Shown: positions 1-13,250 of the stretch, one piece after another | How positions within the stretch are numbered: the first letter of the stretch is position 1 | Layout of the letters: every line of letters begins with the position of its first letter | UHGV virus genome: UHGV-0070257 | Origin: a virus | Reading direction: 5' to 3' (one strand) | Length of the DNA: 13,250 bases | The notes under the pieces: model-generated | Database searches by the model: none | Told to the model about the DNA's origin: nothing | What the model saw: only the letters and a program-made list of their open reading frames with translations | Program-made: the position numbers and the translations under genes

Positions 1-2
1 AT

Positions 3-95
3 TGCAGCATTGTTGTTTGGGGCCTTGGTGGTGGTGGCCCCTGCCATATCTGGCTTGGTACGGGTTCTCCTCCCGCAGCGACCCGGCGCCGTTAA
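3..95 (+). CDS. 3' end of upstream head-tail joining gene (FII-like), 5'-truncated by window edge
   Basis: Frame open from the window edge, ending at TAA 93-95, 9 nt before the Z-like start. Translated tail is ...GGGGPCHIWLGTGSPPAATRRR. Position immediately upstream of Z/U/V matches lambda order. Resemblance to the lambda FII C-terminus is from memory only. A second frame also stays open to 112-114, so the frame choice is not certain. Confidence 0.4.
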   Translation, partial: CSIVVWGLGGGGPCHIWLGTGSPPAATRRR

Positions 96-104
96 GGGAA
101 AACT

Positions 105-659
105 ATGTCTTTAAAAGGGCTTGAACAGGCTATAGCAAACCTGAACAGCATCAGCAATACGGCGGTTCCGCGGGCCTCGGCGCAGGCTGTTAACCGTGTC
201 GCCACCCGGGCAGTCAGCCGAAGCGTTGCCGTTGTCTCGAAAGATACGCGGGTGCCACGCAAGCTGGTAAAACAACGCGCGAGGATAAAACGCGCCACGG
301 CGAAAAAGCCGATGGCAATGATCCGCGTGAACCGGGGCAACCTGCCCGCGATAAAGCTCGGTACCGCCAGCGTACGGTTATCCCGCAGAAAACGGGACAA
401 AAACGGGGCCAATAGTGTGTTGCGTATTGGCCCTTTTCGTTTCCCCGGGGCCTTTATTCAACAACTGGAAAATGGTCGCTGGCATGTGATGCGACGGACA
501 TCCAGACCCCGCTATCCGATCGAAGTGGTCAGCATTCCACTGGCAGCGCCACTGACGACCGCATTTAAAGATGAGCTGCCGAAGCTCATGGAATCGGATA
601 TGCCTAAAGAACTTCGGGCATCCCTTAAAAACCAACTCAGGCTGATTCTGAAACGATGA
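105..659 (+). CDS. Z: tail completion protein, lambda Z-like (184 aa)
   Basis: ATG 105 preceded by AAGGG. Size and position (before U, V) match lambda gpZ (192 aa). Stop TGA 657-659 overlaps the next start as ATGA, indicating translational coupling. Confidence 0.8.
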   Translation: MSLKGLEQAIANLNSISNTAVPRASAQAVNRVATRAVSRSVAVVSKDTRVPRKLVKQRARIKRATAKKPMAMIRVNRGNLPAIKLGTASVRLSRRKRDKNGANSVLRIGPFRFPGAFIQQLENGRWHVMRRTSRPRYPIEVVSIPLAAPLTTAFKDELPKLMESDMPKELRASLKNQLRLILKR

Positions 660-1054
660 AACACACTGATATTAGAAAGGCGATTATTGATGCGCTGGAG
701 AGCCATATTGGTAAAGACGCACTCTATTTTGACGGACGTCCAGCGGTACTGGAGGAGGGGGATTTTCCGGCGGTCGCTGTCTTCCTGACGGATGCCGGGT
801 ATACCGGCGAAGAACTGGATGCTGATATCTGGCAGGCCACGCTGCATATCGAAATCTTTTTACCGGCGCAGGTACCCGATTCCGAGCTCGATGACTGGAT
901 GGAGTCACGTATTTATCCGGTGCTTGGCAATGTGCCAGGACTTTCCCTCCTGATCAATAACATGGTGCAGCAGGGATATGACTACCAGCGCGATGACGAT
1001 CTTGGGCTCTGGAGTTCGGCTGATCTGAAATATTCCATTACTTACGAAATGTGA
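656..1054 (+). CDS. U: tail terminator protein, lambda U-like (132 aa)
   Basis: Translation MKHTDIRKAIIDALE...FDGRPAV...DFPAVAV...GEELDADIWQATLHIEIFLPAQVPDSELDDWMESRIYPV...WSSADLKYSITYEM closely parallels lambda gpU as recalled (131 aa). ATGA overlap with Z. Confidence 0.92.
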   Translation: MKHTDIRKAIIDALESHIGKDALYFDGRPAVLEEGDFPAVAVFLTDAGYTGEELDADIWQATLHIEIFLPAQVPDSELDDWMESRIYPVLGNVPGLSLLINNMVQQGYDYQRDDDLGLWSSADLKYSITYEM

Positions 1055-1061
1055 GGACGTA

Positions 1062-1799
1062 ATGACTACACCAAACCCACTGGCGCCGGTAAAGGGTGCC
1101 ACCACCACGCTCTGGATTTATTCCGGATCGGGTAACCCCTTCGCCAACCCATTATCGGATGTTGACTGGACGCGCCTGGCAAAGATTAAAGACCTGCAGC
1201 CCGGTGAACTGACTGCCGAATCAAACGACGACACCTATCTGGACGACGAAGATGCCGACTGGACTGCTACCGCGCAGGGGCAGAAATCGGCGGGGGAGGC
1301 CAGTTTTACGCTGGCCTGGAAACCTGCCGAGAGCGGGCAGCAGGATCTGGTTCGCTGGTTTGATGACGGTACCGTGCTGGCGTACAAAATCAAATACCCG
1401 AATGGCGCCATCGATGTGTTCCGTGGCTGGGTAAGCAGCCTGGGTAAAACGGTGACGGCAAAAGACACCATTACCCGTTCTGTCAAGATCAGCAACAACG
1501 GCAAACCAGGTCTTGCTGAAGACAGCGCTGCTGCAGCGATTGCCGTAACCGGCGTCAGCCTGGATAAATCGACCACCACCGTTGCGGTTGCTGCCACCAC
1601 CACGCTGAATGTCACCGTGGCGCCAGCCAGCGCAAGCGATCCATCTTTCCGGGCCACCACCACGGATGCAGGTAAAGCCACAGTGACTGTCGCCGGTACG
1701 GTTCTGACAGTAACCGGCATTGCCGCCGGAACCGCCGACATTATCGTGATGACCAACGACGGGCTTTTTGTCGCGACCTGTAAAGTCACCGTTTCCTGA
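1062..1799 (+). CDS. V: major tail protein, lambda V-like (245 aa) with C-terminal Ig-like (Big_2-type) domain
   Basis: RBS GAGG 5 nt upstream. Translation ...VKGATTTLWIYSGSGNPFANPLSDVDW.RLAKIKDL.PGELTAES.DD.YLDDEDADWTATAQGQKSAG..SFTLAW...FRGWVSS.GK.VTAKD.ITR... matches lambda gpV as recalled (246 aa). C-terminal T/V/A-rich beta segment ending TVLTVTGIAAGTADIIVMTNDGLFVATCKVTVS is typical of the Ig-like decoration domain. Confidence 0.93.
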   Translation: MTTPNPLAPVKGATTTLWIYSGSGNPFANPLSDVDWTRLAKIKDLQPGELTAESNDDTYLDDEDADWTATAQGQKSAGEASFTLAWKPAESGQQDLVRWFDDGTVLAYKIKYPNGAIDVFRGWVSSLGKTVTAKDTITRSVKISNNGKPGLAEDSAAAAIAVTGVSLDKSTTTVAVAATTTLNVTVAPASASDPSFRATTTDAGKATVTVAGTVLTVTGIAAGTADIIVMTNDGLFVATCKVTVS

Positions 1800-1803
1800 C
1801 TTC

Positions 1804-1825
1804 CGGGGCTGTGGCCCCGCTTTCC
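1804..1825 (+). terminator. GC hairpin (CGGGGC-TGTG-GCCCCG) followed by CTTTCC between V and G; possible attenuator or translation-modulating structure
   Basis: Perfect 6-bp all-G/C stem with 4-nt loop, directly read from the sequence. Only three T follow, so a weak terminator at best. It abuts the G RBS (GGAG 1826-1829). Confidence 0.25.
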
Positions 1826-1835
1826 GGAGTAACCC

Positions 1836-2243
1836 ATGTTTTTAAAAAGTGAGCCGTTCGAACGCAACGGCAAGACCGTCACGCTCTACGAACTGTCGGC
1901 GCTGCAGCGTATTGAGCATCTTGAACACCTGAAGACGCTGGAAAGTATCACCGATGCCGACATGCAGGCGGCGATGGATATGACGATTAAATCCGGCGCA
2001 CTGCTGGTGGCCATGTCTTTATGGCATGGACATCCCCTGAAAGGGACGCACAAAACACCGAAAGAAGACGTTGAGCAGATCCAGAATGAAGTGCTGATGA
2101 CCTGGCCGCTGGAGATTGTTTCCGCTGCAGAGTACAGCGTGAAGCTGTTATCCGGCATGGTGCCGCTGCAGGAAGCGAATGATCCAGAGGATATCGCTGT
2201 GACTGAGCCGGTCAGTCTGGAAAAGTCCTCGCCAGCGAGCTGA
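1836..2243 (+). CDS. G: tail assembly chaperone, lambda G-like (135 aa)
   Basis: RBS GGAG. Translation MFLKSEPFERNGKTVTLYELSALQRIEHLE...GALLVAMSLWHGHP...EPVSLEKSSPAS parallels lambda gpG as recalled (MFLK...VTVTLSELSALQRIEHL...FLVAMSLWHNHP). Confidence 0.9.
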   Translation: MFLKSEPFERNGKTVTLYELSALQRIEHLEHLKTLESITDADMQAAMDMTIKSGALLVAMSLWHGHPLKGTHKTPKEDVEQIQNEVLMTWPLEIVSAAEYSVKLLSGMVPLQEANDPEDIAVTEPVSLEKSSPAS

Positions 2244-2572
2244 CATTCGTCCTGAAACTGGCGCGTGAATTTCGCCGCCCGGACTGGCGCGCCATGCTTG
2301 CTGGTATGTCGTCAACGGAATACGCCGACTGGCGAACGTTCTACCAGGACAATTTTTTTAATGATGCGCAACTGGATGCACATTTTTCCTCGCTGATGCA
2401 TATCGTCATTACCGCGCTTGACCCCAAAACCACATCAACCCCTGCCAGCTTCAGCCTGCTTTCACCTTCTGCGGAGGATATTGCCGATGATGAACCTGGT
2501 GACGCTGTGCTGATGGCAAAGGCCGAGGGCATTTCAGGAGGTGTTCGCTATGGCCCAGACGGCAGTGGGTGA
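1836..2572 (+). CDS. T: G-T fusion tail assembly chaperone made by programmed -1 ribosomal frameshift near the end of G
   Basis: The -1 frame relative to G is open from 2207 to stop 2572 (the track shows only its internal-Met part, 2294..2572) and has no ribosome-binding start of its own. It overlaps the start of H. This is the universal G/GT arrangement of long-tailed phages. The shift must occur between 2207 and 2243. Confidence 0.75.
2219..2225 (+). promoter_or_regulatory. candidate -1 frameshift slippery site G_GAA_AAG
   Basis: This is the only A/G-homopolymeric heptamer inside the 37-nt overlap window (2207-2243). It occupies the position equivalent to lambda G_GGA_AAG, differing by one base. 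The A-site Lys codon AAG can re-pair on AAA. Confidence 0.5.
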
Positions 2573-5066
2573 CCTGGTCGTTAACCTTGACGTTAATTCG
2601 TCAAAGTTCAACGAGCAGATGGAGTACGTAAAAAGGCAGTTTAAGCAGACGGGTGACGCAGCGAATGACTCGGCGCTGAAGGTGCAGCAGTCATTTACCC
2701 GCCAGGAGAGCGCCGCGAAGAAGGCCGGCATTTCTGTAGGACAGTACAACGCGGCGATGCGTATGCTGCCTGCGCAGTTTACGGATATTGCCACCCAGCT
2801 GGCCGGTGGGCAGAGTCCGTGGCTTATCCTGCTGCAGCAGGGCGGTCAGGTGAAAGACTCCTTCGGCGGTATTATTCCGACCTTTCGGGCGTTGCTGGGC
2901 ACCATATCGCCGGTGATGGTAGGTGTTGGCGCGCTGGCTGCCGCCACTGGAGCGGTGGTTTACGCCTGGTATCAGGGCTCGTCCACGCTGTCTGATTTCA
3001 ACAAAACGCTGGTCCTGTCCGGTAACACTGCCGGGCTGACCTCAAACCGCATGCTGGTGCTGGCGAAATCCGGCGAGCAGGCGGGACTCACGTTTAACCA
3101 GACCAGCAGCGCGCTGACGGAGCTGGTCAACGCCGGAGTGCGTGCCGGTGCCCGGTTCGATGAGATGAGTCAGGCGGTAGCGAAGTTCACCGATGCGTCG
3201 GGCGTGCCGGTCGACAAGGTGGCAGCGGCATTTGGCAAACTGACGAATGATCCGACTTCAGGCCTTATTGCTATGGCGCAACAGTTCCACAACGTTACCG
3301 CGGAACAGATTGCTTATGTGGCGCAACTGCAGCGTGCCGGGGATGAGGCCGGGGCTCTACAGGCAGCTAATGATGCGGCGACGAACGGTTTTCGCGAACA
3401 GACAAAGAGCCTGCGCGACAATATGGGGTCGATTGAGACTGCTGCCGACAGCCTGAAGCGTGCCTTTAAATCGATGTGGGATGCGGCGCTCGATATTGGG
3501 CGGCCTGACACCACGCAGGAGATGGTTGCCAAAGCGGAAGCGGCCTTTAAGCGGGCGGATGAAATCTGGAATCTGCGTAAAGGTGATTCTTATGTCAATG
3601 ATGATGCGCGCGCCAGCTACTGGAACGATCGGGAGTCTGCCCGCCTTGCACTGGAAATGGCTCAGCAGCAGGCCAGTGTGGCAAAGGCCACTGAGGATAA
3701 CGCCGCCCGCGAGGCAGTGATTGAATCTGACCGCCAGAAGTATGCCGCGCAGGCGCAGTCGAATTATGCAAAGACGCAGACTGCGCTGGAGAAGTACACG
3801 GCCCGTCAGAATGAACTGAACAAGGCGCTGAAAGACGGACGGATCCTCCAGGCTGACTACAACATCAATCTGGAAGCTGCGAAAAAAGAATACGACGACT
3901 CGCTGAAGAAACCCAAAGCCCCTTCAGCGGTAAAAACACCTGCAGGTGTAAAAAGTGTCGATACTGCCAGCGCACAGACGCTGGAGCTGGAGGCGCAGTT
4001 ACGCACTCTGCAGGAGCATAAGAGCATCACGGATACCATCAGCCAGCAGCGGCTGGAATTGTGGAAACAGCAATCCCGCTTTTCGGTGCTGGAAGAGGCC
4101 GCCAAAAAGCGCGCGCTGACCGCCGATGAAAAATCGGTGCTGGCGAACAAAGACGAGGTACTGGCGCGGGCCGAAGTGAATGCCCGGTTGGGCGATCAGA
4201 TTGTTGCCCAGGAACGGTTAAACCGCCTGCAGGACAGCTCGCAGAAGTACGTTACCCAGATTGGGGAGAAAACACGAGCGCTTGTGGCCGGGGGCAGCAT
4301 GAGCAGTCGCGGCGCGCAGCGGCAAAACGAAGAGGCACAGCTGCGGCAGGGCTGGATGAATGCCGGCGGTACGGACACCGATCAGGGTTATCAGAACGAA
4401 CTGGATGCACTGAAGAAATATTATGCCGCGCAGGACGAGCTACGTGGCAACTGGCAGGCCGGGGCGAAATCAGCGTGGGCTGACTATGCCGATTCAGCAG
4501 CTGATGCCTATGGTTCGATGAAGTCCGCTGCTTCAGCCACATTCGATGGTATCAGCCAGAATATGGCCGATATGCTGACGACTGGGAAAGCAAACTGGGC
4601 AGATTTCACCCGTTCCACGTTGTCGATGCTGACGCAGATCCTGATGAAGCAGGCCATGGCTGGCCTGGTCAGTTCTGCCACTTCTGCGCTGGGTTTTGCT
4701 GGCGGTGGTTTTACCGGGACCGGCGGTAAGTATGAGCCTGCAGGTGTGGTGCACCGTGGAGAGTTTGTCTTTACGCAGGAAGCCACCAACCGAATCGGTG
4801 TCGGCAACCTTTATCGCATGATGCGTGGTTATGCGACTGGTGGCCTGGTCGGGGGGAGTGGCGCTGGCGTTGCTTCTCCTTTTGGTGTCAGCGTGTATGC
4901 ACCGGTTTCGGTTACAACAGGCCAGGGGGATTCCGGTCAGCAGAAAGGAAACGGCGATGCGCTGGGGAAAGCCTATCAGCAGGTGATCAACAGTTCCATC
5001 AGGGAAGGTATCACCAGAGAGGTCCGACCCGGAGGCATTATCTGGAATGCAACAAAACAGAGGTAA
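2550..5066 (+). CDS. H: tail tape measure protein, lambda H-like (about 838 aa from ATG 2550)
   Basis: SD AGGAGGT 2536-2542 then ATG 2550; the track start 2541 is a GTG sitting inside the SD. Translation MAQTAVGDLVV...KKAGISVGQYNAAMRMLPAQFTDIATQLAGGQSPWLILLQQGGQVKDSFGG...YAWYQGSSTLSDFNKTLVLSGN...GGFTGTGGKYEPAGVVHRGEFVFTQEATNRIGVGNLYRMMRGYATGG matches lambda gpH as recalled. Confidence 0.95.
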   Translation: MAQTAVGDLVVNLDVNSSKFNEQMEYVKRQFKQTGDAANDSALKVQQSFTRQESAAKKAGISVGQYNAAMRMLPAQFTDIATQLAGGQSPWLILLQQGGQVKDSFGGIIPTFRALLGTISPVMVGVGALAAATGAVVYAWYQGSSTLSDFNKTLVLSGNTAGLTSNRMLVLAKSGEQAGLTFNQTSSALTELVNAGVRAGARFDEMSQAVAKFTDASGVPVDKVAAAFGKLTNDPTSGLIAMAQQFHNVTAEQIAYVAQLQRAGDEAGALQAANDAATNGFREQTKSLRDNMGSIETAADSLKRAFKSMWDAALDIGRPDTTQEMVAKAEAAFKRADEIWNLRKGDSYVNDDARASYWNDRESARLALEMAQQQASVAKATEDNAAREAVIESDRQKYAAQAQSNYAKTQTALEKYTARQNELNKALKDGRILQADYNINLEAAKKEYDDSLKKPKAPSAVKTPAGVKSVDTASAQTLELEAQLRTLQEHKSITDTISQQRLELWKQQSRFSVLEEAAKKRALTADEKSVLANKDEVLARAEVNARLGDQIVAQERLNRLQDSSQKYVTQIGEKTRALVAGGSMSSRGAQRQNEEAQLRQGWMNAGGTDTDQGYQNELDALKKYYAAQDELRGNWQAGAKSAWADYADSAADAYGSMKSAASATFDGISQNMADMLTTGKANWADFTRSTLSMLTQILMKQAMAGLVSSATSALGFAGGGFTGTGGKYEPAGVVHRGEFVFTQEATNRIGVGNLYRMMRGYATGGLVGGSGAGVASPFGVSVYAPVSVTTGQGDSGQQKGNGDALGKAYQQVINSSIREGITREVRPGGIIWNATKQR

Positions 5067-5069
5067 GCA

Positions 5070-5417
5070 ATGGCGATCGAGCATTTTGCGTGGCGGATTA
5101 AAGCATCCAGCCAGCCGACCCTGAAAAGTAAGGATACCGTCCGTACGGCGCAGTTTGGTGATGGCTATAAGCAGGTTTCAGGTGCCGGGCTGAATGATGA
5201 AACGCTAAGTTATGAGTTTTCATTTACCGGCGAACCGCAAACCGTCCGGGATATTTATGCTTTCCTGCGGCGCCATAAGACGAAATCATTTTCGTTTACC
5301 CCGCCAGGCGGTGATCTTGCGCTGTGGCGCGTTGAGGCAGAAAGCCTGCAGCGCGTCACCAAAAGTAAAACAGTGGAAACCGTATCAGCCACCTTTGAAC
5401 AGGCGTTTGCACCATGA
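5070..5417 (+). CDS. M: minor tail protein, lambda M-like (115 aa)
   Basis: RBS GAGG 6 nt upstream; starts 4 nt after the H stop. Motifs FGDGY.Q...AGLN and SF.FTPP parallel lambda gpM as recalled (109 aa). Confidence 0.88.
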   Translation: MAIEHFAWRIKASSQPTLKSKDTVRTAQFGDGYKQVSGAGLNDETLSYEFSFTGEPQTVRDIYAFLRRHKTKSFSFTPPGGDLALWRVEAESLQRVTKSKTVETVSATFEQAFAP

Positions 5418-6169
5418 GCTTAAACAGTGATTATCAGAAACTTGAGCCGGGCAATGTTGTCCGGCTTTTTGATGTCGATGGCACCGCATTTGGTGTTTCC
5501 GACGTTCTCCGCTTCCACGCCCACAATATTGCCCACACTCCCGATGAAATTGCCGCTGCTGGTGGAGATGAAAATAAGCTACCGGCGAAATCGATCTGGT
5601 GGCAGGGGCAGGAATATAAAGCCTGGCCCTGCCAGATAGAGGGAATTGAGACTGCGACCGACGGGACCAGTGCGCAGCCAACGCTCTCGGTCGCTAACCT
5701 GGATAGTTCCATTACGGCGCTGTGTCTTGCTTATGATGACCTGCTGCAGGCAAAGGTCACCATTCATGACACACTGGCGCAGTATCTGGATGCGAAAAAC
5801 TATCCGGAGGGCAACCCGTCTGGGGATCCTCAGCAGGAAAAGCTGAAGGTGTTTTACATAGACGCCAAGAGCACTGAAACCAACGAGGTGGTGGCGTTTA
5901 CGTTGTCCAGTCCGATGGACCTGCAGGGGCTGATGATCCCGACGCGCCAGTTACATTCGCTTTGTACCTGGTGCATCCGTAACAAATACCGCTCCGGTGA
6001 TGGTTGTGACTACGCCGGAACTCGCTATTTCGACAAACTTAATAATCCTGTTACCGATCCTTCGCGCGATGAATGTAACGGCACGCTCACCGCGTGCAAA
6101 TTGAGGCATGGCGAGGGGAACGAGTTGCCGTTCGGTGGTTTCCCTGGCACATCCCTGATCAGGAGTTGA
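5414..6169 (+). CDS. L: minor tail protein, lambda L-like (251 aa) with C-terminal Cys cluster
   Basis: ATGA overlap with the M stop. Motifs WQGQEYKAWPCQIEG, TSAQPTLSVANL, DPQQEKL, CTWCIRNKYRSGDGCDYAG, CKLRHG and FGGF correspond to lambda gpL as recalled, including the cysteines of its iron-sulfur site. Confidence 0.9.
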   Translation: MSLNSDYQKLEPGNVVRLFDVDGTAFGVSDVLRFHAHNIAHTPDEIAAAGGDENKLPAKSIWWQGQEYKAWPCQIEGIETATDGTSAQPTLSVANLDSSITALCLAYDDLLQAKVTIHDTLAQYLDAKNYPEGNPSGDPQQEKLKVFYIDAKSTETNEVVAFTLSSPMDLQGLMIPTRQLHSLCTWCIRNKYRSGDGCDYAGTRYFDKLNNPVTDPSRDECNGTLTACKLRHGEGNELPFGGFPGTSLIRS

Positions 6170-6170
6170 T

Positions 6171-6881
6171 ATGCGTCAGAAAATTATCGACGCCATTATG
6201 GCGCATGCCGCTTCTGAATATCCCCGCGAATGCTGCGGCGTAGTGGTGCAAAAAAGCAGGGTGCAGCGGTACATTCCTTGCCGTAATCTGGCAACCGATC
6301 CGACAGAGCATTTCCACCTGTCGCCGGAAGATTATGCCGCTGCCGAAGACTGGGGAACAGTGATTGCCATTGTCCACAGTCACCCGGACGCAACGACACA
6401 GCCGAGCGAACTGGATAAGGCACAGTGTGACGCTACGTTACTTCCGTGGCATATCCTCAGCTGGCCGGAGGGGGATCTGCGTACCATTCAGCCGCGGGGC
6501 GAGTTGCCGCTACTTGAGCGCCCATTTGTGCTCGGTCATTTCGATTGCTGGGGGCTGGTGATGAGCTATTTCCGGCAAACGCATGGCATTGAGCTGACGG
6601 ATTACCGCGTGGATTATCCCTGGTGGGAAGACAGTTATCCCGAAAACTTCTACCACGATTGCTGGTATGAATGCGGATTCCGTGAATTCAGTGGCGTACC
6701 GCAGCCAGGTGATATGGTTATCATGCAGGTCCAGGCCAATAAGTGGAATCACGCGGGAATTCTACTGGAAGGTAACATGCTGTTGCATCACCTGTATGGG
6801 CACCTCAGCCAACGTGTGCCATACGGCGGCTACTGGCAAGAAAGAACAATGAAGGTACTTCGCTATAAGACTCTAGCTTAA
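6171..6881 (+). CDS. K: tail assembly protein, lambda K-like (236 aa) with JAB/MPN metalloprotease and NlpC/P60 motifs
   Basis: RBS AGGAG; start overlaps the L stop (TGATATG). JAMM-type motif E...HSHPDATTQPSELD and Cys/His pair (DCWGL ... HAGILL) seen in the translation. About 37 aa longer than lambda gpK (199 aa). Confidence 0.88.
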   Translation: MRQKIIDAIMAHAASEYPRECCGVVVQKSRVQRYIPCRNLATDPTEHFHLSPEDYAAAEDWGTVIAIVHSHPDATTQPSELDKAQCDATLLPWHILSWPEGDLRTIQPRGELPLLERPFVLGHFDCWGLVMSYFRQTHGIELTDYRVDYPWWEDSYPENFYHDCWYECGFREFSGVPQPGDMVIMQVQANKWNHAGILLEGNMLLHHLYGHLSQRVPYGGYWQERTMKVLRYKTLA

Positions 6882-6887
6882 GCCCAT

Positions 6888-7331
6888 TTAGGTGGACTGT
6901 TCCCCTGGAATTTCCACCCCAAAACCATCCGCATCCCAAGTCTTTTCCCAGACTTCGTAACCTAACTCTTTTAGGCGACTAAAAGTTTTTTTGAAAACAG
7001 TGTTGAAATCATCGTCACTAAGTCCGTCCAACTCAAGATCGCTGAGATGAATATGGAATGTGGAATGACCAATCCGTACCTTTTTGTTGATCTCTGAAAA
7101 AGTCCTTTTGAATATTATTTCAGAGAGTTCATCCCTCGCTTTTTCAACAAGTTGAATTGCATCTTGAGCAGAAATTACTTCATCTTCACGTAATTCGCTA
7201 AGGAAGCTGTTGTCGAGACGTTGAACTATTTCAGCATTCATAGAGCGGTTATTGGATTTTGCTGCATCTTCAATTTTTTCTTTTAATTCAATTGGTAATC
7301 TTATTCTTAGTTGAGGATCTTCTCTGCTCAT
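6888..7331 (-). CDS. Arc/Mnt-family ribbon-helix-helix DNA-binding protein with about 100 aa acidic C-terminal extension of unknown function (147 aa)
   Basis: N-terminus PQLRIRLPIELKEKIEDAAKSNNRSMNAEIVQRLDNSF fits the Arc/Mnt RHH pattern (beta strand with alternating residues, then N-[SA]-E-I-[VY]-Q-R helix), by pattern recognition only. RBS GAGG 7 nt upstream of the ATG on the minus strand. Convergent with K, 6 bp apart. Confidence 0.75.
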   Translation of the reverse strand: MSREDPQLRIRLPIELKEKIEDAAKSNNRSMNAEIVQRLDNSFLSELREDEVISAQDAIQLVEKARDELSEIIFKRTFSEINKKVRIGHSTFHIHLSDLELDGLSDDDFNTVFKKTFSRLKELGYEVWEKTWDADGFGVEIPGEQST

Positions 7332-7366
7332 TTGGTTGCCTCACTCAAAAAGTTCACATTATGTAA

Positions 7367-7440
7367 ATTATGCCCCACGGTGGGGTTGACATCAATGACG
7401 CACGGTGTGACACTTTATGTGTCCCACCGTGGGGCATAAT
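7367..7440. promoter_or_regulatory. divergent promoter/operator region: two inverted copies of ATTATG-CCCCAC(G/C)GTGGGG, overlapping back-to-back promoters
   Basis: Arm 1 (7367-7385, attatgccccacggtgggg) and arm 2 (7422-7440, tcccaccgtggggcataat) are reverse complements at 18/19 positions, and each core is itself near-palindromic. Leftward promoter: -35 TTGATG (minus strand of 7390-7395), 17-nt spacer containing box 1, -10 CATAAT (minus strand of 7367-7372). Rightward promoter: consensus -35 TTGACA 7386-7391, 17-nt spacer, extended -10 TGtGACACT 7406-7414, which would place box 2 at the transcript start. Confidence 0.6.
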
Positions 7441-7450
7441 TGGAGGGGTT

Positions 7451-7618
7451 ATGGAAAAAGCTAAAGATATGTACCAGCGTAAGGTTCGATTTCCTGAAGA
7501 TGTCCGGTTGGCGATAGAGAGAAATGGGGAAGATGAGTGCCGTCAGTTCAATACTGAGCTCATCTATCAGTTGAGGAAAGCGTACGGATTAGAAGGGGGG
7601 AAGAGTGAACAAGCATAA
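7451..7618 (+). CDS. small Arc-like ribbon-helix-helix repressor (55 aa)
   Basis: SD GGAGGGG 7442-7448 then ATG 7451. Translation MEKAKDMYQRKVRFPEDVRLAIERNGEDECRQFNTELIYQLRKAYGLEGGKSEQA is comparable in size and pattern to P22 Arc (53 aa; RWP...NSEIYQR). The track start at 7370 would place the operator boxes inside the ORF and is rejected. Confidence 0.65.
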   Translation: MEKAKDMYQRKVRFPEDVRLAIERNGEDECRQFNTELIYQLRKAYGLEGGKSEQA

Positions 7619-7625
7619 AAACAGT

Positions 7626-7660
7626 GAAACCCAGGAGTGCGCGAACACCCTGGGTTTCTT
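7626..7660. terminator. perfect 10-bp stem-loop (GAAACCCAGG - 13 nt loop - CCTGGGTTTC) with U-rich flanks on both strands; candidate bidirectional terminator/attenuator
   Basis: Read directly: 7626-7635 is the exact reverse complement of 7649-7658. It is followed by TT on the + strand and by ACTGTTTTTAT on the - strand. It lies between the Arc-like gene stop (7618) and the first ATG of the next gene (7692). Confidence 0.45.
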
Positions 7661-7691
7661 ATCGAAGAAATCCTTGGCAGGAAATATCGAC

Positions 7692-8273
7692 ATGAACAGT
7701 GTAACGAAAGAAGAGCTGAACTTCCATGGCATTTCTCTGCAGCCGGCTCCTGATATCGATGGCATCTGGCTGACCGCTAATCAGATTGGTTACGCGCTTC
7801 AATATGCAGACGATAAAGCTGTTCAGCGAATTTTTGCTCGTCATATTGATGAGTTTACAGAAAAAATGACAAGGGTGGTCAAGTTGACCACCCCTGGTGG
7901 GCATCAGGAAACTAGGGTTTTTTCTCTACGTGGCGCACACATGGTCGCTATGTTTGCCAGAACTCCGGTTGCTAAAGAATTCCGACACTGGGTGTTAGAC
8001 ATTCTGGACCGTGAGGTATCTATTAACTTTCCAGTACCGAAGATGCTCAGCGATCGAGAAGTCCACGCCCACAATGCAAACGCAATGTTCGATTATTTCG
8101 AGATTATGTGTGAAGCATGGTTTAACCAGATAGAGCCAGCGTTGAGGGCGATTGAGTCTCCGCTCGCAGGCCGTCTTCACGATCGTTTCAATGATGGGGC
8201 CGCGTTTATGTACATGATTAAGACTCATGCTGAACTACAGCTTCAGGAAGGAGAAAGGCCAAGAATCTACTGA
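7692..8273 (+). CDS. antirepressor-like protein with Bro-N/AntA-type N-terminal domain (193 aa from ATG 7692; alternative GTG start 7605 gives 222 aa)
   Basis: Segment NFHGISLQPAPDIDGIWLTANQIGYALQYADDKAVQRIFARHIDE...PGGHQETRVFSLRGAHMVAMFARTPVAKEFRHWVLDIL fits the phage antirepressor N-terminal domain pattern (F.F...GE.W..A..I...L... ending F..WV). Family call is pattern-based, not searched. Start is ambiguous: GTG 7605 has a G-rich SD but puts the 10-bp hairpin inside the ORF. Confidence 0.6.
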   Translation: MNSVTKEELNFHGISLQPAPDIDGIWLTANQIGYALQYADDKAVQRIFARHIDEFTEKMTRVVKLTTPGGHQETRVFSLRGAHMVAMFARTPVAKEFRHWVLDILDREVSINFPVPKMLSDREVHAHNANAMFDYFEIMCEAWFNQIEPALRAIESPLAGRLHDRFNDGAAFMYMIKTHAELQLQEGERPRIY

Positions 8274-8296
8274 ATTTGCAATGCTGCAAATAGAAA

Positions 8297-8320
8297 AGCC
8301 GATAGTTAGGGCTATCGGCT
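8297..8320. repeat. perfect 9-bp inverted repeat AGCCGATAG-TTAGGG-CTATCGGCT between the two antirepressor-like genes
   Basis: Read directly. No T-tract follows, so it is more likely a protein-binding palindrome or RNA processing/stability hairpin than an intrinsic terminator. Confidence 0.4.
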
Positions 8321-8350
8321 ATCCATAAATCTGTCATAAGGGTCCAACCA

Positions 8351-9094
8351 ATGACTTCATTAAATTTAGCAGTAAATAGCGCTAATGTCACCGAGAAAAC
8401 CATTGATAGCCAGTACTTGCTGGAGATGGTGAATGCTGCGCGAAAGCAATGCGGTGAGCCGGCTGTCCGAAATAACAAGTTCATTGAGAAGGTTGTTGAT
8501 GAGCTTGAAGGGGAGACCTACACAAAAAGTGTAGGTCGTAAAAATGGTCAAGACATTGAAGTAATTACAATGTCTATCAAGCAAGCCCTCCGAGTAGCCG
8601 CTCGTGAATCGAAAGCCGTTCGACGTTCTCTGGTTGATAAGCTGGAAGATATGCAGGTATTACCAGCGATGCCAAAAAGCAACACAGGTATCACTGAGTA
8701 CCGATTGGCTAAGGCAGAACAGTTGAAAGCCCAGGCATTGGAGAAGAATATCGCGAGCGCGCGGGAAATCATTACTCTGCTTCCTAGATTGGATCCGATG
8801 GCACATCAGGTGCTCACGGCATCGTTGATTAATCCGCTTATTGGTTATGACGCCATCCCGTTACCTGTTATCGAGGAGCATTACCACACTGCGAGTGAGG
8901 TGGGGGAGATGCTGGGGGTTTCTGCTCAGAAAATTGGACGCGTTGCTAACACACACAAGCTGAAGACAGAAGCGCATGGCAAGTTCTTTCTGGACAAGTC
9001 GGCCTACTCAAGTAAACAGGTTGAAGCGTTCCGGTACAACACTAACGGAATTGATGCGTTGCGCCATCTGATTCATGGTGCTGATGTGGCATAA
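8351..9094 (+). CDS. phage antirepressor/regulatory protein, Rha-like N-terminal region and KilAC-like C-terminal domain (247 aa)
   Basis: RBS AAGGG. N-terminal TIDSQYLLEMVNAARKQCGEPAVRNNKFIEKVVDEL resembles the Rha-family pattern. C-terminal HYHTASEVGEMLGVSAQKIGRVANTHKLKTEAHGKFFLDKSAYSSKQVEAFRYNTNGIDAL resembles the Ant/KilAC C-terminal domain. Pattern-based assignment. Confidence 0.6.
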   Translation: MTSLNLAVNSANVTEKTIDSQYLLEMVNAARKQCGEPAVRNNKFIEKVVDELEGETYTKSVGRKNGQDIEVITMSIKQALRVAARESKAVRRSLVDKLEDMQVLPAMPKSNTGITEYRLAKAEQLKAQALEKNIASAREIITLLPRLDPMAHQVLTASLINPLIGYDAIPLPVIEEHYHTASEVGEMLGVSAQKIGRVANTHKLKTEAHGKFFLDKSAYSSKQVEAFRYNTNGIDALRHLIHGADVA

Positions 9095-9127
9095 ATTTCA
9101 AAGCAGTTAAAATGTTTTTGCTATCCC

Positions 9128-9155
9128 AACCCGCTTAACTGCGGGTTTTGTCGTT
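9128..9155 (+). terminator. intrinsic terminator candidate (AACCCGC-TTAACT-GCGGGTT then TTGTCGTT)
   Basis: 7-bp stem and 6-nt loop followed by a T-rich run, 34 nt after the stop of the 8351..9094 gene. Confidence 0.5.
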
Positions 9156-9204
9156 ACCGGATCCCTGCTACTCTTTTGGCAAATTAATCAAAGGTGATAG
9201 GGAT

Positions 9205-9630
9205 ATGAAAAAGACTTTGCTGCTTCTAATTGCGCTTAGCGTTGCTGGGTGTTCAACCACGGCGGTGAATTCTACCGTTGCAAAACAAGTACCATCTGAA
9301 CGTGTATTGCTGAAGGGGGCTGGTGACTCGGTGATAACAATTACACGAGATCAAGGATGGTTTGCTGGTGGTGGATGCTTTGTAGAAGTAACTATTGATG
9401 GAAAATCCTATGCAAGAATTGATACGGGAGAAACGATCGATATCAATGTTACATCCGGCCGACATATTCTAGGAATATCTGGCGATTCAAAAGGTAAAGG
9501 ATTATGTGGAATGCAGGTCGGACAACCACTCAAAGAGACTGCCACGCAGATCAATGCTCGTGAACATCAAAAATTCCGCATCACCGGAGATACTAATTCC
9601 GGACTTGATATCAGAGCATCAACCATATAG
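9205..9630 (+). CDS. predicted outer-membrane lipoprotein (141 aa precursor), function unknown; candidate superinfection-exclusion or host-interaction moron
   Basis: ATG 9205 with SD AGGTGA upstream. Signal peptide MKKTLLLLIALSVAGC with lipobox L-S-V-A-G-C and Ser at +2 (no Lol-avoidance Asp). Two further Cys in the mature part. The track start 9148 is a TTG upstream of the signal peptide and is rejected. Confidence 0.75.
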   Translation: MKKTLLLLIALSVAGCSTTAVNSTVAKQVPSERVLLKGAGDSVITITRDQGWFAGGGCFVEVTIDGKSYARIDTGETIDINVTSGRHILGISGDSKGKGLCGMQVGQPLKETATQINAREHQKFRITGDTNSGLDIRASTI

Positions 9631-9650
9631 TTCGAGTCATTTTATAAATG

Positions 9651-9675
9651 GCCACCTCCGGGTGGCTTTTTTATT
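9651..9675 (+). terminator. intrinsic terminator (GCCACC-TCCG-GGTGGC then TTTTTTATT)
   Basis: Perfect 6-bp GC-rich stem, tetraloop and T-tract, 20 nt after the lipoprotein stop and immediately before the gene I RBS. Confidence 0.75.
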
Positions 9676-9685
9676 GGAGAAGAGT

Positions 9686-10276
9686 ATGCAGCAAGAAGTT
9701 ATGACCCAAATTGAACTGAGCGGGATTCTTGGCAAAACCTTTGGTAAGACGCATCATCGTTTAATTAGCTCAACCCGAGAAGCCTGTCGAGCGCTAGCTG
9801 CAACAGTGAAAGGGTTTGAGGCCTTCATGAATTCAAGTAAACAGCGCGGTCTGACATATGCAGTTTTTCGAGGAAAGAAAAATATTGGGGAAGATGATTT
9901 AGGCTTTCCGGCGACAGGTGAAGTGATCCGGATCGTGCCAGTAGTTATTGGTAGTAAAAAAGCTGGCCTGTTACAAACCATATTAGGTGCCGTCCTTGTT
10001 GTAGCTGGCTACGCTTTGTCAGGTTTTACTGGCGGTGCAAGTATGGCATTGGTCGCACCCGGTGTTGCATTAATGGCTGGAGGCGTAATCCAAATGCTTT
10101 CGCCACAGCCAGCAGGACTTGCCAGCAAACAGGATGCCGAAAATCGGGCTTCGTATGCATTCGGTGGTGTAACTAACACTGCTGCTCAGGGTAATCCAGT
10201 TCCGCTTCTATACGGACGCAGGCGTATTGGCGGGGCGATCATCTCTGCTGGTATATACGTCGAAGACCAGCAATAA
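9686..10276 (+). CDS. I: tail assembly protein, lambda I-like (196 aa)
   Basis: SD GGAGAAG then ATG 9686. Translation ...GEVIRIVPVVIGSKKAGLLQTILGAVLVVAGY...GGVIQMLSPQP...GNPVPLLYGRRRIGGAIISAGI parallels lambda gpI as recalled (...IHIVPRVAGAKSGGVFQIVLGAA...GGVAQMLAPK...QGNVLPVLYGEMRVGSRVVSQEI). The track start 9506 overlaps the lipoprotein gene and the terminator and is rejected. Confidence 0.85.
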   Translation: MQQEVMTQIELSGILGKTFGKTHHRLISSTREACRALAATVKGFEAFMNSSKQRGLTYAVFRGKKNIGEDDLGFPATGEVIRIVPVVIGSKKAGLLQTILGAVLVVAGYALSGFTGGASMALVAPGVALMAGGVIQMLSPQPAGLASKQDAENRASYAFGGVTNTAAQGNPVPLLYGRRRIGGAIISAGIYVEDQQ

Positions 10277-10296
10277 CAAAATAATCTTCCTTTCAG

Positions 10297-10320
10297 GCTA
10301 CCTTATGGTGGCTTTTTTTA
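10297..10320 (+). terminator. terminator-like hairpin (GCTACC-TTAT-GGTGGC, one G-U pair, then TTTTTTTA) between I and J
   Basis: Its 3' arm plus T-tract (GGTGGCTTTTTTT) nearly duplicates that of the 9651-9675 terminator. Confidence 0.4.
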
Positions 10321-10330
10321 TGGGCGCAAT

Positions 10331-13250
10331 ATGGCTACAGCAATCCCGATTAAAGGCCGCAAGGGCGGCAGTTCCAGTTCACGAACCCCTACCGAACAGC
10401 CTGATGATCTGCAATCTGTAGCGAAGGCCAAAATCCTCGTTGCGCTTGGGGAAGGGGAATTTGCAGGGCAATTAACCGGAAAAAATATCTACCTGGACGG
10501 CACGGCGTTGGAAAACTCCGATGGCACCAAAAACTTTAGCGGCGTGACGTGGGAATTTCGCGCGGGAACTCAGGCACAAAATTACATTCAGGGCATTCCC
10601 GGTACCGAAAACGAAATCAACGTTGGAACTGAAGTATCAAGCGCAACAGCCTGGACGCGTACTTTCACCAACACCCAACTATCAGCCGTTCGCCTGCGAC
10701 TGAAATGGCCTTCTCTGTTTAAGCAGGAGGACAACGGCGATCTGGTAGGGTATTCCATCAATTATGCAATAGACCTGCAAACTGATGGTGGGACCTGGCA
10801 AACCGTTCTTAATACCAGCGTAACCGGCAAAACGACGTCTGGTTATGAGCGCAGCCACCGTATTGATTTACCGCAGGCTGGCAGCACCTGGACAATCCGA
10901 CTGCGTAAGATTAACGCTGACGCAAACAGCGCCAAGATCGGCGACACGATGACGCTGCAAAGCTTCACGGAGGTGATTGATGCCAAGTTGCGCTATCCGA
11001 ACACCGCGCTGCTGTACATCGAATTCGACTCAAGTCAGTTCAATGGTTCGATTCCACAGATATCCTGTGAACCACGTGGCCGGGTGATCCGAGTGCCTGA
11101 TAACTATGACCCCGATACGCGGACTTATAGTGGTACATGGCAGGGCGCGTTTAAGTGGGCCTGGACCGATAACCCGGCGTGGATATTTTACGATCTGGTT
11201 ATTACCGATCGCTTTGGTCTGGGTAATCGCCTGAGTGCAGCCAACATCGATAAATGGACGTTGTACCAGGTATCGCAGTATTGCGATCAGCCGGTACCGG
11301 ATGGAAAGGGTGGAAGCGGGACAGAGCCACGCTATACCTGTAACGTCTATGTTCAGGACAGGAATGACGCTTACACTGTGCTGCGTGACTTTGCGGCTAT
11401 ATTCCGGGGTATGACGTACTGGGGCGGTGATCAGATTGTTGCGCTTGCCGATATGCCGAGAGATGTGGATTACGCTTACACCCGCGCTAACGTTATCGAC
11501 GGACGCTTTACCTATTCCAGCAGCACGACAAAAACGCGGTATACCACCGCGCTGGTTTCCTGGTCTGATCCGGGTAACGCTTATGCGGATGCGATGGAGC
11601 CAGTATTTGAGCAGCCTCTGGTGGCCCGGTACGGATTTAATCAGCTGGAAATGACAGCCATCGGTTGTACCCGTCAATCAGAAGCGAACCGAAAGGGGCG
11701 CTGGGGTATTCTCACCAACAATAAGGATCGTGTTGTTTCGTTTGATGTTGGCCTGGACGGAAACATTCCGCAGCCGGGATACATCATCGCCGTGTCAGAC
11801 GAGCTTCTGTCCGGCAAAGTTATGGGTGGCCGCATCAGTGCTGTTAACGGTCGCGTGATAAAACTTGACCGCGTAGTTGATGCAGCAGCAGGCGATCGCC
11901 TTATTATCAATCTTCCCTCCGGTGCGTCACAGAGCAGGACTATTCAGGCGATTAATGGGGAATCAGTCACAGTCACCACGGCATACAGTGAGACACCACA
12001 GGCCGAAGCTGTATGGGTGGTTGAGTCAGATGAACTCTACGCCCAGCAGTATCGAGTTGTCAGCGTCTCCGATAATGATGATGGCACTTTCTCTATTACC
12101 GGCGCATGGCATGACCCGGATAAATATGCCCGTATCGATACCGGAGCCATCATTGACCAGCGGCCCGTGAGTGTAATCCCGCCTGGTAACCAGTCGCCGC
12201 CGGCTAACATTGTGATCAGCTCGTTTTCAGTGGTGCAGCAGAATATCAGCGTCGAAACCATGCGTGTGAGCTGGGACCAGGCGCAGAATGCTATCGCCTA
12301 CGAGGCACAGTGGCGCCGCAATGATGGTAACTGGGTAAACGTGCCGCGCAGCTCCACCACCTCATTTGATGTATCGGGTATTTATGCCGGGCGCTACCTC
12401 GTGCGTGTGCGTGCCATTAATGCCGCTGAAATTTCCTCTGGCTGGGGCTACTCCGAAGAGAAAACGCTGACGGGCAAGGTGGGAAATCCACCGAAACCTG
12501 TCGGCTTTGCGACAACGCCGATCAACTGGGGGATTCGCCTGAACTGGGGATTCCCGGCTAACACCGGGGATACGCTGAAAACGGAAATTCAGTACACCGC
12601 GAACAGTGATTTCTCTAATCCTCTATTGCTGTCGGATGTGCCTTATCCGTCAGCCGAATACACCCAACTGGGACTGAAGGCGGGACAGGAGTTCTGGTAC
12701 CGCGCGCAGCTGGTTGACAGAACGGGTAATGAATCAGGCTGGACCGACTGGGTTCGTGGTGTATCCAACGCGAATGCTGACGACTACCTGGGCGATATTG
12801 CTGATGACTTCCTGACGTCTGCAGACGGTGACCGCCTGACAGGCGACATTGATACCAACCTCGAAGCCGCATGGCAGAACGCGCTGGCCAACCATGCAAC
12901 CGTGGAACATCAGTGGGCGCAGTACGGCGAGGTACGCGCGGATATTCTGGTGGTTAAAACGACCATTGCGCAGGTCGATAAGGCCATGGCTGAAATGTCG
13001 ACGCAGGTGAAGGCGCAGTTCAATAATGTAACTGCCGCACTGGAGGACAAGCTTACTGCCGTGGTTGATGCTACCGGAGCCTCTGCGATTTACACCCTCA
13101 AAACTGGGGTCCGGATTAACGGTGTGATGTATAACGCCGGAATGTCGATTGCGGTGCTGGCGGAGGCGGGTAAGCCGGTAGTCACTCGTGTCGGATTTAA
13201 CGCCAATCAGTTCGTCCTGATGAGTGGCAGCGGTGATACGCAATATTCAC
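10331..13250 (+). CDS. J: host-specificity / central tail fibre protein, lambda J-like, N-terminal about 973 codons (3' end beyond window)
   Basis: ATG 10331 opens a frame with no stop to the window edge; it is absent from the ORF track because it has no stop in the window. Hand translation MATAIPIKGRKGGSSSSRTP...RYPNTALLYIEFDSSQFNGSIP...RVPDNYDPDTRTYSGTWQG...YCDQPVPDGKGGSGTEPRYTCNVY... parallels lambda gpJ as recalled. Fibronectin-III-like repeats at about 12180-12770 (...RVSWDQAQNAIAYEAQWRRNDGNWVNV...YLVRVRAINAAEISSGW...). Confidence 0.9.
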   Translation, partial: MATAIPIKGRKGGSSSSRTPTEQPDDLQSVAKAKILVALGEGEFAGQLTGKNIYLDGTALENSDGTKNFSGVTWEFRAGTQAQNYIQGIPGTENEINVGTEVSSATAWTRTFTNTQLSAVRLRLKWPSLFKQEDNGDLVGYSINYAIDLQTDGGTWQTVLNTSVTGKTTSGYERSHRIDLPQAGSTWTIRLRKINADANSAKIGDTMTLQSFTEVIDAKLRYPNTALLYIEFDSSQFNGSIPQISCEPRGRVIRVPDNYDPDTRTYSGTWQGAFKWAWTDNPAWIFYDLVITDRFGLGNRLSAANIDKWTLYQVSQYCDQPVPDGKGGSGTEPRYTCNVYVQDRNDAYTVLRDFAAIFRGMTYWGGDQIVALADMPRDVDYAYTRANVIDGRFTYSSSTTKTRYTTALVSWSDPGNAYADAMEPVFEQPLVARYGFNQLEMTAIGCTRQSEANRKGRWGILTNNKDRVVSFDVGLDGNIPQPGYIIAVSDELLSGKVMGGRISAVNGRVIKLDRVVDAAAGDRLIINLPSGASQSRTIQAINGESVTVTTAYSETPQAEAVWVVESDELYAQQYRVVSVSDNDDGTFSITGAWHDPDKYARIDTGAIIDQRPVSVIPPGNQSPPANIVISSFSVVQQNISVETMRVSWDQAQNAIAYEAQWRRNDGNWVNVPRSSTTSFDVSGIYAGRYLVRVRAINAAEISSGWGYSEEKTLTGKVGNPPKPVGFATTPINWGIRLNWGFPANTGDTLKTEIQYTANSDFSNPLLLSDVPYPSAEYTQLGLKAGQEFWYRAQLVDRTGNESGWTDWVRGVSNANADDYLGDIADDFLTSADGDRLTGDIDTNLEAAWQNALANHATVEHQWAQYGEVRADILVVKTTIAQVDKAMAEMSTQVKAQFNNVTAALEDKLTAVVDATGASAIYTLKTGVRINGVMYNAGMSIAVLAEAGKPVVTRVGFNANQFVLMSGSGDTQYS

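Follow-up and report, generated by a model that had tools for sequence, protein, structure and literature searches.

A conserved G_GAA_AAG heptamer as the probable site of -1 frameshifting between tail genes G and T of a lambda-like tail module

How does a phage express a tail reading frame that opens one base back inside the preceding gene, when the heptamer available for the shift departs from the classical slippery rule? The question is raised by a stretch of 13,250 nucleotides (UHGV-0070257, hereafter the window), in which the genes, each assigned to its Pfam families, run Z-U-V-G-T-H-M-L-K; all the features described here are on the plus strand. The window comprises tail genes of a siphovirus prophage of the lambda/N15 kind from the Citrobacter freundii complex, and a megablast of positions 1800-2600 against complete E. 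coli genomes gave no match. Upstream, gene V (1062..1799) encodes the major tail (tube) protein with its C-terminal Ig-like domain (Pfam Phage_TTP_12, 1e-66; Big_2, 1e-12) and defines the position of G-T. Downstream comes the tape measure gene H (2541..5066; TMP_2, 1e-71; Tape_meas_lam_C, 3.4e-22), which probably starts at ATG 2550, 3' of an AGGAGG, and overlaps the end of T. Between V and H there are two overlapping ORFs, as in the lambda G/GT type. The zero-frame gene G (1836..2243) has a GGAG 8 nt 5' of its ATG at 1836, ends at TGA 2241-2243, and encodes a tail assembly chaperone of 135 aa (PF06894, Phage_TAC_2, 3.2e-44); in Citrobacter, the protein with exactly this sequence goes under the name phage minor tail protein G. 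The T-frame part of the fusion (2225..2572, stop 2570-2572) matches PF06223 (Phage_tail_T, 1.6e-12). When the window's G is aligned with those of lambda and N15, the upstream ORF is the homologue of gpG and the -1 ORF that of gpT. Taken as a whole, it is very probable that G_GAA_AAG at 2219-2225 is the -1 slip site for gpGT, most likely through a tandem slip, and a downstream helix may compensate for a lower intrinsic slipperiness.

The -1 frame is closed by a TGA at 2204..2206, which sets the 5' limit for a productive shift, so that the frame is open only from 2207 to its stop. A script reproduced this boundary in relatives. The earlier note had read the frame in this way and confined the shift to the final 37 nt of G, with one plausible site, and a codon-by-codon reading of the overlap agrees with it. 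The zero-frame codons are CCG GTC AGT CTG GAA AAG TCC TCG CCA GCG AGC TGA. Since GAA occupies 2220-2222 and AAG 2223-2225 in the G frame, the register G_GAA_AAG is correct, with GAA (Glu) in the P-site, AAG (Lys) in the A-site, and GGA AAA as the -1 codons. When each codon is read with its preceding base, only the AAG to AAA change keeps the first two bases in the -1 partner, and the heptamer is thus the sole Z_ZZN tetramer or heptamer site in the overlap; any alternative slip site within 2207-2243 is ruled out. In genes Z to K, A_AAG occurs in register at 13 of 2131 codons. Exactly one of these is in G, inside the 12-codon overlap, where about 0.07 would be expected, and the bare string GGAAAAG is not enriched in the window (3 occurrences for 1.98 expected). 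The site lies at the position of lambda G_GGA_AAG, with five codons from heptamer to stop in both, and the note was also right that it does not fit X_XXY_YYZ strictly. With G, G, and A as bases 1-3, the P-site half departs from the rule, while bases 4-7 (AAA G, 2222-2225) conform to its A-site half. In a ranking of motifs, A_AAG is the optimal A-site motif in E. coli (PMC4066793).

Public records tell another story, in which there is no frameshift and T is made separately. In them a 92-aa 'tail assembly protein T' (or 'phage tail assembly protein T') begins at ATG 2294, and in E. coli prophages PGAP gives G and T a CDS each. Such a free T is highly improbable. The T frame contains no ATG, GTG, or TTG 5' of 2294, and the first such codon, ATG 2294..2296, has no Shine-Dalgarno (upstream sequence TTTCGCCGCCCGGACTGGCGCGCC) and is inside the conserved T coding sequence. 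In every lineage, the 50 nt separating the G stop from this codon (2244-2293) encode FxLKLAREFxRPDWR, the best conserved stretch of T. Their variation is concentrated at T-frame third positions (0.98 bits, versus 0.28-0.41 at positions 1 and 2), which indicates that they are translated in the T frame. On passing the slip site, the codon-phase entropy signal moves from the G frame to the T frame. The T ORF, though it lacks a start of its own, shows coding selection beginning in the overlap, and its protein is conserved in all lineages starting at the junction. The nucleotide-level selection on the heptamer (see below) also speaks against a free T, and in lambda the GT fusion is the only form in which T is made (PMC5009743). 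The programmed -1 frameshift that the note assigned to G-T is thus supported by the Pfam identities, by T-frame translation upstream of any start, and by the invariance of the heptamer. The predicted gpGT joins G residues 1-130 to 115 aa, for a total of 245 aa, with the junction ...EPVSLEK|VLASELTF..., GTC 2225-2227 as the first post-slip codon, and ...VSLEKVLASELTF as the junction peptide; the exact fusion was not found in the protein collection searched. Public records, including those from PGAP, thus omit the GT fusion and list a free-standing T from an internal Met, when the true product would be the fusion, with a T part that starts 23 codons further upstream. Hundreds of prophages in Citrobacter, Salmonella, Kluyvera, and E. 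coli call for this correction too.

Conservation of the heptamer was tallied in contexts anchored on the downstream T motif, independently of the heptamer itself, so that they were not ascertained by pattern. In this set G_GAA_AAG occurs in 54 distinct contexts, G_GGA_AAG in 10, and A_AAA_AAG in 1, many of the contexts being phylogenetically related and the counts therefore non-independent events. The G_GAA_AAG contexts reach down to G proteins with about 37% identity to that of the window. Neither GAG in place of GAA nor AAA in place of AAG occurs anywhere in the set; in the window's genes, GAA makes up 55% of the Glu codons and AAG 42% of the Lys codons. A matched control is provided by gene L, in which the same in-register heptamer (5836-5842) lies on a conserved Q-E-K: among relatives with at least 86% identity, the heptamer has drifted in 8 of 19 contexts, which read GAA AAA or GAG AAG. 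The drift in L, compared with the invariance in G, supports selection on the nucleotides. As for base 1, which is the wobble position of the preceding codon, it is G after Ala, Leu, Pro, Thr, Met, and Val in every G_GAA_AAG context. The preceding codon is GCG 22 times and CTG 35 times in the downstream-anchored set, with no synonymous alternative, and all four bases appear at the third position of codons -2 to -6. All seven bases of the heptamer are under nucleotide-level selection.

In the proposed mechanism, most ribosomes on G would stop at the G-frame TGA and release gpG, while a minority would slip back one base at the heptamer, read the T frame to 2572, and make gpGT. In the A-site, tRNA-Lys (anticodon mnm5s2UUU) would pass from AAG to AAA with cognate re-pairing. 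In the P-site, tRNA-Glu (anticodon mnm5s2UUC) would pass from GAA to GGA, keeping C36:G and U34:A, with a G:U in the middle. By analogy with lambda, the fusion would bind the tape measure protein through its G part and recruit the tail tube protein through its T part. The note had offered two outcomes for the irregular P-site half, slippage in the A-site only or a lower efficiency, and the first of these is disfavoured. In that case tRNA-Lys alone would re-pair on A_AAG with the P-site tRNA-Glu idle, as in IS1222 (G_CGA_AAG) or Bacillus cdd (A_CGA_AAG). The GAA to GGA change is indeed non-cognate, with a second-position mismatch, and tetramer-only A_AAG sites are used in nature (PMC5009743). 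In E. coli, where one tRNA-Lys decodes both AAA and AAG, A_AAG is the most shift-prone tetramer (PMC5009743, PMC4066793). However, without a strong stimulator the tetramer alone stays near background (0.147% versus 0.112%; PMC4066793). Base 1 moreover has no coding role in G and would never be decoded in the -1 frame if the shift occurred at AAG, yet it is an invariant G, and it becomes A exactly where the site is A_AAA_AAG. Codon bias is no explanation for this, as GCG represents only 33% of Ala codons in the window, and ACG and GTG only 31% and 37% of their families. A-site-only slippage is therefore quite unlikely. The constant G at a wobble position after six different amino acids favours a tandem slip, which we infer from it to be the most likely mechanism, although a different cause, for example an effect of the E-site codon, could account for the conserved base 1.

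It is scarcely credible that RNA polymerase, and not the ribosome, slips on the A run to give a -1 mRNA. There are four consecutive A in the heptamer and six in the A_AAA_AAG lineage, while productive transcriptional slippage takes longer homopolymer runs, of about 7 residues upward. That the site must be AAG and never AAA, and in register with the reading frame, is a signature of tRNA-Lys slippage, and a polymerase would favour AAA_AAA.

The lower efficiency that the note had suggested as its other outcome agrees with in vitro data. The AUG GAA AAG model mRNA of Peng et al. (2019; PMC6924986), whose seven bases are identical to those of the window, was designed as a poorly slipping comparator to G_GGA_AAG for E. 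coli ribosomes, and it has neither natural context nor downstream structure. In the reconstituted E. coli system it gave mainly the zero-frame product at every EF-G concentration, and G_GAA_AAG shifted only when EF-G mutants slowed translocation (PMC6924986). Because this sequence was used as a poorly slipping control, a lower intrinsic efficiency is plausible. The intrinsic slipperiness of the site would probably be below that of lambda, and a helix beginning 5 nt downstream may compensate by slowing translocation. Apart from this model mRNA, our literature search found no phage paper discussing GGAAAAG in connection with a tail or a frameshift.

The candidate long-range helix, which is unproven and comes from a predicted fold (MFE -45.5 kcal/mol, z -2.35), pairs a 5' arm at 2231..2240 (GCCAGCGAGC) with a 3' arm at 2296..2305 (GCUUGCUGGU), the latter encoding the L-A-G of the MLAGM motif with CTT as its Leu codon. 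It encloses a similarly unproven inner helix (2259..2294), in which UGGCGCGU (2259-2266) pairs with GCGCGCCA (2287-2294), plus a small apical stem. Over 21 lineages the outer helix has 82% of its cells paired and 3 pairs changed on both sides, and the inner helix has 80% paired and 4 invariant pairs; the codons of the inner arms, CTG GCG and CGC GCC, show little synonymous variation. No Shine-Dalgarno-like element was found 6-17 nt 5' of the motif in the window, where GTGACTGAGCCGGTCAGTCT contains no GGAG or AGGA-type element; it is likewise missing from most relatives, with the exception of Rahnella (GAGGAG).

The outer helix is a possible stimulator according to this modelling. A stronger proposal is that the heptamer is too weak alone and that its efficiency depends on this helix, which would slow translocation like the dnaX stem-loop and would be fuller in G_GAA_AAG lineages than in canonical ones. 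We regard this dependence as tentative and, on balance, somewhat unlikely. The 5 nt spacing and the pair probability of 0.94-0.99 in the window agree with such a role, and the recovery of shifting on G_GAA_AAG by slow EF-G mutants points the same way. All 10 pairs can form in 36 of the 54 G_GAA_AAG contexts; the lambda type reaches 8 of 10, and the A_AAA_AAG type 7 of 10. One pair changes from A:U to G:C, and another occurs as G:U, G:C, or A:U. However, both arms encode conserved T residues, and this covariation may represent one or two events. The 5' arm pairs better than 96-100% of synonymous randomisations in the window (96%, p ~0.04), N15, and lineages L065, L086, and L090, an excess that is absent in lambda and L062. 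But the total folding energy in the window's clade is not below that of synonymous-codon randomisations (z -0.54), and in the RNAalifold consensus, at -5.5 kcal/mol, no more than a core of 5 bp survives. The Leu codon of the 3' arm is the rare CTT (55) or CTC (8) in 63 of 76 contexts and CTG in 13, when neighbouring Leu codons are nearly all CTG. The helix is nevertheless absent or unpredicted in Rahnella, Phytobacter, and Atlantibacter lineages, all of which carry G_GAA_AAG. For lambda, Levin et al. in 1993 reportedly found that no stimulatory structure was required.

The closest known counterpart is phage N15, and in this respect the window's site is not new. The note had presented the heptamer as a one-base variant of lambda's, which it is, but the identical GGAAAAG has stood in the N15 annotation for over twenty years: in genes 14/15 (AF064539 / NC_001901), positions 10027-10033 carry the legend "slippery sequence for -1 translational frameshift". 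Register (GAA and AAG in the gp14 frame), distance from the G stop (5 codons), and gene order V-G-T-H are the same as in the window, and the two sites align without gaps. Nucleotide identity is 79% between the slip site and the end of T, and 77% over 73% of the whole window. The two differ in the preceding codon, which is GCG (Ala) in N15 and CTG (Leu) in the window, in their G proteins, which are only 59% identical, and in their hosts, E. coli for N15 and Citrobacter for the window. The window also has an Arc/antirepressor-like insertion between K and I which is missing from the N15 match. Our literature search found neither a fusion protein nor a frameshift efficiency for N15.

The lambda G/GT frameshift at G_GGA_AAG is attributed to Levin, Hendrix and Casjens (1993) and to Xu, Hendrix and Duda (2004, 2013). 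Lambda reads GC G_GGA_AAG TGT TCG ACG GTG AGC TGA where the window reads CT G_GAA_AAG TCC TCG CCA GCG AGC TGA. The genes are homologous, and the position of the site and the A-site half A_AAG are the same; a 7-8 bp form of the downstream helix can also be drawn in lambda. The difference lies in base 3, which is G in lambda. The lambda heptamer thus fits X_XXY_YYZ, and its P-site tRNA-Gly re-pairs cognately (GGA to GGG), whereas GAA in the window needs a second-position G:U. Lambda too has one G:U after the shift, but at the third position and not at the middle one. The lambda ratio of G to GT is about 30:1, or roughly 4% shifting (PMC5009743, PMC3296357), and by the same logic the window would be expected to make a low level of fusion that sets its own G:GT ratio.

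Other shift sites share the A-site half. In IS1222, Bacillus subtilis cdd, and IS3, the AAG to AAA movement of tRNA-Lys drives the slip despite a non-canonical P-site half (PMC5009743, PMC4066793), and the IS3 pseudoknot lifts A_AAG to 5.6%. In IS1222 and cdd, however, the P-site CGA cannot re-pair in the -1 frame and strong stimulators are needed, whereas the window keeps two of its three P-site Watson-Crick pairs and has a conserved base 1. The dnaX site of E. coli (A_AAA_AAG, between an upstream Shine-Dalgarno-like element and a downstream stem-loop) also has the same A-site half, its heptamer is used at the homologous position by lineages L062 and L314 of the window's phage family, and a downstream helix at a 5-8 nt spacing is possible. 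Unlike dnaX, neither the window nor N15 has a Shine-Dalgarno-like element 6-17 nt upstream, the window's shifted product is longer than the unshifted one and not shorter, and its expected efficiency is a few per cent rather than ~50%.

In the G family, G_GAA_AAG is the majority form. From the family tree, in which lambda's canonical heptamer and A_AAA_AAG make up one nested clade and the lambda form is a minority, G_GAA_AAG is probably the ancestral state and lambda's heptamer probably a derived one. It is tempting to go further, but the following extension is rather unlikely. The ancestral and dominant slip site of the lambda-G family in enterobacterial phages would be the very sequence that biochemists chose as a poorly slipping control. 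It would work either because a P-site second-position G:U is tolerated or by dependence on the unrecognised helix, a dependence that the later G_GGA_AAG of lambda would have relaxed. Both slipping tRNAs, Glu and Lys, carry mnm5s2U34, so that the G:GT ratio would, if this were true, be doubly sensitive to host tRNA thiolation. The window's G-T site does not overturn current understanding. The G-T family nevertheless provides, at one homologous site, a natural three-allele series (G_GAA_AAG, G_GGA_AAG, and A_AAA_AAG), and as the non-canonical one is the commonest, it is a convenient system for the cost of a P-site second-position G:U and for its compensation by flanking RNA structure. Further searches concern the extent of this family. 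A scan for the exact pattern GGAAAAG-N11-GAGCTGA gave 51 of 120 as G-T loci among the matches listed; these are extra contexts, flagged as pattern-ascertained, from which no abundance count is drawn. Searching IMG/VR with lambda G gave 80 nearly identical copies of lambda, which contributed no further diversity. The scan of genome contigs produced many lambda-identical matches in unrelated taxa, on low-coverage contigs; contamination is their probable source, and they were handled as lambda. The coliphages mEp237 and HK225, which form plaques, have GCG GAA AAG.

The overlap between the tail assembly chaperone gene G and the -1-frame ORF T offers a single place for the ribosome to change frame. 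G ends at TGA 2241-2243, and the -1 frame, shut by TGA 2204-2206, is open from 2207, which confirms all of the coordinates in the earlier note, including the GGAAAAG at 2219-2225, whose GAA and AAG are G-frame codons. When every codon in the overlap is read together with its preceding base, only AAG->AAA retains its first two bases after a -1 move, and therefore there is no other candidate slip site. Bare GGAAAAG is not enriched (3 copies in the window vs. 1.98 expected). In-register A_AAG occurs at 13 of the 2131 codons of genes Z to K. G has a single one, and it falls within the 12-codon overlap, for which the expectation is about 0.07: the placement of the heptamer in the overlap is nonrandom. 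Lambda reads GC G_GGA_AAG TGT TCG ACG GTG AGC TGA and the window CT G_GAA_AAG TCC TCG CCA GCG AGC TGA, so that the two sites are homologous, at the same distance from the stop. Elsewhere in G, the canonical heptamer T_TTA_AAA is in register at 1841-1847 (codons 2-4, ATG TTT TTA AAA); since it is not conserved in N15, which has TTT CTA AAG there, it is probably incidental.

Three lines of evidence argue for a real programmed frameshift. From the junction on, the T-frame protein is kept in every relative (GK(V/A)xxxELxFxxKLAREFxRPDWRxMLAGMSS) with zero indels. Across 21 lineages, codon-phase variation 5' of the heptamer is highest at the third positions of the G frame (1.73 bits), but between the G stop and ATG 2294, the first possible T-frame start, it is the T-frame third positions that vary most (2244-2293; 0.98 bits vs. 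0.28-0.41 at the other two). This stretch is therefore translated in the T frame, and as it precedes the first T-frame start codon, initiation is unable to reach it. The third line is ATG 2294 itself, at which no Shine-Dalgarno sequence was found; G and H each have one. An independent start of T is contradicted by this T-frame selection 5' of ATG 2294, and neither a start codon nor a Shine-Dalgarno sequence is available for it. Transcriptional slippage is unlikely, as there are only four A residues and it would require neither AAG over AAA nor a reading-frame register. The real T part would start at 2225, 23 codons 5' of the annotated Met. Public databases list T as a separate protein of 92 aa beginning at ATG 2294, or of 106 aa in some entries for Salmonella and Citrobacter, PGAP gives G and T as separate genes in E. 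coli prophages, and the predicted 245-aa GT fusion was not found in a collection of 15 billion proteins.

G-T loci were gathered from IMG/VR, species-representative genomes, and phage records, and heptamers were tallied with the downstream T motif as sole anchor to avoid circularity. Among 66 distinct contexts not ascertained via the heptamer, 54 have G_GAA_AAG, 10 have G_GGA_AAG (lambda and E. albertii), one has A_AAA_AAG, and one is an offset artefact; pattern-ascertained loci add at least 40 further G_GAA_AAG contexts. Carriers include prophages of Citrobacter, Kluyvera, Atlantibacter, Buttiauxella, Leclercia, Kosakonia, Phytobacter, Entomohabitans, and Rahnella, with G proteins as little as ~37-40% identical to that of the window. 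The neighboring codons vary both 5' (CTG, GCG, CCG, ACG, ATG, GTG) and 3' (TCC, CCC, CCT, CGC, TAC, CTT, and others). All seven bases are invariant in these lineages: GAG never replaces GAA in the site, nor AAA AAG, and in the window's genes GAA makes up 55% of Glu codons and AAG 42% of Lys codons. The G stop follows the heptamer by 1 to 5 codons, depending on the lineage. Only one codon intervenes at loci L093-L097, L086, L210, L228, L290, L291, and L299 (e.g., AAG CGC TAA, AAG TAC TGA, AAG CGT TAG), instead of five; the length of the G tail 3' of the slip site is therefore unconstrained, while the heptamer is constrained.

A second in-register G_GAA_AAG, in gene L (5836-5842, CAG GAA AAG on a conserved Q-E-K), serves as a matched negative control. 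It is shared with N15, and the -1 frame there closes after 13 codons. The L genes of 80 relatives, each at 86% identity or more, show 19 distinct contexts, of which 8 have drifted to GAA AAA or GAG AAG; this copy is therefore incidental, and amino-acid conservation alone is insufficient to fix these bases. At G-T, something beyond amino-acid conservation holds them. In a midpoint-rooted neighbor-joining tree of 31 de-replicated GT proteins, G_GAA_AAG is found on both sides of the root, and the G_GGA_AAG and A_AAA_AAG (loci L062 and L314) lineages form one nested clade. By parsimony, the non-canonical G_GAA_AAG is probably ancestral in this phage family and lambda's canonical form derived, reversing the view of the window site as a variant of lambda's.

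The A-site half of the window site is of the classic enterobacterial type: in E. coli one tRNA-Lys reads both AAA and AAG, and A_AAG is the most shift-prone tetramer (PMC5009743; PMC4066793). Base 1 of the heptamer falls at the wobble position of the codon before it, with no coding role in G, and it goes undecoded in the -1 frame if the slip occurs at AAG. In these phylogenetically related contexts, base 1 is G in every G_G... site, across six preceding amino acids, and A at A_AAA_AAG alone. In the same sequences, codons -2 to -6 take any of the four bases at the third position, and the share of GCG among Ala codons is only 33%. Such conservation without a coding role is as tandem slippage predicts. 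The anticodon of tRNA-Glu is mnm5s2U-U-C. In the P site, tRNA-Glu would shift from GAA to GGA, keeping C36:G and U34:A and forming U35:G; the tRNA-Gly of lambda is also left with one G:U, at the third position. Thiolation of tRNA-Glu has been described (PMC3296357). These sequence patterns lead us to favor tandem slippage, with moderate confidence. Pure A-site slippage, the Lys-only slip put forward in the earlier note, is disfavored by the conserved base at the wobble position and seems unlikely, and an E-site codon effect could be another cause of that conservation.

A downstream helix may stimulate the slip, although this idea is a tentative and somewhat doubtful one. The MFE fold of 2226-2345 (-45.5 kcal/mol; z -2.35 vs. 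dinucleotide shuffles) pairs 2231-2240 with 2296-2305, starting 5 nt 3' of the heptamer, and within this helix 2259-2266 pairs with 2287-2294. The pair probability of the outer helix is 0.94-0.99 in the window in contexts of 90-220 nt, 82% of its cells are paired over 21 lineages, and three pairs are altered on both sides (e.g., A:U to G:C), but RNAalifold retains a 5-bp core only. The ten pairs can all form in 36 of the 54 G_GAA_AAG contexts, vs. 8/10 in the lambda type and 7/10 in the A_AAA_AAG type; in Rahnella, Phytobacter, and Atlantibacter lineages, the heptamer is kept but the helix is absent. Both arms code for conserved residues. In the 3' arm, Leu (2297-2299) is encoded by CTT or CTC in 63 of 76 contexts, when nearby Leu is nearly always CTG. 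Pairing by the 5' arm is above 96-100% of synonymous randomizations in the window, N15, and loci L065, L086, and L090, but not to that degree in lambda and L062, and the total MFE of the window clade is not below such randomizations (z -0.54). Over the 76 contexts, some T codons are nearly fixed (Leu-26 CTT in 55, Leu-13 CTG in 72, Ala-14 GCG in 73, Asp-21 GAC in 75), and the intervening Arg-15, Arg-19, Pro-20, Ser-30, and Ser-31 use 3-6 synonyms each; the fixed codons fall in the arms of predicted helices. No Shine-Dalgarno-like element was found upstream of the heptamer.

It is plausible that the bare heptamer slips with the lower efficiency suggested; three infectious coliphages nevertheless appear to rely on this site. 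AUG GAA AAG is the poorly slipping mRNA of Peng et al.: with wild-type EF-G it gave chiefly zero-frame product, and it shifted once EF-G mutants slowed translocation (PMC6924986). Sharma et al. measured 0.147% for A_AAG alone vs. a background of 0.112%, and 5.6% with the IS3 pseudoknot, with G_GGA_AAG within the top three heptamers (PMC4066793). Lambda shifts at ~4%, with a G:GT ratio near 30:1 (PMC5009743; PMC3296357). The site type is not new, and the window is one more member: in the N15 record (GenBank AF064539), positions 10027-10033 are annotated as a misc_feature, “slippery sequence for -1 translational frameshift”, and read GGAAAAG in gene 14, in the same register. In mEp237 and HK225, two coliphages that form plaques, the homologous place reads GCG GAA AAG. 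The earlier interpretation is essentially supported, and what remains of interest is that this phage family conserves a heptamer deemed poorly slippery, which is probably also its ancestral one.

The slip site (query 420) is the exact starting point of the megablast similarity to N15 (10027-10408 vs. window 2219-2600), which continues across T into H. The G proteins are 59% identical, and the G genes are too diverged for a match at that sensitivity. T may be far more strongly constrained than G, or the edge may mark a mosaic boundary left by recombination at the junction. Lambda-type G with uniform identity to the query also turned up in the species-genome scan on short low-coverage contigs of unrelated taxa (L073-L085, L101, L103, L105-L107; Neobacillus, Kitasatospora, Pseudomonas, Shewanella, Leeuwenhoekiella, Bradyrhizobium, and others), which looks like contamination of the assemblies by lambda DNA.

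The window is a siphovirus tail module of the lambda/N15-like kind. Its genes, as recognized by Pfam, are Z (105-659), U (656-1054), V (1062-1799, a tail tube protein with an Ig-like domain), G (1836-2243, matching Phage_TAC_2 at 3.2e-44), T (Phage_tail_T, 1.6e-12), the tape measure H (2541-5066), and the tail genes M, L (5414-6169), and K. J is an open frame from 10277 to the window end. A “phage minor tail protein G” identical to the G protein occurs on 231 contigs, most of them from the Citrobacter freundii complex, and N15 is the nearest cultured phage (77% identity across 73% of the window, in three pieces). Between V and G, a GC-rich hairpin (1804-1819, CGGGGC-UGUG-GCCCCG) is followed by CUUUCC; its T tract is weak, its fold z-score is only -1.0, and the terminator scan made no call there, whereas N15 has an annotated putative rho-independent terminator at this place and HK225 an annotated stem_loop. 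Between K and I, an insertion (6888-9094) carries a minus-strand ORF of the Arc-like ribbon-helix-helix type (6888-7331), another ORF with a weak likeness to Arc (7370-7618), a Bro-N/P22 antirepressor C-terminal ORF (7605-8273), and an ORF without a family match (8351-9094), and it resembles a P22 immI-type arc/ant module lying within the tail operon.

Follow-up and report, generated by a model that had tools for sequence, protein, structure and literature searches.

The stretch of DNA analyzed here (the window) comprises 13,250 nucleotides of the virus genome UHGV-0070257. In it, the tail tip assembly gene K stops at 6881 and the tail assembly gene I starts at 9686, so the island at 6882-9685 (~2.8 kb) is exactly the gap between K and I; its GC content is 0.38-0.48, compared with 0.52-0.60 in both flanks. 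The island, which lies in the late (tail) operon of a lambda-like prophage belonging to the Citrobacter/Kluyvera group, was found to consist of two accessory units that are nested: Unit 1, from 6882 to about 9160, is a homologue of P22 immI, and Unit 2, from about 9160 to 9685, is a lipoprotein cargo. The features of the locus are as follows.

6171-6881, plus strand: K, tail tip assembly gene; left boundary, outside the island
6888-7331, minus strand: mnt-like gene, 147 aa, ribbon-helix-helix (RHH) repressor with a long helix (55-87) and a C-terminal beta-alpha-beta-beta domain (about 88-142)
7332-7450, no strand: control region, with three operators (CAC-N-GTG) laid over two back-to-back promoters
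7372-7385, no strand: operator O_L, CCCCACGGTGGGG
7395-7390 (-35, TTGATG) and 7372-7367 (-10, CATAAT), minus strand: leftward promoter Pmnt, found by promoter scan
7386-7391 (-35, TTGACA) and 7409-7414 (-10, GACACT), plus strand: rightward promoter Pant
about 7395-7411, no strand: operator O_M, ATGACGCACGGTGTGAC
7421-7435, no strand: operator O_R, CCCACCGTGGGG
7451-7618, plus strand: arc-like gene, 55 aa, RHH; first gene of the rightward operon
7619-7692, minus strand: sar-like antisense RNA, two hairpins and a T-run
7692-8273, plus strand: Ant1, antirepressor-like (193 aa); contains Bro-N and, weakly matched, the C-terminal domain of P22 Ant
8297-8320, no strand: GC hairpin between Ant1 and Ant2; T-rich tail on the minus strand only
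8351-9094, plus strand: Ant2, the second payload (247 aa); "anti-repressor" and "KilA" are annotation labels only
9128-9147, plus strand: terminator-like hairpin at the end of the arc-ant operon, AACCCGC-ttaact-GCGGGTT followed by TTTTGTCGTT
9160-9204, plus strand: right-hand cassette junction, with a remnant of the 3' end of K plus spacer, followed by the ribosome-binding-site region conserved at the slot (AAAGGTGATAGGGATATG)
9205-9630, plus strand: lipoprotein gene, 141 aa, lipobox VAG/C, Ser at +2
9650-9667, plus strand: intrinsic terminator of the lipoprotein gene, GGCCACC-tccg-GGTGGC followed by TTTTTTATT, directly upstream of the I ribosome-binding site
9686-10276, plus strand: I, tail assembly gene; right boundary, outside the island

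K matched Pfam Prok-JAB (1.6e-22) and NlpC/P60 (1.3e-21) as well as phrog_30 (1e-133), and was 69-96% identical across 80 Enterobacterales loci; I matched phrog_32 (3e-75) and scored 23.0 bits with Pfam Lambda_tail_I, for which the cut-off is 23.8, and its start at ATG 9686 (MQQEVMTQ) agrees with the 196-aa calls in relatives. Between them, all five ORFs that the first-pass annotation had described (a leftward RHH gene, an Arc-like gene, two antirepressor-like genes and a lipoprotein gene) were found in the order and on the strands given. At least three terminator-like hairpins had also been claimed, and were located at 7626-7658, 8297-8320, 9128-9147 and 9650-9667. Their number by itself was not above chance (5 observed versus 3.3 +/- 2.0 in shuffles); it is their placement at gene ends and conservation in relatives that make them meaningful.

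The Mnt-like protein shares 30% identity with P22 Mnt (E 3e-12), its residues 1-81 covering the whole of P22 Mnt in the alignment, and a PDB search returned 1mnt as the top match. An extra domain of about 100 aa had been attributed to this protein; the domain is present, but is only about 60-65 aa in size (residues about 88-147), and fold comparison of this domain gave no informative match. The Arc-like protein scored 18.8 bits with Pfam Arc, just below the cut-off of 20.4, matched the Arc-like repressor family phrog_228 (3.8e-5), and was 24% identical to P22 Arc by BLASTP (E 1e-5); proteins 65-100% identical to it adjoin MntL in about 70 loci. Two RHH genes followed by further ORFs might also be read as an anti-phage defence module, of toxin-antitoxin, abortive-infection or other type, with the RHH proteins as antitoxins or regulators and the downstream products as toxins or effectors. 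We regard such a module as very unlikely, because P22 Mnt is the top sequence match of the Mnt-like protein, NCBIfam named none of the proteins, PADLOC gave no match for four of the five and only two weak partial ones for the Mnt-like protein (Csa3, E 3e-4; PDC-M01B, E 0.0098), and a conserved sar RNA and the position of arc indicate immI in particular.

As had been proposed, the island possesses an operator/promoter region of its own. Within the control region, the segment 7366-7384 is repeated perfectly in inverted form at 7423-7441 (19 nt), and the exact 12-mer CCCACSGTGGGG is found nowhere else in the window. The O_L / -35 / O_M / -10 / O_R arrangement is shared by 39 of 51 distinct alleles, while their flanks diverge. 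Pmnt was recovered by promoter scan; Pant, with its weak -10 (GACACT), was not called by it. As in P22, one operator separates the Pant -35 from the -10, and a second coincides with the start site of this promoter. O_L, however, is a third operator, a copy of O_R inside Pmnt, for which we know of no equivalent described in P22. The Mnt-like and Arc-like proteins may be assigned to their operators from the P22 layout. Least probable of all the readings that we considered is an SOS-controlled antirepressor module gated by LexA, of the type of 186 Tum, N15 AntC or Gifsy GfoA. Antirepressors of this type do occur outside the immunity region (PMC3121763), but the Gifsy locus adjoins dinI, 1.3 kb downstream of the replication genes, and is not in a tail operon (PMC3121763). 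Moreover, the control region here has a dedicated set of Mnt/Arc operators and lacks a LexA box; across the window, five such boxes (CTGT-N8-ACAG, one mismatch) were found versus 4.1 expected, the sole one in the island being inside the Ant2 coding sequence.

A feature overlooked in the first-pass annotation is the sar-like RNA, which is complementary to the arc-ant spacer and to the ribosome-binding site and start codon of Ant1, with a possible Psar -10 (TACACT) at 7703-7698. In the window, Rfam RF00262 was matched over its full length (1-68) with 31.2 bits (E 1e-4 to 1.5e-3), which is below the gathering score of 43; at the equivalent position, scores above the gathering score were obtained for locus L091 (59.4), TL-2011b (44.8) and P22 (97.8). 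The RNA has a folding energy of -33.2 kcal/mol (z -5.97), and a purpose-built CM located a sar-like element in 56 places, at the same position. In the alignment, which was fitted to the CM itself and is thus biased toward the structure, 91% of the cells were paired and compensatory changes were seen in 19 of 23 pairs, a level reached by none of 500 shuffles.

The Ant1 ORF was listed as 7605-8273, but NCBI calls in relatives and the sar-like RNA at 7619-7692 indicate that ATG 7692 is the most likely start. Ant1 matched Pfam Bro-N (6e-9), P22_AR_C at 21.3 bits (below the cut-off of 22.4) and phrog_245, "anti-repressor Ant" (9e-39), and shares 39% identity (E 2e-41) with the Ant protein from the cassette in Enterobacter prophages, for which a P22_AR_C match is recorded; full-length similarity to P22 Ant was not significant. 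For Ant2, searches of Pfam, NCBIfam, PADLOC and PDB returned no match, whereas phrog_1726 was matched with 9e-77. The protein is 64% identical to JEP4_17, from the immI region of a Lederbergvirus, and 52% identical to an "antirepressor" of Stx2a phages, and a mosaic breakpoint lies in its gene at 8873. Of the two antirepressor-like genes claimed earlier, Ant1 is a putative antirepressor on account of Bro-N, the near-threshold P22_AR_C match and its identity to the cassette Ant; for Ant2 the label derives from a PHROG name only.

These data leave room for a head of immI type in front of payloads that are not antirepressors but Bro-N/KilA-N/Rha-class DNA-binding regulators, Kil-like host killers or anti-defence effectors, in which case the cassette would control something other than prophage repressors. 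Bro-N is said to have been described by Iyer, Koonin and Aravind in 2002 as a DNA-binding-type domain shuffled among many phage regulators; Ant2 shows only weak signals of a possible HTH at about 176-210 and, in one allele, a Rha-like N-terminus, and depositors have named its homologues "KilA protein" or "hypothetical". Furthermore, the payloads behind the common head are interchangeable and unrelated, being of ORF6N, Bro-N/ORF6C, P22_Ant or TL-2011b type. We nevertheless consider this reading unlikely, because a true P22_Ant-type payload occupies the same slot in some cassettes (L130, L133 and L158) and P22_AR_C is present in relatives of Ant1. In P22, in addition, the tight three-layer negative control by Mnt, Arc and sar serves a product harmful to lysogeny, and counterparts of all three are present here.

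A comparison of the K-I junction in 78 related prophages, which the first-pass annotation had suggested, revealed presence/absence polymorphism: the two genes are contiguous in 14 and separated by cargo in 64, and the assumption that they normally adjoin each other does not hold in this clade. A regulator-plus-antirepressor cassette is present at only three of the junctions (L004 and L070 with the mnt head, and L069 with an HTH repressor replacing mnt). The usual occupant is the lipoprotein, found in 46 of the 78 and also in coliphage mEp390 and Pseudomonas phages; in other loci unrelated cargo fills the slot, the flanks of which are conserved. A hairpin and T-run equivalent to that at 9650-9667 was present in every cargo-bearing locus inspected and missing from the empty sites inspected. 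In a visual alignment of the right junction with the spacers separating the K stop from the lipoprotein gene in L003, L002, L007 and others, the cassette was seen to be inserted between the K stop and the lipoprotein ribosome-binding site. The lipoprotein, which had been taken as part of a single unit, is thus a separate and common resident of the slot, and Unit 2 is a much commoner, and probably older, cargo than the cassette.

That the five ORFs are conserved tail-assembly components of the phage lineage is highly improbable. They lie within the tail operon, and the lipoprotein at K-I is conserved from Enterobacterales to Pseudomonas phages, but the empty junctions and the rarity of the cassette at this site argue against such a role, as do the leftward orientation of the mnt-like gene, the separate terminator of the lipoprotein gene and the presence of the cassette at other junctions in other phages, podoviruses included. 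For the cassette genes we rejected this reading, and the earlier proposal that the genes are non-structural accessory cargo was borne out.

The Unit 2 product is probably an outer-membrane lipoprotein, and its likeliest role would be lysogenic conversion or exclusion. No covariation was seen between the lipoprotein allele and the 250 C-terminal residues of J (Spearman 0.12, partial r 0.02), which speaks against a protein that simply blocks the receptor used by the phage itself. Lipoproteins from the structural cluster of mEpimmI phages exclude phages experimentally, the position of their genes being given only as within that cluster (PMC11893012). Like T5 Llp, the Cor proteins of phi80, N15 and HK022, and mEpimmI Lpp021 and Lpp010, the protein here is small, and its gene lies in the structural cluster near host-range genes; sequence relationship is not part of this likeness. 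In mEp021, K and I are contiguous, and hence its lipoprotein gene, unlike the one here, is not at the K-I junction.

The resemblance of Unit 1 to P22 immI, first noted as one of logic, proved to be true homology, given the Mnt identity and 1mnt match, the position of the Arc-like gene and the sar-like RNA. Shared features are divergent mnt and arc-ant units around one control region, a Mnt homologue including the helix after the RHH domain, an Arc-type RHH gene opening the ant operon, a two-hairpin sar-type antisense RNA over the ant ribosome-binding site, and a location within a late structural operon, which in P22 adjoins the tailspike gene. In contrast to P22, the module here is carried by a lambda-like siphovirus, at the K-I junction; the Mnt-like protein has an extra C-terminal alpha/beta domain (~60 aa) with no P22 counterpart; and there are two payload genes, with Bro-N replacing the N-terminal part of Ant in Ant1, only a weak P22_AR_C match being kept, and Ant2 unrelated to P22 Ant.

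Two isolated phages carry close counterparts. The Escherichia phage JEP4 (Lederbergvirus) shares the Arc-like gene, the sar-like RNA and homologues of Ant1 (37%) and Ant2 (64%), the payload pair coming after the other two at the classical immI site, where mnt and the tailspike gene are neighbours; it differs in being a podovirus and in having, on the left, a 189-aa gene annotated "repressor protein C2" and, on the right, a short mnt. In the Salmonella siphovirus SPN3UB, gp19-gp22 correspond to Arc-like (minus strand), Arc-like (plus strand), Ant and "transcriptional regulator", and lie in the tail operon, flanked by the DUF6246 and tape measure genes; in this phage the Mnt-type protein is 108 aa and the insertion junction and the extra cargo are different. 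The records of JEP4 and SPN3UB do not annotate the region as immI.

The mnt-arc-sar head with swappable payloads was found at at least six junctions of siphovirus tail modules; with a payload of one gene or two, it occurs in SPN3UB and in hundreds of public prophages. The closest Citrobacter relatives keep the layout with a different mnt/arc/operator allele. These comparisons show the cassette to be mobile and mosaic. The suggestion of a possibly undescribed unit holds in part: the object itself is neither rare nor new, the cassette being a variant of the known P22 immI antirepressor switch and not a new type, but for its context we found no paper discussing the mnt-arc-sar cassette in tail operons.

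The data are probably best explained by a mobile P22 immI-type switch nested together with an older lipoprotein cargo at K-I. By analogy with P22, the operators would be occupied, and the genes expressed, as follows. In a lysogen, the Mnt-like repressor would be made from Pmnt and bind the near-identical palindromes O_L and O_R; at O_R, covering the Pant start site, it would keep Pant off, and at O_L, in the Pmnt spacer, it would limit its own synthesis. When the cassette enters a Mnt-free cell, or Mnt is lost, Pant would fire and the Arc-like protein, Ant1 and Ant2 would be expressed. The Arc-like protein may then bind O_M, which separates the two Pant elements (-35 and -10) and overlaps the Pmnt -35, turning down both promoters, and the sar-like RNA may pair with the Ant1 ribosome-binding site, reducing Ant1 translation, also from late-operon read-through transcripts. 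Ant1, and possibly Ant2, would bind CI/C2-type repressors, whether from the same prophage or from co-resident ones, and inactivate them; the primary immunity region of this prophage lies outside the window. The cassette would thereby act as a second immunity/anti-immunity switch.

In the moron concept developed for HK97 and HK022, a promoter, a gene and a terminator are inserted between genes that are adjacent in relatives. The island resembles morons in lying between genes contiguous in some relatives, in its lower GC content and in having its own terminator, but differs in being composed of two nested units, one of which is not a single gene but a whole regulatory cassette of several genes plus an antisense RNA.

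The window holds a lambda-like tail cluster with the genes Z, U, V (with a Big_2 domain), G/T, tape measure H, M, L, K, I and J; upstream of the tape measure gene, two ORFs in different frames (1836-2243 and 2294-2572) look like the usual lambda G/G-T tail-chaperone pair with programmed frameshifting. Because relatives place the start of I at 9686, the interval singled out in the first-pass annotation, 6882-9685, is exactly the gap between K and I. All five ORFs named there are present in the gap as described, but a sar-like antisense RNA had been missed. The genes are as follows.

6171-6881, K, with Prok-JAB and NlpC/P60 domains, phrog_30
6888-7331, minus strand, mnt-like gene, 147 aa
7451-7618, plus strand, arc-like gene, 55 aa
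Listed from GTG 7605, likely true start ATG 7692, Ant1 gene, 193 aa
8351-9094, plus strand, Ant2 gene, 247 aa
9205-9630, plus strand, lipoprotein gene, 141 aa, lipobox VAG-C
From ATG 9686, I (MQQEVMTQ...), 196 aa, phrog_32 (E 3e-75), start taken from relatives

The GC content is 0.38-0.48 in the gap as compared with 0.52-0.60 in the flanks. A divergent spacer of 119 bp, with back-to-back promoters and a perfect 19-nt inverted repeat, separates the leftward mnt-like gene from the rightward genes at 7451-9094, and terminator-like hairpins are placed at gene ends in the island. Insertion between genes that are adjacent in 14 of 78 relatives, a dip in GC content and terminators of its own are moron-type features that the island shares. 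The number of hairpins was dropped as evidence, since five found against 3.3 +/- 2.0 expected is not significant by itself.

The best-supported reading of the island is a P22-type immI switch. This is a textbook circuit, in which Arc and Mnt are model repressors and sar is an early antisense RNA, and it is usually seen as a peculiarity of P22-like podoviruses. The window has the divergent mnt / arc-ant arrangement, a Mnt homologue, an Arc homologue and a sar-type RNA; it departs from P22 immI in the extra Mnt domain, the outer operator in two copies, the payload genes (one of Bro-N type, and a second one) and the siphoviral tail-operon site. Specifically, the Mnt-like protein matches P22 Mnt over residues 1-81 (BLASTP, E 3e-12) and has 1mnt as its best PDB match, and its AF2 model shows a helix at 55-87, in keeping with an RHH repressor that continues into an oligomerisation helix, and then an extra domain of about 60 aa, not the roughly 100 aa first estimated. 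The 55-aa protein, close in length to the RHH protein Arc (about 53 aa) and encoded by the first gene of the ant operon in a position that matches P22 arc exactly, is an Arc relative on weak but consistent similarity (BLASTP to P22 Arc, E 1e-5; phrog_228, 3.8e-5; Pfam Arc, 18.8 bits, just below the cut-off of 20.4). A defence or toxin-antitoxin module is disfavoured: PADLOC matched the Mnt-like protein twice, weakly and in part (Csa3, E 3e-4, and PDC-M01B, E 0.0098), and none of the remaining four, and NCBIfam returned nothing relevant. All components come from known families and the circuit is the textbook immI; public genomes, those of isolated phages included, contain the variant in abundance but annotate it only generically, labelling its genes "Arc family DNA-binding protein" or "hypothetical". 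A literature search, incomplete in coverage and therefore weak as a negative, found no account of an immI-type cassette in a tail operon.

In the divergent spacer, one layout is kept across 51 distinct alleles while the flanks diverge, and all three CAC-S-GTG cores are present in 39 of these alleles. Its predicted elements, from left to right and ending with the leftward promoter, are as follows.

7372-7385, operator O_L, leftmost element, AATTATG-CCCCAC-N-GTGGGG
7386-7391, -35 of the rightward promoter Pant, TTGACA
Operator O_M, almost invariant ATGACGCACGGTGTGACA(C/A)T, which includes the Pant -10 GACACT at 7409-7414
7421-7435, operator O_R, GCC(C/T)CAC-N-GTG(G/A)GGC, with the arc ribosome-binding site next
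7395-7367, leftward promoter Pmnt, TTGATG-17-CATAAT, from a promoter scan

A short variable stretch separates O_M from O_R. O_M falls between the -35 and -10 of Pant and overlaps the Pmnt -35, O_R is placed at the start of Pant, and O_L is a twin of O_R inside Pmnt. In P22, the operators for Arc and Mnt are sited as O_M and O_R are here; which protein binds which predicted operator is something we infer. No match to the LexA box CTGT-N8-ACAG was found in 7332-7450, and the total in the window was at chance level, so that SOS control of the cassette is disfavoured. LexA-controlled antirepressors are known in 186 (Tum), N15 (AntC) and Gifsy (GfoA/GftA). The Gifsy locus was considered as a precedent for an antirepressor in a tail operon and dropped, because it adjoins dinI, 1.3 kb downstream of the replication genes (PMC3121763).

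In P22, the antisense RNA sar, Rfam family RF00262, covers the ant ribosome-binding site. In the window, the minus-strand stretch 7623-7690 matched this model over its full length, with a score of 31.2 bits (E 1e-4 to 1.5e-3) that falls short of the gathering score of 43. The interval is exactly the spacer from the arc stop (7618) to ATG 7692, and the start of Ant1 was therefore moved to this ATG. Folding of the element gave two hairpins (-33.2 kcal/mol, z -5.97) with a T-run behind them, and a plausible -10 (TACACT, 7703-7698) lies at the right distance. At the equivalent position the same model scored 97.8 bits in P22; an Enterobacter prophage (59.4) and phage TL-2011b (44.8) also exceeded the gathering score. 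A family covariance model built from six copies located 56 copies of the sar-like element, each of them in the interval from arc to the first payload gene, and gave one more weak match, elsewhere in a compared locus (L163). Among 49 distinct sequences, 91% of cells pair and compensatory changes occur in 19 of the 23 pairs; the covariation score was 0.416, as against 0.233 +/- 0.010 when shuffled and at most 0.133 with slid partners, with the caveat that the alignment behind these values was fitted to the model. The predicted sar-type antisense RNA between arc and ant would cover the ant ribosome-binding site. Escherichia phage TL-2011b (L001, JQ011317; 1551-1749 and 1797-2492) carries, in addition, a P1-type c4 antisense RNA (RF01695, 77.7 bits) and isrK (RF01394, 76.7 bits), upstream of a second "putative anti-repressor" and about 3 kb from its mnt/arc/sar cassette, so that two different antisense-controlled antirepressor systems are found in one genome.

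Two antirepressor-like genes had been proposed, and the case for them differs. Ant1 has a Bro-N domain (6e-9), is a member of phrog_245 ("anti-repressor Ant") and approaches the P22 Ant C-terminal domain with its own (21.3 bits, cut-off 22.4); its relatives in other cassettes have recorded P22_AR_C matches, and over the full length no significant similarity to P22 Ant was found. Ant2 is a strong member of phrog_1726 ("anti-repressor"), but this label comes only from annotation: the protein is unrelated to P22 Ant and has no Pfam, NCBIfam, PADLOC or PDB match, profile search included, and Pfam at E <= 5, a profile search against PDB and Pfam searches with ten homologues gave sub-threshold HTH matches, one Rha-like allele and nothing else. 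The main rival reading, in which the immI head is kept and the payloads are not antirepressors, is considered unlikely. For the immI switch, the analysis shows homology, the layout, covariation of the RNA and mobility; antirepressor activity and the targets of the cassette proteins are, like the operator assignment, putative. On the P22 model, Ant would bind and inactivate the primary repressor (C2/CI-type), and the prophage would be induced when Mnt is lost; the immunity region of this prophage lies beyond the window. If the payloads of the immI switch are antirepressors, many lysogens would have a two-part immunity and would be able to cross-induce their neighbours, which would bear on prophage induction, gene transfer and prophage annotation.

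The cassette is mobile. Its mnt-arc-sar head is a portable control module present in hundreds of enterobacterial prophages. Unrelated siphoviruses have it within their tail operons, where it occupies six or more junctions and drives interchangeable payload genes. A survey of 80 IMG/VR loci placed the head as follows.

Between K and I, 9 loci
Between H and M, 4 loci
Between I and J, 1 locus
After J, 1 locus
Between the DUF6246 gene and the tape measure gene, about 30 loci
Between the major tail gene and the DUF6246 gene, 2 loci
In TL-2011b-like podoviruses, 13 loci

Payloads are combinatorial (Ant1 with Ant2, Ant1 with an ORF6N protein, a P22_Ant type with Ant2) or consist of a single gene, either a 364-aa Bro-N/ORF6C protein or a 314-aa protein of the TL-2011b type. 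For example, the family of the 147-aa Mnt includes one 81%-identical protein indexed in 1637 blocks of the collection, and in the Enterobacter and Salmonella prophages concerned the cassette (Mnt147, Arc55, an Ant with Bro-N and P22_AR_C, and an ORF6N protein) is placed between the DUF6246 and tape measure genes of an unrelated siphovirus. In Salmonella siphovirus SPN3UB, gp19-gp22, inside the tail operon, are annotated as Arc-like, Arc-like, Ant and transcriptional regulator. In the P22-like coliphage JEP4, an Arc-like gene, a sar-like RNA and homologues of Ant1 (37%) and Ant2 (64%) lie beside mnt and the tailspike gene; with this pair at the classical immI site, a two-gene payload is directly linked to immI. 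Searches at the DNA level among phages and E. coli genomes recovered the two flanks, K and I, and Ant2-like pieces and nothing else; at the megablast level, E. coli complete genomes lack the element.

The closest relatives, from Citrobacter freundii and metagenome contigs, have the same order (K, mnt, arc, ant1, ant2, lipoprotein, I), with flanks 90-95% identical to the window at the DNA level, an Ant1 identity of 83% and a lipoprotein 99% identical. Their mnt-operator-arc segment has no DNA similarity to that of the window and is another allele, encoding a 118-aa Mnt-like and a 57-aa Arc-like protein with different palindromes; such a swap is what one expects of an immunity-specificity module. 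Kluyvera cryocrescens shares its allele with the window (colinear at 86% through 9213), and a different lipoprotein allele comes next. A sharp mosaic breakpoint was also seen at 8873 inside Ant2, with no DNA match to the Citrobacter relatives at 8302-8872 and 95% identity from 8873 onward, so that Ant2 alleles share a C-terminal domain and swap N-terminal domains; one allele has a Rha-like N-terminus.

It is also conceivable, although we rate it as quite improbable, that the long-Mnt cassette is a self-contained mobile "anti-immunity weapon" hopping between tail-operon junctions, in which the conserved extra C-terminal domain of Mnt senses a signal and makes antirepressor release conditional. 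The signal might be, for instance, a small molecule or a protein made by a phage that is incoming or co-resident, and the prophage or its neighbours would be induced on this trigger, not by dilution of Mnt alone. If true, this would give the classical immI circuit a new layer of input and a part in how prophages compete with each other.

The premise that K and I are contiguous did not hold in relatives. Among 80 loci with K from species-representative genomes, 78 had both genes; K and I were no more than 72 bp apart in 14 of them, and the other 64 had an insert of at least 242 bp, mostly 400-550 bp and more than 1.4 kb in eight. The comparison of K-I junctions proposed in the first-pass annotation thus revealed presence/absence polymorphism (14 empty, 64 occupied), and this argues against the five ORFs being tail-assembly components, a reading that is disfavoured. 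The junction is a routine cargo slot, whose usual occupant is a lipoprotein conserved as far as Pseudomonas phages; a regulator-plus-antirepressor cassette was present at K-I only in three loci (L004, L070 and L069), and other loci carried unrelated small lipoproteins or membrane proteins. In the loci inspected, the slot flanks are conserved whatever the cargo, with a ribosome-binding-site region AAAGG(G/T)GATAGGGATATG on the 5' side (window 9186-9204) and a GCCACC...GGTGGC hairpin plus T-run before the I ribosome-binding site on the 3' side (window 9650-9685), and both, including the terminator hairpin, are missing from those empty sites that were inspected. At about 9160-9180, a relic that resembles the 3' end of K with its spacer indicates that the cassette was inserted between the K stop and the lipoprotein ribosome-binding site. 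The flanks, surveyed in the K-I gaps of loci L002-L062, resemble recombination anchors for cargo exchange, and upstream-extended ORFs of unrelated cargo all read "...GDRDM", from the first flank. In L069 (Yersinia vastinensis, 9472-11131), a 250-aa HTH (CI-like) repressor on the minus strand takes the place of mnt, with a 69-aa Arc-like gene next, then a sar-like RNA (26.8 bits) and then an Ant1-like gene; the left side of JEP4, annotated "repressor protein C2", resembles this head.

The lipoprotein, first grouped with the regulatory genes as one unit, proved separable from them: homologues, always on the plus strand and directly upstream of I in the loci inspected, occur in the K-I insert of 46 loci, as compared with the three that have the cassette. 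The family also lies between K and I in coliphage mEp390 and Pseudomonas phages, and is found in SSU5 and Ralstonia phages. No convincing promoter was found for the gene in 9148-9204, the sole promoter-like site nearby (9086-9113) being upstream of a hairpin at 9128-9147; in the mEp390 record, an annotated promoter lies at the 3' end of its lipoprotein gene. The protein is modelled (pLDDT 81) as a beta-sandwich in which two cysteines are invariant, its fold matches are generic, and Ser at +2 suggests sorting to the outer membrane. A role as blocker of the phage's own receptor (Cor/Llp type) was rejected for want of co-variation with the J C-terminus: across 28 loci, lipoprotein identity was compared with that of the last 250 aa of J (Spearman 0.12, partial r 0.02, p 0.66), and near-identical lipoproteins were paired with J C-termini unrelated to each other, and the reverse. 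In the mEpimmI phages, lipoproteins of the structural cluster exclude phages experimentally (PMC11893012); as a positional precedent they were rejected because K and I are contiguous in mEp021, whose lipoprotein must therefore lie elsewhere.

In phage mEp021 (L102, MH706966, 40127-43906), reverse-strand islands, one annotated "putative antirepressor", split the tape measure-M and M-L junctions, so that tail operons can carry antirepressor-type cargo other than the mnt/arc cassette. In the Citrobacter relatives (L083/L084, 14454-16034), the prophage end, past the tail fibre genes and by aspS, has more cargo outside the window: two DinI-family genes, a hemerythrin-domain gene and an isochorismatase-family gene.

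Follow-up and report, generated by a model that had tools for sequence, protein, structure and literature searches.

A probable three-operator control region in a P22 immI-type anti-repressor cassette of a lambda/N15-like phage tail module

The immI region of phage P22, studied since the 1980s, is the single studied example of a small regulatory cassette in which two divergently transcribed RHH repressor genes, mnt and arc, control the anti-repressor gene ant. According to the work of Sauer and Susskind, P22 Mnt reportedly represses only the ant promoter, Pant. The DNA-reading residues of P22 Arc (Q-N-R) and Mnt (H-N-R) are similar, yet the operators of the two proteins are quite different. 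In the annotated P22 record the promoters are Pant (14793-14821) and Pmnt (14826->14798), and the operators are those of Arc (14798-14818) and Mnt (14822-14844). In the P22 paradigm ant is held off by Mnt in lysogens, and Arc turns off the two promoters (PMC2724298). The name "ant moron" has been given to the equivalent insert of P22-like phages, which is expressed independently within the late operon (PMC2629481). Among other RHH systems, CopG of pMV158, MetJ at its met-boxes and AmrZ resemble the locus described below in that a β-ribbon reads short inverted repeats and occupancy of the -35/-10 region represses (PMC2724298). Unlike this locus they comprise a single repressor and a single promoter or operon, without divergent paralogous RHH genes or anti-repressor cargo.

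The locus lies in a 13,250-bp stretch of viral DNA, the whole of which was analysed and is referred to as the window. With ~77% identity to N15 genes 11-21, the window is a tail module of the lambda/N15 type, and the phage that carries the cassette is a siphovirus whereas P22 is a podovirus. A segment without an N15 counterpart runs from 6888 to ~9630 (Table 1), with the K-like gene on one side and the I-like and J-like genes on the other. It carries a Mnt-like RHH gene, an Arc-like RHH gene, a sar-like RNA and anti-repressor genes, which together make up the P22 immI gene set. Judged by this gene content, the segment is an ant moron of the P22 immI type that separates the K-like gene from the remaining tail genes. 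Like that of P22, the cassette has Mnt-type and Arc-type RHH genes in divergent orientation and an anti-repressor gene after arc, and both form a moron within a late structural operon (for P22, PMC2629481). An earlier note on this DNA had described a divergent region flanked by RHH genes, and this description stands, but the identity of the region as a P22 immI-type ant moron was not recognised.

Table 1. Features of the cassette and its control region (positions in the window; arrows mark features read on the minus strand).
Feature	Position	Strand	Sequence or evidence
K-like gene	6171-6881		Prok-JAB and NLPC_P60 domains in identical relatives
Mnt-like long-form RHH repressor gene, 147 aa	6888-7331	-	Pfam Arc (PF03869), 53 bits vs cut-off of 20.4
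A/T-rich near-palindrome	7353-7367		TTCACAT-T-ATGTAAA; predicted leftward start site, also UP-element position of the rightward promoter
Leftward (mnt-like) -10, predicted	7372->7367	-	CATAAT; consensus scan; 17 nt from -35
Box 1 (O1), putative operator	7373-7385		CCCCACgGTGGGG / CCCCACGGTGGGG; perfect 13-bp palindrome; centre 7379
Rightward (arc-ant) -35, predicted	7386-7391	+	TTGACA; 6/6, read from the sequence; same hexamer as P22 Pant
Leftward (mnt-like) -35, predicted	7395->7390	-	TTGATG; consensus scan
Box 2 (O2), putative operator	7397-7411		GACGCACGGTGTGAC / GACGCACgGTGTGAC; core CGCACgGTGTG; imperfect palindrome; centre 7404
Rightward extended -10, predicted	7406-7414	+	TGtGACACT; read from the sequence; 17-nt spacer
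Variable segment with predicted rightward start (~7421)	7415-7421	+	differs among otherwise identical cassettes
Box 3 (O3), putative operator	7422-7434		TCCCACCGTGGGG / TCCCACcGTGGGG / GTCCCACCGTGGGGCAT; core CCCACcGTGGG; centre 7428
Arc-like RHH gene, 55 aa	7451-7618	+	Shine-Dalgarno GGAGG 7443-7447
sar-like antisense RNA	7690->7623	-	across the arc-ant junction and the ant ribosome-binding site
Anti-repressor gene, Bro-N	7683-8273	+	Pfam Bro-N, 36.8 bits; weak P22_AR_C; PHROG anti-repressor Ant, E 4e-32
Second anti-repressor-like gene	8351-9094	+	PHROG 1726 anti-repressor, E 9e-77
Lipoprotein ORF	9205-9630

Both genes flanking the divergent region had been called RHH genes, and this is supported by the Pfam Arc matches and by homology to the P22 proteins. 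The 147-aa protein shares 30% identity with P22 Mnt over 86 residues (BLASTP, E 3e-12), and the 55-aa protein aligns with P22 Arc without gaps from Met1 (BLASTP, E 1e-5). The latter scores 18.9 bits against Pfam Arc, slightly under the 20.4 cut-off, and also matches the PHROG Arc-like repressor family. An AF2 model of the 147-aa protein (pLDDT 74.6) comprises an RHH domain (residues 1-45), a long helix (55-87) and a small α/β domain (91-140). The long helix is homologous to the tetramerisation helix of P22 Mnt, and relative to P22 Mnt the protein has ~60 extra C-terminal residues. The DNA-reading residues are Q-x-R-x-R in the Mnt-like protein and Q-x-K-x-R in the Arc-like protein. In 30 homologues of the Mnt-like protein the N-terminal residues M1-S2-R3-E4-D5-P6-Q7, R9, R11 and P13, which include the reading residues, are invariant. 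By sequence, the closest solved structures are AmrZ and Arc/Mnt; PDB 9pio was considered and rejected, as Arc is present there as a ClpXP substrate.

Downstream of the Arc-like gene, a sar-type antisense RNA is predicted at the arc-ant junction as in P22, with a match to Rfam RF00262 of 31.2 bits (E 0.001) that is below the gathering score of 43. At the syntenic place in L011, a relative with the same control region, sar scores 59.4 bits. The sar-like RNA of the window has a terminator hairpin (7626-7658) and a candidate -10 hexamer, TACACT (7703->7698), which lies 6 nt from the start, the same spacing as in P22 Psar. The putative anti-repressor gene at 7683-8273 is, by sequence, the regulated cargo of the cassette. 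Its product is of the Bro-N type, and BLASTP detects no similarity between it and P22 Ant. The gene that follows at 8351-9094 probably belongs to the same operon; its product has no Pfam match.

Relatives of the cassette are widespread in Enterobacterales. Searching viral contigs with the 147-aa protein gave 80 loci (54-100% identity over the matched part). In the assembly collection the exact protein is present in 177 blocks, some of them chromosomal contigs of >1 Mb. Homologues across Enterobacterales are named only "Arc family DNA-binding protein". Near-identity DNA searches with the cassette in phage, E. coli and plasmid collections gave only partial matches (73-87% identity), the functional annotation of which was again limited to this name. 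The site of the cassette varies: it is found between L and K in an E. coli prophage, after the K-like gene in the window, and in a baseplate cluster in Klebsiella.

The intergenic region between the two RHH genes contains the sequence AAATTATGCCCCACGGTGGGGTTGACATCAATGACGCACGGTGTGACACTTTATGTGTCCCACCGTGGGGCATAATTGGAGGGGTTATG. Positions 7367-7441 are probably the control region of the cassette, consisting of two back-to-back predicted σ70 promoters and three iterated Mnt-type operators. The leftward promoter was called by a consensus scan with 9/12 matches. The rightward promoter was not called because its -10 hexamer, GACACT (7409-7414), matches the consensus at only 3/6 positions; a TG is present at 7406-7407. 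The -35 hexamers share 2 bp (7390-7391), and the predicted starts (~7360 leftward and ~7421 rightward) are ~61 bp apart. Given this overlap, the footprints of two RNA polymerases, taken as ~-55 to +20, would exclude each other. Box 1 occupies the whole leftward spacer and directly adjoins the rightward -35, box 2 lies in the 17-nt spacer of the rightward promoter, and box 3 covers ~+1 to +13 of the predicted rightward transcript. The hexamers of both promoters, the overlap of the -35s, and the placement of one box in the leftward spacer and another at the predicted rightward start had all been described in the earlier note and are present in the sequence.

This arrangement differs from that of P22, where the promoters fully overlap, so that a -10 hexamer falls on the -35 of the opposing promoter, and the predicted starts are ~37 bp apart. 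In the window only the -35s overlap. The A/T-rich element at the predicted leftward start is palindromic at 5/6 pairs around 7360. Its sequence is 70-90% conserved in relatives but its palindromic character is not. The possibility of a LexA box was rejected by eye, the element being without CTG...CAG. The only Rfam match in the operator region was a spurious one to a miRNA, below threshold.

The outer boxes are embedded in an inverted repeat, the best register of which pairs 7366-7384 (AATTATGCCCCACGGTGGG) with 7423-7441 (CCCACCGTGGGGCATAATT) at 19/19 positions, with 38 nt between the arms. The arms had been placed at 7367-7385 and 7422-7440 with 18/19 complementary positions, which is the same repeat with the register off by one base. 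When the whole window was scanned for inverted repeats with loops of ≤60 nt, at thresholds of 19 nt (≤1 mismatch) and 12 nt (perfect), this repeat was the only one detected at either. Neither threshold was reached in any of 20 random windows from a first-order Markov model. The repeat is therefore considered real and not the product of chance.

Its conservation is nevertheless poor when the arms are considered as a whole. Conservation was assessed in an alignment of 50 distinct intergenic sequences, from loci in which the Mnt-like protein, where it aligns over its full length, shows 63-100% identity. The 19/19 pairing of the arms is kept in only 4 of the 50, and the right-arm flank, CATAAT, is lineage-specific. 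In 40/50 the centre bases of boxes 1 and 3 are non-complementary, and the flanks mostly pair at 3-4/7 positions. Since the extended arms are not conserved, the conserved unit is the 13-bp palindromic box and not the 19-nt inverted repeat, contrary to the view that the 19-bp arms are the functional unit. The near-palindromic core noted in each arm is real; box 1 is a perfect palindrome, and box 3 is palindromic at 5/6 pairs.

The same data bear on a reading in which the 19-nt repeat acts as an RNA hairpin, folding in transcripts of the late tail operon and affecting their processing, stability or read-through to the tail genes. The plus strand of 7355-7450 folds at -43.4 kcal/mol (z -4.4 vs shuffles), the cassette lies within a late tail operon, and the P22 ant moron has been proposed to affect late read-through into the tailspike gene (PMC2629481). 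Although the fold is strong, the long-range pairing that it requires is not conserved, for both the centre bases and the full arms, and what is conserved is each self-palindromic box. A hairpin would also leave the third box unexplained, and transcripts from the rightward promoter could not form it as they start after the left arm. A hairpin as the main function of the repeat was therefore rejected and is regarded as highly unlikely.

Two boxes had been recognised in the region, and these outer boxes exist, but a third related box at 7397-7411 was missed. It is revealed by a three-copy direct-repeat family, D1, comprising 7371-7385 (TGCCCCACGGTGGGG), 7396-7410 (TGACGCACGGTGTGA) and 7420-7434 (TGTCCCACCGTGGGG) at spacings of 25 and 24 nt. 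No further copies of the box were found elsewhere in the 13,250-bp window. All three boxes would be read as operators, and their conservation is consistent with such a role. Across the 50 relatives, 7367-7415 is invariant or nearly so, a stretch that holds the leftward -10, box 1, both -35s, box 2 and the extended -10. The complement of the leftward -10 (ATTATG) is nearly invariant, CAA at 7393-7395 is invariant, and the rightward TTGACA is invariant or nearly so. The extended -10, TGtGACACT, is invariant in relatives, with GACAAT in an E. coli variant. Variation falls in the leader by the mnt-like start codon, in the 7415-7422 segment and at synonymous sites.

The boxes differ in how tightly they are held. 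Box 1 reads CCCCACGGTGGGG in 42/48 relatives, and the remaining six differ only at the centre base (G, C or T), which is expected for a palindromic operator with an uncontacted centre. Box 2 is identical in 43/48. Box 3 occurs in 13 variants among the 48, usually with one perfect half (GTGGGG) and one degenerate half (CCTCAC, TCTCAC). The spacing of boxes 1 and 2 is 25 bp in 47/48 relatives, and that of boxes 2 and 3 ranges over 24-27 bp, which argues against rigid cooperative contacts between the latter two.

Box 3 can be compared directly with the P22 Mnt operator. In P22 the Pant -35, TTGACA, is followed by the spacer TGATAGAAGCACTCTAC, the -10 TATATT, the gap CTCAAT and the operator AGGTCCACGGTGGACCT. 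The rightward region of the window consists of TTGACA, the spacer TCAATGACGCACGGTGT, the -10 GACACT, the gap TTATGT and the operator GTCCCACCGTGGGGCAT. Both regions therefore follow the order TTGACA, 17 nt, -10 hexamer, 6 nt, operator, and the operators have the core CCAC-N-GTGG in common. Measured from the start of the -35, the operator centre is at +43 in P22 and +42 in the window. The identical spacing and common core mark box 3 as homologous to the P22 Mnt operator in both position and sequence. Box 2 overlaps the site that the Arc operator takes up in P22, its symmetry centre being 3 bp from that of Oarc, and box 1 has no P22 counterpart. In P22 there is thus a single Mnt operator together with an unrelated Arc operator (21 bp, TAGA half-sites), whereas the window has three Mnt-type boxes. 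The rightward spacer of the window contains no TAGA-type symmetric site and has the third Mnt-type box in its place.

The layout is not limited to close relatives of the window. Further scans with two short Mnt-like proteins identified distant cassettes, and in at least nine other families (L064, L065, L087, L129, L089, L144, L154, L157 and L150) the places of box 1, -35, box 2, -10 and box 3 are kept. Measured from the start of the -35, the box centres in these families lie at -7 to -8.5 (-17 in L144), +15 to +19 and +37 to +46. In distant relatives a -10-like hexamer (TCTACT, TTTACT, TACTAT) is found, again with a 17-nt spacer. The box sequence is particular to each family, for example AACCA-N3-TGGTT in L065, ACCTA-N-TAGGT in L087 and L129, CCCCA-N3-TGGGG in L154 and L157, and ACACGATGTAG in L144. 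The box sequence changes with the β-strand residues of the repressor, as co-evolution of operator and repressor predicts. Half-site position -5 appears to track the middle reading residue in the few examples available: R goes with C:G in the window, K with A in L065 and in boxes 1 and 3 of L064, and N with T or A in P22 and L143.

In most of these loci the heads of the two divergent RHH proteins are the same or nearly so. The reading residues of the Mnt-like and Arc-like proteins are Q-K-R and Q-K-R in L065, L087 and L129, P-G-R and P-G-R in L144, T-K-R and Y-K-R in L154 and L157, and Q-R-R and Q-K-R in the window. L150 has no Arc-like gene, the Bro-N anti-repressor gene being directly next, and keeps the spacer and start-site boxes. 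As this Arc-less cassette retains the boxes, all box positions can be explained by the Mnt-like protein on its own. In P22, L147 and L158, where the heads are clearly different, the intergenic region contains a second kind of element. This suggests that differing heads go with a second kind of element, in what is a small sample.

On the favoured reading of the region as a control region with three Mnt-type operators, the leftward promoter would drive the Mnt-like repressor gene, and the rightward promoter the Arc-like and anti-repressor genes. The Mnt-like protein would read the CCCAC-N-GTGGG boxes through its N-terminal β-ribbon, probably as a tetramer with one dimer per half-site, by homology to P22 Mnt. 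Binding at box 3, over the transcript start, and at box 2, in the spacer, would block the arc-ant promoter and keep the anti-repressors silent in the lysogen. Binding at box 1 would give negative autoregulation and, by touching the rightward -35, additional repression of the rightward promoter. With boxes 2 and 3, and also box 1, acting on the rightward promoter, ant would be under more operators than the promoter of the repressor itself. The Arc-like protein, made from the rightward transcript, would probably bind the same boxes, or prefer the deviant box 2, and provide a feedback shut-off as P22 Arc does. The sar-like antisense RNA would add translational control of ant. One feature fits less easily with this scheme. 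Box 1 looks like the strongest site, in which case the promoter of the repressor would be shut at least as readily as that of ant, which is awkward unless boxes 2 and 3 cooperate.

The main rival to this scheme is a P22-like division of labour, in which the Mnt-like protein occupies boxes 1 and 3 only and box 2 is used by the Arc-like protein alone. There are systematic differences between box 2 and the outer boxes at ±4 to ±7, which count against shared boxes, and box 2 could belong to the Arc-like protein only. Its halves (GACGCAC and GTGTGAC) are consistently unlike those of the outer boxes (CCCCAC and GTGGGG) while being nearly invariant themselves, and its position over the place of P22 Oarc is what such a division would predict, although the two symmetry centres are 3 bp apart. 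The middle reading residue is R in the Mnt-like and K in the Arc-like protein, and the cassettes with clearly different heads (P22, L147, L158) do carry a second kind of element. As P22 Arc and Mnt differ in operators despite similar heads, the similarity of the heads in the window is no proof of common boxes. However, the extended -10 (TGtGACACT) constrains the right half of box 2 and could alone explain its deviation. Rare variants of the left half (GCCCCAC, GCCTCAC) approach the outer-box sequence while the Arc-like head is unchanged, and within the family no clear correlation was found between box 2 variants and Arc-like head variants. Furthermore, box 3 of L031 has a box-2-type half-site (GTCACAC-C-GTGTGAC), and the spacer box persists in the Arc-less L150. 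A private Arc-like operator is considered rather unlikely, though it is the leading alternative.

A further alternative takes lambda OR as its model. Like the region studied here, OR has three iterated, partly palindromic operators of one family (OR1-OR3) at divergent promoters, PR and PRM, with the regulators CI and Cro encoded on either side; sharing of sites by the two regulators is plausible in the window. The two systems are not homologous, as OR is bound by HTH proteins and the boxes described here would be bound by RHH proteins. OR also forms the primary lysis-lysogeny switch, whereas the cassette would form a secondary, anti-repressor immunity circuit. If the parallel were complete, both RHH proteins would act on all three operators with opposite affinity orders and form a bistable toggle. 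The three iterated operators between divergent promoters suit this reading, as do the reading residues, which are nearly the same in the window and identical in L065, L087, L129 and L144. The characterised homologue behaves otherwise: P22 Mnt is said to repress only Pant. P22 Arc is a repressor of both promoters (PMC2724298). The layout is also unchanged in Arc-less cassettes. The earlier proposal of cross-regulation by both proteins and of a bistable switch is unsupported, and the P22 paradigm is not a mutual-repression toggle (PMC2724298). A toggle of this kind is possible in principle but improbable.

Much of this biology is already known. P22 immI and ant morons (PMC2629481) have been described, and RHH repressors holding an ant operon off are expected. 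A literature search for this cassette type, or for a three-operator variant of immI, returned only P22/epsilon34-type descriptions. Within the literature searched, the three iterated Mnt-type operators in back-to-back promoters are undescribed, as are the repeated occurrence of this layout in many families, the long-form Mnt and its extra domain, and the presence of the cassette in siphovirus tail clusters. A broader and more speculative proposal is that P22 immI departs from the usual design. RHH-controlled anti-repressor cassettes would instead commonly have a tripartite operator of single specificity, shared by two paralogous RHH repressors with the same head and different oligomerisation domains, equivalent to lambda OR but built on RHH proteins. 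In the long-form Mnt-like protein, the additional C-terminal domain would be a signal-sensing module, linking the anti-repressors to non-SOS induction of the prophage. As a whole this proposal is considered unlikely.

Anti-repressor cassettes allow one prophage to induce others or to cross-talk with them, hence their control regions decide when a lysogen is destabilised. The cassette described here is widespread in Enterobacterales and has a predicted three-operator layout unlike that of P22. The recurrence of this layout in many unrelated sequence families with family-specific boxes offers a comparative set for the recognition code between RHH proteins and DNA. The same families may also be a source of compact, portable and probably orthogonal repressor-operator pairs.

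The few bases that separate the rightward -10 from box 3 (7415-7422) vary between otherwise identical cassettes, as seen when the window was compared with four related loci, L161-L164 (2880-3000, reverse complement). The variants of this stretch are TTTATGTG, TTTAAGTG, TTTGAGTA, TTTAAATG and TTTAAATA, making it a small patch of hypervariable sequence where the rightward transcript is predicted to start. To the left of the boxes, the sequence of an A/T-rich element is fairly conserved and its palindromic character is not. The element may serve as a fourth binding site or belong to the promoter-proximal sequences.

Features of the cassette and its control region (window coordinates)
Feature	Position	Strand	Remarks
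A/T-rich element TTCACAT-T-ATGTAAA	7353-7367		At predicted leftward start; also where an UP element of the rightward promoter would lie
Extra C-terminal alpha/beta domain of 147-aa Mnt-like protein	6888-7067		Residues 88-147
sar-like antisense RNA region	7623-7703	minus	Spans arc-ant junction and ant ribosome-binding site
Candidate -10 TACACT of sar-like RNA	7703->7698	minus	
Terminator hairpin of sar-like RNA	7626-7658	minus	
Intrinsic-terminator-like hairpin	7870-7896	minus	12-bp stem; within first ant gene
Intrinsic-terminator-like hairpin	8297-8320	minus	Between first and second ant genes
Second anti-repressor-family gene in insert	8351-9094		PHROG 1726
Small lipoprotein ORF	9205-9630		Begins MKKTLLLLIALSVAGC; immediately ahead of I-like tail gene

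The additional domain of the leftward Mnt-like protein is missing in P22 Mnt and in the short Mnt-like proteins of two related loci (L064, L065), and is kept across Enterobacterales. It matches two stand-alone PHROGs of unknown function (31943 and 5321), and the PDB shows no detectable relative by fold or sequence.

In Rfam searches the sar-like RNA of the window scored 31.2 bits, under the threshold for the family, and that of a related locus (L011) scored 59.4 bits, over it. Two further minus-strand hairpins resembling intrinsic terminators were also observed, antisense to the ant genes. Pfam gave no match for the second anti-repressor-family gene. The lipoprotein ORF could be a moron of the superinfection-exclusion type.

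Different phage types share a common control region and the pair of RHH genes, and differ in both the insertion site and the anti-repressor cargo (window 6888-9630, L002 3733-5391, L003 2752-4940). In the window the cassette follows a K-like gene; in an E. coli prophage it separates tail genes L and K, and in Klebsiella records it sits within a baseplate gene cluster. Its behaviour is that of a moron that is both mobile and mosaic. One further locus, L051 (upstream of 1501), retains boxes 1 and 2 with the -35 mutated to TTGGCT, but box 3 and the arc-like gene are gone, and the cassette there appears to have decayed.

Follow-up and report, generated by a model that had tools for sequence, protein, structure and literature searches.

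Antirepressors set whether a prophage stays silent or is induced, and those of some phages cross-induce other prophages. The closest described case of antisense control is that of phage P22, where the small RNA sar pairs with the ant mRNA, blocks translation initiation and is required for proper antirepressor control and the establishment of lysogeny (PMC12197685, PMC13397905, PMC11016777). This account of the sar mechanism draws on secondary sources (PMC12197685, PMC13397905, PMC2629481, PMC11016777) and on GenBank annotation. In the P22 record, sar begins 1 nt upstream of the ant start codon, its promoter has the -10 element in ant codons 3-4, and its 3' end lies over the arc stop. For antirepressors, a 2025 review of phage small RNAs describes only sar, c4 and similar RNAs (PMC12197685); c4 is described as trans-acting and CA as a "small processed RNA" (PMC12197685, PMC10732415).

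Here, we describe a related locus in virus genome UHGV-0070257, within a 13,250-nt stretch of DNA (the window). A hairpin at 7626-7658 is very likely the terminator and 3' stem-loop of a minus-strand RNA of about 75 nt (7691 to about 7617), a diverged homologue of P22 sar. All three layout relations of the P22 record are reproduced in the window, and arc, sar (minus strand), the sar terminator, Psar (minus strand) and ant are annotated in P22 in matching relative positions.

Setting and structure of the antisense unit

The hairpin sits in the 73-nt gap between the stop codon of an Arc-like gene and the start of an antirepressor gene (ant), in a module with the make-up of a P22-type immI (divergent ribbon-helix-helix repressor, Arc-like repressor and antirepressor; Pfam and PHROGs). 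The features of the module and of the antisense unit are as follows.

6171-6881: tail gene K, left flank of the module
6888-7331, minus strand: divergent Mnt-like ribbon-helix-helix repressor gene, 147 aa (PF03869, E 3e-14; PHROGs)
7451-7618, plus strand: Arc-like ribbon-helix-helix repressor gene, 55 aa (PF03869, 18.9 bits, E 0.0014, just below the cut-off; phrog_228, Arc-like repressor)
7612-7625, minus strand: tail past the hairpin, ACUGUUUUUAUGCU, its T-tract conserved on the minus strand only
7626-7658, minus strand: probable terminator stem-loop of the sar-like RNA (sequence, fold, Rfam sar model positions 34-64, custom model, covariation)
7661-7691, minus strand: predicted 5' stem-loop with a GUCGA/UCGAU stem (fold, Rfam model positions 1-29, covariation helix 1)
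7680-7685 and 7692-7694, plus strand: ant ribosome-binding site AGGAAA and start codon ATG, the presumed target of the antisense RNA
7692-8273, plus strand: antirepressor gene ant, 193 aa, Bro-N and P22_AR_C (Pfam; phrog_5060/245, anti-repressor Ant)
7703-7698, minus strand: Psar-like -10 hexamer TACACT in ant codons 3-4 (AGT GTA), aligned with TATACT of the annotated P22 Psar
7721-7726, minus strand: best -35 candidate, TGGAAG, 3/6 matches, 17-nt spacer
8351-9094, plus strand: second antirepressor gene (phrog_1726)
9205-9630: lipoprotein gene, downstream of the second antirepressor gene
9686-10276: tail gene I, right flank of the module

The initial annotation had named both neighbours of the hairpin correctly, the Arc-like gene at 7451-7618 and a Bro-N/P22_AR_C antirepressor from ATG 7692. 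Three palindromic 15-mers (7371, 7396 and 7420) lie between the divergent repressor genes and are putative operators. The module is flanked by tail genes of lambda/N15 type (tape measure, M, L, K ... I, J), in a cluster that shares about 77% DNA identity with N15 and mEp237; its location is thus a lambda/N15-like tail cluster and differs from that of the "ant moron", which resides in the late operon of P22-like podoviruses. Megablast of positions 6800-8400 returned two Klebsiella phages among phages, over 8276-8400 only, and two genomes (77%) among complete E. coli genomes. The Salmonella small RNA isrI is carried on a near-identical contig, which hints at Salmonella as the host.

The perfect 10-bp inverted repeat of the initial annotation was recovered with exactly its coordinates and arms: GAAACCCAGG (7626-7635) and CCTGGGTTTC (7649-7658), 100% complementary with 13 nt between them (repeat finder), the plus strand of 7626-7658 reading GAAACCCAGG-AGTGCGCGAACAC-CCTGGGTTTC. 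On folding, the stem is lengthened by three to four inner pairs (GUG/CAC) beyond a single bulged U. The folding energy, a calculation proposed at the outset, was -21.2 kcal/mol on the plus strand and -22.8 kcal/mol on the minus strand (z about -5), a stability equalled in 0/200 dinucleotide shuffles. The 13.25-kb window holds no second perfect 10-bp hairpin with a 3- to 20-nt loop; the repeat by itself is only mildly improbable, because 16.5% of mononucleotide-shuffled windows contain at least one such hairpin, and its significance derives from its position and conservation. The repeat had been described as followed by U-rich sequence on both strands, which holds for the minus strand (ACUGUUUUUAUG, a run of 5 U) and fails for the plus strand (UUAUCGAAGA, 4 U in 10 nt, longest run 2). 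A generic terminator scan was silent on 7626-7658, and its loop limit shuts out a hairpin of this kind. A repeated mobile-element end or a protein operator was considered and rejected, because the hairpin is present as a single copy in the window.

On the minus strand, 121 nt fold into two hairpins (-33 kcal/mol, z -4.3). Run in E-value mode, the Rfam sar model (RF00262) matches 7690-7623 (minus strand) over all 68 model positions with 31.2 bits (E 2.2e-4), below the gathering threshold of 43 bits; at gathering thresholds, Rfam gave no match over the whole window. The match falls in the gap from the Arc-like stop (7618) to the ant ATG (7692), encloses the Shine-Dalgarno sequence AGGAAA (7680-7685) and equates the hairpin at 7626-7658 with the 3' stem-loop of the model. 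The U5 run (7621-7617) overlaps the Arc-like stop TAA (7616-7618), and the 3' end of the RNA would fall near 7617-7619. The antisense unit is a perfect complement of the ant leader over the whole stretch that starts at the base preceding the ATG, takes in the Shine-Dalgarno sequence and extends as far as the arc stop. When the window is aligned with P22 and with two BLAST matches, Klebsiella phage ST11-VIM1phi8.1 and E. coli phage TL-2011b, the conserved features are the hexamer TAYACT, the start-codon CAT, a UUYCU anti-Shine-Dalgarno loop and the hairpin base GAARCCC...GGGYUUC.

By analogy with P22, these parts would work together as follows. Minus-strand transcription would start at G 7691, one base before the ant ATG, giving the RNA its 5' end there, from a promoter within the first ant codons (-10 TACACT, codons 3-4), and would end at the U-tract near 7617. 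The loop of the 5' stem-loop holds UUUCCU, the complement of the ant Shine-Dalgarno sequence, and might present it as a recognition element. The RNA would then pair with the arc-ant transcript made from an operator-controlled promoter upstream of arc; as in P22, such pairing would occlude the ant ribosome-binding site and limit antirepressor synthesis, so that the sar-like RNA would act as a repressor of ant translation. In folding, the plus-strand leader itself forms mirror hairpins, one of which sequesters the Shine-Dalgarno sequence.

Promoter and family in relatives

The initial annotation had found no convincing minus-strand promoter. That statement is superseded by the -10 hexamer TACACT at 7703-7698 (minus strand), which occupies the P22 position, matches the consensus at 4/6 and is followed by GTTCAT and then by the predicted start, G 7691; a generic promoter scan had missed it. 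For its conservation, relatives were rescanned with a pattern that omitted the -10, which avoids circularity, and 97 distinct elements were collected. TAnnnT stood at the -10 position in 97/97 (TACACT, 31; TATACT, 31; TACAAT, 26; TAAACT, 5; TAAATT, 2; TATAAT, 1; TAAGCT, 1), and a TGn extension was present in 65/97. Codon 4 of ant is therefore always NTA (GTA, ATA or TTA), codons that are generally rare in enterobacteria, and the residues encoded across the hexamer vary (SV, SI, IV, SL, NL). Read from the sequences, the invariant NTA together with varying residues points to selection on DNA rather than on protein.

The window promoter has no TGn extended -10. Psar of P22 does have TGn, and its -35 (GTGTTA) also matches at 3/6. 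By consensus, the predicted window promoter is weak and stands at the weak end of its family, for which reason expression of the window copy is inferred only.

A scan of viral contigs seeded with only the -10, CAT and the 5' arm found at least 119 loci, with 64 to 72 distinct sequences among the matches listed, depending on the length compared. The two-hairpin fold is kept, with compensatory changes, in more than 90 distinct viral-contig relatives. In nearly all of the 65 relatives that were folded, the minimum-energy fold consists of the 5' stem-loop, the strong hairpin and the U-tract; six (L002, L022, L029, L040, L106 and L107) have a different minimum-energy fold in which the hairpin is retained. 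A covariance model built from the scan relatives (R1) scored the window at 78.1 bits, P22 at 58.0 bits and 66 other distinct sequences at 44-85 bits. The training set included both the window and P22, so the 78-bit score of the window is not independent; the Rfam match is. Within the window, the sole other R1 match above noise was the same hairpin on the opposite strand. As a control, the same 25-nt seed was run against a one-genome-per-species collection, with 13 matches: three enterobacterial ones (Kluyvera, Pectobacterium and Dryocola) scored 66-83 bits with R1, and the ten chance matches in unrelated phyla gave no R1 match. Judged from these sequences, a continuous series of intermediates appears to connect the window element to P22 sar by homology.

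Covariation was counted on a model-fitted alignment (A3), because a MAFFT alignment (A2) had the indels of the upper stem and of helix 1 out of register. A3 holds 67 distinct sequences; it leans toward the model structure, and its sample is phylogenetically clustered, with kinship by descent. Standard pairs filled 95.3% of cells, compared with 28-50% when partners were slid by 1-3 columns. Changes on both sides were seen in 7/15 pairs, amounting to 73 both-side-change cells against 19.6 ± 3.3 in shuffles (0/500 shuffles as high), and helix 1, the 5' stem-loop, showed them in 2/3 pairs. The window itself has GAAA/UUUC where the consensus has GAAG/CUUC, a compensated replacement of G-C by A-U at the fourth stem pair, and one relative (L036) carries a G-U intermediate there.

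An independent sample of 80 loci, fetched solely via the downstream second antirepressor protein, contains the element in 74 cases, antisense and about 0.7 kb upstream. When the custom model was used to identify related loci bearing the element, only 8/40 reached the Rfam gathering score. For this branch of sar, that threshold is therefore conservative; standard annotation systematically misses the branch, and the family is under-counted. With a full-length, sub-threshold Rfam match, a layout identical to that of P22 and a large covarying family, there is good support for the suggestion that a sar-like antisense RNA covers the antirepressor start and ends at the hairpin.

Alternative readings of the hairpin

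The hairpin had also been proposed as a bidirectional terminator or read-through attenuator, at which some plus-strand transcripts from the arc promoter would also end short of ant. It does form on the plus strand (-21.2 kcal/mol), where melting of the lower A-U pairs leaves a GC core followed by UUUCUUAU; moreover, no separate plus-strand ant promoter was found between 7619 and 7691, so any termination at the hairpin would lower ant expression. The same dependence on upstream read-through cuts the other way, because an efficient plus-strand terminator would silence ant. The tails speak against the proposal. Averaged over 94 distinct family members, the 10 nt after the hairpin hold 3.0 T on the plus strand, where no run exceeds 2 (UUAUCGAAGA in the window), and 5.4 T on the minus strand, where the modal run is 5. 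The P22 record annotates the terminator for sar alone. A T-tract conserved only on the sar strand implies a terminator built for the minus strand, and we regard a bidirectional function as unlikely. Plus-strand transcripts of the window copy (UUUC in the stem, then UUAU) may still be partially paused or attenuated, which would not be a conserved property.

We give a slightly lower, similarly small probability to a silent or decaying sar relic, with a promoter too weak to work and a hairpin kept by recent descent or as a leader structure of ant. The subgroup to which the window belongs (CGT before the hexamer, no TGn, -35 at 3/6) is indeed the weakest promoter class, comprising 4/97 elements. 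That subgroup nevertheless retains A2 and T6 of the hexamer via the rare codon GTA and keeps both helices intact, including the compensated A-U stem pair, and the -35 of P22 Psar, at 3/6, is no better. It is very improbable that the hairpin lies inside antirepressor coding sequence starting at GTG 7605, an alternative start raised by the initial annotation. The frame is open from 7605, and one record (Klebsiella phage ST11-VIM1phi8.1) annotates an equivalent long start; against this, an identical 193-aa product from ATG 7692 is recorded in 58 blocks of an assembly collection, AGGAAA stands 6 nt upstream of that ATG, 56/90 distinct relatives have an in-frame stop within 90 nt upstream of it, and a frame extended in this way would run across the arc stop and have the RNA structure within its coding sequence.

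A second candidate RNA and comparison with known systems

The module contains a second candidate antisense RNA, opposed to the second antirepressor gene.

8287-8391, minus strand: candidate antisense RNA against the second antirepressor (ATG 8351), not homologous to sar
8391-8363, minus strand: putative promoter, GTGACA-17-TGnTAAATT (promoter scan)
near 8356, minus strand: predicted start, inside codon 2 of the opposed gene
8320-8297, minus strand: putative terminator hairpin, then UUUUCUAUUU

This candidate is complementary to ATG 8351 and to the Shine-Dalgarno sequence AAGGG, and it folds into two hairpins (-23.4 kcal/mol, z -3.75). In 50/50 distinct upstream regions (from 80 relatives), TGnTAnnnT is kept, with TGn encoded as variable NCA codons; most relatives have GTGACA, and all have a GC hairpin followed by a T run. 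The terminator is 100% paired, with both-side changes in 3/9 pairs; such changes fill 21 cells, compared with 4.6 in shuffles, and pairing falls to 14-56% in slid controls. We are inclined to think that conservation is higher for the extended -10 and the covarying terminator than for the overlapping protein sequence. No Rfam family matches the candidate, and no description of it was found in the literature searched. Stx-phage antirepressor homologues (about 52% identical) were considered as further carriers, and the layout was absent in the one examined, Stx2a_F451.

The locus would, on a reading we somewhat favor, encode two independent, non-homologous private antisense RNAs, the sar-like one at 7691-7617 and a second of about 65-70 nt, each guarding one of two tandem antirepressor genes. 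With a promoter in the first codons of the silenced gene and a terminator just upstream, gene and antidote would move as a unit. The second candidate is more novel than the sar-like hairpin.

The sar-like reading fully explains the hairpin and ties it to a classic regulatory circuit, and sar-type antirepressor control would extend well past P22-like podoviruses to lambda/N15-like prophages of enterobacteria. If each antirepressor gene has an antisense brake of its own, that knowledge would help to forecast whether a prophage can be induced and to annotate the regulatory RNAs of prophages, and the codon-embedded promoters are a clear case of DNA-level selection overriding codon choice.

Among other phage RNAs, c4 (P1/P7) and CA (N15) are also small RNAs that block antirepressor expression, c4 acting around the ribosome-binding site (PMC12197685, PMC10732415). 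The window RNA differs from both in lying on the opposite strand with its own predicted promoter and terminator, and the window gave no sequence or Rfam model match to c4 or CA. Both c4 and CA are made from the same strand as their target, upstream of it. Lambda OOP, FinP and others are likewise short, constitutive antisense RNAs with a 5' recognition stem-loop and an intrinsic terminator that act on an overlapping mRNA, with other targets and no homology; the best FinP score nearby (14.5 bits) fell at the second candidate RNA and not at the sar-like RNA. The microRNA-size 24B_1/d_ant system of phage 24B was considered as the same thing and rejected, with no support in the text. The epsilon34-type "ant moron" immI is the same self-contained mnt/arc/sar/ant cassette inserted in a late structural operon (PMC2629481); in the window, the host operon is a siphovirus tail operon, and the cassette adds a second antirepressor gene and a lipoprotein gene.

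P22 sar (RF00262) remains the nearest relative. Both RNAs lie antisense in the arc-ant gap, their 5' ends (predicted in the window) one base short of the ant ATG, are similar in size (about 75 nt in the window versus 68-69 nt for P22 sar [PMC12197685]) and share the -10 placement (ant codons 3-4), a terminator abutting the arc stop, the two-hairpin architecture with a similar loop (CCAAGGAUUU common to both) and the presumed mechanism of pairing with the ant ribosome-binding site (PMC12197685, PMC13397905). They differ in the terminator stems (GAAACCCAGGGUG in the window versus GAAGCCCUGACUG in P22) and in the promoter, which in the window, unlike P22, lacks the TGn extended -10 and is weaker. 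The antirepressor is a short, 193-aa Bro-N protein compared with the 300-aa P22 Ant, and the module is bounded by tail genes K and I in a siphovirus cluster of lambda/N15 type, whereas that of P22 lies in a podovirus late operon. As a sar homologue, the RNA is therefore of a kind already known; it is set apart by its sub-threshold divergence, its short Bro-N target, its site in a siphovirus tail operon and its weaker promoter.

Candidate antisense RNA opposite the second antirepressor gene

A candidate second cis-antisense RNA was located in addition to the sar-like RNA (the antisense RNA opposite the leader of ant, the antirepressor 1 gene), and a minus-strand hairpin was found within antirepressor 1.

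8287-8391, minus strand: a further candidate cis-antisense RNA, opposing the next antirepressor gene (antirepressor 2, ATG 8351)
7870-7896, minus strand: hairpin of 12-13 bp, CAGGGGTGGTCAA.TTGACCACCCTTG, within the antirepressor 1 coding sequence

The candidate RNA has a minus-strand promoter (GTGACA-17-TGnTAAATT), a predicted start at ~8356, and a terminator hairpin (8320-8297) followed by a T-tract. Across 50 distinct relatives (distinct upstream regions from loci fetched through the antirepressor 2 protein), both promoter and terminator were kept and showed compensatory changes. The 8287-8391 interval had no homology to sar and no Rfam family. The hairpin at 7870-7896, followed on the antisense strand by TCATTTTTTC, is terminator-like and might serve as an end point for antisense read-through from the promoter region of this second RNA.

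Probable repressor operators and the ant leader

The region separating the divergent Mnt-like and Arc-like genes contains two sets of repeats, which are probably the operators of both ribbon-helix-helix repressors.

7371, 7396, and 7420: three copies of the palindromic 15-mer TGCCCCACGGTGGGG, spaced 25 and 24 bp apart
7366-7384/7423-7441: perfect 19-bp inverted repeat

This putative operator region (7366-7441) is overlapped by a TTGACA on the plus strand (~7386) and by a promoter-like site on the minus strand (7395-7367). In the predicted fold of the ant mRNA leader (7659-7694, plus strand), UCCU (7672-7675) pairs with the Shine-Dalgarno sequence AGGA (7680-7683). This modeled fold, which sequesters the Shine-Dalgarno sequence and mirrors the 5' stem-loop of sar, suggests that translation of ant may be intrinsically damped and that the two RNAs may recognize each other through loop-loop contacts.

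Possible host of related prophages

Rfam searches returned an above-threshold match to isrI, a Salmonella island sRNA, at 6050-6146 of contig IMGVR_UViG_2859273990_000001 (a viral locus closely related to the window), near the major-tail gene and ~5.9 kb from the sar-like element; the window itself had no Rfam match to isrI. The match hints at Salmonella as the home of these prophages.

Regulatory block within the tail cluster

6888-9630: regulatory block comprising the Mnt-like gene, Arc-like gene, sar-like RNA, antirepressor 1, antirepressor 2, and a lipoprotein gene

Of 80 antirepressor 2 relatives, 74 had the sar-like element ~0.7 kb upstream, and the tandem module is thus conserved. In the lambda-type gene order, K adjoins I; here, these tail genes of a lambda/N15-like cluster flank the inserted block, an arrangement also found in six independent assemblies.

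Follow-up and report, generated by a model that had tools for sequence, protein, structure and literature searches.

Two neighbouring genes on the plus strand of UHGV virus genome UHGV-0070257 resemble antirepressor genes, and a sequence-only reading had taken them for two antirepressors transcribed from one RHH-controlled promoter and possibly aimed at different repressors. The question raised by this locus is what each product acts on and how a single operon governs both. In the whole stretch of 13,250 nucleotides analysed here (the window), the evidence indicates, with a probability of roughly 0.6, that the genes at 7692-8273 and 8351-9094 form the effector end of a secondary-immunity cassette of the P22 immI type, or 'ant moron', in a lambda-like prophage.

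The two open reading frames had been placed correctly. The first, ant1, runs from an ATG at 7692 over 193 codons to 8273, and the second, ant2, from an ATG at 8351 over 247 codons to 9094. A large protein search returned more than 1,700 homologues of each, so that both frames are far beyond chance, and most of 80 viral contigs contain the two genes as a pair. A longer start for ant1, the GTG at 7605 found in many database entries (222 aa), was rejected because it overlaps the arc and sar region. The ATG at 7692 has an AGGA 8 nt upstream and agrees with the MNS start of P22, and P22 has both the MNS start of ant1 and the AAATCCTTGG motif.

Organization of the locus

In a lambda-like prophage the cassette occupies the junction of tail genes K and I; tail genes lie on either side of it, and its closest proteins are from Citrobacter. 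It comprises, in this order, a divergent mnt-like gene, three operator copies, an arc-like gene, a predicted sar homologue, ant1, a predicted element named sar2, ant2 and a terminator. The mnt-like gene (6888-7331, minus strand) is directly upstream of the operon, with the position and orientation of the annotated P22 mnt, and encodes an RHH repressor that matches Pfam Arc over aa 2-46 (3.2e-14) and PHROG 1388 (5e-67). A repeat search in the regulatory region (7366-7441) gave three operator-like copies, at 7371-7385, 7396-7410 and 7420-7434. Together the outer copies make up a perfect inverted repeat of 19 nt (7366-7384 and 7423-7441), and the core of the copies, CCACGGTGG, is the same as in the Mnt operator annotated for P22, AGGTCCACGGTGGACCT. 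The promoter scan called a Pmnt-like candidate on the minus strand (7367-7395; TTGATG, 17 nt, CATAAT), which overlaps the first operator copy. On the plus strand we infer, from the letters themselves, a Pant-like promoter candidate at 7386-7414 (TTGACA, a 17-nt spacer with TG at 7406-7407, GACACT); its weak -10, GACACT, was left uncalled by the promoter scan, and the candidate sits between operator copies, like Pant in P22. The putative Mnt/Arc-type operators would overlap divergent promoter candidates, as in P22 immI.

The first cistron of the operon (7451-7618, plus strand) encodes an Arc-like RHH protein of 55 aa, similar in size and position to that of P22. It scores 18.9 bits against Pfam Arc, below the cut-off of 20.4, and matches PHROG 228 'Arc-like repressor' at 5e-5. 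The terminator scan placed an intrinsic terminator at 9128-9147 (plus strand), which ends the arc-ant1-ant2 operon, and neither a promoter nor a terminator was called on the plus strand in the gap between ant1 and ant2. The proposal of one RHH-controlled promoter fits this sequence, with its divergent Arc/Mnt-type gene, Arc-like first cistron, three operator-like repeats and absence of an intergenic plus-strand signal.

Nucleotide searches of phage and E. coli collections with the cassette gave only partial matches of about 75% identity, and the locus thus has no close named relative. NCBIfam has no family for ant1, ant2, the arc-like protein or the lipoprotein. The PADLOC defence-system models did not match any of these four either, and an anti-phage defence role for the cassette was rejected on that account.

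The first gene, ant1

The ant1 product (193 aa) had been described as Bro-N/AntA-type with an unassigned C-terminal half. The Bro-N part of this description is borne out by a match to Pfam PF02498 over aa 23-104 (E = 6e-9; 36.8 bits, the cut-off being 25.6). AntA is not, the AntA/AntB model (PF08346) giving no match at E <= 1. The C-terminal half can be assigned: aa 140-166 score 21.3 bits against P22_AR_C, just under the cut-off of 22.4, the same model matches 25 of 48 aligned sequences, P22 Ant itself among them, and the SPN3UB homologue of ant1 matches it at 2e-13. The protein is then a Bro-N head followed by a P22_AR_C-like helical hairpin, not an AntA protein. It has no P22_AR_N domain, Bro-N being found in that place, and BLASTP found no significant match between it and P22 Ant. 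Its PHROG matches are 5060 and 245 'anti-repressor Ant', and its AF2 model (pLDDT 88.6) finds Bro-N and antirepressor models in BFVD. A sequence search of solved structures returned nothing useful for ant1 or ant2.

A sar homologue over the ant1 start

Two antisense RNAs, which the one-promoter proposal leaves out, are predicted on the minus strand of the operon. The one at 7622-7691, about 70 nt long and covering the ant1 ribosome-binding site, is a sar homologue. It matches Rfam RF00262 over its full length (model positions 1-68) with 31.2 bits and E = 1.3e-3, below the family cut-off of 43, a threshold that only P22 itself passes among the 20 sources scanned. It can be aligned to P22 sar, with compensatory changes in 8 of the 11 terminator pairs, and its minimum-energy fold has the same two-hairpin shape (z = -6.2). 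A Psar-like promoter (7698-7726, minus strand; TGGAAG, 17 nt, TACACT) lies within the first ant1 codons, placed as the annotated P22 Psar, and the pattern TGGAAn-17-TACAnT is kept in 52 unique upstream sequences (73 loci, P22 included).

Comparison with P22 immI

Each element of the P22 immI layout, from mnt through the operators, arc and sar to ant, thereby has a counterpart here. Both systems have a divergent Mnt-type RHH repressor, the same operator core, an Arc-like first cistron, a sar antisense RNA (predicted here) with its promoter within the first ant codons and an Ant-slot protein whose C-terminal part is P22_AR_C or resembles it, and both form a moron within the late operon (P22: PMC2629481). 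The present cassette differs in being carried by a phage with a lambda-like long tail, where it is inserted between tail genes K and I, whereas that of P22 lies between genes 16 and 9. At the N-terminus of Ant there is Bro-N here and P22_AR_N in P22, the Mnt-like protein has 147 aa compared with 83 for P22 Mnt, and there are three operator copies here. The remaining difference is the extra cistron, ant2, with its own predicted antisense RNA.

The second gene, ant2

The ant2 product (247 aa) has a predicted fold made of an N-domain (aa ~17-102), a helical hairpin (113-164) and a MerR-type winged helix (178-245). Over its whole length it belongs to PHROG 1726 'anti-repressor' (9e-77). It had been read as Rha-like at the N-terminus and KilAC-like at the C-terminus, a description that holds for fold and architecture and fails for family membership: Pfam Phage_pRha (PF09669) and ANT/KilAC (PF03374) gave no match even at E <= 1, and Bro-N and the related models did not match either. 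In hhalign, small home-made profiles of pRha, Bro-N, ORF6N, KilA-N, P22_AR_N and ANT gave no link to either ant2 domain, with probabilities of 3.8% for the N-domain against pRha and 0.3% for the C-domain against ANT; this is a low-power test, since N-domains of known relationship gave no match to one another either.

The predicted models show a Bro-N-like alpha+beta N-domain and then an exchangeable HTH-containing C-domain. The order of secondary-structure elements in the AF2 models is the same in ant2 and ant1, at least 16 BFVD targets are common to their top-50 lists, and the full-length structural matches of ant2 in BFVD include models annotated KilAC or antirepressor. When 1.84 billion proteins were searched, the two ant2 domains matched independently of each other. 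The N-domain is found in relatives fused to Pfam ANT/KilAC, and in the four ANT-positive relatives, three of which were checked in detail, ANT replaces the ant2 C-domain. The C-domain is found behind Bro-N, pRha, KilA-N, ORF6N, AntA and P22_AR_N. The helical hairpin and winged helix of ant2 occupy, in other words, the architectural slot of KilAC.

This organization is that of the modular phage regulators in which Bro-N, Rha, KilA-N, ORF6N or AntA precedes KilAC ('ANT'), as PMC9043618 reports them from Iyer et al. 2002. As in Listeria AriS or S. aureus phi11 Gp07, an exchangeable N-terminal alpha+beta domain is joined to a C-terminal domain that can be exchanged as well; elsewhere the N-domain of ant2 is fused to Pfam ANT, and the ant2 C-domain follows all the usual N-domains. 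What sets ant2 apart is that the Pfam models of these families match neither of its domains.

Pairing of ant1 and ant2 across viral loci

A homologue of ant1 is found directly upstream of ant2 in 70 of the 80 viral loci. Among the remaining ten, seven carry another kind of Bro-N gene or a genuine P22-type (P22_AR_N) Ant gene in the first slot, and in locus L044 this slot holds an Ant with both P22_AR_N and P22_AR_C. The first slot is highly mosaic, being swapped among unrelated Ant types; in the second, ant2 can be swapped for an ORF6N protein. Identity is higher for ant2 (64-100%) than for ant1 (37-100%), ant2 being the more conserved of the two, and the similarities of ant1 and ant2 are uncorrelated (Spearman -0.02, 73 loci). 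The two genes assort independently, the one observation that bears on the suggestion that one of them regulates the other.

These data bear on the idea that ant1 and ant2 are subunits of one heteromeric antirepressor joined via their helical hairpins. Adjacency in most loci and the long two-helix hairpin that follows a similar N-domain in both models speak for it. The idea was downgraded to an improbable one because of the independent assortment, and against it stand also the swaps in both slots, the ant2 homologues that occur alone in Stx phages and P22 Ant, which functions without such a partner.

A second predicted antisense RNA, sar2

A minus-strand promoter (8363-8391; GTGACA, 17 nt, TG-C-TAAATT) was called by the promoter scan within ant2 codons 5-14, and a terminator with a stem at 8320-8297 and a T-run was found by the terminator scan. 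Promoter and terminator are both present in 83 of 83 sequences, and we therefore predict a cis-antisense RNA of about 69 nt, sar2 (8286-8356, minus strand), over the start codon and ribosome-binding site of ant2. Its predicted length, 65-77 nt across sequences, is similar to that of sar, and its fold has z = -3.6. A covariance model of the element (R1) gives one match per locus, and no match at the sar sites, in P22 or at the Stx phage locus. An origin of sar2 as a diverged copy of sar was dropped because R1 misses both the sar sites and P22; no homology between sar and sar2 is detectable. No Rfam family matches sar2, and the papers retrieved here do not mention it.

The signals could instead be a terminator that works in both directions and a promoter-like string that arose by chance, in which case no second antisense RNA would be made. 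Promoter-like sites are about as frequent here as in shuffled sequence (5 vs 4.7), a point in favour of chance, as is the lack of an Rfam family. The hairpin and T-run are however kept on the minus strand in every sequence (83/83) and never on the plus strand (0/83), the stem has compensatory changes in 3 of 9 pairs together with G-U pairs that are valid on the minus strand only, and the synonymous sites beneath both promoter hexamers are invariant. The third-position entropy of ant2 codons 5, 6, 7 and 13 is zero, compared with 1.2-1.85 bits in most neighbouring codons. The sar-like length and the retention of the element in SPN3UB, despite the different downstream gene, also go against a chance origin, which we regard as quite unlikely. 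Conservation of the promoter could in principle reflect instead mRNA structure, translation initiation or another 5' coding constraint, which would leave the strand-specific terminator unexplained.

Phage-encoded small RNAs that silence antirepressor-type genes post-transcriptionally include P1/P7 c4, N15 CA and Phi24B 24B_1 (PMC10732415). By analogy sar2 may act on its target in a similar way; it differs from them in being a sar-type cis-antisense RNA, with the promoter in the target gene, two hairpins and a length of about 69 nt.

Proposed function and alternatives

The gene pair itself is ordinary and widespread, and sar2 is the new element. In the model proposed here, repressor binding, operator binding, antisense action and read-through are activities that we infer from the cassette anatomy, homologies, conservation and RNA signals. 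Transcription would start at the Pant-like promoter, flanked by the Mnt-operator-like palindromes, and proceed through the arc-like gene, ant1 and ant2 to 9128-9147. In the lysogen the divergent Mnt-like repressor would keep the operon silent, and after a burst of expression the Arc-like product would end it, both as in P22. The cassette's Ant would be ant1, most likely binding and inactivating CI/C2-type repressors without cleavage, and ant2 would be a conserved companion built on the plan of ant1 (Bro-N-like fold and helical hairpin), with the winged helix added at the C-terminus. Each ant cistron would be paired, across its ribosome-binding site and start codon, by its own cis-antisense RNA, a true sar homologue for ant1 and the unrelated, apparently undescribed sar2 for ant2, each transcribed from a promoter within the first codons of its target gene. 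Such RNAs could block translation of ant1 and ant2 on late-operon transcripts, whose way to tail genes I and J would lead through the cassette.

The initial suggestion of an antirepressor-type module governed by RHH proteins agrees with the immI layout and with the genuine P22_AR_N and P22_AR_C Ant in the first slot of some relatives. The data lean against the further suggestion that both proteins are antirepressors for different CI-type repressors, those of the phage and of co-resident prophages, which would widen the range of prophages de-repressed. Both proteins do fall in PHROG families labelled anti-repressor, and their structural neighbours are annotated antirepressor or KilAC, but these labels are annotation only. 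Both genes are also held in one operon under immI regulators, and the review PMC7380047, citing Lemire 2011, mentions cross-talk between Salmonella prophages by trans-acting antirepressors. Proteins that bind particular repressors should diversify along with them, while ant2 is conserved behind a mosaic first slot and ends in a predicted winged helix of the DNA-binding type. Moreover, Stx phages carry ant2 homologues in the early-left region, alone, without RHH genes or sar2, and some structural relatives of ant2 are in phages that we take to be virulent. We consider two such antirepressors doubtful.

A role of ant2 as a host-directed or DNA-binding regulator (SOS modulation, or a Rha/KilA-type regulator of transcription or growth), with only ant1 as an antirepressor, is a tentative option at somewhat below even odds. 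Its precedent, which also weighs against two antirepressors, is Listeria AriS (AntA/AntB + KilAC), an annotated antirepressor with interchangeable N-domains whose C-terminal domain inhibits the SOS response (PMC9043618). The KilAC-like position of the ant2 C-domain behind the same set of N-domains, the predicted MerR-type winged helix, the high conservation and the assortment independent of ant1 are all consistent with such a role. The AriS activity is not transferable to ant2, because neither the sequence search nor the profile comparison links the C-domain to Pfam ANT/KilAC, and the location of the gene within an immunity cassette, directly after Ant, also speaks against such a role. Given the conservation of ant2 next to a mosaic Ant slot, we think that ant2 is likelier to act on a conserved target, a DNA site or host factor, than to be a second repressor-specific antirepressor, a view that has the conservation pattern and the fold as its whole basis. 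It falls just short of an even chance that sar2 is a real undescribed cis-antisense family unrelated to sar, that immI-type operons gate their cistrons separately and that ant2 belongs to a new family of DNA or host-factor regulators, and not to the classical antirepressors.

Occurrence and annotation

The cassette is common in prophages and phages of Citrobacter, Enterobacter, Klebsiella, Salmonella and E. coli, and the K-I junction is also occupied in prophages with three different head modules. Antirepressor cassettes set the timing of prophage switch-on and whether one prophage wakes its neighbours, and in Enterobacteriaceae this is what drives the transfer of genes and the release of toxins. 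If confirmed, sar2 would be a second, independent case of the P22 sar design and a clean example of a promoter that constrains synonymous coding sites. Knowing the binding partner of ant2 would clarify many 'antirepressor' annotations based on domain names alone. Our literature search found no experimental paper on the PHROG 1726 family. Database annotation of ant2 homologues is mostly 'hypothetical' or 'KilA'; the phage copies of PHROG 1726, 52-72% identical to ant2, are named 'KilA protein' in phages JEP4 and KP12 and 'antirepressor' in Stx2a phages.

Genomic context of ant1 and ant2

PHROG scans show the window to be a block of lambda-like tail genes. Tail completion and terminator genes come first, then the major tail protein, the two chaperones, the tape measure and M, L and K, and lastly I and J; a 2.8-kb insert separates K from I. 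On its plus strand lie ant1 (ATG 7692 to stop 8273, 193 aa) and ant2 (ATG 8351 to stop 9094, 247 aa), and the coordinates proposed in the sequence-only reading coincide exactly with these ATG-to-stop frames. Both proteins have homologues in thousands (>1,700 each in a large protein search), the closest in Citrobacter (97-99% identity). In the assembly collection, 125 blocks index a protein identical to ant2, which occupies the same K-I junction in 4/4 contexts shown, with three different head modules. The cassette and the tail-tip block apparently travel together. The head/packaging modules of these four prophages (L087-L090) are ClpP/Mu-gpT-like, lambda E-like and HK97-like.

In databases, ant1 is often given a start further upstream, at a GTG (222 aa), and this extension (7605-7691) overlaps the arc end and the whole sar region. 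The longer form is probably a mis-annotation, since the ATG of the 193-aa form agrees with the arrangement in P22 and is preceded by a good Shine-Dalgarno sequence. On the minus strand inside ant1 (7870-7896), a strong hairpin of terminator type (12 pairs and a T-run) lies downstream of nothing obvious and is probably due to chance.

Regulatory region and relation to P22 immI

Upstream of the two ORFs, the minus strand encodes at 6888-7331 a Mnt-like ribbon-helix-helix (RHH) protein (Pfam Arc, 3e-14) of 147 aa, longer than P22 Mnt (83 aa); its additional ~95 C-terminal residues fall in PHROG 1388 and have a weak Csa3-like PADLOC match (3e-4). In all, PADLOC gave two weak matches to this repressor and matched no other cassette protein to a known defence system. 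In the 119-bp divergent spacer, a repeat search found a 15-nt motif three times (7371-7385, 7396-7410 and 7420-7434), the outer two copies forming a perfect 19-nt inverted repeat whose core, CCACGGTGG, is that of the annotated P22 Mnt operator. A perfect plus-strand -35, TTGACA (7386-7391), with a weak, TG-extended -10, is likely the operon promoter, and the minus-strand TTGATG-17-CATAAT found by promoter scan is likely that of mnt. The first plus-strand cistron encodes an Arc-like protein of 55 aa (sub-threshold in Pfam, 5e-5 in PHROG).

Between the arc-like gene and ant1, the Rfam model of the antisense RNA sar aligned full-length on the minus strand (7623-7690) with 31.2 bits, below the Rfam cut-off of 43. 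In an alignment that includes 23 related loci as well as P22 sar, 8 of the 11 terminator pairs present compensatory changes, and the predicted fold has the two-hairpin shape of P22 sar. At every locus (52 unique upstream sequences from 73 loci, P22 among them) the gene that follows carries a TGGAAn-17-TACAnT promoter in its first codons, as P22 ant carries Psar, and the AAATCCTTGG motif and Met-Asn-Ser start are common to the ant1 locus and P22. On these grounds the sub-threshold match is treated as a true, though predicted, sar homologue. Together with the P22-like regulators, it argues that the cassette is an 'ant moron' of the P22 immI type (mnt, operators, arc, sar, ant; Villafane et al. 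2008, PMC2629481) relocated into a siphovirus tail operon. This type of cassette is widespread, and databases already list its genes, with vague names.

A predicted second antisense RNA

An intrinsic terminator on the minus strand (stem 8320-8297, then a T-run) lies in the 77-bp spacer before ant2, and scanning placed a minus-strand promoter, GTGACA-17-TG-C-TAAATT, within ant2 codons 5-14. The hairpin with T-run was found on the minus strand in 83/83 sequences and on the plus strand in 0/83. The RNA so delimited, named sar2, would measure 65-77 nt (median 69 among the 83), against 70 nt annotated for P22 sar. Its terminator stem is replaced or compensated between lineages, with both sides changed in 3/9 pairs, and its G-U pairs would become C-A mismatches if read on the other strand. 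The -10 and -35 elements overlie the third positions of ant2 codons 5, 6, 7 and 13, which do not vary, while most neighbouring ones carry 1.2-1.85 bits; the residues coded under the promoter fall in a low-confidence N-terminal tail of the ant2 AF2 model. The predicted fold presents a 5' hairpin across the anti-start-codon and anti-Shine-Dalgarno and then the terminator (z = -3.6). A covariance model of sar2 found one site per locus, that of phage SPN3UB included, and no match at the sar sites, in P22 or at the Stx locus. No Rfam family matched sar2, and a literature search found no published description.

Therefore, the strand-specific terminator, compensation, invariant third positions, fold and covariance-model matches point to sar2 as a functional unit, a predicted second antisense RNA that is sar-like yet non-homologous and goes beyond existing annotation. 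In SPN3UB (minus strand, 5654-5725) a sar2-like RNA is kept before an ORF6N gene (46.9 bits), and this RNA with the gene-start region may act as a recombination joint. A palindrome, ATTTGCAATGCTGCAAAT, immediately follows the ant1 stop codon (8274-8291), and a TGCAnnnnTGCA-type element is kept just past this stop in many of the aligned related loci.

Domain composition of the two proteins

The sequence-only reading, which took the pair for two antirepressor candidates, was half right on domains. For ant1 it had called a Bro-N/AntA N-terminus: Bro-N is above the Pfam threshold (aa 23-104) and AntA gave no Pfam match. The C-half, described as unassigned, has a near-threshold P22_AR_C match; this domain is present in 25/48 aligned sequences and clear in the homologues from SPN3UB and another related locus. 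The AF2 model (pLDDT 88.6) shows an alpha+beta head, then a long two-helix hairpin; the structures closest to it are models of Bro-N and antirepressor proteins. At related loci the slot is taken by other Bro-N proteins or by a genuine P22_AR_N+P22_AR_C Ant. By position, regulation and half its sequence, ant1 is the Ant of the cassette; its antirepressor activity is inferred by analogy.

For ant2, called Rha-like and KilAC-like, Pfam returned neither family (HTH hints at E~0.1 only), and NCBIfam had no match. The protein is a full-length member of PHROG 1726, labelled anti-repressor. An exhaustive protein search resolved two domains with independent distributions, the N-domain being found elsewhere fused to Pfam ANT/KilAC and the C-domain behind Bro-N (37 proteins), pRha (23), KilA-N (11), ORF6N (9), AntA (6) and P22_AR_N (3). 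The AF2 model (pLDDT 90.5) is made up of three parts: an N-domain in the order beta-alpha-alpha-beta-beta-alpha-alpha, as in ant1, a two-helix hairpin and a predicted winged-helix fold. Foldseek against viral models matched full-length ant2 to annotated antirepressor, KilAC, KilA or Rha proteins, with at least 16 targets shared with the ant1 top-50 list. A profile-profile comparison of the ant2 domains with our own small profiles, a low-power test, gave no match. Given these structural and slot matches against the Pfam negatives, the earlier call holds for fold and slot and fails for family membership. A new point is that the second-slot gene, itself conserved, forms a family of its own within the Bro-N/KilAC architectural class.

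Distribution of the pair and role of ant2

An ant1 homologue lies directly upstream of the ant2 homologue in 70/80 viral contigs; three of the remaining 10 are at or near a contig end, and in the other 7 that position is taken by a different gene of Bro-N or P22_AR_N type (5 of 7 Pfam-checked). The tandem itself is real and conserved, and of an ordinary kind. The cassette occupies the classical immI position in the P22-like phage JEP4 and other places among structural genes in SPN3UB, KP12 and klb_E. In SPN3UB an ORF6N protein (5719-6507, plus strand) replaces ant2. Stx2a phages have a homologue of ant2 (52% identity) as well, but early-left and with no RHH genes beside it. In the Stx-related phage Lyz12581Vzw (2998-5231), the ant2 homologue is again early-left, and after it come two ORFs with AntA domains (95 and 209 aa) that could represent one split gene; this locus has no RHH genes and no match to the sar2 model.

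Placed on the observed anatomy, homologies and conservation of the cassette, the P22 scheme would have the Mnt-like protein silence the operon promoter in the lysogen, the Arc-like protein limit the burst, ant1 inactivate CI/C2-type repressors, sar prevent translation of ant1, and sar2 that of ant2. The position of the cassette between K and I forces late transcripts to pass through it, by assumption through Q-type antitermination, which is usual in lambdoid phages; the late regulator lies outside the window. A separate translational lock per cistron makes sense for a cassette so crossed.

Across loci, identity spans 64-100% for ant2. For ant1 it spans 37-100%, in many cases along just the N-part, and the similarity of one gene does not correlate with that of the other (Spearman -0.02, p = 0.85). 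Such independent assortment makes an ant1-ant2 heteromer unlikely. Three points lead us to favour, tentatively (probability about 0.4), action of ant2 on a conserved target, DNA or host factor, over the somewhat less probable role of a second repressor-specific antirepressor. The Ant slot is mosaic whereas ant2 is conserved, and ant2 carries the winged-helix fold. Moreover, Listeria AriS, an antirepressor by annotation, inhibits the host SOS response through its KilAC domain (PMC9043618).

A separate small unit follows the ant2 terminator, ahead of tail gene I. It is a plus-strand lipoprotein gene (9205-9630, 141 aa; PHROG 890, 6e-43; lipobox-type signal) with a promoter-like site at 9086-9113 and a terminator at 9650-9667, and might be a superinfection-exclusion or surface-modifying gene.

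Follow-up and report, generated by a model that had tools for sequence, protein, structure and literature searches.

Gene layout of the locus

The DNA analysed here (hereafter the window, meaning the whole 13,250-nucleotide stretch from the UHGV virus genome UHGV-0070257) is a lambdoid tail operon read from the plus strand, in which a 2.8-kb island splits the tail tip gene K from the tail assembly gene I (Table 1). The match of gene I to Pfam Lambda_tail_I (E = 1e-4) falls just under the Pfam cut-off. A block of low GC content (38-50%, as against 51-58% in K, L and J) extends from about 6800 to about 10000, covering the 5' two-thirds of I.

Named phages and complete Escherichia coli genomes offer no close match to the window: the identity in K, I and J is no more than about 80%, and none of them has the island. 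The sequence of the island's lipoprotein gene recurs as exact copies in 464 blocks of public assemblies, including CP011657, the chromosome of Citrobacter freundii CAV1741. The window is thus a common prophage of Citrobacter (Citrobacter freundii and relatives). This host sets it apart from the group of HK97, HK022 and HK75, with which K, I and J share about 80% DNA identity, as does its tail shaft, the genes of which are about 76% identical to those of N15 and mEp237.

Table 1. Genes, hairpins and other features of the window (positions counted from its first nucleotide)
Feature	Position	Strand	Remarks
Tape measure gene	2541-5066	+	Tail operon preceded by head-tail and tube genes
Tail gene M	5070-5417	+	
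Tail gene L	5414-6169	+	
Tail tip gene K	6171-6881	+	JAB and NlpC/P60 domains; left border of the island
immI-like antirepressor module	6888-9094	both	
Mnt/Arc-like repressor	6888-7331	-	Pfam Arc, 3e-14
Perfect inverted repeat, 19 nt	7366-7384 and 7423-7441		Divergent control region
Arc-like gene, 55 aa	7451-7618	+	Pfam Arc, 0.004
Predicted sar-like antisense RNA	7623-7690	-	Over the ant ribosome-binding site; Rfam RF00262, full-length match 1-68
Ant-like antirepressor gene	7692-8273	+	Bro-N, 6e-9; PHROG 'anti-repressor Ant', 5e-32
Second anti-repressor gene	8351-9094	+	
Terminator-like hairpin closing the antirepressor operon	9128-9155	+	Stem 9128-9147, tail TTTTGTCGTT
Lipoprotein gene, 141 aa	9205-9630	+	PHROG 890 'lipoprotein', E = 6e-43; resident of the K-I slot
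Predicted intrinsic terminator before I	9650-9675	+	Stem 9650-9667, GGCCACC/GGTGGCT; loop TCCG; T6 at 9667-9672, then ATT
Tail assembly gene I, 196 aa	9686-10276	+	PHROG 32 'tail assembly protein', E = 8e-76
Predicted intrinsic terminator between I and J	10295-10319	+	Stem 10295-10314, AGGCTACC/GGTGGCTT; loop TTAT; T7 at 10313-10319
Linker, 11 nt	10320-10330	+	ATGGGCGCAAT; nearly invariant; from T-tract to J start codon; includes the ribosome-binding region of J
Tail tip / host specificity gene J	10331-13250, past window end	+	Pfam FNIII-A_GpJ, 3e-50; Phage-tail_3; Phage_Tail_Tip

Two hairpins bracketing gene I

Gene I stands between two hairpins, each followed by a run of T residues. The hairpin ahead of I has seven base pairs, a four-nucleotide loop and an energy of -13.2 kcal/mol. 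It begins 20 nt past the stop codon of the lipoprotein gene and ends a single nucleotide before the Shine-Dalgarno motif of I (GGAG, 9676-9679), in a gap of 55 nt that leads to the start codon of I at 9686. A strong intrinsic terminator directly upstream of this ribosome-binding site formed part of the original prediction, and a hairpin with its T6 is indeed found there. The same prediction described a similar hairpin between I and J, which is likewise present. It has eight pairs, including two G.U, a four-nucleotide loop, an energy of -10.7 kcal/mol and a modest z-score of -1.5, it begins 19 nt past the stop codon of I, and 11 nt separate the end of its T-tract from the start codon of J. The I-J gap is 54 nt long in the window and holds no accessory gene, the terminator being its sole insert.

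The window was scanned on both strands for an uninterrupted stem of at least six pairs, with an energy not above -8 kcal/mol and T6 immediately behind it. Under this strict definition the sites at 9650 and 10295 are the sole two matches in 13.25 kb; in 200 dinucleotide shuffles the mean was 0.035 per window, and two matches were never reached (0 of 200). A loose terminator scan of the whole window gave no enrichment, with 17 matches against 13.7 expected, and it is the strict definition only, not the loose scan, that sets the real sites apart. The motif GGTGGCTTTTTT has exactly two copies in the window, even when one mismatch is allowed, with 0.10 expected. The likeness of the two sites extends over 28 nt at 79% identity, making it the longest direct repeat within 6800-10400.

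Conservation among related loci

Relatives of I were gathered, as 110 loci encoding them, from species-representative genomes and from IMG/VR; the I proteins of the compared loci are 66-100% identical. Wherever an insert separates K from I, a hairpin with a T-tract stands directly ahead of the ribosome-binding site of I (88 of 88 loci), and the four loci devoid of this insert, where K and I are adjacent or overlap (L076, L077, L078 and L080), have no hairpin before I. Before J, hairpin and T-tract are found in 100 of 100 related loci (66 distinct sequences), with T6-T8 in 64 of the 66 sequences.

The slots that these hairpins close are of variable size. The K-I gap, which reaches 2804 nt in the window, measures 320-3000 nt in most relatives. 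The I-J gap is 50-63 nt long, with the hairpin alone, in about 75% of the loci; otherwise it extends over 370-730 nt and accommodates one or two small genes, and these larger inserts end with the same kind of hairpin. The pre-J hairpin is kept where the I-J slot has no gene, and it is also kept in L078 and L080, where the K-I insert is missing. The distance from the end of its T-tract to the start codon of J is exactly 11 nt in 62 of the 66 distinct sequences, and the linker is nearly always ATGGGCGCAAT.

The stems themselves are conserved as structures. In three stem alignments, two of which were anchored on the predicted loops, a choice that favours the structure, 83% of the cells of the pre-I stem are paired, as against 34-63% in slid controls, and 86-90% of those of the pre-J stem, as against 27-60% (80% in one partial slide). 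The covariation score of the stem was reached by none of 500 shuffles; both sides have changed in four of eight stem pairs, a count that, taken by itself, is not above that of the shuffles. The cores vary in a compensatory fashion, with CCACC/GGTGG, CCGCC/GGCGG, CCTCC/GGAGG, GGTCGC/GCGGCC and GCCGC/GCGGC all represented. Both hairpins are kept, with varying loops, in six chromosomal copies from Citrobacter. By their anatomy, their intergenic position and these compensatory changes, the two sites appear to be conserved intrinsic terminators, and because the U-tract is near-invariant they would act by termination rather than as mere stability hairpins.

The island between K and I

The island is made of two units, a 2.3-kb module on the left that resembles immI of phage P22, and on the right the lipoprotein gene with the terminator at 9650. 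The layout of the genes of the module agrees with that given by gene callers in Citrobacter chromosomes. It has the ingredients of the P22 region (mnt-arc-sar-ant): repressors of the Arc family in divergent orientation, an antirepressor and, over the ribosome-binding site of ant, a candidate sar-like RNA. The resemblance has its limits, however. P22 is a podovirus, whereas the phage of the window is a siphovirus with K, I and J of the HK97 type; the Ant-like protein is recognized only by Bro-N and by a weak match to P22_AR_C (3e-4, under its cut-off); there is a second anti-repressor; and the match to RF00262 (31.2 bits, E = 0.0057) is below the gathering score of 43. At the same position RF00262 scores 34.3 bits in L095 and 31.1 bits in L083, both under 43, with compensatory changes in the stem. 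A promoter-like site was found by scanning on the minus strand at 7395-7367, ahead of the mnt-like gene, and a candidate for the plus-strand promoter of the module was seen by eye only. The hairpin at 9128, which comes after the second anti-repressor gene, is conserved in L110, while L083 has a different hairpin in its place.

Four terminators had originally been proposed on the plus strand. Three of them hold, at 9650, at 10295 and, plausibly, at 9128. The fourth, a hairpin at 7626-7658, is very stable (-21 kcal/mol, z = -5), but on the plus strand a U-tract is missing. It appears instead to be the 3' terminator stem of the predicted sar-like RNA, on the minus strand, because the RF00262 match spans this position in the window and in two other phages. 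The island does not represent a set of plus-strand terminators but an antirepressor switch in the style of P22, with a candidate sar-like RNA.

Homologues of the lipoprotein with 25-100% amino acid identity fill the same slot in 62 loci, where they start about 30 nt past the stop codon of K, and because they do so the pre-I hairpin may be understood as the terminator of the resident lipoprotein gene of the K-I slot. Insertion of the antirepressor module took place between the final codons of K and the ribosome-binding site of the lipoprotein gene, leaving a remnant of the end of K (TGCTACTCTTTTGGCAAA) near 9172-9190; its right edge, near 9172, lies about 480 nt upstream of the pre-I hairpin. 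Neither the 3' end of K nor the 57-nt gap yielded a sigma-70 promoter for the lipoprotein gene when searched in the window, L092 and L034. Other Citrobacter chromosomes have variants of the module together with an identical lipoprotein and an I gene of the same length, a situation that resembles the flux described for the 'ant moron' of P22 (PMC2629481).

Transcription into I and J

Scanning revealed no promoter-like site in the gaps before I and before J (55 and 54 nt), which are wholly taken up by spacer, hairpin, T-tract and ribosome-binding site. Because there is no room for promoters before the two genes, their transcription would have to cross the hairpins at 9128, 9650 and 10295. Late transcription thus faces at least three plus-strand terminators within 1.2 kb, much as the original prediction had it.

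Polymerase modified by Q is known to read through terminators over tens of kilobases in lambda, 82 and 21. The late regulatory region lies outside the window. To reach it, close relatives with a backbone about 96% identical to that of the window were followed upstream. One contig, to which L096, L132 and L201 belong, has the same type of island, with K 98%, the Mnt-like protein 98.6% and the Ant-like protein 94% identical to those of the window. In L201 it carries a gene of the Q antiterminator family (PF03589, Antiterm, E = 6e-47), a short way ahead of holin and lysozyme genes. Two elements that follow the Q gene, both matches to consensus only, are a late-promoter-like sequence (TTGACA-16-TATGTT, L201 3074-3101) and a nine-pair hairpin with a T-rich tail (L201 3496-3517) that precedes the holin gene at 3642. 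On the contig, I is found about 21 kb downstream of this Q region, which is followed by the holin, lysozyme and terminase genes, and further canonical terminators are scattered along the late operon.

This is reminiscent of PR', qut and tR' of lambda, with a Q gene, a promoter-like site and a terminator, then the lysis, head and tail genes, and, as in the lambda late operon, several intrinsic terminators inside. The region would thus represent the textbook lambdoid arrangement, and it would match the moron model. Because a relative with the same backbone and the same type of island has a Q gene, a promoter-like site and a terminator, we infer, on sound grounds, that I and J would be expressed via read-through by Q-modified polymerase. 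To our knowledge, K, I and J of lambda itself are contiguous, with no terminators between them. Published work on the HK022 lysogen and on transcriptomes of Salmonella prophages contains nothing on these two sites.

Annotated counterparts and morons

Phages of the HK97 group already have this feature annotated, at the same positions, and in this respect there is little new in the window. The HK75 record has terminators before I and between I and J, that of HK97 has 'putative' ones at both places, and that of HK446 has one before I; in the HK022 and HK97 records, the genes present in these gaps are labelled as 'moron' products. In HK97, HK75, HK446 and the mEp phages (Hendrixvirinae) the positions relative to K, I and J are the same, and so is the type of hairpin. 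HK75 has AAACCACCTACGGGTGGTTT followed by T8 before I and GGCCACCTTCGGGTGGC followed by T6 before J, and its J junction, TTTTTTATGGGCGCAATATG, is the same as in the window. Its pre-J hairpin, read as GGCCACCTTCGGGTGGC, T6 and ATGGGCGCAATATG, has nearly the same sequence as both hairpins of the window. The two terminators of the window are orthologous to those annotated in HK97, HK75 and HK446. What differs from that group is the content of the K-I slot, where the window has the lipoprotein gene and the 2.3-kb antirepressor module and not a small gene of the gp20/YebO type.

Morons reportedly go back to the work of Juhala and colleagues in 2000. Their definition includes a promoter and a terminator of their own (PMC3594210). 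The window has several of the expected traits, with additional DNA separating genes that lie side by side in relatives, a lower GC content and a factor-independent terminator at the end; as for own terminators, the hairpin at 9128 closes the antirepressor operon and that at 9650 the lipoprotein gene. Unlike in morons, however, the lipoprotein unit has no detectable promoter, the I-J terminator stands without a gene, and the block of low GC content enters I. Because the lipoprotein gene is devoid of a detectable promoter and the pre-J terminator persists where its vicinity holds no accessory gene, the notion of a terminator that simply belongs to a moron suits neither hairpin. The 'ant moron' of P22 is located within the late operon, where it influences the frequency with which late transcription gets as far as the tailspike gene (PMC2629481). 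The module of the window is placed in a similar way, within a late operon and a short distance ahead of distal tail genes, which presumably depend on read-through.

Role of the hairpins

We consider it probable that the K-I and I-J accessory slots are closed by these hairpins as rho-independent terminators, stopping unmodified polymerase and being read through by polymerase modified by Q. The terminator at 9650 would end the lipoprotein gene that normally resides between K and I, while that at 10295 would be the standing terminator of an I-J slot that happens to be empty in this phage. Together with the hairpin at 9128 they would halt, before I and J, any unmodified RNA polymerase that had started from the antirepressor promoter or at a stray site. 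During late lytic growth Q would modify the polymerase at the late promoter, some 21 kb upstream, the terminators would be ignored, and I and J would then be expressed as part of the late operon.

The original prediction also suggested that the duplicated arm marks recombination joints of the mosaic. The shared motif would then serve as a linker for recombination, or be what a duplication has left behind, placed at the exchange joints of the I cassette and of the islands. In its favour are the 28 nt, at 79% identity, that the two sites share, the CCACC-type hairpin with a TTTTTTTATGG tail found at both of them across the family, and the fact that homology between phages with different K-I inserts starts about at the hairpin. 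Within-phage similarity, however, is not above that between phages. Over 58 distinct phages the similarity of the pre-I and pre-J sites scores 6.57 (null 5.98 +/- 0.40), a value reached in 152 of 2000 permutations, and the 5-nt core arm is identical at both sites in 15 phages where 12.6 are expected (p about 0.2). At both places the most frequent kind of stem is simply CCACC/GGTGG (26/58 and 25/58), and a phage-specific duplication of the shared arm was rejected. Most of the joints, too, fall away from the hairpins. Change-point mapping gave eight independent sharp identity joints in the I/J region, one of which (L062 versus L104) is at the start codon of J and speaks for the linker; another is inside J, and six are in the 3' third of I, at 10091, 10121, 10132, 10165, about 10229 and 10253 in window coordinates. 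For the window itself, the comparison with L092 places the joint at about 10226 and that with L033 at about 10132. With the GC shift inside I, near 10000, and the antirepressor insertion ending away from the hairpin, these positions ruled out the hairpins as mosaic joints, and we regard the whole proposal as very improbable.

Another family of explanations accepts the structures and disputes what they do. The hairpins might act mainly at the level of RNA, in the late mRNA that results from read-through, as 3' stabilisers once the mRNA has been processed, or through the U-rich tract beside the ribosome-binding site as a translation enhancer or insulator setting the amounts of lipoprotein, I and J, termination being incidental. 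The fixed 11-nt distance and the near-invariant linker would then reflect a coupling with translation initiation, and the ribosome-binding sites are unpaired in predicted folds. A lipoprotein unit that lacks a promoter of its own, and a pre-J hairpin that persists with no accessory gene as a neighbour, would also be natural, as would the similar hairpin with T6 found elsewhere in the late operon of relatives (L132 8114-8131). Stability hairpins, however, do not need a perfect T6-T8 after the stem, yet the tract is almost invariant. Furthermore, a helix between the pyrimidine-rich spacer behind the stop codon of I and the linker with the J ribosome-binding site, which would sequester that site and serve for translational coupling, looked positive by a first measure but was subsequently rejected: 3.69 pairs are expected, fewer than when the spacers are random (4.54) or shuffled (4.30). 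We find a role mainly at the level of RNA unlikely. It is still harder to believe that the hairpins are relics of lost accessory genes, or functionless structures that arose by chance. A deletion could leave a terminator behind, as the inserts of 370-730 nt present in about one quarter of the relatives end with just such a hairpin; a relic would be expected to decay, yet hairpin and T-tract are there in every locus, with compensatory changes in the stem, and against chance stands the expectation of 0.035 per window. Such an origin strikes us as highly implausible.

This leaves termination in accessory slots as the preferred reading. Counting against it are the lack of a recognisable promoter of the lipoprotein gene, the two G.U pairs and modest z-score of the pre-J hairpin, and the fact that the Q gene comes from a relative. 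In addition, the pre-J terminator is kept without an I-J gene and without a K-I insert, which means that it is not simply the terminator of a moron. It is possible, and we put it forward tentatively, that this terminator and its fixed junction of T7 and ATGGGCGCAAT have been selected as a permanent part of the HK97-type tail tip, because they are kept in 100 of 100 loci, in about three quarters of them with an otherwise empty gap, and also where there is no K-I insert. They might serve as a standing insulator with a 'safe harbour' upstream of it, or set the dosage of J. If true, an insulator with a safe harbour would explain why accessory genes have built up repeatedly at exactly these two sites, and if the I-J terminator predates the accessory genes, this would provide a mechanistic reason for hot spots of morons. 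Terminator-closed slots between K and I and between I and J, known from a few phages of E. coli, are confirmed here and now span about 100 prophages, with Citrobacter, Kluyvera, Atlantibacter and Erwinia among their hosts. For annotation and engineering purposes, inserts placed in the K-I and I-J slots would be insulated from I and J unless the polymerase is modified by Q.

A last observation concerns the spacer between the stop codon of I and the hairpin. It is poor in G, with 3.4% over 50 distinct spacers as against 28% in the window. This depletion more likely reflects selection against folds that would compete with the C-rich 5' arm of the terminator.

An antirepressor switch inside the tail operon

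On its left side, the island lodged between the tail-tip genes K and I carries an antirepressor switch that resembles immI of P22, while its own host phage is a siphovirus. The switch combines a Mnt-like repressor, an Arc-like gene, a sar-like RNA, an Ant-like gene and a second anti-repressor. Between the diverging Mnt-like and Arc-like genes, either arm of the inverted repeat overlaps a CATAAT hexamer resembling a -10 box, and the two arms are probably an operator pair.

Features of the island and of its neighbourhood
Feature	Position	Strand	Remarks
10-pair hairpin, about -16 kcal/mol, followed by TTTGATG	5444-5467	+	within the 5' part of gene L
P22 immI-like antirepressor switch	6888-9155		between K and I, within the siphovirus tail operon
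19-nt perfect inverted repeat, AATTATGCCCCACGGTGGG / CCCACCGTGGGGCATAATT	7366-7384 and 7423-7441		Mnt-like/Arc-like divergent control region
sar antisense RNA match (RF00262)	7623-7690	-	Rfam, full-length, over the Ant-like gene's ribosome-binding site
Stable hairpin with T-rich tail	8297-8320	-	directly past the Ant-like stop codon
Lipoprotein gene	9205-9630		PHROG 890

The match to sar reaches 31.2 bits (E = 0.0057), below the Rfam gathering score of 43, as are its counterparts in two related loci, L095 (34.3 bits) and L083 (31.1 bits). Among these three sequences, the terminator stem of the sar-like RNA displays compensatory changes. The hairpin that follows the Ant-like gene has no T-tract on the plus strand; it is a candidate that could block antisense transcription reaching ant from the right.

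At the left end of the switch, the minus-strand Mnt-like gene and K are convergent, the former stopping 6 nt short of the stop codon of K. No strong minus-strand terminator was found past the end of the Mnt-like gene, at its junction with K (6888-6881), and as a consequence the Mnt-like transcript would run antisense into K in the lysogen.

Traces of insertion and exchange

The final codons of K are changed in phages bearing the island. Upstream of the lipoprotein gene, TGCTACTCTTTTGGCAAA (9172-9190) is similar to TGCTAACCTTTTGCAAA, found around the stop codon of K in relatives without the antirepressor module (in the window, the end of K lies at 6865-6881). This segment is a footprint of the insertion. 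Among the Citrobacter chromosomal copies L271-L276 the gene content of the switch differs; the lipoprotein is identical in them and gene I equal in length.

Mosaic joints between related phages concentrate at 10090-10260, within the 3' third of gene I, which is conserved. The island's low-GC block reaches into the 5' two-thirds of I, and this part therefore travels with the lipoprotein gene and its terminator. In 62 related loci the lipoprotein gene is the resident of the K-I slot. Its product is without a Pfam or NCBIfam match, and a promoter of its own was not detectable. The adjoining receptor-binding gene J suggests a putative role in receptor blocking or exclusion.

Spacers and hairpins of the late operon

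The stop codon of I is separated from the hairpin preceding J by a spacer of about 20 nt (10277-10294 in the window). Taken with its equivalent in 50 relatives, it contains 3.4% G against a background of 28%; unlike this G-poor spacer, the segment upstream of the hairpin preceding I is A/T-rich. A test for pairing between the G-poor spacer and the ribosome-binding site of J gave no support. Past the hairpin, the nearly invariant linker ATGGGCGCAAT (10320-10330) holds a weak Shine-Dalgarno match and an out-of-frame ATG, 11 nt upstream of the J start codon.

Further upstream, the hairpin within gene L is kept in relatives L131 and L132. In a related prophage, a site resembling a late promoter stands directly past the Q gene together with two hairpin terminators (L201, 3074-3517), and a canonical terminator, AAGCCGCCTTCGCGGCTT followed by T6, is found in the head-gene region (L132, 8114-8131), some 2 kb ahead of the tail genes.
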